This document shows, piece by piece, positions 1 through 64,000 of a stretch of DNA of 64,000 nucleotides. The notes beneath the pieces were generated by a model. The model did not search any database, was not told where the DNA came from, and saw only the letters and a list, made by a program, of their open reading frames with translations. The number at the start of each line of letters is the position of its first letter. The stretch's first letter is position 1. The stretch comes from Candidatus Rokuibacteriota bacterium (GTDB lineage: Bacteria > Methylomirabilota > Methylomirabilia > Rokubacteriales > CSP1-6). The translations under genes were made by a program, and so were the position numbers. Location: assembly GCA_023249095.1 (NCBI GenBank), contig JAHFDK010000008.1:9322-73321 (forward strand). Reading direction: 5' to 3'.

Positions 1-480
1 GACCCGCACTATCTCTCGTGGAAGGTGCGGCTCGAGGGGTACGAGCCGCGCTTCATCACGTTCGCGGACGAGATCAACCGCCGGATGCCCGCGTACGTCG
101 TGCAGATGGTCGCCGACGCGCTGAACGATCGGAGCCGCGCGCTCCGCGGCGCGCGCATCCTCGTGCTCGGCGTCGCCTACAAGGCCGGCGTCGCCGACGT
201 GCGCGACTCGCCCGCGCTCGAGATCATCGAAGGCCTTCTCGCCAAGGGTGCGGTGGTCGTGTACCACGACCCGTACGTGCCGGCGGTGACGGTCGGCGCC
301 GTCACCCTCGAATCACTTCCTTGGGACGACGCCGGGCTCGCGTCGCGCGACGTCGTGCTGATCCTCACGGCGCACGCCGGCTCCGACTGGTCGCTGATCG
401 TCCGCGAGGCACCCCTCGTGATCGACACCCGCAACGCGACCGGCGGCCTGCCACCCTCCCCCCACGTCATCCGCCTCTAG
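1..480 (+). CDS. Nucleotide-sugar dehydrogenase (UDP-glucose/GDP-mannose dehydrogenase family), C-terminal fragment; 5' end outside window
   Basis: The frame is open from base 1. The C-terminal domain matches UDPG/MGDP dehydrogenase C-domain (GVAYKAGVADVRDSPALEIIE, VYHDPYV). Confidence 0.6.
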   Translation, partial: DPHYLSWKVRLEGYEPRFITFADEINRRMPAYVVQMVADALNDRSRALRGARILVLGVAYKAGVADVRDSPALEIIEGLLAKGAVVVYHDPYVPAVTVGAVTLESLPWDDAGLASRDVVLILTAHAGSDWSLIVREAPLVIDTRNATGGLPPSPHVIRL

Positions 481-667
481 GGTGCGAGGCCGAGCGGATT
501 GAATTCGCGAACGCTTGAACCGTCGCCGGCGGGCCGCCGCGCGTCCAGATGGAGCCCAGCCGCCGAGGAGCAGCGCACGGGTGCCGCGTGGTCCAGTCGA
601 CCCCTCGGGCACCCGCCCGCCGCCCGGCGATCGCCAGAATGATTCGACCGATGCACGGTTAGCCGCG

Positions 668-1552
668 ATGGCGATGCTCACGGCGATCGTGGTCTCGATG
701 CGCCCGCGACAGTGGGTGAAGAACCTGTTCGTCCTCGCGGGGCTGGTCTTCTCGCAGCGGCTGTTCACGGGCGCCGTGTGGACGGCGCTGGCGGCGTTCG
801 CGATCTTCTGCGCGCTGTCCGGGGCCATCTACCTGTTCAACGACATCGCCGATCGAGAGCGAGACCGCCTGGATCCGCGCAAGCGCGTCCGGCCGATCGC
901 CGCCGGCCGGCTCCGCGTCGGGGTCGCCGTCGCGGCGGCGGCCGCGCTCGTCGCGGCGGGCCTCGCGCTGGCCGCGCTGCTCTCGCGCCCGTTCCTGGTC
1001 ACGGCCCTCGCGTACGTCGTCCTGCTCGTCGCCTACTCGGCCTGGCTCAAGCACGTCGTCATCGTGGACGTGCTCGTCGTCGCCGGCGGGTTCGTGCTGC
1101 GCGCCGTCGCGGGCGCGGTCGTCATCGACGTCGAGATGTCGGGCTGGCTCCTGATCTGCACGATCTTGCTCGCGCTGTTCCTGGCCCTCGGCAAGCGGCG
1201 CTACGAGTACCTGGCGCTGGACCAGGACGCGGCCCGCCACCGCCCGATCCTCGCCGAGTACAGCCCGGCGCTGCTCGATCAGATGATCGCCGTCGTGACC
1301 GCGTCCACGGTGACGGCCTACGCGCTCTACACGATGTCGCCCGAGACCGTGGCGAAGTTCCACACGCACCTGCTGCCGGCGACCCTTCCCTTCGTGCTCT
1401 ACGGGATCTTCCGGTACCTCTACTTGCTGTACCGGCGGCAGCTCGGAGGCAACCCGTCGGAGCTCCTCCTCAGCGACAAGGCGCTCCTGATCAACACGCT
1501 CGGCTGGATTTTCGCAGTGTTGCTGATCATCTACGGCGCACGGCTGGAGTAG
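668..1552 (+). CDS. UbiA-family prenyltransferase resembling decaprenyl-phosphate phosphoribosyltransferase (DPPR synthase)
   Basis: Multi-TM protein with the RQWVKNLFVLAGLVFS N-terminal motif and an Asp-rich NDIADRERD motif typical of DPPRS-like UbiA enzymes. ATG at 668/674 is preferred over the upstream M at 515, whose Arg/Pro-rich leader looks like a GC artifact. Confidence 0.55.
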   Translation: MAMLTAIVVSMRPRQWVKNLFVLAGLVFSQRLFTGAVWTALAAFAIFCALSGAIYLFNDIADRERDRLDPRKRVRPIAAGRLRVGVAVAAAAALVAAGLALAALLSRPFLVTALAYVVLLVAYSAWLKHVVIVDVLVVAGGFVLRAVAGAVVIDVEMSGWLLICTILLALFLALGKRRYEYLALDQDAARHRPILAEYSPALLDQMIAVVTASTVTAYALYTMSPETVAKFHTHLLPATLPFVLYGIFRYLYLLYRRQLGGNPSELLLSDKALLINTLGWIFAVLLIIYGARLE

Positions 1553-1565
1553 AATAAACAGCGTC

Positions 1566-2642
1566 ATGCATAGTGCGGTGGCGCTCCTTCGTACGCACCC
1601 GGAGACCGTCGTCGAGGACTACGGGCGCCTGATGCGTCTGGTGAAGTACGACCAGGGGCTCCGCCGCGACCAGGACCTGATCCTCAAGCTCAATCTCTCG
1701 TGGACCAAGTACTTTCCGGCGTGCTCAAGCCAGCCCTGGCAGGTCGACGGCGTGCTGACGACGCTGCTCGAAGACGGCTACGACCGCCGGCGGCTCTTTC
1801 CCGTCGAGAACAAGACCGTGGTCACGGACCCGATCGCCGGATGCCGGAACAACAAGTGGCGTCCGGTGCTCGAGCGTCACGGCGTGCCGTTCATCCCGCT
1901 GCCTGGCGTCGAGTGGACCGTCTATAAGTTCCAGTCGCCGCTGCTCAAGCTGAACGCGATCTTCCCCGAGGGCATCGAGATCCCGAAGATGTACGTCGGG
2001 AAAAACGTGCTCCACCTTCCCACCTGCAAGGTCCACGGACATTCCCGCACGACCGGCGCGATCAAAAACGCGTTCGGTGGCCTGTTAAAGGAAGTGCGCC
2101 ACTACGCGCACGAGTTCATCCACGAGGTGATGGTCGACCTCATGTACATGCAGCGGGAGCTGCACCCCGCGGTGTTCGCCGTGATGGATGGCACGGTGAT
2201 GGGCGACGGTGCGGGGCCACGAACAATGGTGCCGCGTCTCGGGAACCTCATCCTGGCTTCGGCGGATCAAGTGGCGATCGACGCGATCGCGGCGCGGATC
2301 ATGGGGTTCGATCCCCTGGCGATCCCGTATCTCCGGATGTGCCAGGAGCGTGGGCTCGGCGTGGCGGACCCGAAGCGGATCGAGATCGTCGGCGACACGG
2401 ACGCGGCGTCGATCTCGATGGGCTTCAAGACGAGGCGTAGCCTCGTGATCTGGGGCGATCAGCTGATCCGGCGCGGGCCGCTGCGGCCGCTCAAGCGGCT
2501 CTTGCTCCACTCGCCCCTGGTGGTCTGGGCCCCGTTCGCCTCGAACGTCTACCACGACCTCCTCTGGTATCCGACGATCGGCCGGGCGCGCATCCGGACC
2601 TTCGCGCGCACCCCCTGGGGCCGGCTGTTCGAGACGTACTGA
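1566..2642 (+). CDS. DUF362 domain-containing protein
   Basis: 358 aa with good codon periodicity and a tight fit between neighbouring genes. Sequence pattern (MDGTVMGDGAGP, AIDAIAARIMGFDP) recalled as DUF362; function unknown. Confidence 0.45.
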   Translation: MHSAVALLRTHPETVVEDYGRLMRLVKYDQGLRRDQDLILKLNLSWTKYFPACSSQPWQVDGVLTTLLEDGYDRRRLFPVENKTVVTDPIAGCRNNKWRPVLERHGVPFIPLPGVEWTVYKFQSPLLKLNAIFPEGIEIPKMYVGKNVLHLPTCKVHGHSRTTGAIKNAFGGLLKEVRHYAHEFIHEVMVDLMYMQRELHPAVFAVMDGTVMGDGAGPRTMVPRLGNLILASADQVAIDAIAARIMGFDPLAIPYLRMCQERGLGVADPKRIEIVGDTDAASISMGFKTRRSLVIWGDQLIRRGPLRPLKRLLLHSPLVVWAPFASNVYHDLLWYPTIGRARIRTFARTPWGRLFETY

Positions 2643-2643
2643 G

Positions 2644-4056
2644 ATGGCCTCGCCGGTCCGCGTACGATTCGCGCCGAGCCCGACCGGCCACCTCCACGTC
2701 GGCGGCGCGCGCACCGCGCTCTTCAACTGGCTGTTTGCCCGCCACCACCGCGGCGCCTTTGTCCTCCGCATCGAGGACACGGACCGCTCGCGCTCGACCG
2801 ACGAGAACATCGTCGCGATCGTCGACGCACTCCAGTGGCTCGGTCTCGACTGGGACGAGGGGCCGCCGACGCCGGGCTATCGTCAGACCGAGCGGTTCGC
2901 GATCTACCGCGAGCACGCCCAGCGGCTCCTCGCCTCCGGACGGGCCTACTACTGCGACTGCCCGCCCGAGCTTCTCGATCGCGAGCGGGGGGTCGCCCAG
3001 CAGCGGGGCGAGACGTTCCGGTATTCCGGACGCTGTCGCGACCGGGGCCTCGGTGCCGGCGCGCTACGCCTCCGGATTCCCACCGCGGGCGCCACGGTGG
3101 TGAACGATCTCATCCACGGGCCGGTCACGTTCGAGCACAGCCAGCTCGACGACTGGATCCTTGTCCGCACGGACGGAACGCCCACGTACAACTTCTGCGT
3201 CGTCGTCGACGACGTCACGATGAGCATCACCCACGTCATTCGCGGCGACGACCATCTGTCGAACACTCCCAAGCAGATCCTCTGTTACGAAGCGCTCGAC
3301 TACGCCGTCCCCGAGTTCGCCCACGTGTCGCTGATCCTGGGCAAGGATCGAAGCCGCCTCTCGAAGCGTCACGGCGCCACGTCCGTCCAGGCCTTCCGCG
3401 ATTCGGGCATCCCCGCCGACGCGCTGGTGAACTACCTGGCGCGGCTCGGCTGGTCGCACGGCGACCAGGAGGTGTTCTCCCGCGCCGAGCTCGTCGAGCT
3501 CTTCGACATCAAGAACGTCGCCTCGTCCGGCGCGGTCTTCGACGCGACCAAGCTCGAGTGGCTCTCGCAACTCTATCTGAAGACGATGGACGGTGCGCGG
3601 CTGGCGGAGCTGGCCGAGCCGTTCGTCAGGGCGGTTGGACTCACGCCGCCACCCGATCGCCCCCGGTTCATCGCGATGCTCGACACGCTTCGGGAGCGTG
3701 CGAAGACCCTGGTCGAGCTGGTCGAGCAGGGGCGGTTCTACTTCGAGCGCCCCGCGGCGTACGAGGCGAAAGCCGCGCAGACGCTCCTGACGGTCGAGGG
3801 CGCTCGGCGCCTCGGACTCGTGATCGCGCGGCTCGAGGGGGCGCCCGAGTTCACGGTGGCGGCGATCGAGCGCGTCTTCCGGGCGCTCACCGAGGAGCTC
3901 GGGCTCAAGCTCGTCGACCTCGCGCAGCTCGCGCGCCTCGCGGCGACCGGCCGCACGGCGTCGCCGCCCATCTTCGACGTGCTGGCCCTGGTCGGGCGCG
4001 AGGAGTCGCTGGTGCGCCTGCGCCGCGCGCGCGAGGCCGCGGAGCGGACGGCGTGA
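2644..4056 (+). CDS. gltX: Glutamate--tRNA ligase
   Basis: RFAPSPTGHLHVGGARTALFNW...LRIEDTD class-I HIGH region, colinear with GluRS along its length. Confidence 0.9.
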   Translation: MASPVRVRFAPSPTGHLHVGGARTALFNWLFARHHRGAFVLRIEDTDRSRSTDENIVAIVDALQWLGLDWDEGPPTPGYRQTERFAIYREHAQRLLASGRAYYCDCPPELLDRERGVAQQRGETFRYSGRCRDRGLGAGALRLRIPTAGATVVNDLIHGPVTFEHSQLDDWILVRTDGTPTYNFCVVVDDVTMSITHVIRGDDHLSNTPKQILCYEALDYAVPEFAHVSLILGKDRSRLSKRHGATSVQAFRDSGIPADALVNYLARLGWSHGDQEVFSRAELVELFDIKNVASSGAVFDATKLEWLSQLYLKTMDGARLAELAEPFVRAVGLTPPPDRPRFIAMLDTLRERAKTLVELVEQGRFYFERPAAYEAKAAQTLLTVEGARRLGLVIARLEGAPEFTVAAIERVFRALTEELGLKLVDLAQLARLAATGRTASPPIFDVLALVGREESLVRLRRAREAAERTA

Positions 4057-4840
4057 GGCTCCTGCTCGCGCGCCACGGGCAGTCGGTGTGGAACCAGGTG
4101 CGGAAGTTCCAGGGCACCAACGACGTCGGCCTCTCCGACCTCGGGCGCGCGCAGGCCGAGGCGCTCGGGCGTGCCCTCCGCGGCGGCTATCGCGTCGCGG
4201 CCGCGTACGTGAGCCCGATGCGCCGGGCCATGGACACGGCGGAGATCGCGCTGGCCGGGACCGGGATCCCGCTGGTGCCCATCCCCGAGCTGCGCGAGCT
4301 GTCACTCGGCGAATGGGAGGGCTGCACGGTCGACGAGATCCGAGCGCGCGAGGGCAATCCGTACCTCGCATGGGTCCGGTCACCGCTGGATTGCCCGCCG
4401 CCCGGCGGCGAGCCGCTGCCGGACGTCTGCGCCCGCGTTCTGCACGCGATCGGACGGATCGGCGCGGACCATCGAAACGGGGATGATGTCCTCGTCGTCG
4501 CGCATGGCGGGGTGATCAGCGTGTATCTCTGCCACTTGCTCGGCGTCTCGTTCAACGCGCTCTGGCGAATGCGGATCGACAACGCCTCGCTGACGATCGC
4601 CCGGCCGCCGCGCCTGGTGTCGGTCAACGACACGACGCACTTACCGCCTACGCCTCGCACCATGTGGTTTGACGTCTCGGGGGCCGGGGGCGGCCCGGGG
4701 GGTGCGTCCCCCTCGACCCGTGTCGTCAGGACTGACCCGATCACCGCGCGTCCGACACAGACGCCGCCGGTTGCAGCTGGCGTGGTCGAGGGGGACGCAC
4801 CCCCCGGGCCGCCCCCGGCCCCCGAGACGGAGAGAGTTCC

Positions 4841-4844
<4 letters not shown>
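4053..4844 (+). CDS. Histidine phosphatase family protein (phosphoglycerate-mutase-like), with a C-terminal extension read through a foldback element
   Basis: GTG start at 4053 overlaps the gltX stop (GTGA). It carries the RHG catalytic motif (LLLARHGQSVWN) and the downstream H of the family. The conserved domain ends near 4650, but the frame stays open through the palindromic element to TGA at 4842-4844. Confidence 0.65.
4674..4828. repeat. Foldback element copy A: perfect 45-bp inverted arms (4674-4718 / 4784-4828) around a 65-nt core
   Basis: Right arm is the exact reverse complement of the left arm (gtctcgggggccgggggcggcccggggggtgcgtccccctcgacc). The core's reverse complement has termini resembling those of copies B and C. 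Confidence 0.8.
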
Positions 4845-6788
<1,944 letters not shown>

Positions 6789-6994
6789 ACGCTGACACCG
6801 TCCGGCTCCTGACCGCCAGCGATCGCGGCGCGGCGGCCCGGCTCCGGCGGACGCTGCGGCAGCTCGGGTTCGCGGATCCGGGCGGGGCGGCGGCCAACCT
6901 CGAGAGCCTCACGCCGACGCCGCGCGACGCCGAGCTCCTGGCGCCGGCTTTTCCACGCCTCCTGGCCGAGCTCGCGGGGGCGCCGGACCCCGAC

Positions 6995-9934
6995 ATGGCG
7001 CTCAACAACCTCGAGCGCTACGCGGCCGCCGTCGACCGGTCAGTATTCTTCCGCACGCTCGCCGAGCATCCCGGTGCAGTACCGCTGCTGGCGCGCCTGG
7101 GCGGCTCGAGCCAGGTGCTCGCCGACGTCTTGCGCCGGCGCCCCAGCAGCCTCGCGTGGCTGCTCGAGCCCGCGACGATGCGGCTCTGGTTCGCCGAGGA
7201 CCTGGCGGCCGACCTGGCGCAGACGCTCGGCCCGTTCGAGGCGCGGGAAGCGCGGATGAACGCGCTGCGGCGTTTCAAATACCGCCATCTCCTGCGCATC
7301 GGCGCGCGCGATCTCCTGGGCGACGCCGACCTCTCGGGGACGACCGAGGAGCTGTCGCATCTGGCCGACGCGTGCATCGGGCAGGCGCTGCGCGAGGCCG
7401 CGGCGACCGTGTCCCAGGCGTACGGGGCCCCGCTCGGCGCCGACGGATCCGAGACCGGGCTCGCGGTCATCGCCATGGGCAAGCTCGGCGGCGACGAGCT
7501 CAACTACTCGTCCGACATCGATCTGATGTTCGTCTACGGGGCCGACGGCGAAACGACGGGCGGAGGTGCCGGCGGCCGCCTGGCCAACGGCGAGTATTTC
7601 GCGCGCCTCTGCCGCGAGCTCGTCGGCTTGCTCGAAGAGATCACCGACGAAGGCTCTGCCTTCCGCGTCGATCTGCGGCTCCGACCCGAGGGGCGCATGG
7701 GGGGGATCGTCCTGTCGCTCGACGGGTACCGCGAGTACTATCGGGATCGCGCCGAGCTGTGGGAGCGCCAGGCCCTCATCAAGGCGCGCATCGCCGCCGG
7801 TGACGCGGCCGTCGGCGCTCGCTTCCGGGAGCTCGGGTGCCGGACCGTCTATCGTCCCGGACTCGACGCGCGCATCGTCCCGGCCATCCGCGCGATGAAG
7901 GCGCAGATCGACAGTGCCGTGCGCGCCAAGGGTAACGAGGCGACCAACGTCAAGCTCGGGCGAGGTGGGATCCGCGAGATCGAGTTCATCGTCCAGGCGC
8001 TCCAACTCCTGTACGGCGGCGACGACCCGTGGTTGCGCGAGGCGAACACGCTGAAGGCGATCTTCCGGCTCACCGAGCGCGGGTACCTGGCGCCCGACCT
8101 CGGCCGGCGGCTCTCCCGGGCCTACGAGCATCTCAGAACGGTCGAGCACCGGCTGCAGATCCTGCACGAGTTCCAGACCCACACGCTTCCCAAGGACGGG
8201 CTGGAGCTCGGGCGCGTCGCCCGGCGCGTCGGCATCCAGGCGCCGCCGGCGCGCGCGGCGCGGGAGTTCCAGGCGCGCCACCGGACGGTCACGACGTCGG
8301 TGCACCGCGCCTTCCGGGAGTTCTTCGCGGTCCGCGAGCTCGCGCCGCGCCGCCGACCGCGCCTGACGAGCCTGACGGCGCTGCGAGCGACCGGGTTCAA
8401 GGATCCCGAGCGCGCGCGGCACAACTTGCAGCTGATCCTGGAGGGCCGCCCACTGGTGCCGTACGCGGCGCACCTCTCCGCCACGCTCGCGCGCCTCTAT
8501 CCGATGCTCCTCGACGCGCTCTGGAAGAGCCCCGATCCGGATGAGGCGCTGAATCAATTCGAGCGGCTCCTGGCGGCAGCCGGACCGCGAGCCGGACTCG
8601 TGGAGCTTCTGGTCAAGGATCCGGATCTCCTGCTCGGGCTCGTCAAGGTCTGCGCCGGGGGCGATCTCCTCACCGAGCTCCTGATCGCCCAGCCCGAGCT
8701 GCTCGCGTCGCTGGCCAATCCCGAGCGGCTCCTGGCCCGAAAGTCCAAGGCAGGCCTGCGCCAGGCGCTGGCCTCCGTCTTCGTTCCCGGGACGACACCG
8801 GTCGAGCGCCGCGATCGGCTACGCCGCGTGAAGCAGGCCGAGGAGCTGGCCATCGTCTGGCGCTACGTCCTCGGGGTCACCACCATCGACGGGTATTCAC
8901 GCGAGATGACCGCGCTGGCGGAGACGACCCTCGCGACCGGCTGGCTCCTGGTCCAGGAGCCGCTCGTCGAGCGCTACGGCGTGCCGCGCGACGCGTCCGG
9001 GCGATTCATCCCCGCGGTCATCGTGGGGCTCGGCAAGCTGGGCGGCCGCGAGCTCGTCACCGGCTCCGACCTCGACCTGTTCGTCGTCTTCGGTGAGGAC
9101 GGCACGACCGACGGCGCCGAGCGGGTCGACGCCCATTGGTTCTACAGCCTGGCGGCCGAGCGGCTGGCCGGCGCGCTCGGCGACATCACGTCGGCGGGTG
9201 TCGCCTTCCCGGTGGACCTGCGGCTACGGCCCGGCAGCAAGGGGAGCGGCTTCGCCTCGAGCGTCGCCGCGCTCGAGCGTTACTATCTGGAGCATGGCGA
9301 CCTGTGGGAGCGCCAGACGTTGACGCGCGCCCGGGTGATCCTCGGGGACCGCGCCCTCACCAGGCGCGTGCGCCCGGCGCTGCGCCGGCTCGTCTACGGC
9401 GAAGCGCTTCCGCGCCCGGCGCTCAAGGAGATCACGGAGGTGCGCACGCGGATGGAACGCGAGCTCGGACGGGAGACCCGCGGGCGCGTCCACGTGAAGT
9501 ACGGACGCGGCGGCCTCGTGGACGTGGAGTTCCTCGTCCAGGCGCTCCAGCTCGTCCACGGTCACCGCCACCCCGACGTGCGGCGGTTCACGACGGCGGC
9601 GGCGCTCAAGGGCCTCTCGCGCGCCGGTGCCCTCGAGGCGGTCGCGGCGTCAGAGCTCCTCGAGCGCTACCGCTTCCTCCGGCGCGTGTCCGCTGCGCTC
9701 CGGCTCCTCGGCGCGCGTCCGTCAGACACCCTCGAGCTGGCCGGTCCCATGCCCGCGCGCGTGGCGACCGCTCTCGGCTACGAGTCGCGGCAAGCGTTCC
9801 TCGAGGCCTACCGCGAGCACACGACCGCCGTGCGCGCCGTCTACGAACGAAGCCTCGGGCCGACCGCCGACCGGAGCCCCAGGTTGGCCGCCGACCGGAG
9901 CCCCGGGTTGACTACCGACGGAGCCCCGGGTTGA
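6995..9934 (+). CDS. glnE: Bifunctional glutamine synthetase adenylyltransferase/adenylyl-removing enzyme
   Basis: 979 aa from the first ATG with two GlnE nucleotidyltransferase domains (GKLGGDELNYSSDIDL, GKLGGRELVTGSDLDL). The same frame is open and GlnE-like back to about 6791 directly after glnB but contains no ATG/GTG/TTG, so the true start is unresolved. Confidence 0.8.
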   Translation: MALNNLERYAAAVDRSVFFRTLAEHPGAVPLLARLGGSSQVLADVLRRRPSSLAWLLEPATMRLWFAEDLAADLAQTLGPFEAREARMNALRRFKYRHLLRIGARDLLGDADLSGTTEELSHLADACIGQALREAAATVSQAYGAPLGADGSETGLAVIAMGKLGGDELNYSSDIDLMFVYGADGETTGGGAGGRLANGEYFARLCRELVGLLEEITDEGSAFRVDLRLRPEGRMGGIVLSLDGYREYYRDRAELWERQALIKARIAAGDAAVGARFRELGCRTVYRPGLDARIVPAIRAMKAQIDSAVRAKGNEATNVKLGRGGIREIEFIVQALQLLYGGDDPWLREANTLKAIFRLTERGYLAPDLGRRLSRAYEHLRTVEHRLQILHEFQTHTLPKDGLELGRVARRVGIQAPPARAAREFQARHRTVTTSVHRAFREFFAVRELAPRRRPRLTSLTALRATGFKDPERARHNLQLILEGRPLVPYAAHLSATLARLYPMLLDALWKSPDPDEALNQFERLLAAAGPRAGLVELLVKDPDLLLGLVKVCAGGDLLTELLIAQPELLASLANPERLLARKSKAGLRQALASVFVPGTTPVERRDRLRRVKQAEELAIVWRYVLGVTTIDGYSREMTALAETTLATGWLLVQEPLVERYGVPRDASGRFIPAVIVGLGKLGGRELVTGSDLDLFVVFGEDGTTDGAERVDAHWFYSLAAERLAGALGDITSAGVAFPVDLRLRPGSKGSGFASSVAALERYYLEHGDLWERQTLTRARVILGDRALTRRVRPALRRLVYGEALPRPALKEITEVRTRMERELGRETRGRVHVKYGRGGLVDVEFLVQALQLVHGHRHPDVRRFTTAAALKGLSRAGALEAVAASELLERYRFLRRVSAALRLLGARPSDTLELAGPMPARVATALGYESRQAFLEAYREHTTAVRAVYERSLGPTADRSPRLAADRSPGLTTDGAPG

Positions 9935-10104
9935 CTGCCGATCGAAGCCGGGGATCCACCGCCGACAGGCGCCCCGGGCCGACTGCGGCCCGGAGCCCCG
10001 GGTGGACCGCCGACCGGAACCCCAGACCGACCGCCGATCGGAGCCCCGGGTCGCCTGCGGATCGGAGCCCCGGGTCGCCTGCGGACCGGAGCCGGGCCGC
10101 GCCT
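9866..10104. repeat. Tandem array of ten degenerate 24-bp units (consensus gccgaccggagccccgggttgact)
   Basis: Direct repeats with a 24-nt period (one 23-nt unit). They span the last 23 codons of glnE (ADRSPRLAADRSPGLTTDGAPG) and the glnE-polA spacer. Confidence 0.85.
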
Positions 10105-10151
10105 ATCTCAGGCCACCCTCGGTCCGATCCGGGCTCAAGGACCCCGCTCCA

Positions 10152-12707
10152 ATGAAACGCTTGTTCGTCATGGACGGCCACTCGCACCTGTTCCGCGCCT
10201 ACCACGCGGTCGGGTACCTATCGACGTCCAAAGGGGTGCCGAGCCATGCCGTGCTGATCCTCAGCACCATGCTGTGGAAGCTGATCCGCGAGGAGCAGCC
10301 CGACTACCTGGCGATCGCCTGGGACCCGCCGGGCCCGACCTTCCGGGACGCCCTGTCGGCGGACTACAAGGCGACGCGCAGCGCGATGCCCGACGATCTG
10401 GTCCGCCAACTCCCGTACGTGCGGCGGCTCTTCGAAGCGCTCCGCACGCCGGTGCTCGAGGTTCCGGGGTTCGAGGCGGACGACGTCCTGGCCACCGTGG
10501 CCGATCGTGCGCTCGCCACCCCGGAGCTGGAGATCGTGGTCGTGAGCGGCGACAAGGACCTCCTCCAGCTCGTCGGCCCCCGGGTGCGCGTGCTGAGCGT
10601 CTCGGGGCGCACCGGCGAGCCCATCCTCTACGACGAGGCGAAGGTGCGCGAGCGCTGGGGAGTCGAGCCCGGGCAGATCGCCGACGTCCTCGCGCTGATG
10701 GGCGATGCCATCGACAATATCAAGGGCGTCCGCGGCGTCGGCGAGAAGACCGCGGTGAAGCTCATCGGCCAATTCGGCTCGGTCGAGCGCCTCTACGAGA
10801 ATCTCACGCTCGTCCCCGGCAAGCTCCGCGAGACGCTCGCCGCCGGCCGGAAAGACGCGCTCCTCTCGCGCGAGCTGGCGCTCCTCAACCGTCACGTGCC
10901 CGTCGCGCTCGATCTCGACGCGTTTCGCCGCGTGGAGCCCGACTGGGGCAAGCTGCGCGCGCTCTGGATGGAGATGGAGTTCTCGCGGCTCGTGAAGGAG
11001 CTGCCGCCGCCACCACCGCCGGCGGCTCCCGAGCCCTCGAAGCTCCTGGAGGGACCGGCCGCGATCGCCGCGTGGCTCGGGGGCGTGCCGGCCGGAGCGC
11101 CGCTGGCGCTCGACTGGGCCGGCGAGTCGCCGCCGCCGGTGCCGCGCATCGCCAGCCTCACCGTGTTCCACCCGGCCGCCGGTGCGGCCGAGATCGGAGC
11201 CGGCGAGGCCCCTGAGTCGCTCGGCGCGCGCGAGCTGATCGTGCACGACTCGAAGCCTCTGATCGAATCCTGGCTCGCCCGCGGTGTCGCTCCGCCCCCG
11301 GTCCACGACTCGGCCGTCGCGGCCTACCTGCTCAACTCGGCCCGCCAGAGCTACCGGCTCGAGCAGGTCTGCATGGACGCGTTCGGCGACTGCCCGCCCG
11401 CGGCCGATCCCGCGCGCGCTCTCGGCGTGCGCGCCACGTTCGTCTGGCGCTACTGGGAGCACGCGGCCGCCGAGCTCAGAGCCCGCGAGCTCTGGACGAT
11501 CTACGAGGAGATCGAACGCCCGCTCGTCCCGGTGCTGGCGCTCATGGAGCGCCACGGCATCCGCGTCGACCCCGGGCGCCTCGAAGCGTTCGCGAAGGAG
11601 CTCGAGCGCAACCTCGACAATCTCACGCGCGAGATTCATCAGCTCGCCGGCGGAGAGTTCACCATCGCCTCGCCCAAGCAGCTGGCGCAGGTCCTCTTCG
11701 AGAAGCTCAAGCTGCCCCCCATCCGGCGGACGAAGACGGGTTACTCCACGGACGCTGACGTGCTGACCGAGCTGGCGGTCGGGCACCCGCTGCCGGCGAA
11801 GGTCCTCGAGCACCGGAGCCTGGCGAAGCTCAAGGGCACGTACGCGGACACGCTGCCCGGGCTCGTCAACCAACGCACGGGCCGGATCCACACGACGTTC
11901 AACCAGCTGGTGGCGGCGACCGGGCGGCTCAGCTCGCAGGACCCGAACCTCATGAACATCCCGATCCGGACCGAGCTCGGCCGCCGGATCCGTCAGGCGT
12001 TCATTCCCGAGGCGGGGTGGCGATTCGTCGCCGCCGACTATTCGCAGATCGAGCTGCGGATCCTCGCGCACCTCTCGGAGGAGCCGGCGCTGATCGAGTC
12101 GTTCGGGCGCGGCGAGGACATCCACACGCGGACGGCCTCGGAGGTGTTCCATATACCAGCGTCCGCGGTCACGTCGCTCCAGCGCACGATCGCCAAGAGC
12201 GCCAACTACGCGATCCTCTACGGCGTCTCCGCGTTCGGCCTGTCGCAGGCGACGCGGATCGACCAGAAGGAGGCGCAGCGGTACATCAGCGACTACTTCG
12301 CGAGTCATCCGCGCGTGCGGGCCTTCATCGACCGGACCCTCGCCGAGGGGCGCGAGCGCGGCCACGTGAGCACCCTCCTCGGGCGGCGCCGCTACCTGCC
12401 GGACCTCACGAGCGGCAACCCGGTCGCCCGCAACGCCGCCGAGCGCATGGCGATGAACGCGCCCGTCCAGGGCACGGCCAGCGACATGATCAAGATCGCG
12501 ATGGTGCGCGTGCAGGCAGCGCTCGTCGCGCGCGGGCTGCGCGCTCGGATGCTGCTGCAGGTCCACGACGAGCTCCTCTTCGAGGCCCCGCCGGACGAAG
12601 TCGCCGCGGTCGAGGCGCTCGCCCGAGAGATCATGGCGTCGGCCCTGCCGCTGAAGGTTCCCGTCGTGGTCGACGTGAAGACGGGCGACGACTGGGCGGA
12701 GGTATGA
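10152..12707 (+). CDS. polA: DNA polymerase I
   Basis: Has the 5'-3' exonuclease N-terminus (MKRLFVMDGHSHLFRAYHA) and C-terminal polymerase motifs (RRRAKAINFGIIYG-like, QVHDELLFE). ATG at 10152 is preferred over the upstream M at 10002, whose leader is just a translation of the 24-bp repeat. Confidence 0.9.
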   Translation: MKRLFVMDGHSHLFRAYHAVGYLSTSKGVPSHAVLILSTMLWKLIREEQPDYLAIAWDPPGPTFRDALSADYKATRSAMPDDLVRQLPYVRRLFEALRTPVLEVPGFEADDVLATVADRALATPELEIVVVSGDKDLLQLVGPRVRVLSVSGRTGEPILYDEAKVRERWGVEPGQIADVLALMGDAIDNIKGVRGVGEKTAVKLIGQFGSVERLYENLTLVPGKLRETLAAGRKDALLSRELALLNRHVPVALDLDAFRRVEPDWGKLRALWMEMEFSRLVKELPPPPPPAAPEPSKLLEGPAAIAAWLGGVPAGAPLALDWAGESPPPVPRIASLTVFHPAAGAAEIGAGEAPESLGARELIVHDSKPLIESWLARGVAPPPVHDSAVAAYLLNSARQSYRLEQVCMDAFGDCPPAADPARALGVRATFVWRYWEHAAAELRARELWTIYEEIERPLVPVLALMERHGIRVDPGRLEAFAKELERNLDNLTREIHQLAGGEFTIASPKQLAQVLFEKLKLPPIRRTKTGYSTDADVLTELAVGHPLPAKVLEHRSLAKLKGTYADTLPGLVNQRTGRIHTTFNQLVAATGRLSSQDPNLMNIPIRTELGRRIRQAFIPEAGWRFVAADYSQIELRILAHLSEEPALIESFGRGEDIHTRTASEVFHIPASAVTSLQRTIAKSANYAILYGVSAFGLSQATRIDQKEAQRYISDYFASHPRVRAFIDRTLAEGRERGHVSTLLGRRRYLPDLTSGNPVARNAAERMAMNAPVQGTASDMIKIAMVRVQAALVARGLRARMLLQVHDELLFEAPPDEVAAVEALAREIMASALPLKVPVVVDVKTGDDWAEV

Positions 12708-13342
12708 GCGCCCCGCGGAGGTTTCTGCTCGTTGGACTCACCGGCGGCATCGCGACGGGGAAGAGCACGGTCTCGGAGATCCTCCGGCAGCTCGGCTGCG
12801 AGATCATCGACGCCGATCGACTCGCCCGTGACGTGGTCGAGCTGGAGCAGCCGGCCTGGAAGCAGATCGTGGCGGAGTTCGGCGGTGGCATCGTGACCGC
12901 CGAGGGCGCGCTGGATCGGAAGAAGCTCGGCGCGATCGTCTTCGCCGATCCCGAACGGCGCAAGCGGCTCGAGGCGATCACCCATCCCGCGATCCGCGCC
13001 CGGTTCCAGGCGCGTCTCGACGAGCTGGCCGCGCAGGGGTTCGCGGGCATCGCGGTCTTCGACGCGCCAGTGATGATCGAGAGCGGCAACTACAAGAATA
13101 TGGACCGCCTCGTTGTCGTCGTCACGGACGACGCGACCCAGGCGGCGCGGCTCCAGGAACGCGACGGCACCCACGAGGCGGAGGGCCGGCGGAAGATCGC
13201 CAGCCAGATGCCGCTTGCCGAGAAAGCCAAGCTGGCGGACTACGTCATCGACAATTCCGGCGATCGCGACGCCACCGCCGCCGAGGTGCGGCGCGTGTTC
13301 GCGGCGCTCATGGCCGACCTCAAGGCGCGCGCGGCGGTGTAG
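12704..13342 (+). CDS. coaE: Dephospho-CoA kinase
   Basis: The ATG overlaps the polA stop (ATGA). P-loop LVGLTGGIATGKST and overall CoaE colinearity. Confidence 0.85.
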   Translation: MSAPRRFLLVGLTGGIATGKSTVSEILRQLGCEIIDADRLARDVVELEQPAWKQIVAEFGGGIVTAEGALDRKKLGAIVFADPERRKRLEAITHPAIRARFQARLDELAAQGFAGIAVFDAPVMIESGNYKNMDRLVVVVTDDATQAARLQERDGTHEAEGRRKIASQMPLAEKAKLADYVIDNSGDRDATAAEVRRVFAALMADLKARAAV

Positions 13343-13358
13343 GGGATCGGGACGGATC

Positions 13359-14180
13359 ATGACGAAGCGTCAGGCGCTCGGCCAGCACTTTCTCCGCGAT
13401 GGGGCGATTGCCCGCGAGATCGTGGATCTCGTCAGGCCGACATCGCACGACCTCGTCGTCGAGATCGGGCCGGGGGAGGGTGCGCTGACCGGGATTCTGG
13501 CCGGCCGCGCCGGGCGGGTCATCGCGCTCGAGATCGATCCGACCCTCGGCGGGGCGCTGCGGGCGCGCCTTCCCACGGTCGAAGTTCTCGACGCCGACGC
13601 GCGGACGTGGGACTACACAAGCCTCGCGGCGCCCGCTGGCGGGCGCGTGCTGATCGTCGGCAACCTGCCCTACAGCGTCGGCAAACCGATCCTCATGGCG
13701 CTGATCGGGGCCCGCGCCGCGATTCACGAGATGGCCCTGATGCTCCAGCGCGAGGTCGCCGAGCGCGTCGCGGCCCCGCCCGGGGGCAAGACCTACGGAA
13801 GCCTCTCCATATTTACCCAGCTCCACTGCGACGTGCGCGTGGCGCTTCGCGTGCCCCCCGGCGCCTTTCGCCCGCCCCCGAAAGTGGAGTCGGCGGTGCT
13901 GCATCTGCGCATGCTGCGCGAGCCGCGTGTTCCGCTGGCCGACGCGCGGCGCTTCGAGACCGTCGTCCGGGCGGCGTTTGCCCAGCGGCGGAAGATGCTG
14001 GCGAACGCGCTGGGGGCGGGGCTCGGTCTTCCCCTGGATGTCGTTCGCCGGGCGGCGACCGGGGCCGGAGTGGACCCGGCGCGGCGGGCCGAGACGCTCA
14101 CCCTTGCCGAGTTCGCGGAGCTGACGGCCCGGCTCGAGGCCACGAGGGCCGCGACGTCCGGAAATCCTTACCGTAGTTGA
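13359..14180 (+). CDS. rsmA: 16S rRNA (adenine1518-N6/adenine1519-N6)-dimethyltransferase
   Basis: LGQHFL start motif, VVEIGPGEGALT SAM-binding motif and NLPY catalytic motif of KsgA/RsmA. Confidence 0.85.
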   Translation: MTKRQALGQHFLRDGAIAREIVDLVRPTSHDLVVEIGPGEGALTGILAGRAGRVIALEIDPTLGGALRARLPTVEVLDADARTWDYTSLAAPAGGRVLIVGNLPYSVGKPILMALIGARAAIHEMALMLQREVAERVAAPPGGKTYGSLSIFTQLHCDVRVALRVPPGAFRPPPKVESAVLHLRMLREPRVPLADARRFETVVRAAFAQRRKMLANALGAGLGLPLDVVRRAATGAGVDPARRAETLTLAEFAELTARLEATRAATSGNPYRS

Positions 14181-14206
14181 ATTTGCGGCCCTGGCCCGTC
14201 CTCGTT

Positions 14207-15460
14207 ATGATGGATGCAATGCAGACGCGCTTCGTGATGGCGACGGTGCTGCTCACGGCAAGCCTGACCGGGCTCGCGGTGTCCGCGTATCTCTATGTGT
14301 GGCCCGGCGCGGCTCGCGCGCCCAGATGGCTTCCGGCGCCGGTGCCCGAAGCCATCGTCCTGCGCCCCATGTTTCCGATCACGACCCGCGGAGTCGAGGT
14401 GAGGCGGGGGGACACACTCGCGCGCACGCTCGCGCGCGGAGGTATCGAGGCCCGCGCCGCCAACGAGCTCGCCGGACAGTTCGGGAGAAACGGCGCGGAC
14501 CTCCGGAAACTCCGGCCAGGCGCCGCGGTCGAGATCGTCTCGAATTTCCGGAACGAGCCCATCCTCATCCGCTACGAGGCGAGCCCGTGGCTGTCGTTCG
14601 CCGCCCGCGCCGTGCGCGGCGGCTGGCAGGTGGGCCGTGCCGAGACCGTTCCCGACGTTCGGGTGGAGGCGGTAAGCGGCGTGGTGCAGCGCTCACTCTT
14701 CGATGCGGTCGAGCGGACCGGCGAGTCGGCCCGGCTCGTGCTCGAGCTGGTCGAGATTTTCTCCTCGGACTTCGACTTCACCGCCGACACGCGCGCCGGG
14801 GACCGCTTTCGTCTTCTGGTCGAGAAGCGCTACGCGGGCGACGACTTCGTCGACTACGGCCGGATCCTCGTCGCCCAATACGCGAGCGGGGGCAAGACGC
14901 TCACCGGCGTCGGGCTCGAGCGGGCGTCGCGCTACGGACACTACGACCTGGCCGGCCAGTCGCTCCGGAAGAGCTTCCTCAAGTCGCCGCTCGAGTTCTC
15001 ACGCGTCACCTCGGGCTTCACCTACGCGCGGCCGCACCCGATCCTCGGCGGGGTGCGTCCCCATCTCGCGATCGACTACGGAGCGCCGGTCGGCACGCCG
15101 GTGCGCGCCGTCGCGGACGGCGTCGTCGTCCATGCCGGATGGAACGGTGGCAACGGCATCCAGGTCCATCTCAGGCATCGGTCGGGCTACGAGACCCAGT
15201 ACAACCATCTCTCCCGGATCAGCGAAGGGCTTCGACCCGGTGTGCGCGTCCGGCAGAAGCAGATCATCGGCAATGTCGGTGCCACCGGGCTCGCGACGGG
15301 GCCCCACCTCGACTACCGCGTCGCGCGCAACGGCACGTTCGTGAACCCGCTCGGTGAGAGGTTCATCCCCGGCGAGCCGATCCCGGCGACGGCCCGTCCC
15401 GACTTCCAGCGCCACGCGCGGGAGCTCCTCGCGCGCCTCGAGGCCACGGCTCCGTTTTAG
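14207..15460 (+). CDS. M23 family metallopeptidase (peptidoglycan endopeptidase) with N-terminal membrane anchor
   Basis: Single N-terminal TM segment and a C-terminal M23 domain (HLAIDYGAPVGTPV...GNVGATGLATGPHLDYRV). Start may be the TTG at 14177 or the ATGs at 14207/14210. Confidence 0.75.
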   Translation: MMDAMQTRFVMATVLLTASLTGLAVSAYLYVWPGAARAPRWLPAPVPEAIVLRPMFPITTRGVEVRRGDTLARTLARGGIEARAANELAGQFGRNGADLRKLRPGAAVEIVSNFRNEPILIRYEASPWLSFAARAVRGGWQVGRAETVPDVRVEAVSGVVQRSLFDAVERTGESARLVLELVEIFSSDFDFTADTRAGDRFRLLVEKRYAGDDFVDYGRILVAQYASGGKTLTGVGLERASRYGHYDLAGQSLRKSFLKSPLEFSRVTSGFTYARPHPILGGVRPHLAIDYGAPVGTPVRAVADGVVVHAGWNGGNGIQVHLRHRSGYETQYNHLSRISEGLRPGVRVRQKQIIGNVGATGLATGPHLDYRVARNGTFVNPLGERFIPGEPIPATARPDFQRHARELLARLEATAPF

Positions 15461-15852
15461 TTGGACATCGGGGGCAGTTGACGGTCACGCCGCGGTCGAA
15501 GACCTCGGACGCCGCCGACTAGCTGAAGGCCATCAGGCTGGCTTTGGAGGACCTCGTACGCCGTGCTACCCGCGTCCCGGATGGAACGCCCGGCGCTGGT
15601 GCGTGACGGGTTGACCGCACTCGGCGCTGACTCGTGGCGACCTCGAGCCTGACCGTTCGGGCAGGTCTCCGGCCACGTGGACAACTCCGACAGGATTGCG
15701 GTAAGAGTTTGCGGATGTCGCCGGCCTCCTCGCCTACGACGTCGGGCGCCGTGACTCTGTATGTGAAGCCAGCCCAGCCGACCAAGGTCCGGAAACTTCG
15801 TGAACCGGAGGGGGGGTGGTAGGATCAACCCGCCGTAAGGAAAGGAGTTTCC

Positions 15853-17508
15853 GTGGAGCCCGTCGTCCGCCTGATCCCCCTCGGTGGCCTCGGCGAGATC
15901 GGTCTCAACATGATGCTCGTCGAGTCCGGCGACGACTTGATCGCGATCGACTGTGGCCTCATGTTCCCCGACGACGAGCTGCCCGGGATCGACCACGTCA
16001 TTCCGGACTTCTCGTACGCGCTCGCCCGGCGCGCGGGGTTCCGCGCGGTCGTCCTGACCCACGGCCACGAGGATCACATCGGCGCGCTGCCGTATCTCCT
16101 CCGCGAGGCGACGGTGCCCGTGTACGGCACCCCCCTGACGCTGGCGCTGGTCGCGGAGCGGTTGCGCGAGCACGGGCTCGCCGAGGCGGCGGACCTCCGG
16201 ACCCTACGACCGCGCGAGCGCGTCGAAGCCGGCCCCTTCGGCATCGAGGCGATCCGCGTGACGCACTCGATCGTCGACGGTATCGGCCTGGCGATCGACA
16301 CGCCCGCCGGCACGGTCGTCCATACCGGCGACTTCAAGCTCGACCCAAGCCCACTCGACGGCGAGCTGCCCGACTACCGGCGGTTCGCCGAGCTGGGCGA
16401 GCAGGGGGTGCTCGTGCTCTGCTCCGACTCCACCAACGCGGACCGACCGGGCCACACGGGCTCGGAAGTGGAGGTGGGGCACGCGCTCGCCACGCGGTTC
16501 GACGGCGCGTCCGGGCGCATCATCGTCGCCACCTTCGCCTCGCACATCCATCGCGTCCAGCAAGTGCTCACGCTCGCGTCCCGCACGGGCCGGCGGGTCG
16601 CCCTGCTGGGCATGAGCATGCAGAGGAACGTGACGATCGCGGCGGAGCTCGGCTACCTGCGCGTGCCCGACGGCGTCCTCGTGCCGCTCGAGGAGCTGGA
16701 CGATCTTCCGGCGCATCGCCAGGTGATCCTCTCGACCGGCAGCCAGGGCGAGCCGCACTCGGCGCTGGCGCTCATGGCCGCGGAGGAACACAAGTACGTG
16801 CACGTCGAGCGCGGGGACCTCGTGATCATCTCCGCCCGGGTGATCCCGGGCCATGAGCGGACGATCAGCCGCGTCGTGAACGCGCTCTATCGCCTGGGCG
16901 CGGAGGTGCTGTACGAGGACAACGCCTTCGTCCACGTCTCCGGCCACGCGAGCCAGGAAGACCTCAAGCTGATGTTCAACCTGACGCGGCCCCGGTACTT
17001 CATCCCGGTTCACGGCGAGTACCGCCATCTCCTTGCCCACGCGCGGCTCGCCGAGAGCGTCGGGATCGGGCCTGACCGTGTCTTCCTGATCGAGGACGGC
17101 ATGGGCGTCGAGGTCTCGAAGACCACGGCGCGTCTGGTCGGCCGCTTCCCGGCCGGTCGCGTCCTGGTGGACGGCAAGTCGGTCGGCGACATCGGCGCCG
17201 TGGTCCTGCGTGACCGCCAGCTTCTCGCCGAGGACGGTCTGGTGGCGGTGTCGCTCGCCGTCGACCGCCACGGTGTGGTCGTCGCGGGCCCCGAGATCGC
17301 CTCGCGCGGGTTCGTCTACGTGAAGGAGAACGAGCCCCTCCTCGAGGAGCTGAAGAAGGCGGTCCTCGCGGCGCTCGCCGAACGCGACCCCGACGCCCCG
17401 TGGGACCGCGACCTCGTGGGCGCGACGGTGCGCTCGGCGGTCCGCCATTTCATCAATCAGCGCTTTCGCCGCAAGCCGGTCGTGCTGCCGATCATTCTGG
17501 AGGTCTGA
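15853..17508 (+). CDS. rnj: Ribonuclease J
   Basis: Metallo-beta-lactamase HGHEDHIG motif, beta-CASP domain and C-terminal RNase J domain. GTG start follows an AAGGAAAGGAG RBS. Confidence 0.9.
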   Translation: MEPVVRLIPLGGLGEIGLNMMLVESGDDLIAIDCGLMFPDDELPGIDHVIPDFSYALARRAGFRAVVLTHGHEDHIGALPYLLREATVPVYGTPLTLALVAERLREHGLAEAADLRTLRPRERVEAGPFGIEAIRVTHSIVDGIGLAIDTPAGTVVHTGDFKLDPSPLDGELPDYRRFAELGEQGVLVLCSDSTNADRPGHTGSEVEVGHALATRFDGASGRIIVATFASHIHRVQQVLTLASRTGRRVALLGMSMQRNVTIAAELGYLRVPDGVLVPLEELDDLPAHRQVILSTGSQGEPHSALALMAAEEHKYVHVERGDLVIISARVIPGHERTISRVVNALYRLGAEVLYEDNAFVHVSGHASQEDLKLMFNLTRPRYFIPVHGEYRHLLAHARLAESVGIGPDRVFLIEDGMGVEVSKTTARLVGRFPAGRVLVDGKSVGDIGAVVLRDRQLLAEDGLVAVSLAVDRHGVVVAGPEIASRGFVYVKENEPLLEELKKAVLAALAERDPDAPWDRDLVGATVRSAVRHFINQRFRRKPVVLPIILEV

Positions 17509-19673
17509 TGTCCACACTGGTCTCGACCGACCCCAAGCCCCGCCGGCGCCGCAAGCGCGGCAGCGACCGCTGGCTGAGCGAGGTGAAGGGCATCGTGGCG
17601 CTGCTCGCCGCGGGCTTCGGTCTGATCGCGCTCGCAACGTTCGACCCCGCCCTGACACCGGCCGAGCAGCATGGCTCGGCCGGACCCGTCGGCGTCTGGC
17701 TCGGCTGGGCGAGCTTCCAGTCCTTCGGCTACGCCAGCTTCCTCCTGCCGCTCCTGCTCGGCGCCTGGGGGGCGTCGGCGTTCCTGCGGCCGCTCGTGGT
17801 GCGCGGCTGGGTGCCGCTCGCCGGGCTGGCCGCGCTGCTCGTGAGCGCGGCCGGACTGCTCACGCAGACCACGAGCGCGGGGAGTGGCGCTGTCGGAGGC
17901 GGCGTCGTCGGCCGCGCGATCACCACCGTGCTCCACGCGGGCTTCGGCGATGTCGGTACCTGGCTCACGTTCGTCGCCGCGGTGCCGATCGGCGTGCTCT
18001 GCGTGACGCGTGTCTCGTACGCCGCCGTGGCGCGCGTCACGACGGCGCGACTCGCGAAGCTCCGGCGCCGCAAAGCTCTGCCGGCGTCCGCCGGGCGGGT
18101 GGCCGCGGAGCCGCCGCCGACCGCCGCCGGCGCGCTGGCGCCGGCCGAGCCCGAGATCGTCGCGCTGCCGGTGGTCGTCGAGCCCTCGCGCCCGCGCGGG
18201 CGCCTGGCCGAACAAGGACTCGCCTGGCAGGAGACCTTCGACTTCGGCGGCGGCGGCGCCGAGGCCTTCCAGCTCCCACCGGTGGGGCTTCTCAAGGTGC
18301 CGCCGGCGACCGAGCTCAAGCGCACCCGCGAGGAGCTGCAAGACAACGCCGAGACGATCCGGAGAAAGCTCCAGGACTTCGAGGTCGAGGGACGGATCGT
18401 CCAGGTGAGCCCGGGGCCGATCATCACCTCGTACGAGTTCGAGCCCGCGCCCGGAGTCAAGATCAGCCAGGTCGTGAATCTCGGCGACGACCTGGCGCTC
18501 GCGCTGAAATCCGCCTCCGTCAGGATCGTGGGGCCGATTCCCGGCCGGGGCACCGTCGCGATCGAGGTGCCGAACTCCGAGGCGGTGACCGTCTACCTGC
18601 GCGAGATCTTCGTCTCCGCGGAGTTCGCCGAATTCAAGGGACGCCTGCCGTTGGCCCTCGGCAAGGACGTGACGGGCACGCCCGTCGTCGCGGATCTGAC
18701 CGCCATGCCCCATCTGCTGGTCGCGGGCGCCACCGGCAGCGGCAAATCGGTCGGCCTCAACTCGATGATCTGCTCGATCCTTTACAAGACCACGCCGGCC
18801 GACGTGCGGTTCCTCCTGATCGATCCCAAGCGCCTGGAGCTCAGCGTGTACGAGGGGATTCCGCACTTGCTGGCGCCGGTGGTCACTGACTCGAAGGAAG
18901 CGGCGGCGCGCCTGCGCTGGATCGTCGGCAAGATGGACGAGCGGTACAAGACCTTGCAGACCAAGCAGGTCCGGTCCATCGAGGGCTACAACAAGGCCGT
19001 CGGCCCGGAGGAGCACCTTCCCTACTGGGTCGTCGTCGTGGACGAGCTGGCCGACCTCATGGTGGTGTCGGCGGGCGAGGTCCAGACCTCGCTGGTGCGC
19101 CTCGCCCAGATCGCGCGGGCGGTCGGGATCCACCTGATCATCGCGACGCAGCGGCCGTCGGTCGACGTCGTGACCGGGTTGATCAAGGCGAACTTCCCGA
19201 CGCGGATCGCCTTTCAGGTCGCGTCGAAGGTCGATTCGCGGACCGTGCTGGACGGGAATGGGGCCGAGCAGCTGCTGGGCCGCGGCGACATGATATTCGT
19301 GCCGCCCGGGGCGAACAAGCAGATGCGCGTGCACGGGGCCTGGGTCGGCGACGACGAGGTCCGGGCGGTCTGCGATTTTCTCCGCCGCCAGGGCACCGCG
19401 GTCTACGAGGAGGTCGTGCTGGCGACCGAGGAGGAGGTCGCGGCCGGCGCCGGCGCCGAGCGCGACGATCTGTACTGGGACGCCGTGCACCTCGTGATCG
19501 GCCAGCACCAGGCCTCGATCTCATTCCTGCAGCGGCGGATGCGGCTCGGGTATCCGAAGGCCGCGCGATTCGTCGATATGATGGAGCAGGACCGGATCAT
19601 CGGCCCGGGCGACGGCGCCAAGCCCCGCGAGGTCCTCGTCGGCCCCGAGTATCTCGCCAAGCGCGGGAAGTGA
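17508..19673 (+). CDS. ftsK: DNA translocase FtsK/SpoIIIE
   Basis: The ATG overlaps the rnj stop. N-terminal TM helices, a Pro/Ala-rich linker, the motor domain (GATGSGKSVGLNSMI Walker A, DELADLMMV Walker B) and a C-terminal gamma winged helix. Confidence 0.85.
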   Translation: MSTLVSTDPKPRRRRKRGSDRWLSEVKGIVALLAAGFGLIALATFDPALTPAEQHGSAGPVGVWLGWASFQSFGYASFLLPLLLGAWGASAFLRPLVVRGWVPLAGLAALLVSAAGLLTQTTSAGSGAVGGGVVGRAITTVLHAGFGDVGTWLTFVAAVPIGVLCVTRVSYAAVARVTTARLAKLRRRKALPASAGRVAAEPPPTAAGALAPAEPEIVALPVVVEPSRPRGRLAEQGLAWQETFDFGGGGAEAFQLPPVGLLKVPPATELKRTREELQDNAETIRRKLQDFEVEGRIVQVSPGPIITSYEFEPAPGVKISQVVNLGDDLALALKSASVRIVGPIPGRGTVAIEVPNSEAVTVYLREIFVSAEFAEFKGRLPLALGKDVTGTPVVADLTAMPHLLVAGATGSGKSVGLNSMICSILYKTTPADVRFLLIDPKRLELSVYEGIPHLLAPVVTDSKEAAARLRWIVGKMDERYKTLQTKQVRSIEGYNKAVGPEEHLPYWVVVVDELADLMVVSAGEVQTSLVRLAQIARAVGIHLIIATQRPSVDVVTGLIKANFPTRIAFQVASKVDSRTVLDGNGAEQLLGRGDMIFVPPGANKQMRVHGAWVGDDEVRAVCDFLRRQGTAVYEEVVLATEEEVAAGAGAERDDLYWDAVHLVIGQHQASISFLQRRMRLGYPKAARFVDMMEQDRIIGPGDGAKPREVLVGPEYLAKRGK

Positions 19674-19692
19674 CCCTCGCCTGACGCGGGCC

Positions 19693-19713
19693 CGGCGGAC
19701 TCAGCGTCCGCCG
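19693..19713 (+). terminator. GC hairpin (8-bp stem CGGCGGAC/GTCCGCCG, 5-nt loop) 20 nt after the ftsK stop
   Basis: Perfect short hairpin between the convergent ftsK and DUF4139 genes. There is no U-tract, so intrinsic-terminator function is uncertain. Confidence 0.35.
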
Positions 19714-19869
19714 CGAGGCTTCGTGGGCCAGACGAGGTCGAGCACCCCGAGGACCAGGAGCCCGCAGGCGCCGAGCGTCGCAAGCAGGATCGCGGCCTCT
19801 TCGCGCATCCACAGGTCCACGGTCACGATTGAAGCGGATGGGCGCCGCGACCACCAAGGGAATTCGCAC

Positions 19870-21279
19870 CTAGTACCGGATCCGGACACGATACGTGAGC
19901 TTGGCGGCCCCCTCTTTCGGCACCGGGATCTGGTACTTCAGCGTGTGGGCCTGGATCTTCTCGTACTGATGGCTCGAGGCCAGGACCTGCCAGTCGCCCG
20001 GCACGGGCTCGATGACGGTGACGGTCTGGGCCGCGGTCTTGTGGTTCCGGAGGCTGATCTCCCACTCGATTTCGTAGAGGTTCGAGGCGAGCTTCTTGAA
20101 ATCCTTCTGCGTGCGCTCGCCGACCAGGTCGAAGGCGTTGCCCATCTTGATCTTCACGCGCTCGTCCTTCGGCGTGTGGTCGATCCAGTCCTCGCCGATG
20201 AACTGCTGGCTGCCCGAGCCATCGGCCTTGTAGACGCGGATCTTGCCCTTCGGCAGCGGCAGGCCCAGGCGGTTCTCCTTGCTGTTCTTGACCTCGAGGT
20301 AGACCGCGATCTTCTGGTTCGAGACCGGCACGCCGTAGGCGTTGCGATAGTAGTCCTGCGCGCCGTAGTAGATGAGCTCCTTCGTGATCGGCACCTCGCT
20401 CGCCGCCAGGAGCGAGAGTTGCTTGGTCTGGTTGTCCTTGATGGTCGTGCGGCCGTCGAGCGAGTAGAGGTGGTACTCGAAGAACCCTTCGGACTTGAAG
20501 TCGCGACTCGCGTCGGCCGGACTCTGCGCCTTGGCCGCCATCTCCAGCAGGCGCCCGTCGCGGCGCGGATCCGGCGCCCGGTTCACGTCGCCGGCCACGA
20601 GCTTCAGCGCGGCGTTGCCGTAGGTCGCGCCGCTCTTGTTGTCGATCGTCACCCAGCCCGTGAGGTCGGAGAGCGTGTCGGCGGCGTTGAGCACCATGAC
20701 GTAGTCGGCCTTCCACGTGATGCCGCTCGTGAGGTACGACGCTTCAATGCGCTGCGGCCGCGCCGTCTGGTTGCGGAGGAGCCACACGAGCGTGGGCTTG
20801 GCCACGAGGTTCTCGGGCAGCGAGGGCAGGACGAGCCGGCCGTAGTGGCCCATGTGAATCTGGCCGTTGATCTCGAAGACCGGCCCGTTGGTCGAGAGCA
20901 GCGTCGCCTCGTGGAAGGTGCCGTCGCCCTGGTAGAGGCGGACCTTCCGGCCGACGTACTTCTCCATGAGCTTCTGGCTCGTTAAGAGATCGTACTCGTA
21001 GTTCTGCTCGAGGATCTTGAGCCCCTGCGCATCGGTGAGCGATTTGAGGTGCACAGTGGTCGGATCGATCAGCGCGGCCACGTCCATGAACTGCACCTCG
21101 CTCATCCCGGCGGGCAGGCGGGCCTCGCGCAGGTCTTTCACGAGGCCGAGGTTACCGTTGTAGATCGTCACCATGACCTCGCGCTGGTCGTCGCGCGTGA
21201 CGCTCACGGGCGCCGCGGCCGCCAGCGGCCCCGTCGAGAGCACGAAGGCCAGGGTCAGAGCCATCAGTCGCTTCTTCAT
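19870..21279 (-). CDS. Secreted DUF4139/DUF4140-like (MuiA-family) protein
   Basis: Signal peptide MKKRLMALTLAFVLSTGPLAAAAP, then about 440 aa soluble domain. Family assignment is from recalled similarity, not a search. The upstream 105 codons of the long ORF look like a GC artifact. Confidence 0.5.
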   Translation of the reverse strand: MKKRLMALTLAFVLSTGPLAAAAPVSVTRDDQREVMVTIYNGNLGLVKDLREARLPAGMSEVQFMDVAALIDPTTVHLKSLTDAQGLKILEQNYEYDLLTSQKLMEKYVGRKVRLYQGDGTFHEATLLSTNGPVFEINGQIHMGHYGRLVLPSLPENLVAKPTLVWLLRNQTARPQRIEASYLTSGITWKADYVMVLNAADTLSDLTGWVTIDNKSGATYGNAALKLVAGDVNRAPDPRRDGRLLEMAAKAQSPADASRDFKSEGFFEYHLYSLDGRTTIKDNQTKQLSLLAASEVPITKELIYYGAQDYYRNAYGVPVSNQKIAVYLEVKNSKENRLGLPLPKGKIRVYKADGSGSQQFIGEDWIDHTPKDERVKIKMGNAFDLVGERTQKDFKKLASNLYEIEWEISLRNHKTAAQTVTVIEPVPGDWQVLASSHQYEKIQAHTLKYQIPVPKEGAAKLTYRVRIRY

Positions 21280-21370
21280 CGATGCGTTCCTCCCGATCTT
21301 CCGGATTTGTCCACCTGTCGAGTTAGACCGGAGGAGGTGAGGAAAGTTCCCGGCGAGGGCGTCCAGGCGA

Positions 21371-22366
21371 TCAGCCGGTAATACGCAGACCGATGCGGAC
21401 CCGGGCGGGGAGCTCGGTGGGCTCGCGGGTGGGCTGCCAGCGACCGAGGCGCGCGAGCTCACGGGCGAACTCTGCGTACGCTTCGCGGGGGATCGTGAGC
21501 TCGACGATCGACCCCTCGGGCCCCGAATGCCGCCTGTCCTCGACGCCGCCGAGTCGCGCGACCAACTCGGCGAGGGCGCGCAGGGCCGCATCACGGTCGT
21601 TCACCGCCAGGCCGCCCGAGACGTCGGGCGGTGCGAACGACGCCGCGGTGGGGGGCGTTGCCGCCTGCCGCCGGGCCTTGAGCGCATCGGCGGCCGACTC
21701 CGGCGCCGCTGGTGCCTGGCTCTCCCTTGTCTCGAGCACGCGCCCGGACCGCGCCGGCGGCGCTTCGGTCTTGCCGCCGGCCACCGTCCCCGCCGAGGGC
21801 GCCGGCTCGGCGTCTCTTTGGAAGTTCTGGCGGTCCCGGCGCTGCTCGGTGTCGCCAGACGTGTCTCTCGAGTCGGTTGGCCGCTGAACATTCTCCGCGC
21901 GGGCCCGGGACGGCGCCGGCGCGTCTTTCTTCTCGAACGACCTCTCGGAAGGTTGCGGCGTGGCAGCGCGCGGCGCCTCGGCCACCGTCGGCGCCGGCGA
22001 CTCGAGACGGGCCGCCTGTTGGAGCTCGGGTGTGGCCTGATACAAGTAGACGACGCCGACCGTGACCAGGACGACGGCAGCGGCCTCGACCGGCAGCTTC
22101 ACCGGCCAGGGAAAGAACAGCGCGCGGAGCAGGCGCCGCGGCCAGGACGCCGGTCGCGTGGCCTCTAGCACCCGATCGACGAACCCCGCCGGCGCGCGCG
22201 CCGGCTCGACCGCGCGCAGCAGCGCGACGGTGTCCCGGACCCGCTGGAGGTCACGGCGGCAGTCGACGCAGGCCGCCAGATGAGCGTCGAGCGCGTCGCG
22301 TTCGGCGGCGCCGAGCGCGTCGTCCACCAGCGCCGAGAGCAGCTCACGCGCCTCGTGGCAGGTCAT
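21371..22366 (-). CDS. Anti-sigma factor (zf-HC2 zinc-finger type) with TM segment and extracytoplasmic C-terminal domain
   Basis: N-terminal CxxxxxxxxxxxxxxxxxxxxxxxxxxHLAACVDC zinc-binding motif, one TM helix (VEAAAVVLVTVGVVYLY), a Pro/Ala-rich linker and a C-terminal domain. Start overlaps the sigma-factor stop (ATGA). Confidence 0.7.
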   Translation of the reverse strand: MTCHEARELLSALVDDALGAAERDALDAHLAACVDCRRDLQRVRDTVALLRAVEPARAPAGFVDRVLEATRPASWPRRLLRALFFPWPVKLPVEAAAVVLVTVGVVYLYQATPELQQAARLESPAPTVAEAPRAATPQPSERSFEKKDAPAPSRARAENVQRPTDSRDTSGDTEQRRDRQNFQRDAEPAPSAGTVAGGKTEAPPARSGRVLETRESQAPAAPESAADALKARRQAATPPTAASFAPPDVSGGLAVNDRDAALRALAELVARLGGVEDRRHSGPEGSIVELTIPREAYAEFARELARLGRWQPTREPTELPARVRIGLRITG

Positions 22367-22920
22367 GGCAGGAATCTCTCGAGCTTCTCCTTCAGGTCCA
22401 TCCGTGCCCGGTGCAATCGCGACCTCACCGTGCCGAGCTCCAGCTCGAGCGCCGCCGCGATCTCCTCGTAGGAGAGGCCCTCGAGGTCGCGGAGCACGAC
22501 CACGATCCGGCGCTCCTCGGGAAGCTCGGCGATCGCGCGGTGCAGCGCCGTCTCCAGCTCGCTTCGCTCCAGCTCGGCGGCGGGGCTGGCATGGCTGGAC
22601 GCCAGGCGCGTCAGCGTCTCTTCACCTTCGCGAATCATCCGTCGCTCGCTCGACGCCAGGCGGTTCAAGCACAACCGCGAGGCGATCGTGTAGAGCCACG
22701 TCGAGAGCTTCGCGTCGCCCCGAAACTCGGCGATGGCGCCGTGGACCCGGACAAACACCTCCTGGGCGAGGTCCTCGGCCTCCGCCCGGCTGCCCAGCAT
22801 CCGGAGCGCCACGCTGAAGACGCGATGCTGGTAGGCGATCACCAGGTCCTCGAAGGCCCCAGGGTCGCCCCGCCGGAGCCGATCCACCAGGTGGGAGTCA
22901 TCACCGGTCCGCCCTTCCAT
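22363..22920 (-). CDS. ECF (sigma-24 / RpoE-like) RNA polymerase sigma factor
   Basis: Sigma-70 region 2 (LAQEVFVRVHGAIAEF) and region 4 (SYEEIAAALELELGTVRSRLHRAR). Confidence 0.85.
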   Translation of the reverse strand: MEGRTGDDSHLVDRLRRGDPGAFEDLVIAYQHRVFSVALRMLGSRAEAEDLAQEVFVRVHGAIAEFRGDAKLSTWLYTIASRLCLNRLASSERRMIREGEETLTRLASSHASPAAELERSELETALHRAIAELPEERRIVVVLRDLEGLSYEEIAAALELELGTVRSRLHRARMDLKEKLERFLP

Positions 22921-23079
22921 CCAGTTAGACCATACCGCCCGCGATGGGTTCCCCTCCGTCGAAATTCGACGAGCGCTGTCCGGGGGCGGACTCGTTGCGC
23001 GCGCTCGGGGGTGGGCTCATACTGCCGGCGGCCGCGGCGCCGCCGGGACGGTCGCGGACGGCTGGACAAGAGGTTGCGC

Positions 23080-23439
23080 ATGCTCGACGACGAACGCGCG
23101 CGAGAGTTCGCCGGTGCATGGGTGCAGGCGTGGAATGCCCGCGATCTCGACAGGATCATGACGCACTACGAGGACGACGTGGTGCTGGTCTCGCCGGTCG
23201 CCGCCAGAATCCTCGACGATCCCTCCGGCACCGTATCGGGAAAGGCCGCGCTCCGATCCTATTTCCAGCGAGGGCTGGACGTGTACCCGAATCTCACGTT
23301 CGAGCTTCTGGATGTCATGTGGGGACTCCATAGCGTGGTTCTCTATTACGTCAACCAGAAGGGATCGCGAACCGGCGAATACATGGAATTCGGCCCGACC
23401 GGCAAAGTATCGAGGGTCGTCGCCAACTACAACGGGTGA
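23080..23439 (+). CDS. NTF2-like (SnoaL/DUF4440-type) small protein
   Basis: 119 aa starting MLDDERAREFAGAWVQAWNARDLDRIMTHYEDDVVLVSP, typical of the NTF2-like fold. Confidence 0.55.
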   Translation: MLDDERAREFAGAWVQAWNARDLDRIMTHYEDDVVLVSPVAARILDDPSGTVSGKAALRSYFQRGLDVYPNLTFELLDVMWGLHSVVLYYVNQKGSRTGEYMEFGPTGKVSRVVANYNG

Positions 23440-23451
23440 GCGAGCGACATC

Positions 23452-23834
23452 GTGACCGACGACGAAGGGCAGATTCGCCAGCTGATCGCGCGGTTCGCGA
23501 ACGCGTTCGACCTGAAGGCGTGGGACGCGCTGAGGAATTGTCGCTACGACGTCGAGCGCTGGACAGCCTCAAGACCCACCATCTGGCCGGCAACGCTGAA
23601 ATCACTGTCGAGGGTGCCCGCGGGCGATGCCGGACATCGATGGTCATCTGGCGACGAGACGAGCGCGGCGGCGCATTCGACACGCATTGCCTGTACTTCT
23701 TCGAGGTCGCCAAGGCCGAGGACGGGTGGCATATCTCGGCGATCACCCAGAAGGTGCTGTGGAACGACGGCGATCCGACCGTCCACGCGGGGGTGCCAGA
23801 CGTGACGTCGGCCGGCGGCCGTGTCAGCGCGTGA
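23452..23834 (+). pseudogene. Second NTF2-like (SnoaL/DUF4440-type) gene, apparently frameshifted near 23535
   Basis: N-terminus (MTDDEGQIRQLIARFANAFDLKAWDAL) is in the frame starting at 23452. A C-terminal-like segment (AEITVEGARGR...WRRDERGGAFDTHCLYFFEVAKAEDGWHISAITQ) continues in the frame of ORF 23436..23834. Confidence 0.4.
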
Positions 23835-24738
23835 GGCCGACCTCGCGGAGGTAGCGCAGCACGCCCGGATGGATGCGGTCAGTGCGCGGCGCCGCGGCCA
23901 GCGTGTTGGCGGCGGTGGTCTCGCGCGCCTGTGGCAGGCGCCCGGCGAGCGCGGGCTCACCCCGGTGGAGCGCCCGCGCCAGGCGATGGACCACGCCGTC
24001 GGGGAGATCCGGGCGCGCAAGGACGAAGCTCCACGAGCCGACCGAGGCGAGCGGTGCCTCGAGACCCGGATAGACGCCGGCGGGGACCGTCATCGGCTTG
24101 AGGAAGGCGTGCTTCGCGAGGATCCGCGCGATGCCCGCGGCGTCCGGCGCGATGAAGCGCCCGCCGGCCGGTCCCTGCGCGACCGCCACGAATCCCGGCC
24201 AGCCCTGGCCTCCGCCCCACAGCGCCGCGACGCGCCCGTCGAGCACCATCGCCGGCCCGTCGCCCGCCCGGTCGAGGTACACGGCCTGGAAGTCGCGCTC
24301 CTGGTCGAGGCCGAGCCCGTCGAGCACGTACTTGGCGAGGATGACCAACCCCGAGCCGCGGGCGCCGAAGGCGACGGGCTTGCCGCGCAGATCGTGGACT
24401 CTCCGGTGAGGGCTGTCGGCGCGCACCACGAACATCCCCGGCGTCGAGTACATCGCCGCGACGATTTTCAGATCAGCCGGTGATCGGCCGATCCCGTTGA
24501 ACGCCTCGTGGGCGACCTCGCCCTGGACGAGCGCGATGTCGAGCTGTCCGGCCTCGAGGAGCGGGACGTTCTCGGTGCTTCCCTTGGTGTTCCGCTGCTC
24601 GATCACGAGCGTGGGCTCGGTCTCGTGCACGGTGTCGGCGAAGGCCGCGCCGTACACGGGAAAGCCGCCGCCCGGTGTCGCGGTCCCCAGCACGACGACC
24701 GTCTTTTGCCCCGCCGAGCCCCCCACCGCGATCGACAT
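23824..24738 (-). CDS. TAXI-family TRAP transporter solute-binding protein (possibly 5'-truncated)
   Basis: Motifs recalled as typical of TAXI receptors (LKIVAAMYSTPGMFVVRADSP...VHDLRGKPVAFGARGSG). No signal peptide is seen at the annotated N-terminus. Confidence 0.55.
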   Translation of the reverse strand: MSIAVGGSAGQKTVVVLGTATPGGGFPVYGAAFADTVHETEPTLVIEQRNTKGSTENVPLLEAGQLDIALVQGEVAHEAFNGIGRSPADLKIVAAMYSTPGMFVVRADSPHRRVHDLRGKPVAFGARGSGLVILAKYVLDGLGLDQERDFQAVYLDRAGDGPAMVLDGRVAALWGGGQGWPGFVAVAQGPAGGRFIAPDAAGIARILAKHAFLKPMTVPAGVYPGLEAPLASVGSWSFVLARPDLPDGVVHRLARALHRGEPALAGRLPQARETTAANTLAAAPRTDRIHPGVLRYLREVGLTR

Positions 24739-24853
24739 GGCGGATACCCTATCACGTCCTCGCGCTATACTCGCGCGGGGCGGTGCGCGCCGCCGGCCGT
24801 CGCGGGGCTGGGGCCCCGCCGGCCGAGGCGCCGCTACAAAGTGAGGAAGACCG

Positions 24854-26380
24854 ATGAAGCTCGCCGCCGGCGTCCTGGTCCTGCTGCTCGCCGCGCTGGC
24901 GTCGACCGCTCACGCGCAACCGGTCACGATCACGATCTCTCAGCCTGCCGAGGCGACGACGATGGATCCGGGCCGGAGCACGCAGGTCCTGACGGTGAAC
25001 TATTTCTACAACCTCTACGACACGCTCACCCGCTGGGACACGGCGCTGCGGCTCGGGCCGGGCCTGGCGACCGCGTGGAAGAGCGTCAACGAGACGACAT
25101 GGGAATTCACGCTCCGCCAGGGCGTCCGATTCCACGACGGCTCGCCCTTCGCCGCCGAGGACGTGAAGGCGACGCTCGAGCGCAACCTCCAGGCGGGCAA
25201 GACGGTCGTCCAGCCCGGGTTTGCGACGATCGAGTCGGTCCAGGCGGTCAACCCGACGACGATCCGCATCGTCACGAAGAAGCCCGATCCACTCCTCCTC
25301 GTGCGAATGGCTCAGATGGGCGCCCAGATCCTCCCGGTGCGGCTGACGACCGACGACGGTGTGAAGGAATTGGCCCGCCGGCCCGTGGGCACCGGGGCCT
25401 ACCGGTTCGTCGAGTGGGTGAAGGACGAGCGGCTCGTGATGGAAGCCAACCGGGACTGGTGGGGCTGGGACGGCCGGGCGCCGGCGGTCGAGCGCGTCGT
25501 CTGGAAGCCGATTCCCGAAGACTTCCCGCGAATCGTGGCGCTCGAGAAGGGCGAGGCGGACATCATTACCAACGTCCCGCCCGATCGCATCAAGGGTATC
25601 GCCGACGGCCGCGCGACCCAGATCCTCAGCACGCCGTCGAGCCGCATCGTCACCCTCTCGATCAACGGGACCCAGCCGCCGCTCGCCGACAAGCGCGCGC
25701 GCCAGGCGCTGCACTGGGCACTCGACGTCGGCTCGATCATCCGGAACCTCTACGCGGGGCAGGGTAAGCCCTTCAGCGGCGGCGTCGCGGATACCGACTT
25801 CGGCTACAATTCCGCGCTCAAGCCGTATCCCTTCGACCCGGCGAAGGCGAAGCAGCTCCTGGCCGAGTCGGGGCGCGCGAGCGGTATCGACGTGACGCTC
25901 TACGCCGGCAGCGGCACGATGGTCAACGACAAATTCCTGCTCGAGACGATCGCCGACATGTGGGCGAAGGTCGGCATCCGCGCGAAGATCGAGATGATGG
26001 AGATGGGCGCGCGCCAGCGCATGCTCAACGAGCGCGCCGTCCCACCGAATGGCCTGCTCCTGGGTAACCCGCAGTCGACGCTCCTCGACGCCGACGGAAG
26101 CCTCTGGCGCTTGTGGCATCCGAACGGCTTCAACGGCAAATACTGGATCGGCAGCCAGCCGGGCCAGCGCTTCCACGAGCTGATGGAGCAGGCGCGCTAC
26201 TCACTCGACTCGGCGAAGCGGCGCGCCCTCTACACCGAGGCGACGCAAATCATCCACGACGAGAAGCCGTGGCTCGAGCTGTTCCAGGAGGTTATCGTGT
26301 ATGGCGTGAGCCGGCGGGTCAGCTTCAAGCCGCGGCCCGACTACCGGTTGATCGTGTCGGAGATGGCGGCTAGCCGATAG
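24854..26380 (+). CDS. ABC transporter substrate-binding protein, family 5 (peptide/nickel, DppA/OppA-like)
   Basis: Signal peptide MKLAAGVLVLLLAALASTAHA, then an SBP_bac_5 fold. Confidence 0.8.
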   Translation: MKLAAGVLVLLLAALASTAHAQPVTITISQPAEATTMDPGRSTQVLTVNYFYNLYDTLTRWDTALRLGPGLATAWKSVNETTWEFTLRQGVRFHDGSPFAAEDVKATLERNLQAGKTVVQPGFATIESVQAVNPTTIRIVTKKPDPLLLVRMAQMGAQILPVRLTTDDGVKELARRPVGTGAYRFVEWVKDERLVMEANRDWWGWDGRAPAVERVVWKPIPEDFPRIVALEKGEADIITNVPPDRIKGIADGRATQILSTPSSRIVTLSINGTQPPLADKRARQALHWALDVGSIIRNLYAGQGKPFSGGVADTDFGYNSALKPYPFDPAKAKQLLAESGRASGIDVTLYAGSGTMVNDKFLLETIADMWAKVGIRAKIEMMEMGARQRMLNERAVPPNGLLLGNPQSTLLDADGSLWRLWHPNGFNGKYWIGSQPGQRFHELMEQARYSLDSAKRRALYTEATQIIHDEKPWLELFQEVIVYGVSRRVSFKPRPDYRLIVSEMAASR

Positions 26381-26738
26381 CGCGCGCTTCGAGACGGAGC
26401 AGGCGGCGGTCGACGCGCTGAAATTCCTCAGCGACCTCGCCGCGGAAGCGGTCGAGCTTCTGATCCACGCCGATGACGCCCTCGCCCACGAGCTGGATCT
26501 TGTCCATCAGGCGATCGGCGACGACGTCGAAGTGGCGCCTGGTCTCCGCGGCGCTCGTGGCGATCTCGGCGCGAAGCGCGAGCGTGATCTCGGACTTGAG
26601 CCCCGCCGCGCTCGCGGCGAGATCGCCGCGGAGGGCAAGCGTGATCTCCGAGGTGAGCTCAGACTTCAGCTCTGATTTGAGCTCCGACTTGAGCTCCGAG
26701 AAGCGTCGGTCGAAGTAGGCGACGAGCTCCTGATCCAC
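26370..26738 (-). CDS. Small coiled-coil protein with internal heptad/tandem repeats (DUF1640-like)
   Basis: 122 aa from a GTG start; the stop overlaps the end of the convergent SBP gene. Contains SELKSELKSELKSEL followed by two copies of LKSEITLALR(G/A)(D/E)(L/I)A(A/T)SAA. Confidence 0.45.
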   Translation of the reverse strand: MDQELVAYFDRRFSELKSELKSELKSELTSEITLALRGDLAASAAGLKSEITLALRAEIATSAAETRRHFDVVADRLMDKIQLVGEGVIGVDQKLDRFRGEVAEEFQRVDRRLLRLEARAIG

Positions 26739-26797
26739 GCTGGTACTTTGACGGTCCGACCGGGTCGCGTCAAGTGTGTCGGTCTGGAGACGGCCGC

Positions 26798-27799
26798 TCA
26801 GCCGCCCTTGAGGCGCGGATCGAGCAGGTCGCGCAGCGCGTCGCCCAGCATGTTGAAGCCGAAGACGGCGAGCGAGAGCGCGACGGCGGGCCAGATCGCG
26901 AGCCAGGGTGCCTGGTACATGTGGTCGAGGCCCGCCAGCGAGAGCATCCCGCCCCACGTCGGATAGGGCGGCGGCACGCCGAGCCCGAGGAACGAGAGGC
27001 TCGCCTCCGTCAGAATGACGGTCGAGAGCCCCGTGGTGGCGACCACGATGATGGTCGGCAGCACGTTCGGCAGGATGTGTCCCATCGTGATCCGGACGTG
27101 GCCCGAGCCGAGAGCCCTGGCGCTTTCGACGTACGTGTACTCCTTGATCGACAGCGCGACGCCCCGGACGATCCGCGAGTTCTGGATGCCGAAGGCGACG
27201 CCGAGGACCGCCGTGATGTTCCAGACGCTCGGGCCCAAGAGCGACATGATCGACATCAGGAGCAGGAGGGGCGGGAACGCCATCCACGCGTCCACTCCGC
27301 GCTGGAGCCAGAGATCGAACCGGCCGCCGAAGTAGGCCGAGAGCACACCGATCGTTGTGGCGAGGACGCACCCGAGCAGCACCGCGCCGAAGCCCACGTA
27401 GAGCGAGATGCGCGCGCCGTAGATCAGGCGTGTCAAGAGGTCGCGACCGAGCTGGTCGGTGCCGAGCCAGTGCGCGCCGTTCACCGCGATGAACCGCTCG
27501 GGCAGGCTCGTCTGCGCGAAGCCGTAGGGGGTGACGAGGTCGGCCAGGACGGCCGCCGCCAGCATGGCGACCACGATGGCGCCGCCGATGGTCCCCAGGG
27601 GCTTGCGGCGCAGCATCTGGACCCAGACGTCGACGTACCACGGACGGGTGCGCGACGGCCGGGCGACAGCGACGGCCACCGCGGCGCCGACCGATGAGGT
27701 CGGCAGCGCCGGCGCGCCCCTACCGATACCGGATGCGCGGGTCCAGAACCGCATAGGAGAGGTCGATGAGGAGATTGAGGCCGACGACCATCGCCGCAA
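26798..27799 (-). CDS. ABC transporter permease (DppC/OppC-like)
   Basis: Six TM helices and the binding-protein-dependent transport EAA-like loop (ESARALGSGHVRI). Confidence 0.8.
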   Translation of the reverse strand: MRRWSSASISSSTSPMRFWTRASGIGRGAPALPTSSVGAAVAVAVARPSRTRPWYVDVWVQMLRRKPLGTIGGAIVVAMLAAAVLADLVTPYGFAQTSLPERFIAVNGAHWLGTDQLGRDLLTRLIYGARISLYVGFGAVLLGCVLATTIGVLSAYFGGRFDLWLQRGVDAWMAFPPLLLLMSIMSLLGPSVWNITAVLGVAFGIQNSRIVRGVALSIKEYTYVESARALGSGHVRITMGHILPNVLPTIIVVATTGLSTVILTEASLSFLGLGVPPPYPTWGGMLSLAGLDHMYQAPWLAIWPAVALSLAVFGFNMLGDALRDLLDPRLKGG

Positions 27800-28667
27800 T
27801 GATCAGGTTCACCGACTGGACGACCGGATAGTCGAGCTTGGTGAGCGCCTCGAAGAAGAAGAGCCCGACGCCCGGCAGGCGGAAGATCGCCTCGATGATC
27901 ACCGAGCCCCCGATGTAGAGCGGCGTCTGTAGGCCGATCAGGCTGATCACCGGGATCATCGCGTTCTTGAGCGCGTGGCGCAGCACGATCGTCCGCTCGC
28001 TGAGCCCTTTCGACCACGCCGTGCGGATGTACTCCTGGCGGAGCACGTCGAGGAGCGAGGAGCGCATGATGCGCATGATGGGCCCCGCGCGCGTCACCCC
28101 GAACACGAGCGCCGGCACGATCATGATCTTGAGATTCTCGAGCGGGTCGCGCGTGATCGGGATATAGGTCCAGACGGGCGTCCACTTGAAGTAGATCGAC
28201 GGCAGCACGACCACGAGGACCGCCAGGCCGAAGTAGGGGACCGAGAGCGCCAGGATCGCCAGGATGCGGCCGATGTAGTCGGACGCGGTGTCCTGGCGCA
28301 CGGCCGAGACGATGCCCACGAAGATTCCGATCACGACCGACACGAAAATAGTCAGCGCCGCCAGCTCGAGCGTGACCGGAAACCGCCGGACGAACTCGTC
28401 CAGGATCGGCTGGCGCGTCCAGTACGAGTTGCCGAAGTCGCCCCGTAGCACGATCCCGCCGATCCACTCGCCGTACTGGACGTAGGCCGGGCGGTCGAGG
28501 CCGAGGTCATGCCGCAGTGCCGCGAGGGTTGGGGCATATGCGTGGCCCTCGACCATGCGCGTGGCCACGTCGCCGGGCATGAGCCGCATCATCGCAAACA
28601 CGATCACGCTCACGAGGAAGAGCGTCGGGATCGCGAGCGCGACGCGGCGGAGGACGTAGCGCTTCAC
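27720..28667 (-). CDS. ABC transporter permease (DppB/OppB-like)
   Basis: MKRYVLRRVALAIPTLFLVSVIVF N-terminus typical of DppB and an EAA loop (RTAWSKGLSERTIVLRHALKNA). Overlaps the downstream permease as in dppBC operons. Confidence 0.8.
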   Translation of the reverse strand: MKRYVLRRVALAIPTLFLVSVIVFAMMRLMPGDVATRMVEGHAYAPTLAALRHDLGLDRPAYVQYGEWIGGIVLRGDFGNSYWTRQPILDEFVRRFPVTLELAALTIFVSVVIGIFVGIVSAVRQDTASDYIGRILAILALSVPYFGLAVLVVVLPSIYFKWTPVWTYIPITRDPLENLKIMIVPALVFGVTRAGPIMRIMRSSLLDVLRQEYIRTAWSKGLSERTIVLRHALKNAMIPVISLIGLQTPLYIGGSVIIEAIFRLPGVGLFFFEALTKLDYPVVQSVNLIIAAMVVGLNLLIDLSYAVLDPRIRYR

Positions 28668-29651
28668 TGGATGATCTTGTCGGCGCGGGCGAGCAGCGAC
28701 TGCGGCATCGCAACACCGAGCGCCTTTGCCGTTCTCAGGTTGACGGTCAAACTGAAGGTCGTGGGGCGTTCCACGGGCAGGTCGCTCGGAGGGGAACCCT
28801 TGAGCACTTTGACGAGCATCGCGCCGGCCTGACTGAACAGGCTATGCAAGTGCGGTCCATACGCCATCAGGCCTCCGTCCTCGGCGAAGCCGGTGAAGGG
28901 CATGATCGTGGGGAGCCGGTTCTTGTTCGTCAGCTCTGCGATCCGCCTCCAGAATGAATTGAAGACCGGAGACCCGAGGACGAGCAGGGCCCCAGCCCGT
29001 TGCCTGGTAGCGGCTCGCACAGCAGCTTCGAGGTCGTCGGGGCCGCGTGCTTCCAGGGCCTGGAGCTGGAGGCGAAGACGCTGTGCCGCGGCTTCCGCCG
29101 CTTTCACCTGAGTCGGCCCGGTCGCGGGATCCCAGAGCATCGCGACGCGTGACAGCTTTTGGGATCGCCTCAGCCAGCATCTGGAGCCACTTTCCGCTGA
29201 GCTCGGGAAAATCGAGGAACACGCCCGTGACGTTCCTTCCGGGGCGCGCCAGGCTTGTGACGAAGCCGGAAGAGACGGGGTCCGTCTCCAGATCCAGCGC
29301 CACGATCGGGATGGTCGTGGTCGCGTGGGCGGCCGCGGCGACCCCGATCGGCGCGATGGCGAGGAGTGTGTCGACCTTCAGTGCGACGAGCTCGCGAGCG
29401 GCGGCGAAGATCTCATCCCGACTCCCCAGCCTCACGCGGTATTCGATGGTCAGGGTTCGGCCTTCGACGTAGCCTGCTTCGCGCAGAACCTGCTGGCACG
29501 CTTCGAAGAGGTCACGAAAGAACGAATTGTCCTGGGCCGGCCGGATCACGCCGAGCCGCACGGCCTTCGTCGCCTGCTGCCCCTCGGCGCCCAGAGGCGC
29601 CGAAAGGATGACGGCGGCAAGCGCCCGCATGAACGCCCGACGATCGCTCAC
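28664..29651 (-). pseudogene. ABC transporter substrate-binding protein (PF04392-type ABC_sub_bind), frameshifted near 29150
   Basis: N-terminal 170 aa (ORF 28842..29651) and C-terminal 158 aa (ORF 28664..29140) are both colinear with the same family. They join as ...AIPKAVTR|VAMLWDPATGP only after a +1/-2 nt frameshift. Confidence 0.55.
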
Positions 29652-29658
29652 TCGCTCA

Positions 29659-31269
29659 CTACTTGTCGAGCCAGGTGTGGACGAGCCGCGGCCCCAGGCC
29701 GAAGCCGTCGTGAAATCTGAAGCCCTTCACGTAGGGCGGGTGCGCGACGTGCCAGGCGAGGCTCGGCAGGTAGACGTAGTAGGCTTTGTCGGCGAGGTAG
29801 CGCTGGATGTCGTCCACGATCTGCTTACGCTTCTTGGGGTCCAGCTCCCGCCGCTGGGCGACGAGCATCTTGTTCAGCTCGGCGTCAGCCACGTTGCTAC
29901 GATTGTTCGGCTGCTCCGGGAAGAAGGCGCCGTAGAGCCAGTCGTCCACCTCGGTGAAGGGCGTGACCGGGCCCATCGCCATCTTCTCGAACTTGCCGAG
30001 ATACGTCGTGGAGATGTACTTACCGTATTCCTCCGGCTTCATCTCGACGTTGATGCCGATCTTGCCGAGATTGTCGGCGGCCAGGTCGTAGAAGCTCCGC
30101 CACGGGGGCTGGTAGCCCGGCCAGTGGAACATCGGGGTCGCGAACCCCTTCGCAAGCCCGGCCTCGGCGAGCAGCCGCTTCGCCTCGTTCGGATCGTAGC
30201 CGACGAGATACTTGGCCTTGGCCGGATCGATCTTCGATGCCTCGAGCTTCCACTCCTTCAGCGCGCCCGGCACCGGCCCGGACTCGAGGCACCCCTCGCC
30301 GAAAAGCAGCGCGTCGTTCCAGCTCTTCCGATCGATGGCCAGCGAGACCGCGCGCCGGACGCGGACGTCGTTGAACGGCGGCTGGTCGGTGCGGAAGTAG
30401 ATGATGCTCTGGCCCATGGCGTTGGCCGGCGTCATCACCATCTCCGGATTGGTCTTCTTCAGCGAGCGCGCCTCCTCCGGGTTCACCCAGCCCCAGAGCT
30501 GGCTCAGCTCGACCTTGCCCGACCGCAGGAGCGCCAGCCTCGCCGAGGCGTCGGGCGCGATCTCGACGACCACCCCGTCGAGGTACGGCAGCCCCTTCAT
30601 GAAGTAGTCGGGGTTGCGCTCGTACGTGAGCTTCACGCCCTTGTCGTAGGACTTGAGCACGAAGGGCCCGGTGCCGATCACGCTGTCGGCGTGGTTGAAG
30701 TCCTTGAACTTCTCCTCCGCCTCACGCGGCAGGATCACGCAGTACGTGGGGTTCGCCAGGTGGTTCAGGAACGGCGCGAACGGCTCCTTCAGCGTCACCT
30801 TGACCGTGTATTTATCCACGAGGTCGATGGACTGCACCGGATCGAAGCGCGACCGAAACCCCGACTTCCCCATGAAGCGCTCGAGCGAATACTTGACGTC
30901 GTCGGCCGTGACCTCGCGGCCGTTGACGGGTGGCTTGGCATGGAACTTCACGCCCTTCCGAAGGTGGAAGGTGTACACGCTGCCGTCCTTCGACACCGTC
31001 CATCGCTCGGCGAGATCCGGGACGATCGAGAAATCCGCGGGGTGCTGCTGCTCCGGGCCGTAAGGGAAGCGCACGAGCTGGCTATAGACCAGGCTGATGT
31101 ACGAATGGGTGAGAAAGCTCACCGACAGGTGCGGGTCGAGACTGGGCGCCTCGCGCTCGGCCATGCGGAGAACGCCGCCCCGCTTGGGCTGCTGGGCGGT
31201 CGCCGGCTGGGCGGCCAAGAGGCCAATGACGAGCATGAGAGACATCGCGAGCGCGAGGCGTCGAGTCAT
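29659..31269 (-). CDS. ABC transporter substrate-binding protein, family 5
   Basis: Start chosen at MTRRLALAMSLMLVIGLLAAQPATA (signal peptide) with a GGAGG RBS 8 nt upstream. SBP_bac_5 fold. Confidence 0.8.
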   Translation of the reverse strand: MTRRLALAMSLMLVIGLLAAQPATAQQPKRGGVLRMAEREAPSLDPHLSVSFLTHSYISLVYSQLVRFPYGPEQQHPADFSIVPDLAERWTVSKDGSVYTFHLRKGVKFHAKPPVNGREVTADDVKYSLERFMGKSGFRSRFDPVQSIDLVDKYTVKVTLKEPFAPFLNHLANPTYCVILPREAEEKFKDFNHADSVIGTGPFVLKSYDKGVKLTYERNPDYFMKGLPYLDGVVVEIAPDASARLALLRSGKVELSQLWGWVNPEEARSLKKTNPEMVMTPANAMGQSIIYFRTDQPPFNDVRVRRAVSLAIDRKSWNDALLFGEGCLESGPVPGALKEWKLEASKIDPAKAKYLVGYDPNEAKRLLAEAGLAKGFATPMFHWPGYQPPWRSFYDLAADNLGKIGINVEMKPEEYGKYISTTYLGKFEKMAMGPVTPFTEVDDWLYGAFFPEQPNNRSNVADAELNKMLVAQRRELDPKKRKQIVDDIQRYLADKAYYVYLPSLAWHVAHPPYVKGFRFHDGFGLGPRLVHTWLDK

Positions 31270-31298
31270 GACCGATCCTCCATGTCCCGTGGCCGGGA

Positions 31299-32081
31299 TT
31301 ATGCTTTCACCCACGCCGGGAAGTCACCGGCGAACCGCTCGAGCGAGAGCAGAACGACCCGGCTGTCGCCGCGTGCCGCCTCGCGGTCCCGAGGCGTGTT
31401 GTAACCCCAGCCGGCAAGGAAGAGCCCGACGTCGTCGAGACCCGGCGTGCTCTTCACGGCCTCGAGGGTCTTCAGTCGATCCTCCACGAACCAGAGGCTG
31501 CGCGCCGGTGAGCGGGGCTCGACCAGTTCCCGCAAGATCTCGGGCTTGGGCCGGCCCGCCTCCTTGCCGCAGACGTCCTCGACGCCGAGGTCGAGCCCCT
31601 GCCGTACCAGGAGCTTCCGCGCGAAGCGACCCTCCTTGGTCGTCACGATGACGACGCGCGTGGGGCCGCCCCCGAGCCGCCGGAGCCGATGGATCACCCC
31701 GGGATAGAAGCGGTGGTGGTCGAGCCAGTCGCCCTCGTCCGCGGCGATCCACTCGTCGCGGACGCCGTCGAGCACGGCGACGATCTCGTCGCGCGTGCGG
31801 CCCAGCTTGCCCAGGAGCGCCTCCGGGCGCCAGCGTTCTAGGATCTCCGCCTCACCGACACCCGCCAGCAACGCCATGACCAGTAGGGGCATCTCCCAGC
31901 CGTGCTCGACGACCGGCCGCACACGCGCGTAACGGTCGACGAGCCCGCGGGGCGGGTCGGGCGCGGCGGACGGACGGAGCCGGCGCCAGACGCGCCACGC
32001 CGCCCCGAAGTACTCGGCCGTGCCGTCGCAGAGGACGCCGTCGAAGTCGAGCGCGAGGATCGTGGGGGTGCTCGCGGGCAC
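31299..32081 (-). CDS. HAD-family hydrolase
   Basis: Motif I LALDFDGVLCDG and downstream HAD motifs. Confidence 0.6.
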   Translation of the reverse strand: MPASTPTILALDFDGVLCDGTAEYFGAAWRVWRRLRPSAAPDPPRGLVDRYARVRPVVEHGWEMPLLVMALLAGVGEAEILERWRPEALLGKLGRTRDEIVAVLDGVRDEWIAADEGDWLDHHRFYPGVIHRLRRLGGGPTRVVIVTTKEGRFARKLLVRQGLDLGVEDVCGKEAGRPKPEILRELVEPRSPARSLWFVEDRLKTLEAVKSTPGLDDVGLFLAGWGYNTPRDREAARGDSRVVLLSLERFAGDFPAWVKA

Positions 32082-32108
32082 GACGGAACTCTAGTGTAGA
32101 GTGAGTCC

Positions 32109-32762
32109 ATGGTCAAAGCTGTCGCCGTGCTGACGCTGGCCGTGCTCGTCGCGGCCGGGCCGGTCTCGGCCCAGTCACTGGACGAGGTCGTTCGTGACAT
32201 CGAAGCGGCCTACGGTCGCATGATCGACCTCCGCGCCGACTTCACCCAGACCGCGTTCAACAAGAGCCTCAACCAGACGATTCCGGCTCGGGGGACGGTC
32301 TACTTGAAGAAGGGAGGCAAGCTCCGCTGGGAGTTCACGGAGCCTACCCCCCAGGAGATCGTCTCCGACGGCAAGAAGCTCTGGGTCTACACACCGACGC
32401 TGAACCAGGCGAACGTGGCCCAGGCGCCTGAGGCCCTGGCCGGGCCAGCCGGAAGCTTCCTCGCCGGGCTCGGTCGTCTGCGCGCCGAGTTCCAGGTGCG
32501 CTTCCTGAACCCAGCCCAGCCCAAGGACGCCGAGGGGAACTGGGTCCTCGACCTCACCCCGAAGCAGCCGCTCCCGACGCTGACGCGCCTGATCCTGTCG
32601 GTCGAGGGGAAGAACTGGGAGATCAGGCGGGCCGTGGTGCACGATCAGTTCGAGAACACGGTGACGATGCGCTTCACGAAAATGGCGGTGAACAGCGGGC
32701 TGCCGGACCGAACCTTCACCTTCGTCGCGCCGAAGGGTGTCGTGATCGTGCCGCTCAAGTAG
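32109..32762 (+). CDS. lolA: Outer-membrane lipoprotein carrier protein LolA
   Basis: Signal peptide plus the LolA fold signature (FTQTAFNKSLNQTIPARGTVYLKKGGKLRWEF). Confidence 0.75.
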   Translation: MVKAVAVLTLAVLVAAGPVSAQSLDEVVRDIEAAYGRMIDLRADFTQTAFNKSLNQTIPARGTVYLKKGGKLRWEFTEPTPQEIVSDGKKLWVYTPTLNQANVAQAPEALAGPAGSFLAGLGRLRAEFQVRFLNPAQPKDAEGNWVLDLTPKQPLPTLTRLILSVEGKNWEIRRAVVHDQFENTVTMRFTKMAVNSGLPDRTFTFVAPKGVVIVPLK

Positions 32763-32771
32763 GGGAGGGCG

Positions 32772-33269
32772 ATGGCCGCTGAGAACTCGTTCGACATCGC
32801 GTGCAAGCTCGAGATGCAGGAGGTGACGAACGCGCTCGACCAGGCGCGACGGGAAATTGCGACGCGCTACGACCTGAAGGGCGCGAAGTGCGACGTGACG
32901 CTCGAGAAGACCGACATCACTCTCACGGCGCCCGACGACATGAAGCTCAAGGCGGTGGTCGACATTCTCCAGTCGCGCCTGCACAAGCGCGGCGTGCCGC
33001 TGAAGGCGCTCACCTACGGCGAGGTCGAACAGGCCGCCGGCGGCGTGCTCCGGCAGAAGATCGCGCTCCAGCAGGGGATCCCGATCGAGCGCGCCAAGGA
33101 GATCGTCCGGCTCATCAAGGACTCGAAGATCAGGGTGCAAGCGTCCATCCAGGAGGACCAGGTCCGCGTGGCCGGGAAGAACCGCGACGATCTCCAAAAG
33201 ATCATCGGGATGCTGCGGGACAAGGATCTCGGCATCGCGCTCCAGTTCACGAACTACCGCAGCGTCTAG
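32772..33269 (+). CDS. yajQ: YajQ family cyclic-di-GMP-binding protein (UPF0234)
   Basis: 165 aa, MAAENSFDIACKLEMQEVTNALDQARREIATRYDLKG, canonical YajQ. Confidence 0.8.
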   Translation: MAAENSFDIACKLEMQEVTNALDQARREIATRYDLKGAKCDVTLEKTDITLTAPDDMKLKAVVDILQSRLHKRGVPLKALTYGEVEQAAGGVLRQKIALQQGIPIERAKEIVRLIKDSKIRVQASIQEDQVRVAGKNRDDLQKIIGMLRDKDLGIALQFTNYRSV

Positions 33270-33305
33270 AGTCTCGGGCCGGCAGGGTATACTGGGCTTC
33301 TAGAA

Positions 33306-34622
33306 ATGAAGGTTCACCTGACGACCCTCGGCTGCCCGAAGAACCAGGTCGACTCCGAGCTGATGCTCGGCATGCTGACCGAGGCCGGATTTCCGATCGT
33401 GGAGCAGCCCGAGGACGCGGAGTGTCTCATCGTCAACACGTGCGCCTTCATCGACCGCGCGCGCGAGGAATCGGTCGACACGATCCTCGAGCTCGCGAAG
33501 CTGAAGGAGCGCGGCTCGTGCCGGGCGCTCATCGTCACCGGCTGCCTCACCCAGCGCTACGGCGGGGACATTCTCACGGAGATGCCCGAGATCGACGGGA
33601 TCCTCGGCACCGCGAACCTCTCCCGGATCGTCGAGCTGGTCCGTCAGGCGGCGGGCCGTCACGACTGGGCGACCTCGGCACCGCCGGGCTATCTCTACGA
33701 CGCGACGACACCGCGTCTCCTGACGGGCCGCGTCCCCTACGCCTACGTGAAGATCGCGGAGGGGTGCGACATGGGCTGCACCTTCTGTGCGATTCCCCAG
33801 TTCCGCGGCCGTCACCGGAGCCGGCCGCTCGCCGACGTCGTGAAGGAGGTCGAAGGCCTGGCGGCGCGCGGCGTGCAGGAAGCGATCCTGGTCTCGCAGG
33901 ACACGCTCGCCTACGGCCGCGATCTGCCGGGCAACGGGGACATCGCCGAGCTCCTGCTGGCGCTCGGCGAAACGCGGATGCCCTGGATCCGCCCGATGTA
34001 CCTGCATCCCGCGCACGTCAACGACCGGCTCATCGAGCGATGGGCGCGCGCGCGCGTCGTCCCATACCTGGACATGCCCGTGCAGCACGGCGACGACGGG
34101 GTGCTGAAGGCCATGCGACGCGCCGTGACCGCGAGGCGGATGAAAGAGATCGTGCGCGCCTTCCGCGAGGCGATCCCGAGACTCACTGTCCGCACGACTG
34201 TGCTTGTCGGCTTCCCTGGCGAGTCGGAGGCCGCGTTCCAGAATCTCCTCGAATTTCTCGACGAGGTCCGCTTCGACCGCCTCGGCGTTTTCACCTACTC
34301 GGCCGAAGAGGGGACGCCGTCGCCCGCGTATCCCGACCAGGTCGCGGCCGAGGTCGCGGCGGAACGCGCCGCGCTCGTGCAGGAATATCAGGACCGCCTC
34401 GCCTGGGAGCGCGGCGCTGCGCTCGCCGGCGCCGTGACGGACGTTCTGGTCGACGGCCCCAGCGAGGATCCTGCGTTCGCGTGGGAGGGGAGGACCGCAG
34501 GCCAAGCGCCCGAGATCGACGGGGTCGTGTACCTCCGCGACCGGAGCTTGACGCCGGGCCACTTCGCGCGCATTCGCATCGTCGAGGTCGAGGGATACGA
34601 GCTCGTCGGCGAGCGCGCCTAG
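33306..34622 (+). CDS. rimO: Ribosomal protein S12 methylthiotransferase RimO
   Basis: UPF0004 domain (TLGCPKNQVDSE), radical-SAM CxxxCxxC (CDMGCTFCAIP) and a TRAM domain. Confidence 0.9.
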   Translation: MKVHLTTLGCPKNQVDSELMLGMLTEAGFPIVEQPEDAECLIVNTCAFIDRAREESVDTILELAKLKERGSCRALIVTGCLTQRYGGDILTEMPEIDGILGTANLSRIVELVRQAAGRHDWATSAPPGYLYDATTPRLLTGRVPYAYVKIAEGCDMGCTFCAIPQFRGRHRSRPLADVVKEVEGLAARGVQEAILVSQDTLAYGRDLPGNGDIAELLLALGETRMPWIRPMYLHPAHVNDRLIERWARARVVPYLDMPVQHGDDGVLKAMRRAVTARRMKEIVRAFREAIPRLTVRTTVLVGFPGESEAAFQNLLEFLDEVRFDRLGVFTYSAEEGTPSPAYPDQVAAEVAAERAALVQEYQDRLAWERGAALAGAVTDVLVDGPSEDPAFAWEGRTAGQAPEIDGVVYLRDRSLTPGHFARIRIVEVEGYELVGERA

Positions 34623-35088
34623 GCAGGCCACGGCGGTAGACCGTGTAGCGCTCGTCATCGCGACCGGCTGCGGCACCGGCTACTCGCCACTGGTTCCGGG
34701 TACGGTCGGCAGCGTCCTCGCTGCCTTCATCGTGTGGATCATTCCGTTCTCGCGCTCCGGTCTGCTGCTGTGTTTCGTCGCCGTCACGCTCGCCGGGACC
34801 TGGGCGGCTCACCGCGCCGAGCGCCTGCTCGGCGCCAAGGATCCGGGCGCGATCGTCATCGACGAGGTGGCCGGGATGACGCTCACCGTTCTTCCGTTTC
34901 CGCCGACGGTCGCGGTGCTGGCGGTGGGCTTGGTCCTGTTCAGGATTTTCGACATCACCAAGCCGTTCCCCGCGCGTGCAAGCCAGCGGCTCGCCGGCGG
35001 CATCGGCGTCATGGTGGATGACCTGATCGCGGCGTTGTACGCTCTCGCCGTGATCGCGGTCGGCCGCGCCACCCTCGCCTGGCCATGA
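34621..35088 (+). CDS. pgpA: Phosphatidylglycerophosphatase A
   Basis: Conserved PgpA N-terminal motif ALVIATGCGTGYSPLVPGTVGS lies upstream of the first in-frame start (GTG 34732). The frame is open from the rimO stop but has no canonical start, so the start is unresolved. Confidence 0.7.
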   Translation, partial: RQATAVDRVALVIATGCGTGYSPLVPGTVGSVLAAFIVWIIPFSRSGLLLCFVAVTLAGTWAAHRAERLLGAKDPGAIVIDEVAGMTLTVLPFPPTVAVLAVGLVLFRIFDITKPFPARASQRLAGGIGVMVDDLIAALYALAVIAVGRATLAWP

Positions 35089-36308
35089 CGGCGAGCGCCC
35101 ACATCGTGACGGTCGGAGGGATGCCGTCCGCCGGCGCGGACGATACGGCCGTCGCCGCCGCCCTCGCCGCCGCGGGCATTGCCGTCGCGAGTCGCGGCTT
35201 CATCGAGGACGATGAAGCCGCCCTGGAACGGGCGCTCGGGCCCGACGAGGCGTTGACGGTGGTGCTCGCGGGCGGTGGAGGCTCGGCCGGTGACATCGTG
35301 CGCCGCGTGCTCGCGCGCGTCAGCGGCACGCGGCTCGTGCTCAACGAGCGTCTCCTTGCCGCGCTCCAGGAGCGCTACCGGCGGCTCGACCGACCGCTGC
35401 CCCGACGGGCGGAACGCCTGGCGCTCCTGCCGCAGGGCACGACGGTGTGGGTCACGGCCGACGGCGAAGCCGGGTGGGCCCTCGAGAGCGGCCCGCGCGC
35501 CTTCGCGGTCGTTGCGCGCGACGCCGGGGTCCAGTCGATGATCGAGCAGCATCTGGCGCCCTTCGCGCGCGCCTGGGCGAGCGGGCGCGGGGCCGCGCTC
35601 GTTCGGACACTCCGGACGGCCGGCCTCAGCCTCGCCGATGTCGAGGAGCGGCTCGTCGACTGGCTGGGCCGGGAAGGCGAGGTGACCGTGTCCACCATCC
35701 CCGCCGACGGCGAGGTGTGGGTGAGGCTGCGCGCGCGCGCCTCGACGCCGGCCGAGGCCGCACGGAGCCTCGGCAAGGCCGAAGCAGCGATCGTCGGCAT
35801 CCTCGGCGGCGACTGTTTCGGGCGCGACGGCGACACCCTGGAGCTGGTCGTTGGCCGCATGCTGCTCGAGCGGAGGCTGACGCTGGCCGTGGCGGAGTCA
35901 TGCACGGGCGGGCTCCTGGGCCACCGCCTGACCAACGTTCCGGGCTCTTCGGCGTACTTCGAGCGGGGCGTTCTGGTGTACTCGAACCGAGCAAAGGAGG
36001 AGCTGCTCGGCGTCCCCGAGTCAATCCTGAACACGCACGGGGCCGTCAGCGCGCCGTGTGCCGAGGCGATGGCGCGCGGGATCGCCACGCGCGCGGGCGC
36101 GCCGTGTGGGCTCGCCATCACAGGCATCGCCGGCCCCGACGGCGGAACGCCGACGAAACCCGTCGGCACCGTCTTCATCGGTCTGGCCGTCCAGGGCGAC
36201 GCCCTCGCGCGACGCTTTCACTTCGCCGGCGACCGGGCCGCGGTGAAGTGGCAGTCGACCCAGGGGGCGCTCGACATGCTCCGGCGGTCCCTGAAGGGAC
36301 AACCGTGA
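35085..36308 (+). CDS. cinA: Competence/damage-inducible protein CinA (MoCF-biosynthesis domain + nicotinamide-nucleotide amidase domain)
   Basis: C-terminal CinA domain (LAVAESCTGGLLGHRLTNVPGSSAYF) with an N-terminal MoaB/MogA-like domain. Confidence 0.85.
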   Translation: MTASAHIVTVGGMPSAGADDTAVAAALAAAGIAVASRGFIEDDEAALERALGPDEALTVVLAGGGGSAGDIVRRVLARVSGTRLVLNERLLAALQERYRRLDRPLPRRAERLALLPQGTTVWVTADGEAGWALESGPRAFAVVARDAGVQSMIEQHLAPFARAWASGRGAALVRTLRTAGLSLADVEERLVDWLGREGEVTVSTIPADGEVWVRLRARASTPAEAARSLGKAEAAIVGILGGDCFGRDGDTLELVVGRMLLERRLTLAVAESCTGGLLGHRLTNVPGSSAYFERGVLVYSNRAKEELLGVPESILNTHGAVSAPCAEAMARGIATRAGAPCGLAITGIAGPDGGTPTKPVGTVFIGLAVQGDALARRFHFAGDRAAVKWQSTQGALDMLRRSLKGQP

Positions 36309-37087
36309 GAGCGTGGAGTGTCGTGCTGATCGTGGCGGCCGCGGCGTGCTCGACCATCACGCCCTTCGACCGTGGTCTCTCGTTTGCCCAGCGAGGCCAG
36401 GATCTGGCTGCGAAGGAGGCGTTCGACGAGGCGATCCGCCGCTCGCCGGAGTCGGCTCCCGCGTACGCGAACCGCGGCAGCGTCCGGGCGCGCCTGGGCG
36501 ACCTGGACGGCGCGAACGAGGACTACACGAAGGCGCTCGCGCTGGGGTCGCGCGACGGCGACGTCCTCTTCAACCGAGGCCTGGTACTGGTCTCGAAGCG
36601 CGACTACCAGGGCGCGATCACCGATTTCACGACCGCCCTCTCGGTGAACCCTCGTCACGCCGAGGCCCTCTTCGCGCGCGGCAGCGCGCGGTGGCTCGCC
36701 GGCGACACGGAGCCGGCCCGAGCCGACTGGCTCCGGGCGATCGAGCTCGAGCCGGAGCCGCGACAGAAGGCGCGGATGCGCGCCGCCGTCGACAGCGCAC
36801 CGCCGGTGGCGCGGCCCGCCGTGCTGACATCGTCGCCGGCAGCGCCCGTTGCCGCCGCCCCGGGTCCGGGGACCGGCCCGCCCGCCTCAGCGCCGGCATC
36901 AACCTCGATCCCCCCGGCGCAGGCTCCGCTCGATTCGCGAGGACTGGCGGCGCGCGGCCTCGAGCGGGAGCTCAAGGGCGACCGCCCGGGAGCGATCACC
37001 GATCTGCGCGCCGCGCTCGCCGCCGAAACCGATCCGGAGCGGCGCCAGGGCATTCGGAACCTGCTGCAGCTGCTGGACGCCCGATAG
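36305..37087 (+). CDS. TPR-repeat lipoprotein
   Basis: GTG start overlaps the cinA stop (GTGA). Lipoprotein signal (VLIVAAAACS) and three TPR units (AYANRGSVRARLGD..., VLFNRGLVLVS..., ALFARGSARW...). Confidence 0.6.
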   Translation: MRAWSVVLIVAAAACSTITPFDRGLSFAQRGQDLAAKEAFDEAIRRSPESAPAYANRGSVRARLGDLDGANEDYTKALALGSRDGDVLFNRGLVLVSKRDYQGAITDFTTALSVNPRHAEALFARGSARWLAGDTEPARADWLRAIELEPEPRQKARMRAAVDSAPPVARPAVLTSSPAAPVAAAPGPGTGPPASAPASTSIPPAQAPLDSRGLAARGLERELKGDRPGAITDLRAALAAETDPERRQGIRNLLQLLDAR

Positions 37088-37671
37088 ACGGCATCCGCGC
37101 GTTCGTCGCGATCCTGCTCGACGACGCCATCCGAAGAGAGCTCGGCGCGGCGATCGAGCGGCTGCGACCTGTGGCGCGCGATGTGGCCTGGGTGGTTCCT
37201 GGGAATCTCCATCTCACCATGAAGTTCCTCGGCGAGGTCGCCGAGGGCCGGATCGGCGCCATCGTCAGCGCGCTCACGGGAGCGGCCTCGGACGTGAACG
37301 CTTTCGAGGCCAATTGTGCGGGGCTCGGCGCCTTCCCATCGGTGACGCGTCCGCGGGTCGTCTGGGCCGGGGTGACGGCAGGCGCCCGCGCGATGGTCGA
37401 TCTGGCCGGCCGCGTGGACGAGGCCCTCGCGGGGCTCGGCTTCGCCAGCGACGAGCGGCCCTTCTCTCCGCACATCACGCTCGGCCGGGCGCGCCAGGCC
37501 GGGCGAAACCAAGCCCTCGCCGAGGCCCTGCGGGGCGCCGCGGGGTGTGAGTTCGGCCGGATCCGCGTCGCGGGCGCCTCGCTCATGCGCAGCGAGCTGT
37601 CCCCGCGGGGCGCCCGATACACGGAGCTGGCCACCGTGAGCCTCGGCGGAGATGTCGGGCGCCGTGTCTGA
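37084..37671 (+). CDS. thpR: RNA 2',3'-cyclic phosphodiesterase (2H phosphoesterase LigT/ThpR family)
   Basis: Two H-x-T/S-x motifs (HLTMKFLG, HITLGR). Conserved N-terminus (IRAFVAILL) begins right after the upstream stop with no ATG/GTG/TTG in frame; ATA at 37084 or ATC at 37093 are the only candidates. Confidence 0.7.
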   Translation: MDGIRAFVAILLDDAIRRELGAAIERLRPVARDVAWVVPGNLHLTMKFLGEVAEGRIGAIVSALTGAASDVNAFEANCAGLGAFPSVTRPRVVWAGVTAGARAMVDLAGRVDEALAGLGFASDERPFSPHITLGRARQAGRNQALAEALRGAAGCEFGRIRVAGASLMRSELSPRGARYTELATVSLGGDVGRRV

Positions 37672-37712
37672 ATGTCCGGACATTGACGCCCCTGCCGGGG
37701 CCCCCCTAGAAT
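37671..37712 (+). promoter_or_regulatory. recA promoter (TTGACG-N18-TAGAAT) overlapped by a perfect 14-bp palindrome AATGTCCGGACATT
   Basis: -35 TTGACG at 37683-37688 and -10 TAGAAT at 37707-37712, about 60 nt upstream of the recA ATG. The palindrome at 37671-37684 overlaps the -35 and the thpR stop. Confidence 0.5.
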
Positions 37713-37771
37713 GTTCGAAAGCGGTAACGCAACGTGCAGCGGGCATGCGAGGATGATTCAAGGAGAGGCGT

Positions 37772-38791
37772 ATGGCTGAGGCGAAGAGCGAGCGACGGCA
37801 GGCCCTAGAGCTGGCGATCGCGCAGATCGAGCGGCAGTTCGGCAAGGGCTCGGTCATGCGCCTCGGCGCGAACGGGCCCCTCGAGGAGATCGCCGTCATT
37901 CCGACCGGCGCCATCACGCTCGACGTGGCGCTCGGCGTCGGCGGCCTGCCGCGGGGACGGGTCACCGAGATCTACGGCCCCGAGTCCTCGGGCAAGACCA
38001 CGCTCGCGTTGCACGTCATCGCGGAAGCCCAGCGCCTGGGTGGCATCGCCGCATTCATCGACGCCGAGCACGCGCTCGACCCGATCTACGCCAAGAAGCT
38101 TGGCGTCAACACCGACGAGCTGCTCATCTCGCAGCCGGACACCGGCGAGCAGGCGCTCGAGATCACCGAGACGCTCGTCCGCTCCAACGCCGTCGACGTG
38201 ATCGTGATCGATTCGGTCGCGGCGCTGGTTCCCCGTGCCGAGCTCGACGGCGACATGGGCGACTCGCTGCCGGGCCTGCAGGCGCGCCTCATGTCCCAGG
38301 CGCTCCGCAAGCTCACCGCCGCCATCTCGCGCTCAGGCGCGGTCGTGATCTTCATCAACCAGATGCGCGAGAAGATCGGGGTAATGTTCGGCTCGCCTGA
38401 AACGACCTCGGGCGGGCGCGCCCTGAAGTTCTATGCCTCCATGCGGCTCGACATCCGGCGGCAGGACGCGATCAAGCAGGGGACCGAGTCGCTCGGAGTG
38501 AGGACCAAGGTCAAGGTGGTCAAGAACAAGCTCGCGCCGCCCTTCCGGGAGGCGGAGTTCGACGTCATTTACGGCGAAGGCATTTCGAAGGCGGGCAGCG
38601 TGCTGGACGCTGGCGTCGACCACGGCCTCATCGAGAAGTCCGGGACCTGGTACACGTACAAGAGCGAGCGGATCGGACAGGGACGTGAGAACGCCAAGAA
38701 GTGGTTCCAGGAAAATGCGGCGACGCTCGCCGACCTCGAAGCGAAACTCCGTGACGCTCTTGGGCTTCGCCAGGCCGTGCCGATCAAATAG
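37772..38791 (+). CDS. recA: Recombinase RecA
   Basis: Canonical RecA ([12 protein letters not shown] Walker [18 protein letters not shown]); AAGGAGAG RBS. Confidence 0.95.
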
Positions 38792-38800
38792 GAGTCGCTC

Positions 38801-39961
38801 ATGGCGATGGAATTCGACAAGCTCCTGGTCACCGGCGTCGAGCGCGGCGCCTCGGACCTCCACCTGAAGGCGAACTCGCCGGTGGTCCTCCGGATCCACG
38901 GGCGCCTGGCGCCCCAGGGGGATCTCGGCGTGCTCACCGCCGACGACATGGACGCGATCGCGCGCCGGTGTCTCACCGAGCGGATGTACACCCAGCTCAA
39001 GGAAGGACGCGAGGTCGACTCGGCGTACTCGGTGCCGAACTACGGCCGGTTCCGCGTCAACATGTTCCTGGCGCTCGGCGCCGTGCGGGCCGTGCTGCGC
39101 TCGATCCCGTCGAAGAAGCCGAAGTTCGAGGAGCTCGGGCTGCCGGAGGTGCTCGAGCAGCTCTCCATGGAACGCCGCGGCCTGGTGCTGGTCACCGGCA
39201 TCACGGGTTCGGGCAAGTCGACGACGCTCGCGTCGATGATCGACTACATCAACCGCACGCGGAACGATCACATCATCACGATCGAGGATCCGATCGAGTT
39301 CACCCACGATGACATCGGCTGCGTGGTCAGCCAGCGCGAGATCGGCCACGACTCGTCGAGCTTCGCCACCGCGTTGCGCGCGGCACTTCGCGAGGACCCG
39401 GACGTGATCCTCGTGGGCGAGATGCGCGACCCGGAGACCATGTCGGTCGCGCTCCACGCCGCGGAGACGGGCCACCTGGTCTTCTCGACGCTCCACACGC
39501 TCAACTCCAGCGAGACCGTCAACCGGATCATCGGCACCTTCCCGCCCCATCAGGAGCAACAGATCCGTGACCAGCTGGCGGCCGTCATGGTCGGCATCGT
39601 GTCCCAGCGGCTCATCCCGAAGATCGGAGGGGAGGGGCGCATTCCGGCCGTAGAGGTGCTTGTCGGCACCGGCGCCATCAGGGACTGCATCCGGGAGCCC
39701 AAGCGGACGCCGGAGATCCCCGCGTTCATCGCCCAGGGGCAATCGCAGTACGGCATGCAGACCTTCGACCAGTGTCTGCTGAAGCTCTATCGAGAGGGCA
39801 CCATTTCGTACGAGACCGCCCGGGAAGCGGCGACCAACGCCGACGACTTCGACCTCAAAGTCCGGGGCATCTTCTCGACGGGCGAGCAGTCGTTCGAGCA
39901 GAAGCGGGAGGAGCGGGCGCCCGTCTCCCCCGCCGGCAGCTCCTTCTTCAAGAAATCGTAA
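38801..39961 (+). CDS. pilT: Type IV pilus twitching-motility ATPase PilT
   Basis: GSGKSTTLASMIDYIN Walker A, Asp box, Walker B (ILVGEMRD) and His box (GHLVFSTLHT). Confidence 0.9.
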   Translation: MAMEFDKLLVTGVERGASDLHLKANSPVVLRIHGRLAPQGDLGVLTADDMDAIARRCLTERMYTQLKEGREVDSAYSVPNYGRFRVNMFLALGAVRAVLRSIPSKKPKFEELGLPEVLEQLSMERRGLVLVTGITGSGKSTTLASMIDYINRTRNDHIITIEDPIEFTHDDIGCVVSQREIGHDSSSFATALRAALREDPDVILVGEMRDPETMSVALHAAETGHLVFSTLHTLNSSETVNRIIGTFPPHQEQQIRDQLAAVMVGIVSQRLIPKIGGEGRIPAVEVLVGTGAIRDCIREPKRTPEIPAFIAQGQSQYGMQTFDQCLLKLYREGTISYETAREAATNADDFDLKVRGIFSTGEQSFEQKREERAPVSPAGSSFFKKS

Positions 39962-39963
39962 CG

Positions 39964-40452
39964 GGTCCGCGCGGTCCGCGGCGAGCTCTCGACGCGCGCA
40001 CCGCGCGGCTCGCCGCCGCCGATCTCCTGTCGCGACGCGCCTGGACCACGCGCGAGCTGGCGGTGCGCTTGCGCCGGCGCGGTGCGCCGGCGCCGGTCGC
40101 CGCCGAGGTCCTCGCCGATCTCACCGCGCGTGGCTACCTCGACGACGCTGCCTTCGCCCGCCACTGGGTCGCTACTCGCTCGGCACGCGGCTACGGCCCC
40201 GCGCGCCTGCGCGCGGAGCTGCGGGCGCGTGGAGTCGCCGGGTCCCTGGTCGACGCGGCGCTCGCCGCCCAGGGCGACGACGAGCTCGAGCGGGCGCGCG
40301 CCGTCGCCCGCCGCCGCCTGCCGGCGCTCCAGCGTGCGGATCGCACCCGGGCCGCCGCGCGGCTGCGCGACCATCTCGTGCGTCGCGGTTACTCTGCGGC
40401 GGTGGTGTCGCGCGTCGTCCGCGAGAGCGTCGGCCTCCGGCTCGAGGACTGA
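39964..40452 (+). CDS. recX: Recombination regulator RecX
   Basis: Three RecX helical repeats (AADLLSRRAWTTRELAVRLRRRG..., ARHWVATRSARGYGPARLRAELRARG..., ARLRDHLVRRGYSAAVVSRV). The frame is open from the pilT stop with no canonical start, so the start is unresolved. Confidence 0.7.
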   Translation, partial: GPRGPRRALDARTARLAAADLLSRRAWTTRELAVRLRRRGAPAPVAAEVLADLTARGYLDDAAFARHWVATRSARGYGPARLRAELRARGVAGSLVDAALAAQGDDELERARAVARRRLPALQRADRTRAAARLRDHLVRRGYSAAVVSRVVRESVGLRLED

Positions 40453-40548
40453 GTCGCGAGTGATACAATGAGCCTTCCATAGTGCGCGCCGCAGGTCGCG
40501 GGGCTGAGCTGATCCGAAACACCCCGCCGGCGGAGCGATTATGAACGT

Positions 40549-43227
<2,679 letters not shown>

Positions 43228-43260
43228 GGGCCAGGAGCATGGCCTGGGTTAAAATACTGG

Positions 43261-43941
43261 GTGATGGCCCTTGGGCGGATCCTGGTCGTTGATGACGAAG
43301 CCCCCGTGCGCGAGGTCCTGACCGAGTACTTCGCCACCGAGGGCTATGACGTCGAGGTAGCGGGGAGCGGTATCGAGGCGCTCACCGCGATTCGCGACGG
43401 GCGCGCCGACCTCGTTCTGCTGGACGTGCGCATGCCCGGGCTTGACGGCGTACAAGTTCTCCGCCGGATCCGCGAGCTGACCGAGAGTGTTCCCGTCATC
43501 ATGGTGACCGCAAACGAAGACGCCGGCCTCGCAAAGGAGACGCTCAAGCTCGGCGCCTTCGATTACGTCGCCAAGCCCTTCGACTTCGACTATCTCGATC
43601 GCGCCGTGGCCGCGGCCCTCGCGCGCGTGGCCGAGAAGGCTGCCGCCGGCCCCGTTCCGGACGACGACCCGTGGAAGCGTCTCGCCCACACGGTGTTCCG
43701 CGCCGTGCGCGCCATGGGGCAGACGGCGCGGACATCCACCGGCGAGCGGCTGGAGACCGCGGCCCTCGCCGCAGCGCGCGGCGCGGCGGCCGGCAGAGGC
43801 GCAGTCGCCGGTGAGGACCTTGCTGAGATCGCGATGCTTCTCGACCTCGCCGCCGAGTTCGGTGATCTCCCGGCCGCAGACCGGGCGCTCGTGGAGTCCG
43901 CGATTGAAGCGGCGCGCCGGTCGCTCCCCGTCCCGCGCTGA
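43261..43941 (+). CDS. Response regulator with CheY-like receiver domain and an Ala-rich C-terminal region of unknown function
   Basis: Receiver domain (ILVVDDE...DLVLLDVRMPGLDG...KPFD) followed by about 100 aa of Ala/Arg-rich sequence with no recognisable DNA-binding domain. Confidence 0.75.
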   Translation: MMALGRILVVDDEAPVREVLTEYFATEGYDVEVAGSGIEALTAIRDGRADLVLLDVRMPGLDGVQVLRRIRELTESVPVIMVTANEDAGLAKETLKLGAFDYVAKPFDFDYLDRAVAAALARVAEKAAAGPVPDDDPWKRLAHTVFRAVRAMGQTARTSTGERLETAALAAARGAAAGRGAVAGEDLAEIAMLLDLAAEFGDLPAADRALVESAIEAARRSLPVPR

Positions 43942-45232
43942 CCGGCGGCGCCGGGCGCCCGACCGGTCAGACGTCGAGCCGCACCTCAAGATCCTCCACA
44001 CCGTCGCGGAGGCCGTCAGCCGCACGCTCGACGTCGAGGAAGTCCTGCGCACCGCGGTCGACGCGCTCACGGGCGTCACCGGTCACGAGATTTCGAGCCT
44101 CCATCTCCTCTCCGAGGACGGCAAGACGCTCGAGCTCCGGGGCGAGCGCGGAATGTCCGCGCGCCTGCGCGAGGTGAACCGGACGCTGCCCGTCGGCGAA
44201 GGGCTCATCGGCCACGTGGCCGTCACGGGCAAGACAGTCCGGATCGACAAGAACTACGATGACCCGAATGTCCTGCCGAGCGCCAGGGCCGCGGTCCGGC
44301 GCGAGCAGATCCAGGGGTTCGTCTGCGTGCCGATCCATAGCCGGGGGCGGATCCTCGGCACTCTCTCGCTCGGCCGCAAGACCCTCGACCAGTTCCACCG
44401 GCAGGAGCTCGCCCTCCTCGCGGCGGCCGCCGATCAGATCGGCGTCGCCCTACACAATGCGCAGCTCTACTCGGAGCTGCTGCGCGAGCGCGACGAGCTC
44501 AAGCGCGCCCACGCGCAGCGCATCCGCGCCGAGACACAGCTCGTCCACGCCGAGAAGCTCTCGGCCGTCGGCGAGCTCGCTTCGGGAGTCGCGCACGAGA
44601 TCAACAACCCGCTGACGACGATCCTCGGCCAGACGCACCTCCTGCTGACGCACCCGGAAACGACCTCGCACGTGCGCGACCGCCTCGGGATCGTCGCCGA
44701 GGAGGCGGGCCGCGCGGCGCGCATCGTCCAGAACTTGTTGCTGTTCGCCCGTCACTACACGCCCGAACGGCGCCCGTGCTCGGTCGCCGACCAGGCGCGG
44801 CGGGTGCTCGAGCTGAAGGGCTATCAGCTCCAGCAGGACAACATCCGCGTGGTCACCGACTTCGCCGCGTGCCCGTTCGTGTGGGCCGACGAGAACCAGC
44901 TCCAGCAGGTGCTGCTCAACCTCGTCCAGAATGCGCATCAGGCGATGGCCAAGCACCCGGCGAATCGGGTGCTGACGGTGCGGGTCTGGCCGTCGGATCG
45001 CCACGCCCACGTCGAGGTGCGCGACACGGGCCCGGGGATCCCGCCCGAGGCGCTGCCGAAGGTCTTCGACCCCTTCTTCACCACGAAGCCACCCGGCGAG
45101 GGAAGCGGCCTGGGGCTCTCCGTCTCCTACGGCATTGTCACCGAGCTGGGAGGCGCGCTCCGGGCCGAGAACTGCGCCGAGGGCGGCGCCTCGTTCATCG
45201 TCGAGCTGCCGCTCGGGGAGCCCGCCGCCTGA
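43904..45232 (+). CDS. Cytoplasmic GAF-domain sensor histidine kinase
   Basis: GAF domain, HisKA H-box (GVAHEINNPL) and HATPase_c (RDTGPGIP...GSGLGLSVSYGIV). No TM segment. Start is uncertain: TTG 43904 or GTG 43862/43811 overlap the regulator's 3' end. Confidence 0.75.
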   Translation: MKRRAGRSPSRADRRRRAPDRSDVEPHLKILHTVAEAVSRTLDVEEVLRTAVDALTGVTGHEISSLHLLSEDGKTLELRGERGMSARLREVNRTLPVGEGLIGHVAVTGKTVRIDKNYDDPNVLPSARAAVRREQIQGFVCVPIHSRGRILGTLSLGRKTLDQFHRQELALLAAAADQIGVALHNAQLYSELLRERDELKRAHAQRIRAETQLVHAEKLSAVGELASGVAHEINNPLTTILGQTHLLLTHPETTSHVRDRLGIVAEEAGRAARIVQNLLLFARHYTPERRPCSVADQARRVLELKGYQLQQDNIRVVTDFAACPFVWADENQLQQVLLNLVQNAHQAMAKHPANRVLTVRVWPSDRHAHVEVRDTGPGIPPEALPKVFDPFFTTKPPGEGSGLGLSVSYGIVTELGGALRAENCAEGGASFIVELPLGEPAA

Positions 45233-45249
45233 CGTCCTGGCGGGCTGTC

Positions 45250-46266
45250 GTGCTCCTGCTGGCCCTCCTGGCGACCGGCTGCGCCGGCGTCGGAGCTCCC
45301 GTGGCTGGTGCCCCGGCCCATCACCGCGAGCGCGGGTACGCGAACCTGAATCCGTCGCATGTGACCGCCGGCGCCTGGACACGTTTCACGTTCTTCGTCT
45401 CACGCATCTGGGCCAGCACCTTCACGCCGCGGACCGCGAACTTTCCCCAGGTGGCGAGCGACCTCGGGACGATCCATGACAGTCGCGGCGCCGTGACCGT
45501 GACCTGGGTCGGTCATGCGACCCTGTTGATCCAGCTGGACGGCGTCAACATTCTCACCGACCCTCACTGGTCGGCCCGAGCGAGCCTGGTGTCGTTCGCG
45601 GGACCGCGGCGAGTGTCGGCCCCCGGTCTCAAGTTCGAAGATCTACCGCCGATCCACGCGGTCGTGATCTCGCATGACCACTACGATCACCTGGACGAGG
45701 CGACGGTCAGACGGCTCGCCGCGGAGCACCGGCCCCGGTTCTTCGTCCCGCTCGGGCTCAAACAGTGGTTCGCAGACGTCGGCATCACCGATGTCGACGA
45801 GCTCGACTGGTGGGGCAAGCGCGAATTGCGTGGGCTGACGTTCACCTGTGTCCCGGCCCAGCACTTCTCGGGGCGCACTCTCTGGGATCGGAACCGCCGC
45901 CTCTGGAGCGGCTGGGTCGTCGCCGGCCGAGCCAAGCGTCTCTACTTCGCAGGGGACACGGCCTACTTCGACGGGTTCAAGGAGATCGGAGCCCGGCTCG
46001 GCCCGTTCGACCTCGCAGCGGTGCCGATCGGCGCCTACGTGCCCGCGGTCATCATGAAGGCCAGCCACACGACGCCGGAGGAGGCGCTCCGGGCCTTGGC
46101 CGACGTCCGTGGGCAGCGATTGGTTCCGATCCACTGGGGCACGTTCGATCTCGCCGAGGAACCGCTCGACGAGCCTCCGCAGCGGCTCGTCGCCGAAGCT
46201 CGCCGTTTGCGCCTCGACCTCGATCGGATCTGGGTTCTCAAGCACGGCGAAACACGTCGCTGGTGA
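45250..46266 (+). CDS. MBL-fold metallo-hydrolase lipoprotein
   Basis: Lipobox (LLALLATGC) then a beta-lactamase-fold Zn hydrolase (HDHYDHLD, ...HWGTFDL). Start is GTG 45250 or CTG 45229. Confidence 0.65.
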   Translation: MLLLALLATGCAGVGAPVAGAPAHHRERGYANLNPSHVTAGAWTRFTFFVSRIWASTFTPRTANFPQVASDLGTIHDSRGAVTVTWVGHATLLIQLDGVNILTDPHWSARASLVSFAGPRRVSAPGLKFEDLPPIHAVVISHDHYDHLDEATVRRLAAEHRPRFFVPLGLKQWFADVGITDVDELDWWGKRELRGLTFTCVPAQHFSGRTLWDRNRRLWSGWVVAGRAKRLYFAGDTAYFDGFKEIGARLGPFDLAAVPIGAYVPAVIMKASHTTPEEALRALADVRGQRLVPIHWGTFDLAEEPLDEPPQRLVAEARRLRLDLDRIWVLKHGETRRW

Positions 46267-46267
46267 C

Positions 46268-46414
46268 GGGATGGGGTCGGCGAGGGCGGGCGGGGTCCCT
46301 GGCTCGACCCGACTGCTGCGATGCGCTGCGACGAAATTCTTCAGCCTGAGGCGATGCAGCGCTGACTACACGGGTCGAGCCAGGGACCCCGCCCGGCCCT
46401 CGCCGACCCCATCC
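46268..46414. repeat. Foldback element copy B: 43-bp inverted arms (46268-46311 / 46371-46414, one 1-nt indel) around a 59-nt core
   Basis: Arms gggatggggtcggcgagggcgggcggggtccctggctcgacccg and its reverse complement. Core begins ACTGCTGCGAT and ends CGCTGACTACA, matching copy C. Confidence 0.85.
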
Positions 46415-46489
46415 TGTTTACCGCCTGGGTCCCTGATATGGGCCTGGCTGAGCGCAACCCGACCCGGCTGACGAGGCGCGTCTCTAGCG

Positions 46490-47671
46490 TCACAGAGCTT
46501 CGAGGAGGAGGCCTTTCAGATAGCGGGTCTCCGGGACTGTCAGGAGGACGGGGTGGTCGCTGGATTGCGTGAGCCGATCGACGACGCGAAGCCGGACTCC
46601 GGCGTCGGCGGCGGCGTCCCGGCAGATCTCCTCGAAGAGCGCCTCGGACACGTGGTGCGAGCACGAGAAGGTCATTAGGCTTCCGCCGCGCTCGAGCAGG
46701 CGCAGGGCGCGTAGATTGATCTCCTTGTAGCCGCGCGCGGCGGCGTCGAGCGCCGATCGGCTACGAGCGAACGGCGGCGGATCGAGGACGATCACGCCGA
46801 AGCGCGCCCCGGTGCGCTCGAGCCCCCGAAGCTCGTCGAAGGCATTCGCCGCGCGGATCTCCGCCTGGGCCGTGAAGCCGTTCAGCGCGAGGTTCTGGCG
46901 GGCACCGGCGATCGCCTCCGGCGAGGACTCGATGCAGACGGCCCGCCGGGCGCCGCCATGGAGCGCGTGGCAGGCGAAGCCGGCGGTGTAGCTGAAGGCG
47001 TCGAGGACGTCGCGGCCCCTGGCCAGAACGCCGGTACGAGCGCGGTTCTCGCGCTGGTCGAGGTAGGAACCGGTCTTGTGACCGACGCCGATCGTCACCT
47101 CGAAGGCGACGCCGCCTTCGTTCACCCTGACGCTCCGGGGCCCGGAGCCCCGGGCCCACCCGAGGGCCGCCGAGAACCCTTCGAGCCGAGCGGAAGCCTC
47201 CTCGTCCATGTCGAAGGCGAGCGTGCCACTGAACATGTCGGTCAGCGCGGTGGTGATCGTCCGACGGGCGCGCACCATCCCCAGGGTGAGACACTGAATC
47301 ACGAGGACAGGCCCGTAACGGTCCACCACCAGCCCCGGCAGCCCGTCGGCCTCGCTCCAGACGAGGCGGCAGAGCGCCGAAGGCCCCTGCGCCCGATCGC
47401 GCGAGCGCAGGGCGACGGCGCTCTCGAGCCGGCGCCGGAAGAAGGCGACGTCGAGCGGCTCGTCGGTCCAGGTGAAGATGCGGCAGCAGAGGGCGGGGCG
47501 CGGGTTATAGAGGCCGCGCCCGACGAAGTGGCCGGCCGAGTCGATGACCGTGACCGCGGAGCCGGGCTCGACCTCGCTGACGTCGGCGACGTCACCCTTG
47601 AAGATCCAGGGGTGGGTCCGCGCCGTCTCGCGTCCGCGCTTGAGCCGTAGCGCCGCCTGGGCGCGTTTCAC
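46490..47671 (-). CDS. rlmI: Class I SAM-dependent rRNA methyltransferase (RlmI/RlmK-like, PUA + MTase)
   Basis: RETARTHPWIFKGDV N-terminus, PUA-like domain and MTase motifs (DAFSYTAGFACHA, VIVLDPPPFARS). GTG start overlaps the GNAT stop (GTGA). Confidence 0.75.
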   Translation of the reverse strand: MKRAQAALRLKRGRETARTHPWIFKGDVADVSEVEPGSAVTVIDSAGHFVGRGLYNPRPALCCRIFTWTDEPLDVAFFRRRLESAVALRSRDRAQGPSALCRLVWSEADGLPGLVVDRYGPVLVIQCLTLGMVRARRTITTALTDMFSGTLAFDMDEEASARLEGFSAALGWARGSGPRSVRVNEGGVAFEVTIGVGHKTGSYLDQRENRARTGVLARGRDVLDAFSYTAGFACHALHGGARRAVCIESSPEAIAGARQNLALNGFTAQAEIRAANAFDELRGLERTGARFGVIVLDPPPFARSRSALDAAARGYKEINLRALRLLERGGSLMTFSCSHHVSEALFEEICRDAAADAGVRLRVVDRLTQSSDHPVLLTVPETRYLKGLLLEAL

Positions 47672-48207
47672 CGACGGAGATTCTCCACCGTGATCGCCCA
47701 CCGCTCGTGGTCCCGCCATCGCCCGAAGACCTTCAGGTAGCGCGGAGAGAGCCCTTCGCGCCGGAAGCCGGCTCGCCGGACGAGACGGATCGACGCGCGG
47801 TTGCCCGGCTGGATGTTCGCCTCGAGGCGGTGCAGGCCGAGCTCCGAGAAGGCGTGACGAAGCACGAGCCGGAGCCCTTCGCTCATGTATCCCTTGCCCA
47901 TGAAGGACGCGCCCGCGTAGAAGCCCAGGTACGCGCTCTGAAACGCGCCGTGGAAGATCTGGCTCACATTGATCACGCCGGCGATGACCCTGTCCTCGCG
48001 CCGGCAGACGAAGAATCCACGCTCGGTCGGGCGCCGGGTCCGTTTGAGGTAGGCGGCGAAGGCCGCGCGGCCGGCCGGTGGCTCGACCCACGGCCGAAGA
48101 GAGCGGCGGCTCGAGCGCATGAGCGCCAGGAACTCGTCGCGGTCGCGGGCTGTGGGCACGCGGATGAAGACGCGGCAGCCGACTTCGACCGCGCCCGGCC
48201 GCTTCAC
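47668..48207 (-). CDS. GNAT-family N-acetyltransferase (RimJ/RimL-like)
   Basis: Acetyl-CoA-binding motifs (GYMSEGLRLVLRHAFSELGLHRLEANIQPGNRASIRLVRRAGF). Confidence 0.75.
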   Translation of the reverse strand: MKRPGAVEVGCRVFIRVPTARDRDEFLALMRSSRRSLRPWVEPPAGRAAFAAYLKRTRRPTERGFFVCRREDRVIAGVINVSQIFHGAFQSAYLGFYAGASFMGKGYMSEGLRLVLRHAFSELGLHRLEANIQPGNRASIRLVRRAGFRREGLSPRYLKVFGRWRDHERWAITVENLRR

Positions 48208-48214
48208 GGCCGCG

Positions 48215-49021
48215 CTACTTCTTGCGCAGGACGACGACCATGATGATGGGGTGCCGGGAGCGCTCGAGCACCTGCTGGGGCTTGAAGCCGAAGAACCACT
48301 GGACGAACTCGAAGCCGCCGGCCAGCTGGACCAGGGCCTTGAGCTCCTGCGGGAAGACCATGCGCGACAGGTGCGTCTGGCGGTAGAGCCGGCGGGTGCC
48401 GTTCTCGACGGCTTCGAGAGTCATACGCTCGCGAAAGACCTGGCTCACCGGGTCGACGTCGTTCAGGGCCGAGAACGAGGCGCGTACGATCAGCCGCCCC
48501 CGGCGCTTGAACCACGTCCAGCTCCGCGCCGGGTTCGTCCACGAGGACGCCATGTAGCGGTCGAAGATATAGAGCCCTCCCCGTCTGAGGGACCGGGCCA
48601 CGGCCCTCAGGTGGGCCAGGAGCTGATCGTTCGTCAGGAGGTGCCCCTGCGAGTCCTGCATGCAGATCGCCGCGTCGACGGGGCGTGTCAGGCGGAAGCT
48701 CGTCATGTCGCCGACGACCAACTCGCCCTGGTGGCCTTTGGCCGCGAGCCGCTCACCCAGGAACTCGATGTTCCGGGTCGACAGGTCGAGCCCCGACATC
48801 TTGTAGCCGCGATCAGCGAGGCGCATCAGGTGGGGCCCGGTGCCGCAGGCGATGTCGACGACCCGGCGGACGGGACGTCGCGAAAATCGCCTGAAGCAGT
48901 GGACGAGGAAGTCGACCTCGCCCTTGCGGTTGAGGTCGAAGGCGATCTCGTAGAAGCGCGGCGCGCTGTACTCCCGGATGCGGCTTTTCTCGCGAAGCCT
49001 CAGCGGAGCTCTCCCCACCAC
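48215..49021 (-). CDS. Class I SAM-dependent methyltransferase
   Basis: Motif I VVDIACGTGPHLMRLADRGYKMSGLDLS. Only the last 268 codons of the long ORF 48215..49591 look genuine. The GTG start at about 49019-49021 would overlap the speB 3' end; the start is uncertain. Confidence 0.55.
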   Translation of the reverse strand: MVGRAPLRLREKSRIREYSAPRFYEIAFDLNRKGEVDFLVHCFRRFSRRPVRRVVDIACGTGPHLMRLADRGYKMSGLDLSTRNIEFLGERLAAKGHQGELVVGDMTSFRLTRPVDAAICMQDSQGHLLTNDQLLAHLRAVARSLRRGGLYIFDRYMASSWTNPARSWTWFKRRGRLIVRASFSALNDVDPVSQVFRERMTLEAVENGTRRLYRQTHLSRMVFPQELKALVQLAGGFEFVQWFFGFKPQQVLERSRHPIIMVVVLRKK

Positions 49022-49875
49022 GCCAGCAGCGCCTCCCGGATCACCCAGGAGGCCGCGATGCCGGTACGGCCGGTGGGATCCCAGGCGTGAGCGACCTCCA
49101 CGAGGTCTCCGCCGATGACCTGGCAGCCTTCCAGCATCCTGACGATCTCGACCAGCTCCGGAACCCGGAGCCCTCCCGGCTCGGGCGACCCTGTTCCCGG
49201 CGCCTCGGCCGGGTCGAGAACGTCGACGTCGATCGTGACGTAGAGCGGATGGCGCTGGAGCTCTGGCAGGAGCCGGCGAACGACGTCCACCGGATGGCCG
49301 GCCAGCATGGGATACATAGGAAAGAAATGCGGCCGTCGCCGGTGGTACTCCTCGCGGGCGCCGGTGCGCATGCCGACCTGGTAGACGCGCTCCGGAGGGA
49401 CGACGTCCATCACACGGGCCATCGCCGAGGCGTAGTTGTAGCGCTCGCCGAGGAACTCTTCGCGCAAGTCCGGATGAGCGTCGAGGTGGAGGATGCGGAG
49501 GTCGGGAAACGCGGGGGCCAGGACCTCGATCACCGGCACGGTCGCCGTGTGGTCGCCGCCGAGCATGAACGGAATCAGCCCCGGCCGCCACCAGGCGGCG
49601 ATCTGCTCGCGCGCGGCGTCTAGCTGCTCCCGCGGGGGCGCGCCGTCGGGCAGCTCGCAGTCCCCGATGTCGGCGATGGCCAGGTCTTCCAGATCACGGG
49701 TGAGCGCCGGCGAATAGGTCTCGATCGATTCGGAGCCGAGCCGCACGTCGAGCGGACCGGCGTCGGCGCCCTTGCGGAGGTTCACACGCCCCTCGAAGGG
49801 GATGCCGTAGACGACGATGCGGGCATCGGCGAAGGCGAGATTGCAGCCGATGAAGCTCGGAGACACCGCGCGCAT
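49000..49875 (-). CDS. speB: Agmatinase (arginase/ureohydrolase family)
   Basis: Mn-binding motifs GGDHTATVPV, DAHPDLRE and TIDVDVLDPAEAPGTG. Confidence 0.8.
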   Translation of the reverse strand: MRAVSPSFIGCNLAFADARIVVYGIPFEGRVNLRKGADAGPLDVRLGSESIETYSPALTRDLEDLAIADIGDCELPDGAPPREQLDAAREQIAAWWRPGLIPFMLGGDHTATVPVIEVLAPAFPDLRILHLDAHPDLREEFLGERYNYASAMARVMDVVPPERVYQVGMRTGAREEYHRRRPHFFPMYPMLAGHPVDVVRRLLPELQRHPLYVTIDVDVLDPAEAPGTGSPEPGGLRVPELVEIVRMLEGCQVIGGDLVEVAHAWDPTGRTGIAASWVIREALLAWWGELR

Positions 49876-49946
49876 GAATTCTCCGTCACTCTAGCGGCTC
49901 GCTGATCGATTGCAAGCGGAAAGTAGCGCGTCCGGGCGCGGGCACC

Positions 49947-50201
49947 GCTGAAGCGTCGGCTCGGCCGTCGACCGGCCTCACCTCCTGCTGTCGAGCCGCT
50001 GAAGCGTCGGCTCGGCCGTCGAGCGGCCTCACCTCCTACTGTCGAGCCGCTGAAGCGTCGGCTCGGCCGTCGACCGGCCTCACCTCCTACTGTCGAGCCG
50101 CTGAAGCGTCGGCTCGGCCGTCGACCGGCCTCACCTCCTACTGTCGAGCCGCTGAAGCGTCGGCTCGGCCGTCGACCGGCCTCACCTCCTACTGCGGGGC
50201 G
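49947..50201. repeat. Five tandem copies of a 51-bp unit (gctgaagcgtcggctcggccgtcgaccggcctcacctcctactgtcgagcc)
   Basis: Copies begin at 49947, 49998, 50049, 50100 and 50151, nearly identical with 1-2 substitutions. They lie in the speB / speH divergent intergenic region. Confidence 0.9.
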
Positions 50202-50296
50202 TGCGCTCGCGGCTTCGAGCGACGACTGGCCGTGTCTCGGCAGCCGACTCACGCCGACGACTTTGGGCTTCGGATCGCCGCAAATGTGTTTTTTTC

Positions 50297-50325
50297 TTGC
50301 AATGGGTAAAAACGGACCCTACAGT
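50297..50325 (+). promoter_or_regulatory. Candidate sigma-70 promoter TTGCAA-N17-TACAGT upstream of speH, in a locally AT-rich stretch
   Basis: -35 at 50297-50302 and -10 at 50320-50325. It is followed by a 110-nt leader containing a perfect 7-bp hairpin (GCGACGC gaatga GCGTCGC, 50380-50399). Confidence 0.35.
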
Positions 50326-50437
50326 GAAACAAGTTTCGTGGTGGAAGCGAAATTTTTTCGAACGTAATGGCGACGCGAATGAGCGTCGCAGGAGAGGTGC
50401 GGTAGATGAACGGACCGGAAAAAGGGGGACCACACGA

Positions 50438-50833
50438 TTGAACGCCCTGGGACGACACCTGCTGCTCGAGATGTTCGATTGCGACCCCGACGCCATCAAC
50501 AACCTCGAGGCCGTCAAGGGGGCCCTGGTCGAAGCAGCGAAGCGGGCCCAAGCAACCATCGTCGACGTCGTCTTCCACGAGTTCAACCCGTTCGGCATCA
50601 GCGGAGTCGTCGTCATCGCTGAATCGCACCTCGCGATCCATACCTGGCCGGAGTACCGGTACGCAGCGGTGGACATCTTTTCCTGCGGCGAGACCCTCCA
50701 GCCGGAGGTCGCCGCCAACTATCTGGTCGAGCAATTCGCGGCGGAGCGCACCTCGATCGTCGAGATGCAGCGGGGCATGTTCCTCAACTCGGCGGTGCCG
50801 ATCAGCAATAGGAATCCGGTCTCCGTCAGTTGA
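50438..50833 (+). CDS. speH: S-adenosylmethionine decarboxylase proenzyme (SpeH-type, class 1)
   Basis: Autoprocessing site and core motif VVIAESHLAIHTWPEYRYAAVDIFSCG. TTG start at 50438 follows an AAAAAGGGGGA RBS. The upstream part of ORF 50201..50833 just translates the repeat and leader. Confidence 0.8.
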   Translation: MNALGRHLLLEMFDCDPDAINNLEAVKGALVEAAKRAQATIVDVVFHEFNPFGISGVVVIAESHLAIHTWPEYRYAAVDIFSCGETLQPEVAANYLVEQFAAERTSIVEMQRGMFLNSAVPISNRNPVSVS

Positions 50834-51750
50834 TCAATTCGCAGTCCTACAAGTGGTTCTTCGAGACCACGACGGCGTTCGAAGGGCACATGCACGCCAT
50901 CGCCCGGACCATCGTGGAGGCCCAGACCAAGTTCCAGCACGTTGAGATCTTGCAGACGGCCGCCTACGGCAAGACGCTGGTGCTCGACGGTCGGATCCAG
51001 TCCAGCCAGGGTGACGAGTTCATCTACCACGAGGCCCTGGTTCACCCGGGAATGCTCACGACCGAAGGCCCCCCCAGGAGCGCCCTGGTGATCGGCGGTG
51101 GAGAGGGCGCGACGCTCCGGGAAATCCTGAGATACCCCTCAATCACGCGTGCCGTCATGGTGGACATCGACGGCGAGGTGGTCGAGCTCTGCAAGACTCA
51201 TCTCCCCGAGATGCATCAGGGCGCGTTCGACGACCCGAGGACCGAGGTCAGGCACGAGGACGCGCGGGCGTACCTGGAGAAAAGCAACGACCGTTTCGAC
51301 TTCATCACGGTCGACCTCGTCGAGCCGCTCGAGGAGGGCCCGGCCTGCATGCTCTTCACCCAGGAGTTCTACGCCCTCGTGCGAGACCGGCTCACGCCCG
51401 GCGGGACGATGACGATGCAGGCGGGCATGACGAAGCTCGGAGAGCTCGGGTTCTTCACGTCGATCCACCGAACCCTTCGCGAGATCTTTCCGGTGGTCGC
51501 CGCCTATCAGAGCTTCATCTCCTGTTTCGGCACCCCCTGGGGGTTCATCGTCGCGTCGAAGACGGTCGATCCAGCCCGTCAAGGGGCTCAGGCGGTGGAC
51601 AAGCTCATCGCCGAGAGGGTCAAGGGCTCACTCGAGTACTGGGACGGCGTGACTCACCAGCACGCCTTCAGCCTCCCGAAGTTCATCCGCAAGGCTGTCG
51701 CGAAACAGACCCGTATCGTCACCGACGCGCACCCCCTGATCTTCGCCTGA
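50830..51750 (+). CDS. speE: Spermidine synthase
   Basis: Tetramerisation N-terminus (WFFETTTAFEG...QHVEI) and GGGEGATLREIL SAM motif. TTG start overlaps the speH stop. Confidence 0.9.
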   Translation: MINSQSYKWFFETTTAFEGHMHAIARTIVEAQTKFQHVEILQTAAYGKTLVLDGRIQSSQGDEFIYHEALVHPGMLTTEGPPRSALVIGGGEGATLREILRYPSITRAVMVDIDGEVVELCKTHLPEMHQGAFDDPRTEVRHEDARAYLEKSNDRFDFITVDLVEPLEEGPACMLFTQEFYALVRDRLTPGGTMTMQAGMTKLGELGFFTSIHRTLREIFPVVAAYQSFISCFGTPWGFIVASKTVDPARQGAQAVDKLIAERVKGSLEYWDGVTHQHAFSLPKFIRKAVAKQTRIVTDAHPLIFA

Positions 51751-51763
51751 AGGTCGTTCTCAG

Positions 51764-52030
51764 ATGGCAGCCCAGCGCGGCATCGGGCTGATCCTCCTGG
51801 TCGTCATCGCCGGCTTGGTCGTGGGCTCCCTTCTCGGCGAGATTCTCGGCAGCCTTCTCCCGGCCGGCCGCGCCCAGGACTTGATCACGCGCGGGCCGAC
51901 GATCGGCCTCGCGCCGCCCGCGACACTGGATCTGCGATTCCTGGCCATGACCTTCGGCCTGAGCCTCAAGGTCAATCTGGTCGGCGTCGTGGGGATCGTC
52001 CTCGCCGCGGTCACTCTTCGCCGTCTCTAG
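51764..52030 (+). CDS. DUF4321-like small membrane protein
   Basis: 88 aa with two TM segments, GSLLGEILGSLLP and a conserved LDLRFLAMTFGLSLKVNL pattern, as recalled for DUF4321. Confidence 0.5.
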   Translation: MAAQRGIGLILLVVIAGLVVGSLLGEILGSLLPAGRAQDLITRGPTIGLAPPATLDLRFLAMTFGLSLKVNLVGVVGIVLAAVTLRRL

Positions 52031-52183
52031 GCGGCTCGCCGGGGGGAGGGCGTGAGGGGACCGGCCGGTATCCGACTGCTGCGATCCGGGACTTGAAGAT
52101 CATGTGCGCAGCGCGAGGTCAACGCTGACTACACGGATCCCGGCCGGTCCCCTCACGCCCTCCCCCCGGCGACCCGACTAGAG
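52025..52183. repeat. Foldback element copy C: 38-bp near-perfect inverted arms (52037-52074 / 52134-52171, one mismatch; imperfect extension to about 50 bp) around a 59-nt core
   Basis: Arms cgccggggggagggcgtgaggggaccggccggtatccg and its reverse complement. Core begins ACTGCTGCGAT and ends CGCTGACTACA. The extended arms reach the upstream TAG stop and the maf ATG. Confidence 0.85.
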
Positions 52184-52185
52184 CC

Positions 52186-52767
52186 ATGAGGTTGATCCTG
52201 GCGTCGGCATCCCCGCGACGGCGGGAGCTTCTGCGTGGAATTTGTCCGGAGTTCGAGGTGATACCGAGCGAGATCGAGGAGACGCTGGACGGCGGGCCGA
52301 CCCCCGACGCCGTCGCCGAGCTCGCCCTTCGCAAGGCTCGGGCGGTCGCCGCCTGCGCCGGCGCCGCGATCGTCCTGGCGGCGGACACGATCGTCGTCAT
52401 CGACGGCATGCCACTCGGCAAGCCGTCCGGCCGCGAGGAAGCCCGCGACATGCTCGTCCGCTTGCGGGGCCGACTGCACGAGGTCATGACGGGCGTCGCA
52501 ATCGTGGACGGCACGACCGGCCGCGCCGCATCCACGACGGTCGTGAGCCGCGTGATCATGGCAGCGTACCCGGATGCGACGATCGAGACGTACGTGGCAT
52601 CGGGCGCGCCGCTCGACAAGGCCGGCGCCTACGCGATTCAGGATCTTCAGGGCGCACTGGTCGACGGCATCGTCGGCTCGTACACCAACGTCATCGGGCT
52701 GCCCGTGGAGACGACGCGCCGGCTTTTGGAAGGATTCGGCGTCGTCAGCGAGCGGTCGGGGCCTTGA
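52186..52767 (+). CDS. maf: Maf-like nucleoside triphosphate pyrophosphatase (septum formation protein Maf)
   Basis: LILASASPRRRELL N-terminus plus AADTIV and GKP motifs. Confidence 0.85.
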   Translation: MRLILASASPRRRELLRGICPEFEVIPSEIEETLDGGPTPDAVAELALRKARAVAACAGAAIVLAADTIVVIDGMPLGKPSGREEARDMLVRLRGRLHEVMTGVAIVDGTTGRAASTTVVSRVIMAAYPDATIETYVASGAPLDKAGAYAIQDLQGALVDGIVGSYTNVIGLPVETTRRLLEGFGVVSERSGP

Positions 52768-53695
52768 TCTGAAGCATTTCCTCGGGGCGCGGGATCCGAA
52801 CCGACTGGGGCAGGGGCGTGTGCGCCCGGATGATCGCGATCGTCTGCTGGATCTGGTCGGCGGAGACCAGGCCGTCGGGCAGATAGAGCGGGCGCGAGGT
52901 TGTGAAGCGGGCCGCGAAGTCCTCGGGCTCGCCCACCACCTGTGTCGGAAGCTTGCCGGCCACCTCGCGGGCCTCGCCGGTCCGGATGCGCTGCTCGGCC
53001 TTTCTAAGGGCCCGCGTCATGGCGAACAGGTCCCGGTCTGGAGGGCGCCGGTCGGCGCGGGCGAAGACCGCGGCGTTCACAGTACTGGTTCCCAGTGTCT
53101 CGGCGACGGCGCGCGGGGTTCGAAAATCGGCGAGCAATTTGGCCCGCCCCTGGCTCAGAAGCTGGGTGGCCATCGGCTCGGGGACGAGCGCGACGTGGAC
53201 CTCGCCGGAGTCGATAGCGGCGACGAGCCCCCGTCCGCCGAGGCTCATCACGCTGACCTGGGCGACGCTCTTTCCCGCTCGCGCAAGGAGCCAGCCGAAC
53301 CACGCGTGCTCGGGCGCGCCCGGCGTCGTGACCCCGACTCGCAGCGCGGACAGGTCGTCGATGGAGCGGACGGTGCCGACGTGGGATGCCCCGACCAGCA
53401 GAGCGACCGGCGGTGCAGCCGTGAGCCCGAAGACGAGCCGCGGCGCCTGGCTCGGCGCCCGGAGGCCGAAGCGCAGCATCGCCTCGAGCGTCGTCGCCGC
53501 GAGGTCGGCCTGGCCCTGGGCCAGCGCCTCGGCGGCTCCCGATTCGGCCCGGGTCGTCTTGACCCTGACGGCAAGCCCCTCGAGCGCGAAGTAGCCCTCA
53601 GCCTCCGCAACCCGAATGGGAAGGTACTCCGGTGAGGTGGGCGGGCCGCTCACCGCGAGGACCAGGGTCTGCAGAAGAACGATGAGCCCGAGCAT
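52745..53695 (-). CDS. ABC transporter substrate-binding protein (NMT1/THI5-like, nitrate/sulfonate/bicarbonate type)
   Basis: Start chosen at MLGLIVLLQTLVLAVSG (signal peptide). Periplasmic-binding fold recalled as NMT1-like. Confidence 0.5.
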   Translation of the reverse strand: MLGLIVLLQTLVLAVSGPPTSPEYLPIRVAEAEGYFALEGLAVRVKTTRAESGAAEALAQGQADLAATTLEAMLRFGLRAPSQAPRLVFGLTAAPPVALLVGASHVGTVRSIDDLSALRVGVTTPGAPEHAWFGWLLARAGKSVAQVSVMSLGGRGLVAAIDSGEVHVALVPEPMATQLLSQGRAKLLADFRTPRAVAETLGTSTVNAAVFARADRRPPDRDLFAMTRALRKAEQRIRTGEAREVAGKLPTQVVGEPEDFAARFTTSRPLYLPDGLVSADQIQQTIAIIRAHTPLPQSVRIPRPEEMLQIKAPTAR

Positions 53696-54407
53696 CGGCT
53701 CAGCGCCCCAAGCGCGGCCGGGGCGGCGCAGGATACCCCGGGATCGCGCCAAGCGCCGACTGCTGCGCCTGTACGGGGCGCTGCTCCGGCGCTTCGGCCG
53801 CCAGCGCTGGTGGCCCGGCCGCACGCCCTACGAGGTCGCTGTTGGCGCCGTGCTTACCCAGCACACCGCGTGGGTCAATGCCGCCCTCGCCATCGCAGCG
53901 CTCCGCTCCCGCCGGCTGCTGACGCCCGCCCGGGTCGCCGACCTCTCGGTCTCCGATCTGGCGCGCGTGATCCGCCCGGCCGGCACCCACCGCGTGAAGG
54001 CGCGCCGGCTCCACGCGCTGACGCGCTGGCTCGTGGAGCGCTCGAGCGGGAGCTTCGATCGGATGCGGACGGCACCGCTCGGCCCGCTGCGCCGGAGCCT
54101 GCTCGAGATCCCCGGACTCGGCCCGGAGACAGCCGATGCAATCCTTCTCTATGCCGTGGGCCGGCCAGTGTTCGTCGCCGACGCCTATGCGCGCCGCGTT
54201 CTCGCTCGCCACCGTCTGATCGGCCCGACGGCGGGCTATGAAGAGGCCCGCGCGTGGCTCGAGGCACACCTGCCGTCCGATCCCGGCCTGTTCAACGAGT
54301 TTCACGCGCTGCTCGTGGCTGTCGGCAAGTCGAACTGCCGCACCGTGCCGCGCTGCGACGACTGCCCGTTGCGCCCGGATCTCCGGGGCCAGGCCCCCGC
54401 GCGTTGA
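53682..54407 (+). CDS. Endonuclease III-like HhH-GPD base-excision glycosylase with C-terminal 4Fe-4S loop
   Basis: RWWPGRTPYEVAVGAVLTQHT, HhH motif (LLEIPGLGPETADAIL), GPD Asp and the CRTVPRCDDCPL cluster motif. Start is at M 53682 or nearby. Confidence 0.7.
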   Translation: MSPSIGSAPQARPGRRRIPRDRAKRRLLRLYGALLRRFGRQRWWPGRTPYEVAVGAVLTQHTAWVNAALAIAALRSRRLLTPARVADLSVSDLARVIRPAGTHRVKARRLHALTRWLVERSSGSFDRMRTAPLGPLRRSLLEIPGLGPETADAILLYAVGRPVFVADAYARRVLARHRLIGPTAGYEEARAWLEAHLPSDPGLFNEFHALLVAVGKSNCRTVPRCDDCPLRPDLRGQAPAR

Positions 54408-54429
54408 CCGGGCCCGGGCGCTTGGAGGG

Positions 54430-55536
54430 TCATCGGCAGAAGTCCCAGAGGAGAGCGACGATTCGCTCCGCGGCGTCGGGGACGGCGAGAGTCCGCGCGT
54501 GCTCGCCCATCTGCTTCAGTCCCGCGGGGTCGGCGAGGAGCGCGCGAACCTCGCGAACGAGCCGCTCCGTCGTGAGCATCGACTGGGGGAGCACGACCGC
54601 GCCTCCGACGCGCTCGACGATCCGCGCGTTCTCCGTTTGCTCGTCACCACGGGTCCCGGGCAGCGGAACGTACAGCGCGGGCACGCCGAGCTGGCAGCAC
54701 TCGTTCACCGTCCCGGCCCCCGCGCGGGCGACCACGAGCGCCGCCGCGGCATAGATCCCGGCGAGCTCGGCGCCGATGTAGGGCACGACAGTGTAGCGGC
54801 GCGCCAGGGCTGGAGGCAGCGCGGCGCGCCGGTCTTCGAGCCACTGGCGATCACCCGTGGCCGGGTTCTCGCCACACTGATGGATGAGCTGCGCCTGCTC
54901 GGCGAGCGACGCCAACGCGTCCCCGACGACCCGATTGATCCGGTGAGCGCCCAGGGCGCCGCCGGTGACGTACACGAGGGGGACGACCGGATCGAGCTGG
55001 AAGCGGGCGATGGCGCTCGACCTCGAGCCCGCGCGGAGCTCGGGCCGGAGGGGATTGCCCGTCACGACCACGCGGGCTGCGGGAAGGCGGCCCGCCCGGT
55101 CGGGAAACGTGACCGCGATACGGCGCGCGAACCGGGCGCCGATCCGGTTCGCGAGGCCCGGGACCGCCGTCTGCTCGTGGAGGACGACAGGCAACCGCAG
55201 GAGCGCGGCGCCGAACACGACGGGAAGCGCAACGAAGCCGCCGGTGCCGAAGACGACGCGGGGGCGGAGGGTCCGCAAGATGCGAAGGACGCTCAGCGTA
55301 CCCGCCGGCACGTTGACGAGGAGGTCCGCCACGTTCTGCCACGCCCAGTAGCGCCTGAGCTTGCCGGTGGAGATGGCGATGTACGGGATGCCGCTCTGAG
55401 GCACGCGCTGAGCTTCGATGCCGGAGCGAGAGCCGATCCAGGCGCACGTCCTCGAGCGCTCGCGCAGGAGGGCCGCGACAGCCAGGCCCGGGCTCGTGTG
55501 GCCGCCCGTGCCGCCGCCCGCGATGACGACGTCCAC
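54430..55536 (-). CDS. murG: Undecaprenyldiphospho-muramoylpentapeptide beta-N-acetylglucosaminyltransferase
   Basis: VDVVIAGGGTGGHTSPGLAV N-terminus plus the C-terminal GT28 domain. GTG at 55534-55536 is preferred over the upstream TTG at 55596, which would translate the 46-bp repeats. Confidence 0.85.
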   Translation of the reverse strand: MDVVIAGGGTGGHTSPGLAVAALLRERSRTCAWIGSRSGIEAQRVPQSGIPYIAISTGKLRRYWAWQNVADLLVNVPAGTLSVLRILRTLRPRVVFGTGGFVALPVVFGAALLRLPVVLHEQTAVPGLANRIGARFARRIAVTFPDRAGRLPAARVVVTGNPLRPELRAGSRSSAIARFQLDPVVPLVYVTGGALGAHRINRVVGDALASLAEQAQLIHQCGENPATGDRQWLEDRRAALPPALARRYTVVPYIGAELAGIYAAAALVVARAGAGTVNECCQLGVPALYVPLPGTRGDEQTENARIVERVGGAVVLPQSMLTTERLVREVRALLADPAGLKQMGEHARTLAVPDAAERIVALLWDFCR

Positions 55537-55559
55537 TGGAGTTAACCGTCGGAGCGCCT

Positions 55560-55658
55560 CCGCAGAGCCTCCGGCGCTCGACGTTCGGGGAGTCAACCCG
55601 CGAGCTCCTGGTCCGCAGAGCCTCCGGCGCTCGACGTTCGGGGAGTCAACTCGCGAGC
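55560..55658. repeat. Two direct copies of a 46-bp unit (ccgcagagcctccggcgctcgacgttcggggagtcaac[c/t]cgcgagc) separated by 7 bp
   Basis: Copies at 55560-55605 and 55613-55658. They lie in the ddl-murG spacer, slightly overlapping the ddl 3' end. Confidence 0.85.
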
Positions 55659-56794
55659 CCCGTGGCCGGCCCGGTTCCCCCCTTGTCGTGATGACGCTCG
55701 AGGGCGAGCTCGATCAGGCGGTCGATCAGCGCGGTGTAGCCGAGCCCGGAGGCCGCCCACATCTTCGCGTAGCCGCTCGTCGCAGTGAAGCCGGGGATCG
55801 TGTTGATCTCGTTGACCAGCACGCGATCGCCCTCGAGAAAAAAGTCGACGCGCGCCATGCCCGAACAGTCGACCGCGCGGAAGGCGGCGATCGCCAGCTC
55901 GCGGATCCGCCCTGTGGTCTCGGGCGACACGGGCGCTGGCACGGTGACTCGCGCCTGGCCCTCCAGGTACTTGGTCGAATAGTCGTACCAGTCGGCGTCG
56001 TAACTGATCTCGCCAGGGAACGAGGCGATCGGCTCGTCGTTGCCGAGCACGCTCACCTCGATCTCACGCCCCCGCACGGCGCGCTCGACGAGGATCTTGC
56101 GATCGTGACGAGCGGCGAGATCTACCGCGGCGGCCAGCGCTCCCGCCTCGCTCACCTTGCTGATCCCGACGCTCGAGCCCAGGTTCGAGGGCTTGACGAA
56201 GCAGGGAAAGCCGACGGTCTCGGCCACACGCGCCGCGACGCGATCGGGCGCGCTGCGCCACTCGTGTCGGGTGACCACGACGTGCTCGACGATGGGCAGG
56301 CCGTGAGCCTGGAACACGGCCTTCATCGTGACCTTGTCCATCCCGACGGCGGAAGCGAGAACGCCCGCGCCGACGTACGGAACGTCGGCGAGCTCGAACA
56401 GGCCCTGGATCGTGCCGTCCTCGCCGTACGGACCGTGCAGCATGATCACGACCACGTCCAGTCCCTGGCGGAGCTCGGGTGGGAGACTGCCGGCGGGCTC
56501 GGTGCGTGCGAGGCTCTTGACGGAGGCGCTCTCGACGGCTTCGGCGCGGTTCGCGAGAGCCTTCTTCACGGCCCCGTCGGCGTCGTCCGACGGGAGCGCG
56601 ACGCGCGCCTCGGCCGCGAGCGCCCGCAGGGGATCGCCGCCGACGACCCAGCGCCCGTTGCGAGCGATGCCGATCGGGACGACGGCGTGACCGCGCTCCT
56701 CGAGCGCGGCGATCACCGACGCCGCGGAGGCGAGCGACACCTCGTGCTCCCCGGAGCGGCCGCCGAAGACGACGCCCACGCGCAGGCGAGACAT
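55646..56794 (-). CDS. ddl: D-alanine--D-alanine ligase
   Basis: MSRLRVGVVFGGRSGEHEVSL N-terminus and ATP-grasp motifs. The upstream 67 codons of the ORF are rejected. Confidence 0.9.
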   Translation of the reverse strand: MSRLRVGVVFGGRSGEHEVSLASAASVIAALEERGHAVVPIGIARNGRWVVGGDPLRALAAEARVALPSDDADGAVKKALANRAEAVESASVKSLARTEPAGSLPPELRQGLDVVVIMLHGPYGEDGTIQGLFELADVPYVGAGVLASAVGMDKVTMKAVFQAHGLPIVEHVVVTRHEWRSAPDRVAARVAETVGFPCFVKPSNLGSSVGISKVSEAGALAAAVDLAARHDRKILVERAVRGREIEVSVLGNDEPIASFPGEISYDADWYDYSTKYLEGQARVTVPAPVSPETTGRIRELAIAAFRAVDCSGMARVDFFLEGDRVLVNEINTIPGFTATSGYAKMWAASGLGYTALIDRLIELALERHHDKGGTGPATGLAS

Positions 56795-56852
56795 GCAAAT
56801 CATTCTAGCAGCACACGACGCGCGACCCGCCCGATCGAGTCCGACCGGGCGC

Positions 56853-57293
56853 CTACTGAGTCGCGATGAGGAGGGCCTTGGCGATGAGGCCCACGAACTC
56901 CCACGCCGGCTGCATCCACAGGTCGCGCAGGAGCCATACCGTGATGGCGACTCCGAGGTACGCCACGGCCAAGAAGATCCCCTGCGGCAGGTCACGAAAA
57001 GGAATGATCATGCGGAGGATGCCGGCCCCGATCGCCCCGAGGAACGCGACGACCCCGCCGGCAGCAGCCAGCGCCAGCGGTGTCAGCAGAAAGAACATGA
57101 ACGAGGTGACGATCGCCTCGCCCCGACCGATGGGGGTCGCGAACCGCTCGCGCACCGCCGGCTGATCCGCGAGCTGCTCGAGCGCCTGAGCGACCTTGGC
57201 CCAGCTCACGAAACCGCTGTACGAGAGGAGGAAGAGAAAGCAGATCGCCAGGACGACCCAGTGGCGCTTCTTGAGCAGGTTGAGCGGCCACAT
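56853..57293 (-). CDS. Hypothetical integral membrane protein
   Basis: 146 aa with four predicted TM helices; no family recognised. Confidence 0.4.
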   Translation of the reverse strand: MWPLNLLKKRHWVVLAICFLFLLSYSGFVSWAKVAQALEQLADQPAVRERFATPIGRGEAIVTSFMFFLLTPLALAAAGGVVAFLGAIGAGILRMIIPFRDLPQGIFLAVAYLGVAITVWLLRDLWMQPAWEFVGLIAKALLIATQ

Positions 57294-57310
57294 GGCTATA
57301 CCCTAGGCGC

Positions 57311-58645
57311 TCACCGCTCCGAGCGCCAGCGTCTCCACTCGGCGAGGCGGCGCCCCAGCTCGGCCTCGAGCCCACGGTCGGTCGGGCGATAGTACTGGCG
57401 CCCGCGGAGCGACTCGGGCAAGTCCTCCTGATCGACTCGCGCGCTTGGGGCGTCGTGGGCGTACTGATATCCCGCGCCGTAGCCCAGATCCTTCATGAGG
57501 CGCGTTGGAGCGTTGCGGATGTGCAGCGGCACAGGCTCCGCCGGCCGCTGGCTCACGTCCTCCTTCGCCTCGTTGTAGGCGGCATACACGGCGTTGGACT
57601 TCGGCGCGAGCGCCAGGTAGAGCGTCGCCTGGGCCAGGGCCAACTCCCCTTCGGGATCCCCGAGGAAGTCGTATGCCTCCTTCGCCGCGAGCGTGAGCGA
57701 GAGCGCGCCGGGGTCGGCGTTACCGACATCCTCGGAGGCGAAGCGCACCAGGCGGCGGGCGATGTAGAGCCGGTCCTCGCCGGCATCGAGCATGCGTGTG
57801 AGCCAGTAGAGCGCCGCGTCGGGATCCGAGTCGCGCAGCGACTTGTGGAGCGCCGAGATCAGGTTGTAGTGCTCCTCGCCGGACTTGTCGTAAAGGAGCG
57901 TCCGCCGCTGCGCCGCCTCCCGGATCGAAGCCTCGGTGACGCGCCGCCGGCCACCCGCGACGGGCGCCAGCAGCACGGCCAGCTCGAGTACGTTCAGCGC
58001 GACCCGCGCGTCACCGTTCGCCACGCCCGCGATCGAGCGAAGCGCCTCGGCGGTCACCTCGGGGTGGAGCTGGGCTAGGCCGCGCTCGCCGTCCGCGAGC
58101 GCCCGCCGCATGATCGCGAGCAAATCGTCCTCCTCGAGTCCGCGAAGGACATAGACCCGGCAGCGCGAAAGCAGCGCGGAATTCACCTCGAAGGACGGGT
58201 TCTCGGTCGTGGCGCCGACAAGGACGACCGTGCCTTTCTCAACGTGGGGGAGAAAGGCGTCCTGCTGGGCGCGGTTGAACCGGTGGATCTCGTCGACGAA
58301 GACGATGGTGCGCATCCCCTGGCGGGCGCGCTGGCGCTCCGCCTCGCCGATCACCTCGCGGATCTCCTTGACTCCCGACAGGACCGCCGAGAAGGCGACG
58401 AAGCGGGCTCCCGTCACGTGCGCCATCAACGACGCGAGTGTCGTCTTGCCGGAGCCCGGGGGACCCCAGAGAATCATCGAGTGCAGCTCGCCCGTCTCGA
58501 TCGCGGCTCGCAGCACCCGGCCGGTCCCCAGCAGATGCTCCTGCCCTACGATCTCGTCGAGCGAGCGCGGTCGCACCCGGTCGGCCAAGGGCGCCGGCGT
58601 CCGCGGGGCAGCCGCGGCTCGCTCGGGCTCTCCGAAGAGCTCCAC
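57311..58645 (-). CDS. rarA: Replication-associated recombination protein A (AAA+ ATPase)
   Basis: [13 protein letters not shown] Walker [11 protein letters not shown] Walker B / sensor, and a MgsA C-terminal domain. Confidence 0.9.
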
Positions 58646-58646
58646 G

Positions 58647-59384
58647 CTAGGGCCGCCCGTTGCCTCGGGCCTCGAGCCAGGCGGGGAGGAGCGCCAGATC
58701 CGCGAGTAGCGCGATCGGCGTCACCTTCCAGCGGTCGAGATCTGCCTGCCGGGCGCGGTAGGCGATGAACGGAACGCCCGCCGCGGCCGCGGCCACACCG
58801 TCGACCCACGAGTCGCCGACGACGACCGCCGGGGTGCCTCCGGCGAGGCGACCGCTGAAATGTGGGGCAGTGGGAGCTGAGCCGGTGCCCCCGGCGAGGC
58901 GACCTCTGAAATGTTCTGAAATCACGCGCCACCCGTCAGGGTCCGGCTTGAGCGCGCGCATGTCGTCGCGCGTGACGACCAGGTCGAGGTCACCGGCCAG
59001 GCCGAGGCGCTCGAGCGCGGGTAGGGTGAGTGCCCGCGCGTTGTTCGTCCAGAGCGCCGTCGCGAACCCGGCGCGGCGCGCACCCTCGAGCGCCGCGAGC
59101 GCGCCCGACTCGAGCGTGGCCGCCTCCATCGCGCGCCGCTCGTGGTCGAGTGCCAGGTCCCATGCAGCGGACTCCAGCGCCGGCGCCTGCGACCGGCAGT
59201 ACGCGATCAGCTCGCCCACGCGATAGCGCTCGTGCCGGGCCGGGAGGGGGCCGCTCGCCGCCTCGATGAGCGCCCGCATGTCCACAGCCATGGCCGTGAG
59301 ATCGAGGGGTGTCTGGATGAGAGTGTGGTCGAGGTCGAACACGCACACAGCCACGCTGAGACCGTACCACAAGCGTGCTACCAT
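58647..59384 (-). CDS. HAD-family hydrolase containing an in-frame 51-bp tandem duplication
   Basis: Motif I VFDLDHTL and motif III/IV ([19 protein letters not shown]). The duplicated segment [30 protein letters not shown] is encoded by 58835-58865 and 58886-58916. Confidence 0.6.
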
Positions 59385-59395
59385 GAGTTGTCATC

Positions 59396-60769
59396 ATGAC
59401 GCGCACGCTGCTTTCCGTGTTGGCGTTGGCGTCGCTCCTGCTAGTCGCCCTCTCCACGCCGTTCGCGCTCGCGCTCGATGAAGCCGAACGGCTCTGGCTC
59501 GTCGGCGAGCAGGCCTCCGCGGACGGGCTTCACCCGCTCGCCCGCCGGGTCCTCGAGCGCTTCATCGCCGAATACCCGAACGACCCGCGGCTGCCATCGG
59601 CCGTGCTGCTCGTGGGGCGGGCGCGGCTCGCGCTGGGCGACGCGGAGCTGGCGCTCGAGGCCTTCCGCCGCTTTCGTACGCTGGCGCCGCCCGCTCGGCG
59701 GCTCGAGGGACGCTTCTGGGAAGCCGAGGCGCTCTACCGCGTCAAGCGCTTTGCCGAAGCTCGCGCGGCCTATGACGACGTGATGCGACAGGATGCGGCC
59801 TCGCCGCTGGCGCCCGACGCTGCCTACGGTCTCGCCCTGAGCGAGCTCGAGCTGCGCAGGCCGGAGGCCGCGGCCAAGGCCTTGCGTGACCTCGTCACGA
59901 CCTGGCCCGAACACCCGCAGGCGCCGTCCGCGAACTTCTATCTCGCGGAAACACTCTTCGAGCTCAAGCGCTATGCCGACGCCCTGCCACTGCTCACGGG
60001 TTTCGCGACGAAGTATCCGAAACACCGGCTTGTTCCTGACGCACAGTACCTGCTCGGCTCGACACGCCTGGCCATGGGCGACCGGGAGGTGGGCGTCAAC
60101 GACCTCAAAGCGTTCGTCGCGGCGTATCCGTCACATCGGTTGGCACCGGCCGCTCGTCAGACGGTCACCGCGACACTCGCCAAGTACGGAAACCGGACCC
60201 AGCAGCAGGGCGCCTACGCGCAGCTGATGCAGCAGTCACCACCGAGCCCCGAGGCGTTCTACGATGCCGGATTGATCGCGGGCCGGACCGGGCAGCTCCA
60301 GAACCAGGAGACCGCATGGCGGCGACTCCGCAAGGAGTTCCCGAGCCACCCGCTGGCCCACCAGGCCGCTCTCGAGCTGGCCCGCGCGGCGTTCAAGCGG
60401 AAGAGCTGGCAGGATGCCGCGGCCCAGGCGAAGGCGGCCACCGCGAGCAACGATGATGCGGTCCGTGCCGAGGCGCTCCTGCTGGAGGGCGAGTCGGAGC
60501 TGAAGCTCAACCGCCCCCGGGACGCGGCGAAGTCGTTCGAAGCCGTCGGCGCCGTGAAGAACCTCGAAGCCGGTGACCGCTATCGGGCGCTCGCCGGCCT
60601 CGGCCTCGCGCGCGAGCAGCTTGGAGAGCTGCGCGCCGCGCTCACGGCGTACGAGTCCGTCGCCAGCAAGAGCCCCGACGTGACACTGCGGGACTGGGCG
60701 CGCGACCGGGCGGCGGCGGTCAAGGCCCGGCTCAGCAAGTCGTCCACGAGCGGCGAGAAGCGCTCGTGA
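59396..60769 (+). CDS. Secreted tetratricopeptide-repeat protein (YbgF/BamD-like repeats)
   Basis: Signal peptide, then multiple TPR-like helical pairs (...EAEALYRVKRFAEARAAYDDV..., ...LAETLFELKRYADALPLL...). Confidence 0.6.
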   Translation: MTRTLLSVLALASLLLVALSTPFALALDEAERLWLVGEQASADGLHPLARRVLERFIAEYPNDPRLPSAVLLVGRARLALGDAELALEAFRRFRTLAPPARRLEGRFWEAEALYRVKRFAEARAAYDDVMRQDAASPLAPDAAYGLALSELELRRPEAAAKALRDLVTTWPEHPQAPSANFYLAETLFELKRYADALPLLTGFATKYPKHRLVPDAQYLLGSTRLAMGDREVGVNDLKAFVAAYPSHRLAPAARQTVTATLAKYGNRTQQQGAYAQLMQQSPPSPEAFYDAGLIAGRTGQLQNQETAWRRLRKEFPSHPLAHQAALELARAAFKRKSWQDAAAQAKAATASNDDAVRAEALLLEGESELKLNRPRDAAKSFEAVGAVKNLEAGDRYRALAGLGLAREQLGELRAALTAYESVASKSPDVTLRDWARDRAAAVKARLSKSSTSGEKRS

Positions 60770-63747
60770 CGCCACGCCGGCTCGCGCTCGTCCTGCTCGC
60801 CGCGCTCGTCGGGCTGCCGGGCCCGGCGCCGGCGGCGACCGTGCTACCGCTGGTTCCGCCGCCGCCGGATCTGACCGTGCTCGTGCCCTTCGCCGAGGCA
60901 CCGATCGAGAAACCGCCGGTCGCCGCCGCGGACTTGCCGCTGCCGCCTTCACCCTCGGAGCTCCCGACGATGCCGCTGGCGCCCATCGTGGCGCCGACGG
61001 CTGACAAGCTGACTGCCGCCCTCGGTCCGCCGGGCACCCTCGCATGCGTCGGTGCGGCGCTCGGTATCGTGTCGAAAGCCCTCGAGTGCGGGCGGGCGCA
61101 CTACGCCAAGGGCGAGTACTACGACGCGGCCCAGGATCTCGAAGCGGCGGTCCGCCGCGGCTCGGATCGCGACTTCGTGGCGGAAGCGCGGTACTGGCTC
61201 GCCGAGACCTACTATCGGCTCGACCGCTTCCAGCAGGCGGACGCGCTCTTCCGTCAGGTCGCCGGTGGCCCGAGGACCTCGGAGTTCGCAGTCTGGAGCC
61301 TGCATTCGAGCGGCTGGACCGCGCTCCGGCTCAACCAGATGGCCCGGGCGCGCGACACCTTCACCCAGTTCCAGACGGCGACGCCGTCCGTGCTGGAGGC
61401 CTGGGCGCGGCACGGCCTCGGGCTCGCCAACTACGCGCTCGGTCGGCACGACGAGGCGGTGGCGGCATGGACAGCGCTCGCGTCTCACGGCGCTCCGGCC
61501 TCGCTCGCGCGCGACGTTTCGTTCTGGCTCGGCGAGGCGCTCGGGCGCGCCGGCCAGTACGAGCGATCGGTTCGCGAGCTCACCCTGTTCGTCCGGGGGG
61601 GGCCGCACCCGCTGCTGGAGGCGGGTTGGGCGCGGCTCGGTTGGTGGAACCTGGCGGCCGAGCGCTATCTTGATAGCGCGGCCGCTTTTCGTGCGTACCT
61701 GGCGTCGACGAGGAGTGGGGGCCCCGAACGCCAGTGGGTCGAGGCGGGGCTCGCGCTCGCGCTGTTCCCCTCCGATCCGGACGGCGCGAAGAACATGGTC
61801 CGCGGGCTGGAGGCGCGTCGCTCGCCGCTGGTCGTGCCGCTCCAGATCCGCCTCGCGCGTGTCCTGATCGATGCGAAAAAGCCAGCGGAGGTACCGGCGC
61901 TCGTCCAGGAGTTGCTGGGCGCGACGCTCACGACCGGTGTGCGCGCGCATGCCATCCTGTTGAAGGGGGAGGCGTACCGGCTCGGCGGGAACCGGGATGA
62001 CGCGCGCACACAGTACGAGCTGGCGCAGAAAATGGATCCCGCGAGCGCGACGGGCTGGTACGCGGCGTACCGGCTGGCCCAGGCCAACTTCGAGCTGCGC
62101 GAGTTCGCCCAGGCCGCTCGCGACCTTCCCGGCGTCGTCTCTGCCGCGACCTCGACCGACGCGCGCGTCGCTGGGCTGTTGCTGCGGGCCGAGGCCGCGT
62201 ATCACGCGGGCGAGCACCTGACGGCCGCGGCCGCCTTCCGCCGCGTCCTCGTCGAATTTCCGACCCACGCCCAGGCGCCCGCCGCGCGGCTCGGGCTCGC
62301 GTGGTCACTGCTGCGTCACGACCGCCTCGAGGACGCGCGCCGGGAGTTCCTGGAGTTCGCGCAGGCGCTCCCCGGCGATCCAAGCGCGCCTGATGCGCTC
62401 GAGCTCGCCTCGGAGCTGGCGCTGCGCAGCGACGCCGACCGCGAGGAGGCGCGACAGCTCCTCGAGCGCGTCATTTCGAGCTTCCCCCGAGCGCCGCGAA
62501 CGGAGTTCGCCCGGCTCAATCGCGCGATGCTCATGGTGCGCACCGGGGACGTGGGCGCCGCGCAGCCCGCGCTCCGCGACTGGATCCGGCGCGCGCCGTT
62601 CCCGCCGCTCCTCGGTCGGGCCCAGTCCGCGCTCGGCGCGGCCCTCCTCGCCGCCGGGCGTCCGGGCGAGGCGGCCAGCGCGTTCACGCAGGCGCAGCGT
62701 GAGGGGGTCGGGCCCCTCGCCACGCTCGGCCTCGGTGCCGCCGCGCTCGCCCAGGGGCAGTTGGAGTTCGCGACGAGCAAGCTCACCGAGGCCCGCGACG
62801 CCGGCACGGCGGAGGTCGCGGCTGTCGCCGCATACGGGCTGGCGGTGGTCGCCTTCCAGCGAGGCGGGGTGAAGGAATTCAAACAGCCGGCGCTCGCGGC
62901 GCTCGGACTCGCGCCGAAGGGACTCGCGGCGCCGCGGCTGCTCTACGTCCTGACCGGGATCGCCGTCGAGGAGAAGGATTGGCCTGGCGCGCTCTCGACG
63001 GCCAAGCGGCTCGCCGAGGAGTTCCCATCCGACGAGACGGCGGACGACGCGTTGGAGCGTGTCGGCGCCGGCGCCGCGGCGGTGTCGGCGTGGCCCGTCG
63101 TGACCGAGGCGTACACGCTGCTGGAGAGACGTTATCCGAAGAGCCCGTTTCTCGATCCCGCCCGGGTCACGTTGGCCGAGGCGCAGGTGGAGACGGGCCG
63201 GCCCGAGGCGGCTCGCCCGGCCCTCGAGCAGTTCGTGGCGACCTCGCCGAACGACCCGCGCGCACCCCGCGCCTGGGCCGCGCTGGCGCGGGCCCGTGAG
63301 GTGACCGGCGACCGCGCCGGCGCGCTCGACGCCTACGCGCGTGGCGTGAAGGACGGGGGTGCCACCGACCTTCGCCCCGAGGCGGCGTTCGGTTACGCGC
63401 GGCTGCTCACGCAGGAAAAGCGCTGGGGCGCGGCGCGCGGCGTGCTCGAGCGGCTGGTGCGGACCGACGACAAGGCCGTGGTCGCGGCCGCCGCCGGCGG
63501 GATCGGCGAGACCTACCAGGGGGAGGGCGACCATCTCGCCGCCGCCGAGTACTTCATGACGGCGGCGTACGTCCTGCCCGACTCGCCGGCCGGTCGTCGC
63601 GGTCTGCTCGGTGCCGGTGCGAGCTTCGCGGCGCTGAAGCAGAACGACGCGGCGGAGGTGGTGTACAGGAAGCTCCTGGCGCAGACGGGCGTCCCGGCTG
63701 AGCTGGCCGACACGGCCCGCAAGGGACTGAAGGACATCGGGCGTTGA
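60766..63747 (+). CDS. Large secreted tetratricopeptide-repeat protein
   Basis: 993 aa. ATG overlaps the upstream stop (ATGA). Signal peptide, a Pro-rich segment, then TPR-like repeats throughout. Confidence 0.6.
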   Translation: MTPRRLALVLLAALVGLPGPAPAATVLPLVPPPPDLTVLVPFAEAPIEKPPVAAADLPLPPSPSELPTMPLAPIVAPTADKLTAALGPPGTLACVGAALGIVSKALECGRAHYAKGEYYDAAQDLEAAVRRGSDRDFVAEARYWLAETYYRLDRFQQADALFRQVAGGPRTSEFAVWSLHSSGWTALRLNQMARARDTFTQFQTATPSVLEAWARHGLGLANYALGRHDEAVAAWTALASHGAPASLARDVSFWLGEALGRAGQYERSVRELTLFVRGGPHPLLEAGWARLGWWNLAAERYLDSAAAFRAYLASTRSGGPERQWVEAGLALALFPSDPDGAKNMVRGLEARRSPLVVPLQIRLARVLIDAKKPAEVPALVQELLGATLTTGVRAHAILLKGEAYRLGGNRDDARTQYELAQKMDPASATGWYAAYRLAQANFELREFAQAARDLPGVVSAATSTDARVAGLLLRAEAAYHAGEHLTAAAAFRRVLVEFPTHAQAPAARLGLAWSLLRHDRLEDARREFLEFAQALPGDPSAPDALELASELALRSDADREEARQLLERVISSFPRAPRTEFARLNRAMLMVRTGDVGAAQPALRDWIRRAPFPPLLGRAQSALGAALLAAGRPGEAASAFTQAQREGVGPLATLGLGAAALAQGQLEFATSKLTEARDAGTAEVAAVAAYGLAVVAFQRGGVKEFKQPALAALGLAPKGLAAPRLLYVLTGIAVEEKDWPGALSTAKRLAEEFPSDETADDALERVGAGAAAVSAWPVVTEAYTLLERRYPKSPFLDPARVTLAEAQVETGRPEAARPALEQFVATSPNDPRAPRAWAALARAREVTGDRAGALDAYARGVKDGGATDLRPEAAFGYARLLTQEKRWGAARGVLERLVRTDDKAVVAAAAGGIGETYQGEGDHLAAAEYFMTAAYVLPDSPAGRRGLLGAGASFAALKQNDAAEVVYRKLLAQTGVPAELADTARKGLKDIGR

Positions 63748-64000
63748 AGGGTTACGGCGGTCGCGTCCTGCTCGTCGATCTGACGACGGGGACGACGCGC
63801 ACCCAGACGCTCGACGAGGGCACGGCCCGGGGGCTGCTGGGCGGTAACGGCCTCGCCGCGCGCTTGCTCTACGACCGCCTCCCGCCGCGGACCGACCCGT
63901 TCGCGCCCGACAACGCGGTCGTCTTCAGCGTGGGACCCATCACCGACACGACGGTGCCGGGCAACAGCCGTGCCTGCGTCGCCAGCAAGTCGCCCCTGAC
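63744..64000 (+). CDS. Aldehyde ferredoxin oxidoreductase family protein, N-terminal fragment (3' end outside window)
   Basis: TTG start overlaps the upstream stop. MKGYGGRVLLVDLTTGTT...GGNGLAARLLYD matches the AOR N-terminal domain. Confidence 0.65.
   Translation, partial: MKGYGGRVLLVDLTTGTTRTQTLDEGTARGLLGGNGLAARLLYDRLPPRTDPFAPDNAVVFSVGPITDTTVPGNSRACVASKSPL

Follow-up and report, generated by a model that had tools for sequence, protein, structure and literature searches.

A palindrome within the phosphatase reading frame

How a long and perfect palindrome comes to lie inside a protein-coding gene, and whether that gene still ends where it once did, are the questions raised by a histidine-phosphatase gene (His_Phos_1, PhoE/GpmB-like; 263 codons) of Candidatus Rokuibacteriota. 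It occupies positions 4053–4844, forward strand, of the analysed stretch of 64,000 nucleotides, referred to below as the window. The gene is assigned from its open reading frame and from orthologues that carry PF00300 within the same gene limits; an exact-protein look-up found the 263-residue product not to be on record. Its GTG start at 4053 overlaps the gltX stop codon, and the conserved domain ends at about 4643 (...NDTTHL). The remaining nucleotides, 4644–4841, encode a tail that is read through the palindrome, as proposed in a preliminary description of the locus; the tail measures 66 residues rather than roughly 65 and is rich in Gly, Ala and Pro rather than Gly and Pro (example peptide, VVRTDPITARPTQTPPVAAGVVEGDAPPGPPPAPETER). 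The earlier statement that the frame stays open through the whole element is correct. It closes at a TGA (4842–4844) overlapping the GTG at 4841 of an nptA-like gene for a Na/Pi cotransporter with a PhoU domain (4841–6448, forward strand; PF02690 and PF01895). The junction, a GGAGAG ribosome-binding sequence followed by the GTGA stop/start overlap (4829–4844, forward strand), is present in alleles with or without the element. A second reading frame is likewise open through the element. Openness alone therefore proves nothing, and the evidence on the frame is the pattern of allele lengths discussed below.

The repeat finder returned two 46-nt arms, 4673–4718 and 4784–4829, that are 100% complementary and 65 nt apart, and the whole hairpin-forming repeat comprises 157 bases. 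The palindrome had previously been delimited as a perfect 45-bp repeat (4674–4718 and 4784–4828); the perfection holds, and the additional pair C4673–G4829 extends the length to 46 nt. Because the right arm thus reaches 4829, 11 nt (GAGAGAGTTCC) rather than 12 separate it from the GTG. The left arm is G-rich and encodes (D)VSGAGGGPGGASPST. The right arm, its perfect complement, is C-rich and encodes VEGDAPPGPPPAPET; neither arm is assigned a strand. The asymmetric 65-nt core between them (4719–4783) has its canonical orientation, ACGCYAGC...CTGACTACACG, along the minus strand. Reverse-complemented, the window core begins and ends as first described, ACGCCAGCTGC...CTGACGACACG, and its conservation among orthologues is limited to the termini. 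No comparable inverted repeat arose in 100 shuffles. The RNA fold of 4660–4850 has an energy of -154.7 kcal/mol against -98.9 +/- 4.6 for shuffled sequences (z = -12.2), and cores folded alone give z-scores near 0 on both strands.

Two families of palindromic repeats

Copies of such palindromes are present at four sites in the 64-kb window (527–625, 4673–4829, 46266–46417 and 52023–52185) and at a further locus in contig L004. Two of them, both on the forward strand, belong to type F1a. The copy at 46266–46417 lies between convergent genes, its first base doubling as the last of the TGA that closes an MBL-fold gene, and has a 59-nt core (46312–46370) with the ends ACTGCTGCGAT...CTGACTACAC. The space between a DUF4321 membrane-protein gene and maf is filled by the copy at 52023–52185 (core 52075–52133), which begins at the TAG of the former and stops 2 nt short of the ATG of the latter. 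The two copies have the same core ends and different arms. The copy at 527–625, also on the forward strand, belongs to a second family, F2. Flanked by the UDP-glucose/GDP-mannose dehydrogenase and UbiA genes, it retains about 67 nt of the 3' part of the core together with the right arm; the same site in L018 (4842–4998) carries F2 at full length, including the left arm and the core start that the window copy lacks.

The preliminary description regarded the phosphatase element as a divergent copy in inverted orientation. A 14-mer comparison of this core with the family ends leaves three mismatches, a level common by chance and weak alone. The window junction CTCGACCCGTGTCGTCAG, by comparison, matches the reverse complement of the right junction at 46 kb (CTGACTACACGGGTCGAG) at 17/18 positions, and L018, a 96%-identical orthologue, carries the exact family terminus CTGACTACACG. 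These two observations establish that 4673–4829 is a family member inside the phosphatase frame, with its core on the minus strand. The word divergent is also fair: the element belongs to a subfamily (F1b; 65-nt core, 5' end ACGCYAGC) seen only at the phosphatase locus, and has two substitutions in otherwise conserved termini.

Across F1, the cores (59–65 nt) share the termini ACTGCTGC or ACGCTAGC ... CTGACTACAC and are flanked by arms of about 46 nt. F2 has a 92-nt core, AGGGACCCGTTCCC...GCCGCGTGGTCGTC, with inner arms GGGCGGGAGGGGTCGA. In all copies the arms are 45–57 nt long and 94–100% complementary. The outer arms differ between loci, and what the copies have in common is the inner 8–16 nt of the arms and the core termini. 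Every copy is placed precisely at the 3' end of a gene or at the junction of two, and the neighbours are housekeeping genes.

A search of genome contigs with both family termini gave two true matches, both in Rokuibacteriota metagenome-assembled genomes, and five chance matches; scans of viral contigs for the F1 and F2 motifs returned nothing or chance matches only. A targeted full-text literature search found nothing on Rokubacteria repeats, and F1 and F2 are apparently undescribed palindromic repeat families. The flanks of four copies show no visible direct repeat. Alleles without the palindrome, for which the preliminary description had proposed to look in related genomes, do exist (L012, L047, L064 and L067), but none is a clean empty site: 'empty' alleles are ambiguous or deletion products, L012 and L015 looking like deletions. 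With neither a target-site duplication nor a clean empty site found, mobility of the repeats is indicated only by their dispersed copies.

Some compositional features recur. Whichever strand of any copy is read, its 5' arm is rich in G and its 3' arm in C (for example window 4673–4718, 46266–46311 and 52023–52074, and L004:209–262), and the 5' arms contain several runs of at least three G that resemble G-quadruplex motifs, such as GGGCGGGCGGAGGGCGGGCGGG in L004. A palindromic TCGA marks the inner arm ends of F1b, of the 46-kb type and of F2, and GGATCC those of the 52-kb type.

Age and turnover at the phosphatase junction

The distribution of alleles was viewed on a neighbour-joining tree, a quick distance tree of the 591-nt phosphatase domain. 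F1b copies span this tree from the window clade out to L062. Judging from this distribution, the insertion at the phosphatase locus is old and common to a deep clade. Interspersed among the F1b carriers are lineages in other states. Central deletions leaving a 19–32-bp hairpin are seen in L015, L019, L033 and L042 and a one-sided deletion in L001, and almost nothing of the element is left in L012, L048 and L067. In a paraphyletic group close to the window clade the site is occupied by F2, nested within the outer ~20 nt of older arms (GTGTCGGNGGCCGGGGG...CCCCCGGCCNCCGACAC). The DUF4321–maf junction behaves similarly: from the upstream TAG onward it holds F1a in the window, L005 and L099 lineages and F2 in L103–L108 (about 6832–6992). 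F1 and F2 thus alternate at two independent sites.

The arms cannot simply be palindromes that existed at the target beforehand, as their inner 35–45 nt are homologous among the copies of a family. The outer ~20 nt of the arms at the phosphatase locus do appear to be a pre-existing palindrome.

The one-sided deletion derivatives (L001:43–107, L102:1189–1266, L015:6508–6616 and window 527–625) have all lost the upstream arm and kept the arm nearest the downstream gene together with the last core bases; four of four is statistically weak.

Coupled changes in the arms

The arms of orthologous copies change together. In an alignment (A3) of 15 distinct orthologous F1b copies, the 49 arm pairs are 97.9% Watson-Crick paired, and in 31 of them both partners have changed (90 cells). 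Such pairing and covariation were reached in none of 500 shuffles, and sliding the partner by 1–3 columns lowers the pairing to 44–55%. A one-base indel is mirrored as well, a change from G6 to G5 being accompanied by one from C6 to C5 when the L005 copy is compared with that of the window. Pairwise identity is 0.75–0.77 in the arms and 0.66 in the core middle, close to the 0.71 of third codon positions in the adjacent domain; these parts of the element therefore drift at about the neutral rate.

Massive covariation combined with extreme hairpin stability invites the explanation that the hairpin is a host cis-acting RNA element kept for regulation of the downstream gene, whether as a processing site for RNase III or another enzyme, as an mRNA stabiliser or as a modulator of phosphatase–nptA coupling. 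The exact placement of every copy at a gene 3' end or junction and the in situ conservation of the core termini would suit such a role. However, nearly all of the pairing is of the Watson-Crick kind, and G-U accounts for about 1%. G-U pairs fill only 3 of 659 paired arm cells, and among 35 distinct F1 and F2 copies the 61 mismatches in 1512 arm positions comprise 16 of G-T type on the sense strand, 13 of A-C type and 32 others; an excess of G-U on the transcribed strand, sought as a sign of selection on RNA, is absent (16 versus 13). RNAalifold found no covarying pair inside a core among 15 F1 and 14 F2 cores. Rfam searches at gathering score matched neither the window nor L018; when three elements were scanned under relaxed settings, the only matches were generic miRNA-precursor hairpins below threshold. 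A promoter/terminator scan returned nothing; specifically, no terminator-like site was detected in 4400–5100, and the sequence 3' of the arm, GAGAGAGTTCCGTGA, contains no T-run. Rare G-U pairs, a mirrored indel and the lack of core covariation, of an Rfam match and of a T-run together fit arm-to-arm copying better than selection on an RNA helix. Further against a regulatory RNA, the element is retained at four loci where its core has turned round with respect to the direction of transcription, and many lineages have a shortened element, none, or one with an unrelated core. A host RNA element is thus unlikely.

We infer instead that the arms are kept complementary at the DNA level, by template switching or gene conversion. 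Template switching between the arms of an inverted repeat is reported to homogenise the arms, to invert the spacer and to be able to extend the arms (PMC8604942, PMC8794818, PMC13100816).

Several other classes of element were considered and set aside. The defining motifs of hammerhead and other small ribozymes, integron attC sites, retron ncRNAs, dif/Xer sites and rolling-circle origins are not visible, as judged from the sequence and general knowledge. A new structured RNA was likewise rejected, the covariation being confined to the long arms, with 3 G-U in 659 cells and no covarying pair inside the F1 and F2 cores.

Core termini and core inversion

Among the F1b copies, the first 8 nt and the last 12 nt of the core have identities of 0.97 and 0.93, the level of first and second codon positions. 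The core lies in the opposite orientation in 2 of the 15 copies, where the terminal bases encode different residues, which suggests that the constraint on the termini acts on nucleotides and not on the peptide. The termini may be recognition sites for a trans-acting factor, or may be refreshed by conversion from other copies. Their conservation implies some function or ongoing homogenisation, and speaks against a purely neutral fossil.

Inversion of the core is seen at the phosphatase locus and at three other loci. At the phosphatase locus the core is flipped relative to the window in L011 and L058 and in proteins P0031, P0034, P0037 and P0051, with the tail reading ...TTLATARGVSFPGAGVGSTLTTRV... 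instead of ...STRVVSVDPT...ASVV. The F2 core is inverted in L014, L029 and L030 and in L013:982, and the F1a core in L103, L105 and L106 relative to L104. Orientation follows the neighbour-joining tree, L011 and L058 grouping with the short-tailed L049, L054 and L055 and the inverted F2 copies forming one clade. Inversions therefore appear to be rare and stable events rather than rapid phase variation.

One pair in opposite orientation, L103 and L104, is 99.4% identical over 14.5 kb. Around the element between the MBL-fold and methyltransferase genes (L103:1833–1995, L104:1872–2026), all differences but one within 1.5 kb fall in 1837–2030. In that interval the two cores have opposite orientations and are further set apart by about 11 substitutions and one indel, while the inner arms show 6–7 compensated differences. 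This pattern points to more than a flip: a central replacement by conversion or import, or localised mutagenesis.

The near confinement of these strain differences to the element, the in situ conservation of the core termini, the alternation of F1 and F2 at two sites and the nesting of F2 in older outer arms would also fit a more dynamic explanation. F1 and F2 might be cassettes, each made of inner arms and a core with asymmetric termini, that are moved or exchanged into the centres of existing palindromes, either by an enzyme recognising the core termini on an extruded hairpin or by break-induced gene conversion at cruciforms. One junction could then be re-occupied, flipped and recoded repeatedly while its outer arms and the frame persist. 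Two families at the same two sites would be unexpected for random insertion and hint at targeting or a site-specific role. We give cassette exchange a low probability; if true, the elements would be mobile, would home to palindromes and would rewrite the C-termini of proteins reversibly.

The inversions could alternatively reflect a programmed switch, in which a recombinase flips the core and so recodes about 22 tail residues or alters downstream expression. Intragenic invertons of this type are known in gut bacteria (10.1101/2023.03.11.532203). Both orientations do occur at four loci, even between strains as close as L103 and L104, the reading frame is open in either one, and the inner arm ends are flanked by conserved non-identical sequences, as would be expected of recombinase sites. 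But a segment of 59–65 bp is very short for the synapsis of duplex sites, frames open in both orientations are expected by chance at ~68% GC (our estimate, 0.3–0.4), orientation tracks the phylogeny, and the L103/L104 difference, with its substitutions and altered inner arms, is no clean flip. A programmed switch is accordingly improbable.

Reading frame and ancestral stop codon

The end of the phosphatase gene was compared among 120 orthologous proteins and about 90 orthologous Rokubacteria loci. The tails that follow ...NDTAHLPP..WFDVS range from about 15 to 85 residues, and with few exceptions they terminate in ...TERAP/ERVP* at one and the same GTGA junction; the conserved nptA motif begins 14 nt past the phosphatase stop in almost all orthologues examined. 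Distant orthologues ending ...GGERAP* also have short tails, the nptA anchor motif being located in few of them. The element sits in frame between the conserved WFDVS and the terminal TERVP*, and relative to the shortest allele the window allele has a net gain of 153 nt (51 codons).

The preliminary description held that the element had removed or replaced the original gene end. If so, the long tail would be an accidental read-through to the next available stop, and the distance of some 190 nt between the end of the domain and the stop, with the extra residues encoded by the palindrome, is compatible with such a history. Yet alleles with no element or only a remnant terminate at the same TGA overlapping the nptA start, as in L012 ('WVDESRAP*', TGGGTCGACGAGTCGAGGGCACCGTGA), L047, L064 and L067, and the residues flanking the element, WFDVS before it and TERAP/ERVP after it, are common to alleles with and without it. 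As judged from these alleles, the TGA at 4842–4844 is the ancestral stop and the element was inserted upstream of it; loss of the original stop is contradicted by this comparison and very improbable. The long tail is itself shared by some orthologues: the 263-residue form extends down to about 73% overall identity, which indicates an old insertion, whereas many other orthologues are short-tailed.

Frame maintenance was measured by the distance that separates the W codon and the nptA motif, a length independent of gene calls. The distance takes 19 distinct values from 41 to 251 nt, 16 of which are congruent modulo 3. Two of the out-of-phase lengths (L060 and L063) have extra bases after the stop only, and in the third (L024) a true frameshift joins the phosphatase frame to nptA; the frame is thus kept in 16 of 17 informative length classes. 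By our own estimate, at least 15 independent indels would fall in frame by chance with a probability of (1/3)^15, or ~7e-8. The reading frame through the tail therefore appears to be under selection. From this conservation of frame we infer that the tail is translated and that nptA initiation is coupled to its termination or at least not overrun.

A few alleles at this locus and its surroundings stand apart. The junction is broken in the rare alleles L024:10594–10660, by the fusion frameshift, and L027, by an apparent deletion from the F2 core into the first nptA codons; these may be real variants or assembly errors. From L025:4153 onward the phosphatase tail enters low-GC sequence unlike the rest of the locus (...IPPSTLMKTSKPFSDERPPK...), which may be an insertion or a chimeric contig. 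Upstream of gltX in L018 (5945–8590), a DUF362 gene holds an intein with a LAGLIDADG endonuclease (881 versus 358 residues). The window is without this intein, about 1.6 kb being missing between positions 2008 and 2034 relative to L018.

Misassembly, which the preliminary description had raised for the palindrome and which could be suspected of the apparent inversions too, given that one end of contig L001 lies 42 nt upstream of the hairpin and that a copy in L101 contains Ns, is of negligible probability: the same architecture, with lineage-specific compensated differences, recurs in dozens of independent NCBI, JGI and ENA assemblies from different pipelines, each orientation is found in several of them, and the 45–52-nt arms are shorter than the k-mers of k141 (MEGAHIT-style) contigs.

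Proposed origin of the element

The phosphatase palindrome is probably an old copy of a dispersed, non-coding foldback repeat of Candidatus Rokuibacteriota, of MITE- or RPE-like type (RPE, Rickettsia palindromic element), tolerated in frame within an unconstrained phosphatase tail upstream of the ancestral TGA. Under this proposal the arms would be homogenised, and the core occasionally flipped, by template switching or gene conversion between the two arms of one palindrome. The tail, palindrome included, would be translated. Selection would keep the frame to make ribosomes stop at the UGA of GUGA and to leave nptA initiation undisturbed, and the element itself would be selfish or neutral at this site. 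A purely neutral fossil leaves two observations unexplained, namely the in situ conservation of the core termini and the alternation of F1 and F2 at two sites.

The repeats thus appear to add undescribed palindromic families to a large uncultured soil phylum. They offer a natural example of a hairpin of about 50 bp kept perfect across deep divergence by coupled arm changes, for which DNA-level copying is a better fit than selection at the RNA level; covariation by itself is no proof of a functional RNA. Such an element can persist for long within a coding tail where selection presumably acts on the frame and not on the peptide. Annotation of GC-rich genomes calls for caution, as a C-terminal extension rich in Gly, Ala and Pro can be a translated repeat.

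Comparison with known systems

By description, the Rokubacteria element resembles MITEs, Correia elements, ERIC/IRU, REP/REPIN sequences and BIMEs: it is about 150–210 bp long, non-coding, present in multiple copies, able to form a hairpin and found between genes or at their ends, and related families coexist. Typical MITEs have conserved terminal inverted repeats and a target duplication. Like them, the element has terminal inverted repeats and multiple dispersed copies, but its outer arms are locus-specific, and what the copies share is limited to the inner ends of the arms and the core termini. REPs are shorter, with an imperfect palindrome of about 20–35 nt, a conserved GTAG/CTAC foot, hundreds of copies and a RAYT transposase. 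The arms described here, in contrast, are 45–57 nt long and not conserved in sequence, and the CTAC within CTGACTACAC lies on the loop side of the stem. The hairpin is also distinct from an intrinsic terminator, a GC-rich hairpin followed by a T-run, in that no T-run follows it.

The position of F2 in the centre of an older palindrome remnant, as if such centres were preferred targets, is reminiscent of IS1397, ISKpn1 and the IS110/IS1111 family. These are full insertion sequences with a transposase that insert into palindromic units, whereas the F2 unit is a non-coding palindrome of 160–200 bp. Intragenic invertons share with the phosphatase element a segment between inverted repeats inside an open reading frame, whose two orientations encode different peptides (10.1101/2023.03.11.532203). 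They differ in that their switching is enzyme-mediated and occurs within populations, while the Rokubacteria core orientation, as seen in consensus assemblies, is stable within clades.

Template switching at quasipalindromes, as presented in published accounts (PMC8604942, PMC8794818, PMC13100816), would explain the coupled arm changes, the inversion of the spacer and the growth of the arms outward. The examples in these papers have arms of ~5–20 bp and spacers of a few bases, compared with arms of 45–57 bp and spacers of 59–93 nt here.

For a palindrome within coding sequence, the closest parallel is provided by the Rickettsia palindromic elements, 85 of 728 of which lie within open reading frames (PMC1166351). 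RPEs belong to an unrelated phylum with AT-rich genomes. The Rokubacteria element forms a terminal tail rather than lying within the fold, and its arms are much longer, nearly perfect and not conserved between copies. Both are nonetheless short dispersed palindromic repeats that also occur inside protein-coding genes and are read through, and at the phosphatase locus the palindrome lies in the open reading frame with the frame maintained in 16 of the 17 informative length classes, as in an RPE-like insertion.

Follow-up and report, generated by a model that had tools for sequence, protein, structure and literature searches.

An apparently undescribed family of miniature foldback repeats at gene ends in Rokubacteria

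Introduction

Rokubacteria form an abundant, uncultured soil phylum with large genomes. In a 64,000-nucleotide stretch of DNA from Candidatus Rokuibacteriota, hereafter the window, the stop codon of a gene for an MBL-fold hydrolase is followed directly by a long GC-rich palindrome, and the question raised by this locus is what kind of element the palindrome is and how its stem is kept paired. An earlier note had described the structure, had seen that the ends of its loop recur in a second element, and had offered two explanations: a small mobile element whose insertion creates an inverted duplication of flanking DNA, or a structured RNA whose stem is kept paired by covariation. From the comparisons reported here, the palindrome (copy B) and two other elements of the window (copies A and C) belong to an apparently undescribed, Rokubacteria-specific family of miniature foldback repeats located at gene ends.

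A long foldback element behind an MBL-fold hydrolase gene

The MBL-fold hydrolase gene (45241-46266, plus strand; Pfam Lactamase_B_2/B_3) ends with the TGA at 46264-46266, which adjoins the left arm of copy B. The gene on the other side is convergent and encodes an RlmI-like SAM methyltransferase (46490-47671, minus strand; its start is approximate and was taken from 393-amino-acid orthologs). The 147-bp palindrome that had been reported between them is real. It forms a hairpin in which inverted GC-rich arms (46267-46311 and 46371-46416) enclose a 59-nt core at 46312-46370, the arms somewhat exceeding the 43 nt originally claimed. The arms, to which no strand is assigned, are G-rich on the left (5') and C-rich on the right, and the right arm has one base more than the left. 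A gapped alignment of the two gives 46 pairs, 45 of them Watson-Crick and one G:T, plus one gap. Because of this 1-nt indel, an inverted-repeat search breaks the arms into two blocks, 46284-46311/46371-46398 (28 nt, 96%) and 46266-46295/46388-46417 (30 nt, 87%). In a close relative, L045, both arms are perfect. The outer part of the left arm is specific to the locus, and the inner ~16 nt, TCCCTGGCTCGACCCG, are common to copy C and to the elements of L003 and L112. The core, on the plus strand, has conserved ends, ACTGCTGC at 46312-46319 and GCTGACTACA at 46361-46370, and a centre that is unconstrained and unstructured.

Folding in silico, which had been proposed as a check, gave a minimum of -125.4 kcal/mol for copy B as RNA (z = -13) and -75.9 kcal/mol as DNA (z = -14.5), and in neither case was any of 200 shuffles as good. 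In the MBL transcript, so stable a stem past the stop codon would likely be a 3'-end barrier or a processing site; in an mRNA it could stop exonucleases or polymerase, or recruit RNase III. Between the corresponding element and RlmI, L003 carries ~400 additional nt (4320-4760), part of them lower in GC, that are missing from the window.

Two related elements in the window

Copy A (52025-52183, plus strand) has 50-nt arms at 52025-52074 and 52134-52183 that are 94% matched, and a core at 52075-52133. Its arms span the interval from the stop codon of a DUF4321 gene (CTCTAG) to 2 nt before the ATG of Maf (CTAGAG-CC-ATG). The claim that the 11-nt core ends of copy B recur in this element was confirmed: the window holds exactly two occurrences of ACTGCTGCGAT (46312 and 52075) and exactly two of CGCTGACTACA (46360 and 52123), with an identical spacing of 37 nt between them. 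Of the central 37 nt, only 12 agree, as many as expected at random, and the arms of the two copies have no significant similarity beyond the closing CCG/CGG. The view that centres and arms are unrelated between copies is therefore right for A and B. It does not extend to wholly copy-specific arms, as the inner 13 to 16 nt are common within subfamilies.

Copy C (4673-4829, minus strand) has 46-nt arms at 4673-4718 and 4784-4829 that match at 100%, around a 65-nt core that is reversed and has diverged ends. On the minus strand, CTGACGACACGG stands exactly at the junction of core and arm, where copies A and B have CTGACTACACGG, and copy C aligns to copy B over its full length, the inner arm CTCGACC(CG) included. 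Copy C is thus a diverged member of the family in reverse orientation. A scan of the window for long inverted repeats found none that approaches copies A, B, and C. The window also holds a tandem repeat of a 51-nt unit (4.9 copies, 98% matches) at 49945-50194, between an agmatinase-like gene and SpeD.

Occurrence in Rokubacteria

A strict pattern built on the core ends was run against 185,579 species genomes and gave one real match, a copy A ortholog between the same two genes in a Candidatus Rokuibacteriota MAG that is ~96-97% identical to the window and is its nearest genome; a match in Paraglaciecola was rejected as chance. An exact look-up of the Maf protein encoded by the window gave no record. 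Homologs of Maf and of the Na/Pi transporter were then used to reach syntenic loci in many Rokubacteria MAGs and soil metagenomes. With a relaxed pattern, the metagenomes yielded at least 28 matches with flanking arms, every core being 59-60 nt among the matches listed, and at least 104 matches without arms, which had the flat length spread (56-62 nt) that chance predicts. On viral contigs, all 18 of 18 matches were without arms and were set aside as chance.

The type of element represented by copies A, B, and C (type 1) was found at six or more distinct loci in Rokubacteria: between MBL and RlmI, between DUF4321 and Maf, between His_Phos_1 and Na-Pi, at the 3' end of a periplasmic-binding-protein gene, between a Usp/PCP_red gene and a radical-SAM gene, and at the L112 locus. 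The pattern search and copy count suggested by the earlier note thus brought out a real family with at least six loci in relatives, not a two-copy oddity. The 64-kb window holds three copies, and ~75 kb surrounding the Na/Pi locus in other lineages holds none. The comparisons of loci show that the family is dispersed, is present or absent between lineages, and occurs in either orientation. Rfam 15 has no family that matches types 1 to 3 (types 2 and 3 are described below) at its gathering threshold or by E-value, the only sub-threshold matches being to generic miRNA-like hairpins, and a literature search found no record of palindromes in Rokubacteria. Both results bear out the impression that no described repeat family fits.

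An ordinary intrinsic terminator hairpin would suit the position of copy B between convergent genes, and an assembly artefact would suit the frequency with which contigs break at the elements. Indeed, L001, L005, L006, L007, and L112 end, carry runs of N, or carry collapsed variants exactly at the hairpins, so short-read assemblies under-count them. Nevertheless, we regard either reading as almost certainly wrong. Scans found no U-tract terminator, copies lie within operons and inside an open reading frame, the core ends are conserved across loci, and the same elements recur in independent NCBI, JGI, and ENA assemblies.

Core, arms, and alternative core types

The core ends ACTGCTGC ... GCTGACTACA are asymmetric and conserved, together with a closing CYG/CRG pair. 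Their invariance in the metagenome matches is partly imposed by the search pattern, and only the copies found by synteny are unbiased; these (L003 A and B, L008, L009, and L134) have at most one change each in the core ends. Most cores measure 59-60 nt; longer ones are those of L134 (62 nt) and copy C (65 nt). The core centre varies freely between copies. RNAalifold found no conserved structure among 15 cores, and cores folded alone were no better than shuffles. Scans in and around the cores gave nothing promoter-like, and no tRNA was found. On inspection, the core ends did not fit K-turn, C/D-box, hammerhead, or retron sequences. A small peptide was also considered, as some A-type cores hold an ATG...TGA frame, and was rejected when the frame proved to be lost or shifted in L079 and L092.

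The inner 13-16 nt of the arms are common within subfamilies at different loci, and the outer arms are locus-specific. The inner arm of the B subfamily is TCCCyGGCTCGACCCG and that of the A subfamily is ..CCGGGATCCG; both recur at different loci. Homology between the A-type arms of the Maf and radical-SAM sites extends along most of the arm (z up to 6.6). The elements lie 0-6 nt past stop codons, and the arms of the radical-SAM copy span from TAG to CC-ATG. The full stem would thus be composed of inner arms borne by the element and outer arms belonging to the locus, nested in or beside GC-rich hairpins at gene ends. In L134 (9801-10000), a tandem duplication, which may be real or an assembly effect, covers a type-1 core, its right arm, and the ~75 nt at the start of maf.

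Two other cores, type 2 (~93 nt) and type 3 (~62 nt, with a UNCG-capped stem), are long-armed like type 1 and, in other lineages, are found at the intergenic sites that type 1 fills elsewhere. The arms enclosing a type-3 core at the Maf site share homology with those enclosing type-1 cores (z 5-8). Several individual loci add to this picture. In the window, a type-2 core remnant with short, degenerate arms lies at 481-612 (blastn match 538-593, minus strand) between the stop of a UDP-glucose dehydrogenase gene and a UbiA gene. In L134 (3630-4062), two type-3 elements with UUCG or UCCG loops lie between convergent MBL and RlmI, each forward to its own upstream gene, and in L136 (5398-5640) a 68-nt copy of the maf 5' coding end and a type-3 core lie together between 39-nt arms that are homologous to the arms of copy A.

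Concerted evolution of the arms and inversion of the core

In a set of 18 distinct type-1 elements, Watson-Crick pairs make up 798 of the 819 arm positions (97%). The 21 others comprise 5 G:T, 9 A:C, and 7 further mismatches, without an excess of G:U. Among eight copy A orthologs, changes on both sides were found at 16 of 50 pairs (31 cells), as opposed to 2 cells with a one-sided change of the G:U type; none of 500 shuffles and no slid register reached this double-change signal. About half of the double changes are transversions, which are as frequent as the transition type. Length changes are mirrored as well, G6/C6 in the window standing against G5/C5 in L001, and L045 carries the indel of copy B on both arms. 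This comparison of orthologs shows concerted evolution of the two arms at the level of DNA. Of the two possibilities raised for such a palindrome, recent formation or active maintenance, the second holds, the arms being actively maintained.

One explanation for such pairing is a cis-acting structured RNA in 3' untranslated regions and between cistrons, in which the stem is selected and the loop ends ACUGCUGC / GCUGACUACA form a protein or RNase site serving mRNA stabilization, RNase III processing, or termination. The position of the elements just after stop codons agrees with this, as do the forward orientation relative to the upstream gene at four of the five oriented loci and the very high predicted RNA stability. 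So does the UUCG/UCCG-capped stem of type 3, which shows a compensatory change and faces forward, on the sense strand, in all four cases. The G-richness of the 5' arm, seen in 18 of 19 arms, also points this way; it holds on both strands, the arms being palindromic. However, an RNA stem under selection is expected to pass through G:U intermediates and to favor transitions. With few G:U intermediates, A:C and other mismatches at least as common as G:U, and half of the double changes transversions, the arms appear to be DNA segments copying each other and not the object of selection at the RNA level. In the covariation test across copies, double changes are abundant, but their pattern is a DNA-level one. 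Furthermore, the core lacks conserved or above-chance structure, copies persist in both orientations (copy C; L008/L010/L011), one copy is translated within a protein tail, and Rfam holds no match. In light of this, the structured RNA envisaged earlier now seems to us an unlikely account of the family.

Homogenization by template switching is a better fit to the arm pattern than selection at the RNA level. Documented effects of template switching between inverted repeats include the homogenization and expansion of arms and the inversion of spacers (PMC8604942, PMC13100816, PMC8794818). These same three outcomes are seen here. Template-switch (quasipalindrome) mutagenesis is, however, a mutational process and not a family of elements, and it explains neither why the core ends are conserved nor how the element reached new loci.

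Spacer inversion is represented by L009 and L011. These two MAGs share 99.8% identity over 20 kb, and their elements between MBL and RlmI differ by an inversion of the core and mirrored arm changes. Within otherwise identical flanks, the two cores also differ by 11 substitutions, for which template switching alone does not account. A second cluster of 158 differences between L009 and L011 lies in a TPR-repeat gene (L009, 19220-19651). An inverton, in which the core flips to switch the expression of a neighboring gene, would account for these opposite orientations and for the reversed core of copy C. We consider it very improbable. The 11 substitutions between the flipped alleles imply that flipping is rare and does not serve as a running switch, the cores and their surroundings lack a promoter-like site, and no invertase gene was seen nearby. 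In addition, 59 bp is very short for a recombinase-mediated inversion.

Gain, loss, and the insertion of copy C

Sites without the element were found in two settings. L135, whose Maf is 74% identical, has neither arms nor core at both orthologous sites; 23 nt separate DUF4321 from maf, and 110 nt without a long hairpin separate MBL from RlmI. The other setting is the site of copy C, which lies in the His_Phos_1 gene (4053-4844, plus strand). This gene encodes 263 amino acids, compared with 226 in a relative at 95% identity, and its reading frame runs on through copy C; the GTGA overlap between this gene and the following Na/Pi-PhoU gene (4841-6448) is kept. An independent JGI assembly, L143, has the same 263-amino-acid gene and copy C with few substitutions. 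Copy C is missing in relatives at 95%, 90%, 86%, and 82% identity; in its place stands a shorter palindrome or hairpin. The 95% relative has a perfect, core-less 44-bp palindrome centered on CCG/CGG, the arms of which match the outer arms of copy C, and in the relatives at 90%, 86%, and 82% the hairpins are shorter and their loops, of 5-30 nt, are unrelated. The filled and empty sites differ by 111 nt (37 codons), corresponding to the core plus the inner arms, placed at the apex of the palindrome. When long core-less palindromes were considered as a pool of targets, only L137 qualified. As an observation on the neighboring sequence, the DUF362 gene of the window (1566-2642) lacks an intein, and a DUF362 homolog in L142 (5198-7846) carries one (Intein_splicing plus LAGLIDADG).

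By parsimony, copy C would be an insertion that took place in the lineage of the window at the apex of an older hairpin. The proposal that insertion itself creates an inverted duplication of the flank finds no support at 4673-4829, the only site with readable polarity, where core-less relatives already have the outer arms as a palindrome and the inner arms travel with the core. The comparison with empty sites thus bore out one expectation and not the other: such sites exist, in L135 and in the relatives lacking copy C, but the outer arms at the copy C site were already paired without a core. We read the copy-specific arms as older local hairpin sequence, seen for copy C only, plus the inner repeats of the element, which would have been perfected later by template switching. 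What stands of the mobile-element explanation is that the family moves or is copied, as indicated by six or more loci, the empty sites, and one clean case of presence and absence. From such comparative patterns we infer that the element is mobile.

A search for the signs that a conventional mobile element would leave turned up no transposase, no target-site duplication, and no full-length parent element. In particular, no direct repeat is seen at the arm boundaries, where the targets are palindromic and the empty sites too diverged for a firm reading, and a limited sample of 558 kb of Rokubacteria DNA held no solo right ends and no parent IS, contig and assembly breaks aside.

Relation to known elements

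We rate REPINs, long-TIR MITEs, Rickettsia palindromic elements (RPEs), and REP-targeting insertion sequences as the closest known kinds. REPINs mobilized by RAYT (PMC3116915, PMC3333891) are non-coding hairpins of ~100-150 nt with two inverted arms and a spacer, and are extragenic, dispersed, and vertically long-lived, with a hairpin kept by paired changes; in all of these respects they resemble the elements described here. An origin as a REP/REPIN-type element mobilized by a RAYT (Y1 HUH) transposase, or as a non-autonomous derivative of the IS200/IS605 type, could explain the hairpin doublet with spacer, the GTAG within a conserved end on the minus strand (TGTAGTCAGC), the asymmetric ends with no target-site duplication seen, and the long-term vertical persistence at fixed sites. 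The conservation is nevertheless reversed. In REPINs, the arms (REPs) are conserved and the spacer varies, whereas here the arms vary and the spacer ends are conserved, the arms of A, B, and C being unrelated beyond the inner subfamily segment. Moreover, the GTAG or GTGG of a REP is at the 5' foot of the hairpin, and the GTAG here is on the loop side of a long stem. The gene tables of the loci examined list no RAYT or TnpA gene. Such an origin is accordingly one that we rate as quite unlikely, and the earlier judgement that the palindrome is neither a plain terminator nor a REP holds, the U-tract of the former and the conserved arms that define the latter both being missing.

Bacterial MITEs with long TIRs, Correia and ERIC among them, are likewise small, non-autonomous, and multi-copy, with inverted repeats common within subfamilies and with presence or absence between lineages (PMC10969869). 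Their stable hairpins are co-transcribed with neighboring genes (PMC10969869), a likeness that may, by analogy, extend to the elements here. Unlike in MITEs, no target-site duplication or parent IS was seen for the Rokubacteria elements, their stem is mostly locus-specific, and three unrelated cores have one architecture. RPEs, of ~100-150 bp, can sit in frame inside protein-coding genes (PMC10969869). Copy C alone is comparable, adding 37 codons to the His_Phos_1 tail with frame and overlap kept, and this is analogy and not homology; there is no sequence relationship, the phylum is different, and the elements here are mostly intergenic and abut stop and start codons. Insertion into an existing palindrome, as with copy C, is known from REP-targeting insertion sequences, namely, IS1397 and members of the IS110 family (PMC1525189, PMC12288879), but those are full elements that encode a transposase, and the unit here is non-coding and ~90-110 nt long. 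Two further systems were compared. Integron attC sites conserve their outer R''/R' boxes, as opposed to the inner stem ends conserved here, and the genes flanking our elements are syntenic housekeeping genes. A retron non-coding RNA is not indicated by an unstructured core of only 59 nt, with MBL, RlmI, DUF4321, and Maf as neighbors in place of a reverse transcriptase.

Proposed mechanism and significance

We think it probable that these elements are a Rokubacteria family of miniature foldback repeats whose arms are homogenized by template switching and whose core ends are read by a copying agent. The element would have spread through a structure-directed process that reads the core ends, these ends being the recognition site of the agent, which may be a trans-acting enzyme working on a hairpin or single-stranded DNA or may be hairpin-to-hairpin copy-choice. 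Once in place, template switching between the arms, within or between molecules, would homogenize them, let them grow outward to the neighboring stop and start codons, and occasionally invert the core; such growth would explain why stems end at stop and start codons. Insertions within operons could persist without breaking translational coupling, as the closed stem would bring the upstream stop beside the downstream start. Tolerance would then depend either on this adjacency or on a preserved reading frame.

A bolder proposal, to which we give little credence, treats the cores as cassettes with a mode of mobility not yet described in bacteria. Either an enzyme that recognizes the asymmetric core ends would insert them at the apex of an extruded GC-rich hairpin or they would move without a transposase, by copy-choice between hairpins via microhomology of G-runs, with at least three unrelated core types taking this route and replacing each other at shared sites. 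Alternatively, within the same proposal, the single-stranded ends on a 45-bp stem might serve as handles for RNA processing.

In the reading that we favor, that of foldback repeats homogenized by template switching, Rokubacteria contain an apparently undescribed class of repeat in which the stem varies and the loop ends are conserved, the reverse of the usual bacterial palindromic repeats. The elements would provide a natural record of template switching, with stems of 45-50 bp kept perfect, extended to gene boundaries, and with their spacers flipped. In practical terms, they break metagenome assemblies and can add Gly/Pro-rich tails to proteins. Their conserved core ends point to a candidate protein or copying mechanism in these bacteria.

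Follow-up and report, generated by a model that had tools for sequence, protein, structure and literature searches.

What kind of sequence can fill an entire intergenic spacer, from the stop codon of one gene to the start codon of the next, with a single long inverted repeat, how could it have arisen, and what would it mean for the downstream gene? This question is raised by the junction between a DUF4321 gene (88 amino acids, positions 51764..52030, plus strand) and the maf gene (193 amino acids, 52186..52767, plus strand) of a Candidatus Rokuibacteriota bacterium. The 64,000 nucleotides of DNA that we analysed are called the window in the following. Both gene assignments were upheld by Pfam, and the Maf domain begins at residue 2 of the protein, so that the ATG at 52186 is the true maf start. 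All 155 nucleotides between the DUF4321 TAG and this ATG belong to one foldback element (155/155 nt), here called copy C, as an initial annotation of this DNA had claimed.

A foldback family at conserved gene junctions

The inverted arms of copy C (52025-52074 and 52134-52183) are 50 nt long and 94% complementary. One mismatch, a T·C at 52069, interrupts their inner 38 nt, and two others, at 52035 and 52031, bring the arms from 38 to 50 nt. With one further mismatch, pairing spans 52023-52185, corresponding to 52-nt arms, and complementarity then ends sharply at 52022/52186. The whole foldback measures ~160 bases and encloses a 59-nt core (52075..52133, plus strand), in which two invariant termini, ACTGCTGC (52075-52082) and GCTGACTACA (52124-52133) on the plus strand, flank a variable interior without conserved structure. 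The G-rich left arm (52023..52074, plus strand) covers the last two DUF4321 codons and the TAG (52028-52030), and the terminus of this ORF, CTC TAG at 52025-52030, thus lies within the element. The C-rich right arm (52134..52185, plus strand) holds the entire stretch where the maf ribosome-binding site would be, and its last base directly precedes the maf ATG. The predicted RNA fold of copy C reaches -124.5 kcal/mol (z = -11.9 versus 200 shuffles), and 0 chance matches are expected for its arm and core patterns. Coordinates and fold statistics therefore confirm the arm and core geometry that had been described between the TAG and the maf ATG.

Copy C is not alone in the window. A covariance model built from related copies assigned 90 bits to copy C, 89 bits to copy B and 42 bits to copy A (minus strand), and nothing in the rest of the 64-kb window scored above noise, which leaves exactly three family members in this DNA. 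The membership of B and C in one family, proposed before, is supported by this model and extends to A. Copy B (46266..46417, plus strand) consists of arms at 46266-46311 and 46371-46417, with one 1-nt bulge, and a core at 46312-46370 that has its first 11 and last 11 nt in common with the core of copy C. Its left arm starts at the final base of the TGA of a Lactamase_B-fold gene, and the genes flanking it are convergent. Copy A (4673..4829, minus strand) has perfect 46-nt arms (4673-4718 and 4784-4829) around a 65-nt core (4719-4783), the orientation of which is opposite to B and C. It sits in the 3' tail of a His_Phos ORF (4053-4844) that stays open across the element and ends in a GTGA shared with the start of a Na/Pi-cotransporter gene (4841). 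This in-frame read-through to the GTGA overlap is found in the window and in two relatives, L085 and L088, with spacers of 168 and 57 nt.

The homologues of Maf and of the Na/Pi-cotransporter point to a soil lineage of Candidatus Rokubacteria (Rokuibacteriota / Methylomirabilota), and no database record matches this Maf protein exactly. Orthologous loci with conserved synteny were compared over a range of Maf identities from 95% down to 74%. In relatives down to a Maf identity of ~78-87% (range 78-98%), copy C occupies the DUF4321-maf junction and has unchanged core ends, and its structure recurs in dozens of assemblies that were made independently (JGI, ENA and NCBI). The latter finding shows that the element is no assembly artefact, a concern raised by five contigs (L001, L004, L005, L025 and L075) that break, carry N-gaps or show odd rearrangements at such elements. 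Considering in addition the z-scores of the three copies (-12 to -14.5 versus shuffles), the agreement of three data sources and the covariation described below, the probability of a chance palindrome or an artefact appears negligible. L005 and L025 are deletion derivatives, and N-gaps and contig ends also fall at elements; in practice, conserved operon junctions that hold such an element become points at which metagenome assemblies are broken or scrambled. L075 has 107-nt arms that end at the TAG of a PUA-methyltransferase gene; we rejected them as a clean case of arm extension, because 32 codons of the other gene are replaced as well and the arms may reflect either a real rearrangement or a chimera.

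Beyond the window, our first pattern for genome collections (ACTGCTRCGA...GCTGACTACA) was too strict at its left end and retrieved just 4-5 true loci along with chance matches. True matches of the strict core pattern were confined to Rokubacteria MAGs, with ~2 copies each; the other matches lay in unrelated taxa, had no arms and were due to chance. When metagenomes were scanned with an improved pattern, we obtained ~40 true contigs at four junctions, namely B, C and the new sites D (3' of a periplasmic-binding-protein gene) and E (flanked by a Usp/PCP_red gene and a radical-SAM/SPASM gene). The core termini thus recur at four or more sites in relatives, in line with what had been predicted for a dispersed family. 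We also sought sites D and E in the window as further empty sites, and their genes are absent from it. Plasmid and phage collections gave no match, and ~610 kb of related DNA contained hardly any additional long foldbacks. The family is small and lineage-restricted, occurring in a clade of soil Rokubacteria, and the literature searched held no paper on such repeats in Rokubacteria or Methylomirabilota.

The expectation that arms coincide with gene ends was borne out for the left arm, which lies at the stop codon at B, C and E and 5 nt after it at D. For the right arm, a position at a start codon is firm at C only. At site E, a right arm ending 2 nt before an ATG was discarded as an example, as this ATG opens only a 17-18-codon ORF that is absent in one lineage.

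The conserved unit of the family, core plus inner inverted repeats, is noncoding, ~80-115 nt long and bounded by terminal inverted repeats, as is generally expected of a MITE. It is polymorphic for presence and absence, with copies at sites A-E and empty sites in L023 (C and B) and L087 (A). The genes neighbouring the family sites are all housekeeping genes and include no transposase candidate and no recombinase. The flanks of sites A, B, D and E share no consistent direct repeat, and the CTAG flanking copy C is self-palindromic and hence uninformative. As neither a transposase, nor a target-site duplication, nor an autonomous parent element was found, our use of the term mobile element is based solely on the dispersed copies and the empty sites. 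With ~2 strict copies per MAG and three family members in 64 kb, the copy number is very low for a MITE.

Fixed loop ends and freely varying arms

We compared 18 distinct alleles from four sites by mean pairwise identity. Identity is 99-100% at the loop ends, (G)ACTGCTGC and GCTGACTACA(C), 43% in the interior of the loop and 64% in the inner arms; across the family, the loop termini read GACTGCTGC / GCTGACTACAC. The interior shows no conserved or covarying structure, and the sole pairs predicted there involve the invariant bases. From this strict conservation of the loop ends in orthologues we infer a sequence-specific recognition by a putative protein or nucleic-acid partner. With its conserved loop ends and free arms, the family reverses the usual logic of bacterial foldbacks, in which the arms are conserved.

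The arms themselves differ along their length. Their inner ~25-30 nt are homologous across sites C, D and E, with GGGGnGGGGGTGCCnnCCGGGATCCG adjoining the core, and therefore belong to the element. The outer arms are site-specific, and the stem bases differ (CTCTAG, ACGGGA, CGTCTC). In the left arm of copy C, the inner ~27 nt belong, judging by this homology, to the element, and what lies outside them was probably spacer before.

Despite this sequence divergence, the arms remain complementary. At site C, 96.7% of the cells are paired across 12 alleles, and both sides have changed in 16/52 pairs, including transversions (C-G↔G-C, U-A↔G-C), with just three G·U cells. None of 500 shuffles (0/500) reached this covariation, and slid controls were 39-49% paired. 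Arm complementarity is thus actively maintained. Among the arm mismatches, we detected no preference for G·U on the transcribed (sense) strand, which is weak evidence, since the counts are non-independent. In sequence terms, the pattern looks like the wholesale recopying of one arm from the other and not like stepwise RNA compensation. This family also advises caution, as strong covariation in a hairpin is by itself no proof of a functional RNA.

How do these elements relate to known bacterial repeats? In ERIC/IRU, Correia/NEMIS and RUP elements, the inverted arms are conserved and define the family, a genome has tens to hundreds of copies, and TA is typically duplicated. Our elements resemble ERIC, Correia and RUP sequences in their length of ~100-160 bp, in being almost fully self-complementary with long mRNA hairpins, and in their dispersed copies in transcribed spacers near gene ends, with empty sites in relatives. 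They differ in that the arms vary by site, the loop ends are invariant, each genome holds only a handful of copies, and no target duplication was seen; the family-wide terminal inverted repeat with TA duplication that marks Correia and ERIC elements was not found.

REP dimers, REPINs and BIMEs are built from 20-40-bp units with conserved stems and one terminal tag per unit, reach high copy numbers and are often linked to a RAYT (PMC3733652). They share with our elements the folding of two inverted units into one large stem-loop, as in HH dimers with a conserved 20-100-bp spacer (PMC3733652), and the location 3' of ORFs, between unidirectional or convergent genes. Tag-like sequences are also present: GTAG occurs at one loop end, on the reverse strand of GCTGACTACA (CG/TGTAGTC), and the arm of copy A starts with CGTC. 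In contrast to REPs, the stems described here are 46-58 bp long and site-variable, and the tag-like GTAG is confined to one end, the other being ACTGCTGC. A conserved 20-40-bp palindromic unit is missing, as the arms differ (inner-arm identity 0.64), and the copy number is low (3 in 64 kb, ~2 strict copies per MAG, few extra foldbacks in 610 kb). No RAYT was found in the DNA examined.

Integron attC sites likewise form imperfect palindromes at or overlapping the preceding stop codon, which vary in sequence and keep their structure. They possess conserved R''/R' boxes (GTTRRRY) at the stem base and are arranged in cassette arrays beside an integrase, whereas the stem base of our elements is unconserved and they are located between housekeeping genes in conserved synteny, with no integrase. 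Compared to these systems, the inverted conservation pattern with fixed loop ends and free arms is unusual, as are the low copy number of elements that have long been retained in orthologous positions and the scale on which signatures of template switching, described below, are seen.

Origin and probable rewriting of the arms

At site A, the sequence between ...TGGTTTGA and GTGAC... could be compared in three states. L087 is empty (CGTGTCCGGGGCGGGGGG + GAGCGCC). L088 carries a perfect 46-bp palindrome without a core (CGTGTCGGAGGCTGGGGGTGCCG/CGGCACCCCCAGCCTCCGACACA). The window and L085 carry arms and core, with the same outer sequence, an additional 23 nt of arm per side and the 65-nt core, so that L088 and the window differ by 111 nt (inner arms plus core). 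The empty site of L087 already has the G-rich outer left-arm sequence of copy A. From this series it follows that the outer left arm is the ancestral flank and the outer right arm its inverted copy. Empty, intermediate and full states thus persist in natural populations, and the sequence comparison describes the arms as two-layered, element-borne inside and flank-derived outside. It should be noted that L088 could equally be a precursor in which the palindrome came first and the core was inserted afterwards, which would reverse the order of events.

The initial annotation had suggested that insertion duplicates one flank in inverted orientation and that the arms derive from gene-boundary sequence. 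For the outer arm at site A this suggestion was substantiated by L087, whereas the inner ~25-30 nt at C, D and E are element-borne. At C, only the outermost 6-8 nt overlap gene sequence, and the CTAG there is self-palindromic. Nor need the duplication have accompanied insertion, since covariation, arm extension and core inversions fit repeated template switching after insertion (PMC8794818, PMC8604942). As to which arm is ancestral, the answer at site A is the left one, in its outer part. At site C, the relative L023 (Maf identity 74%) has an empty junction with a TAA stop, a 23-nt spacer and a GTG start, which is too diverged to tell the older arm of copy C itself. L023 lacks the palindrome together with the core; a core-less relative that keeps the palindrome, which would have spoken against the proposed insertion, was thus not encountered there.

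In the Ripley model, template switching homogenises the arms of inverted repeats and gives multi-base compensatory changes, extends stems by copying adjacent sequence, and inverts the spacer (PMC8794818, PMC8604942, PMC13100816). All three outcomes are seen here, as paired changes at site C, flank extension at site A and spacer inversion at site B. We therefore favour, with moderate confidence, the explanation that the family is a low-copy, MITE-like foldback element in which replication template switching homogenises and extends the arms and occasionally inverts them. Copy C would then be an old, vertically inherited member of a small foldback family whose unit combines ~10-30-nt inverted repeats with a core of 59-65 nt, the ends of which are invariant (GACTGCTGC ... 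GCTGACTACAC). It may have inserted into a short DUF4321-maf spacer such as the 23-nt spacer that exists at the empty site. Template switching between the arms would repeatedly rewrite one from the other, a presumed mechanism for the observed pattern, in which complementarity is kept and sequence drifts. The palindrome would grow outward whenever an inverted copy of one flank is written opposite, as observed at A and as probably happened at C. Selection may have halted the growth of copy C at the maf ATG, since the loss of this start codon to the spreading arm would be detrimental. The left arm may extend into the 3' end of DUF4321 because it would serve there purely as template. Template switching could also have inverted the core at some sites, in agreement with the inversions observed at site B.

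With template-switch quasipalindromes, our elements share multi-base compensation without G·U intermediates, stem extension and spacer inversion. The described cases are mostly short, with 4-20 bp per arm and a spacer of just a few bases, compared to arms of ~50 bp and a 59-nt spacer here. Unlike those quasipalindromes, the spacer ends are strictly conserved, and the process acts on a dispersed repeat family. The elements may thus represent natural template switching on a large scale, with all three predicted outcomes in one small, tractable family and at sizes well above those of earlier cases. A separate observation concerns L007 and L008, between which the B-site element is the sole substitution hotspot, at ~10-20% compared to 0.38% overall divergence. 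This exceeds what template switching alone explains and possibly results from allele replacement by recombination.

The cores at a given junction are not always of the same type. L006 has an unrelated 65-nt type-2 core at both the B and the C junction, the latter within outer arms homologous to those of the window. L022 combines a type-1 core at C with two type-2 copies at B, and the L007 and L089 lineages carry a third core subtype at C. A kinship of type-2 with type-1 cores was considered and dropped, as the model detects none. Simple vertical inheritance does not account for these differing core types at the same two junctions. Furthermore, the spacers of both L022 and L006 include a copy of the maf 5' end, 70-76 nt in length; in L022, this copy belongs to a tandem duplication of 193 nt that shows GAT microhomology.

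Unrelated type-1 and type-2 cores within conserved outer arms at the same junction (L006 versus the window at C) could also be understood if the palindrome came first, that is, if short GC-rich hairpins or palindromes arose behind stop codons from the flanks by snap-back synthesis and a small mobile core, equipped with short inner repeats, then inserted specifically at the hairpin tip. Some IS families are known to target REP or terminator hairpins. This order of events would agree with the perfect core-less 46-bp palindrome of L088, which is exactly 111 nt shorter than the window at site A, and with the small GC-rich self-complementary stretches that follow the stop codons at the empty sites of L023. 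Yet neither the 64-kb window nor ~610 kb of related DNA contains other long core-less palindromes, and no transposase candidate was found. L088 is equally well explained by a symmetric central deletion between palindromic GGCC/CCGCGG repeats, and deletion derivatives do exist (L005, L025). We therefore judge an origin of the palindrome before the core to be quite unlikely.

The orientation of the core, determined after orienting the contigs by their flanking genes, differs between sites. At site B, which lies between convergent genes, both orientations occur among relatives: L063 has the same 59-nt core and near-identical arms as copy B of the window, flipped, and L007, L009, L010, L047 and L056 are flipped relative to L008 and L033, indicating at least two independent inversions. 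At sites C, D and E, between co-directional genes, the orientation relative to transcription is uniform in ~20 alleles. Flips in otherwise near-identical strains, together with copy A being inverted relative to B and C, could indicate an inverton, in which a recombinase flips the core between the arms and switches the expression of neighbouring genes. The absence of flips in ~20 alleles at C, D and E is hard to reconcile with such a switch, as is the lack of arm conservation between sites, which is not what recombinase sites show. There is no promoter-like sequence in or near the core and no recombinase among the neighbouring genes; of the features of an inverton, only the two orientations were found, and these at site B only. 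Moreover, template switching or recombination between inverted repeats of 50 bp is expected to invert the spacer as a side effect (PMC8604942), and we consider a site-specific switch very improbable. That the core keeps one orientation at C, D and E may point to a strand-specific function, which the template-switch model does not require.

Possible consequences for maf translation

A hairpin of this size directly upstream of a start codon could influence expression in several ways. The terminator role that had been proposed for it found no support: a T-run follows none of the three copies (A, B, C), and the 59-nt loop of copy C is unlike that of a short-looped terminator. The GC hairpin with short loop and U-tract that defines intrinsic terminators is thus missing, and our consensus scan detected no promoter in or near the core and no intrinsic terminator. 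An effect of the hairpin on maf translation, also suggested before, appears plausible. In the predicted fold, a very stable helix ties up the 15-20 nt that precede the maf ATG, and the DUF4321 TAG lies opposite them at the stem base.

In the host, the DUF4321-maf transcript would therefore contain a hairpin of ~-120 kcal/mol that places the TAG beside the ATG and hides the region where maf translation is initiated. On reaching the DUF4321 stop codon, a terminating ribosome would open precisely the stem base. Maf translation is thus probably dependent on ribosomes that finish DUF4321, and we regard such translational coupling as the most likely functional consequence of copy C. In the L007 and L089 lineages, DUF4321 is cut to 13 codons; the remnant is in frame and its stop is still at the stem base, and this arrangement of the sequence fits the coupling idea. 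In rpmI-rplT of E. coli and in the RNA phage MS2, an mRNA helix conceals a downstream start and couples its translation to that of an upstream cistron over a long range. As in these systems, the predicted helix joins an upstream stop to a downstream start, with the initiation region paired and open to release by a terminating ribosome. It differs in being far longer and more stable, and in originating from a repeated element instead of gene-specific sequence. If the hairpin does gate maf translation, a selfish repeat would have been accommodated by, or exploited for, translational coupling.

The element could, alternatively, be a cis-regulatory RNA of the host, in which a clamp helix under selection presents a conserved internal-loop motif to a protein or RNase and sets the expression, processing or coupling of the cistrons. 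We consider this unlikely, although several observations would suit it: the loop termini are invariant in orthologues that have diverged everywhere else, the arms covary strongly, at B, C and E the left arm has its first base at or inside the stop codon of the preceding gene, the core orientation with regard to transcription is the same in all C, D and E alleles, and the 13-codon DUF4321 remnant of L007 and L089 stops in frame at the stem base. But the core lacks conserved or covarying structure, and the arms show almost no G·U intermediates and no sense-strand preference for G·U. Copy A is reversed within an operon, the B-site core flips freely, and different core types occupy the same junction across lineages. 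Moreover, a perfect RNA duplex of 50 bp is a substrate of RNase III and not a typical regulator, and the element matches no Rfam family. Over the whole window, Rfam gave 0 matches at the gathering threshold, and at E ≤ 10 the locus gave only sub-threshold matches to generic GC hairpins (miRNA-like); no tRNA or tmRNA genes were found. A small ribozyme was rejected, as CUGANGA fits, by eye, copy A alone and the GAAA/UH elements are absent.

We tentatively suggest, as a rather speculative extension, that the invariant loop ends are a recognition module of a new kind, where a protein encoded by the host or by the element would bind the top of the long hairpin, in DNA or in RNA. On this view, the family could represent a new type of mobile element that targets hairpin tips, or else a domesticated clamp that enforces translational coupling by bringing an upstream stop and a downstream start together at the base of one helix. 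The latter, if true, would explain both the fixed orientation of the elements inside operons and the in-frame 13-codon remnant of DUF4321.

Cores and arms of the foldbacks

At the same two junctions that carry foldbacks B (between the convergent Lactamase_B-fold and PUA-methyltransferase genes) and C (between DUF4321 and maf) in the window, other lineages hold a second type of core, which is 65 nt long (TCCGTCACCCACT...GGGGGTCCCACTAC), unrelated to the type-1 core of the window copies and not detected by the type-1 covariance model. Foldbacks with this type-2 core lie at 55-213 and 5390-5645 of the related locus L006, whose two cores share 61 of 65 positions, and at about 640-790 and 920-1060 of L022. 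Relative to the upstream gene, the core has the same orientation in all four copies.

The arms of the window copies and of all related elements combine a G-rich 5' arm with a C-rich 3' arm on both strands, irrespective of core orientation. The G-rich 5' arms in the window are located at 4673-4718, 46266-46311 and 52025-52074, the last of these being the left arm of copy C with 25 G and 14 C. The arm at site A was seeded by an ancestral flank that is itself a G-run.

Two strains, L007 and L008, diverge by 0.38% over 20 kb and encode identical Maf proteins; the sole substitution hotspot of the locus is the B-site foldback (L007:4827-5001; L008:4860-5037), which differs by about 10-20%, with arms that are still complementary and a flipped core. 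In a further locus (L075:1763-2035), an inverted copy of the spacer lengthens the B-site arms from 41 nt to 107 nt. One end of these extended arms falls exactly at the PUA-methyltransferase TAG; at the other, they take the place of the final ~32 codons of the Lactamase_B-fold gene. This rearrangement is either genuine or a chimera created during assembly.

Metagenome contigs often end, contain N-gaps or show arm or core deletions exactly at family elements (L001:1; L004:3458-3467, an N gap; L005:1180-1195; L025:3025-3042; L046:1; L052:1). The family is thus a recurrent assembly breakpoint, and some of its apparent variants may be assembly artefacts.

Foldbacks and flanking reading frames

A stretch of 70-76 nt from the maf 5' coding end is repeated inside the orthologous DUF4321-maf spacers of two lineages (L006:5435-5504; L022:6808-6883). 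The L006 copy sits in the loop and matches the real maf 5' end at 64 of 70 positions, the original ATG now being ACG, and the L022 copy belongs to a 193-nt tandem duplication of core, right arm and maf 5' end with a GAT microhomology at its junction. At L007:9795-9836 and L089:6793-6834, the DUF4321 gene has shrunk to a 13-codon remnant (GTG ATC GCC ... CTC TAG), which has kept its frame across diverged lineages and its stop at the base of the foldback preceding maf.

The histidine-phosphatase (His_Phos) ORF at window 4053-4844 runs through the entire foldback A, extends about 56 codons past the domain and ends with a TGA overlapping the GTG start of the Na/Pi cotransporter (window 4841). Its reading frame is unchanged in L088, where site A carries the palindrome only; in L087, where site A is empty with a 25-nt spacer, both genes are called as a single 750-aa fusion.

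At site E, an ORF of 17-18 codons (MDPNCHARVASGQASRRD; L042:6876-6932, L053:8134-8187) begins 2 nt past the element and ends with a TGA that overlaps the GTG at which the radical-SAM/SPASM gene probably starts. This short ORF may be fortuitous, since it is missing from L074.

Nested and empty sites

A family member of the GWA2_73_35 MAG (L015:422-572) is nested within a second, outer 29-nt inverted repeat (375-622), giving a two-tier foldback. In the relative L023, the C and B junctions (6978-7000 and 2054-2090) are empty and carry short, GC-rich self-complementary stretches (CGCG...CGCG; GCGGGCACCGCCCGC) immediately after the stop codons, which are possible seeds or targets for foldbacks.
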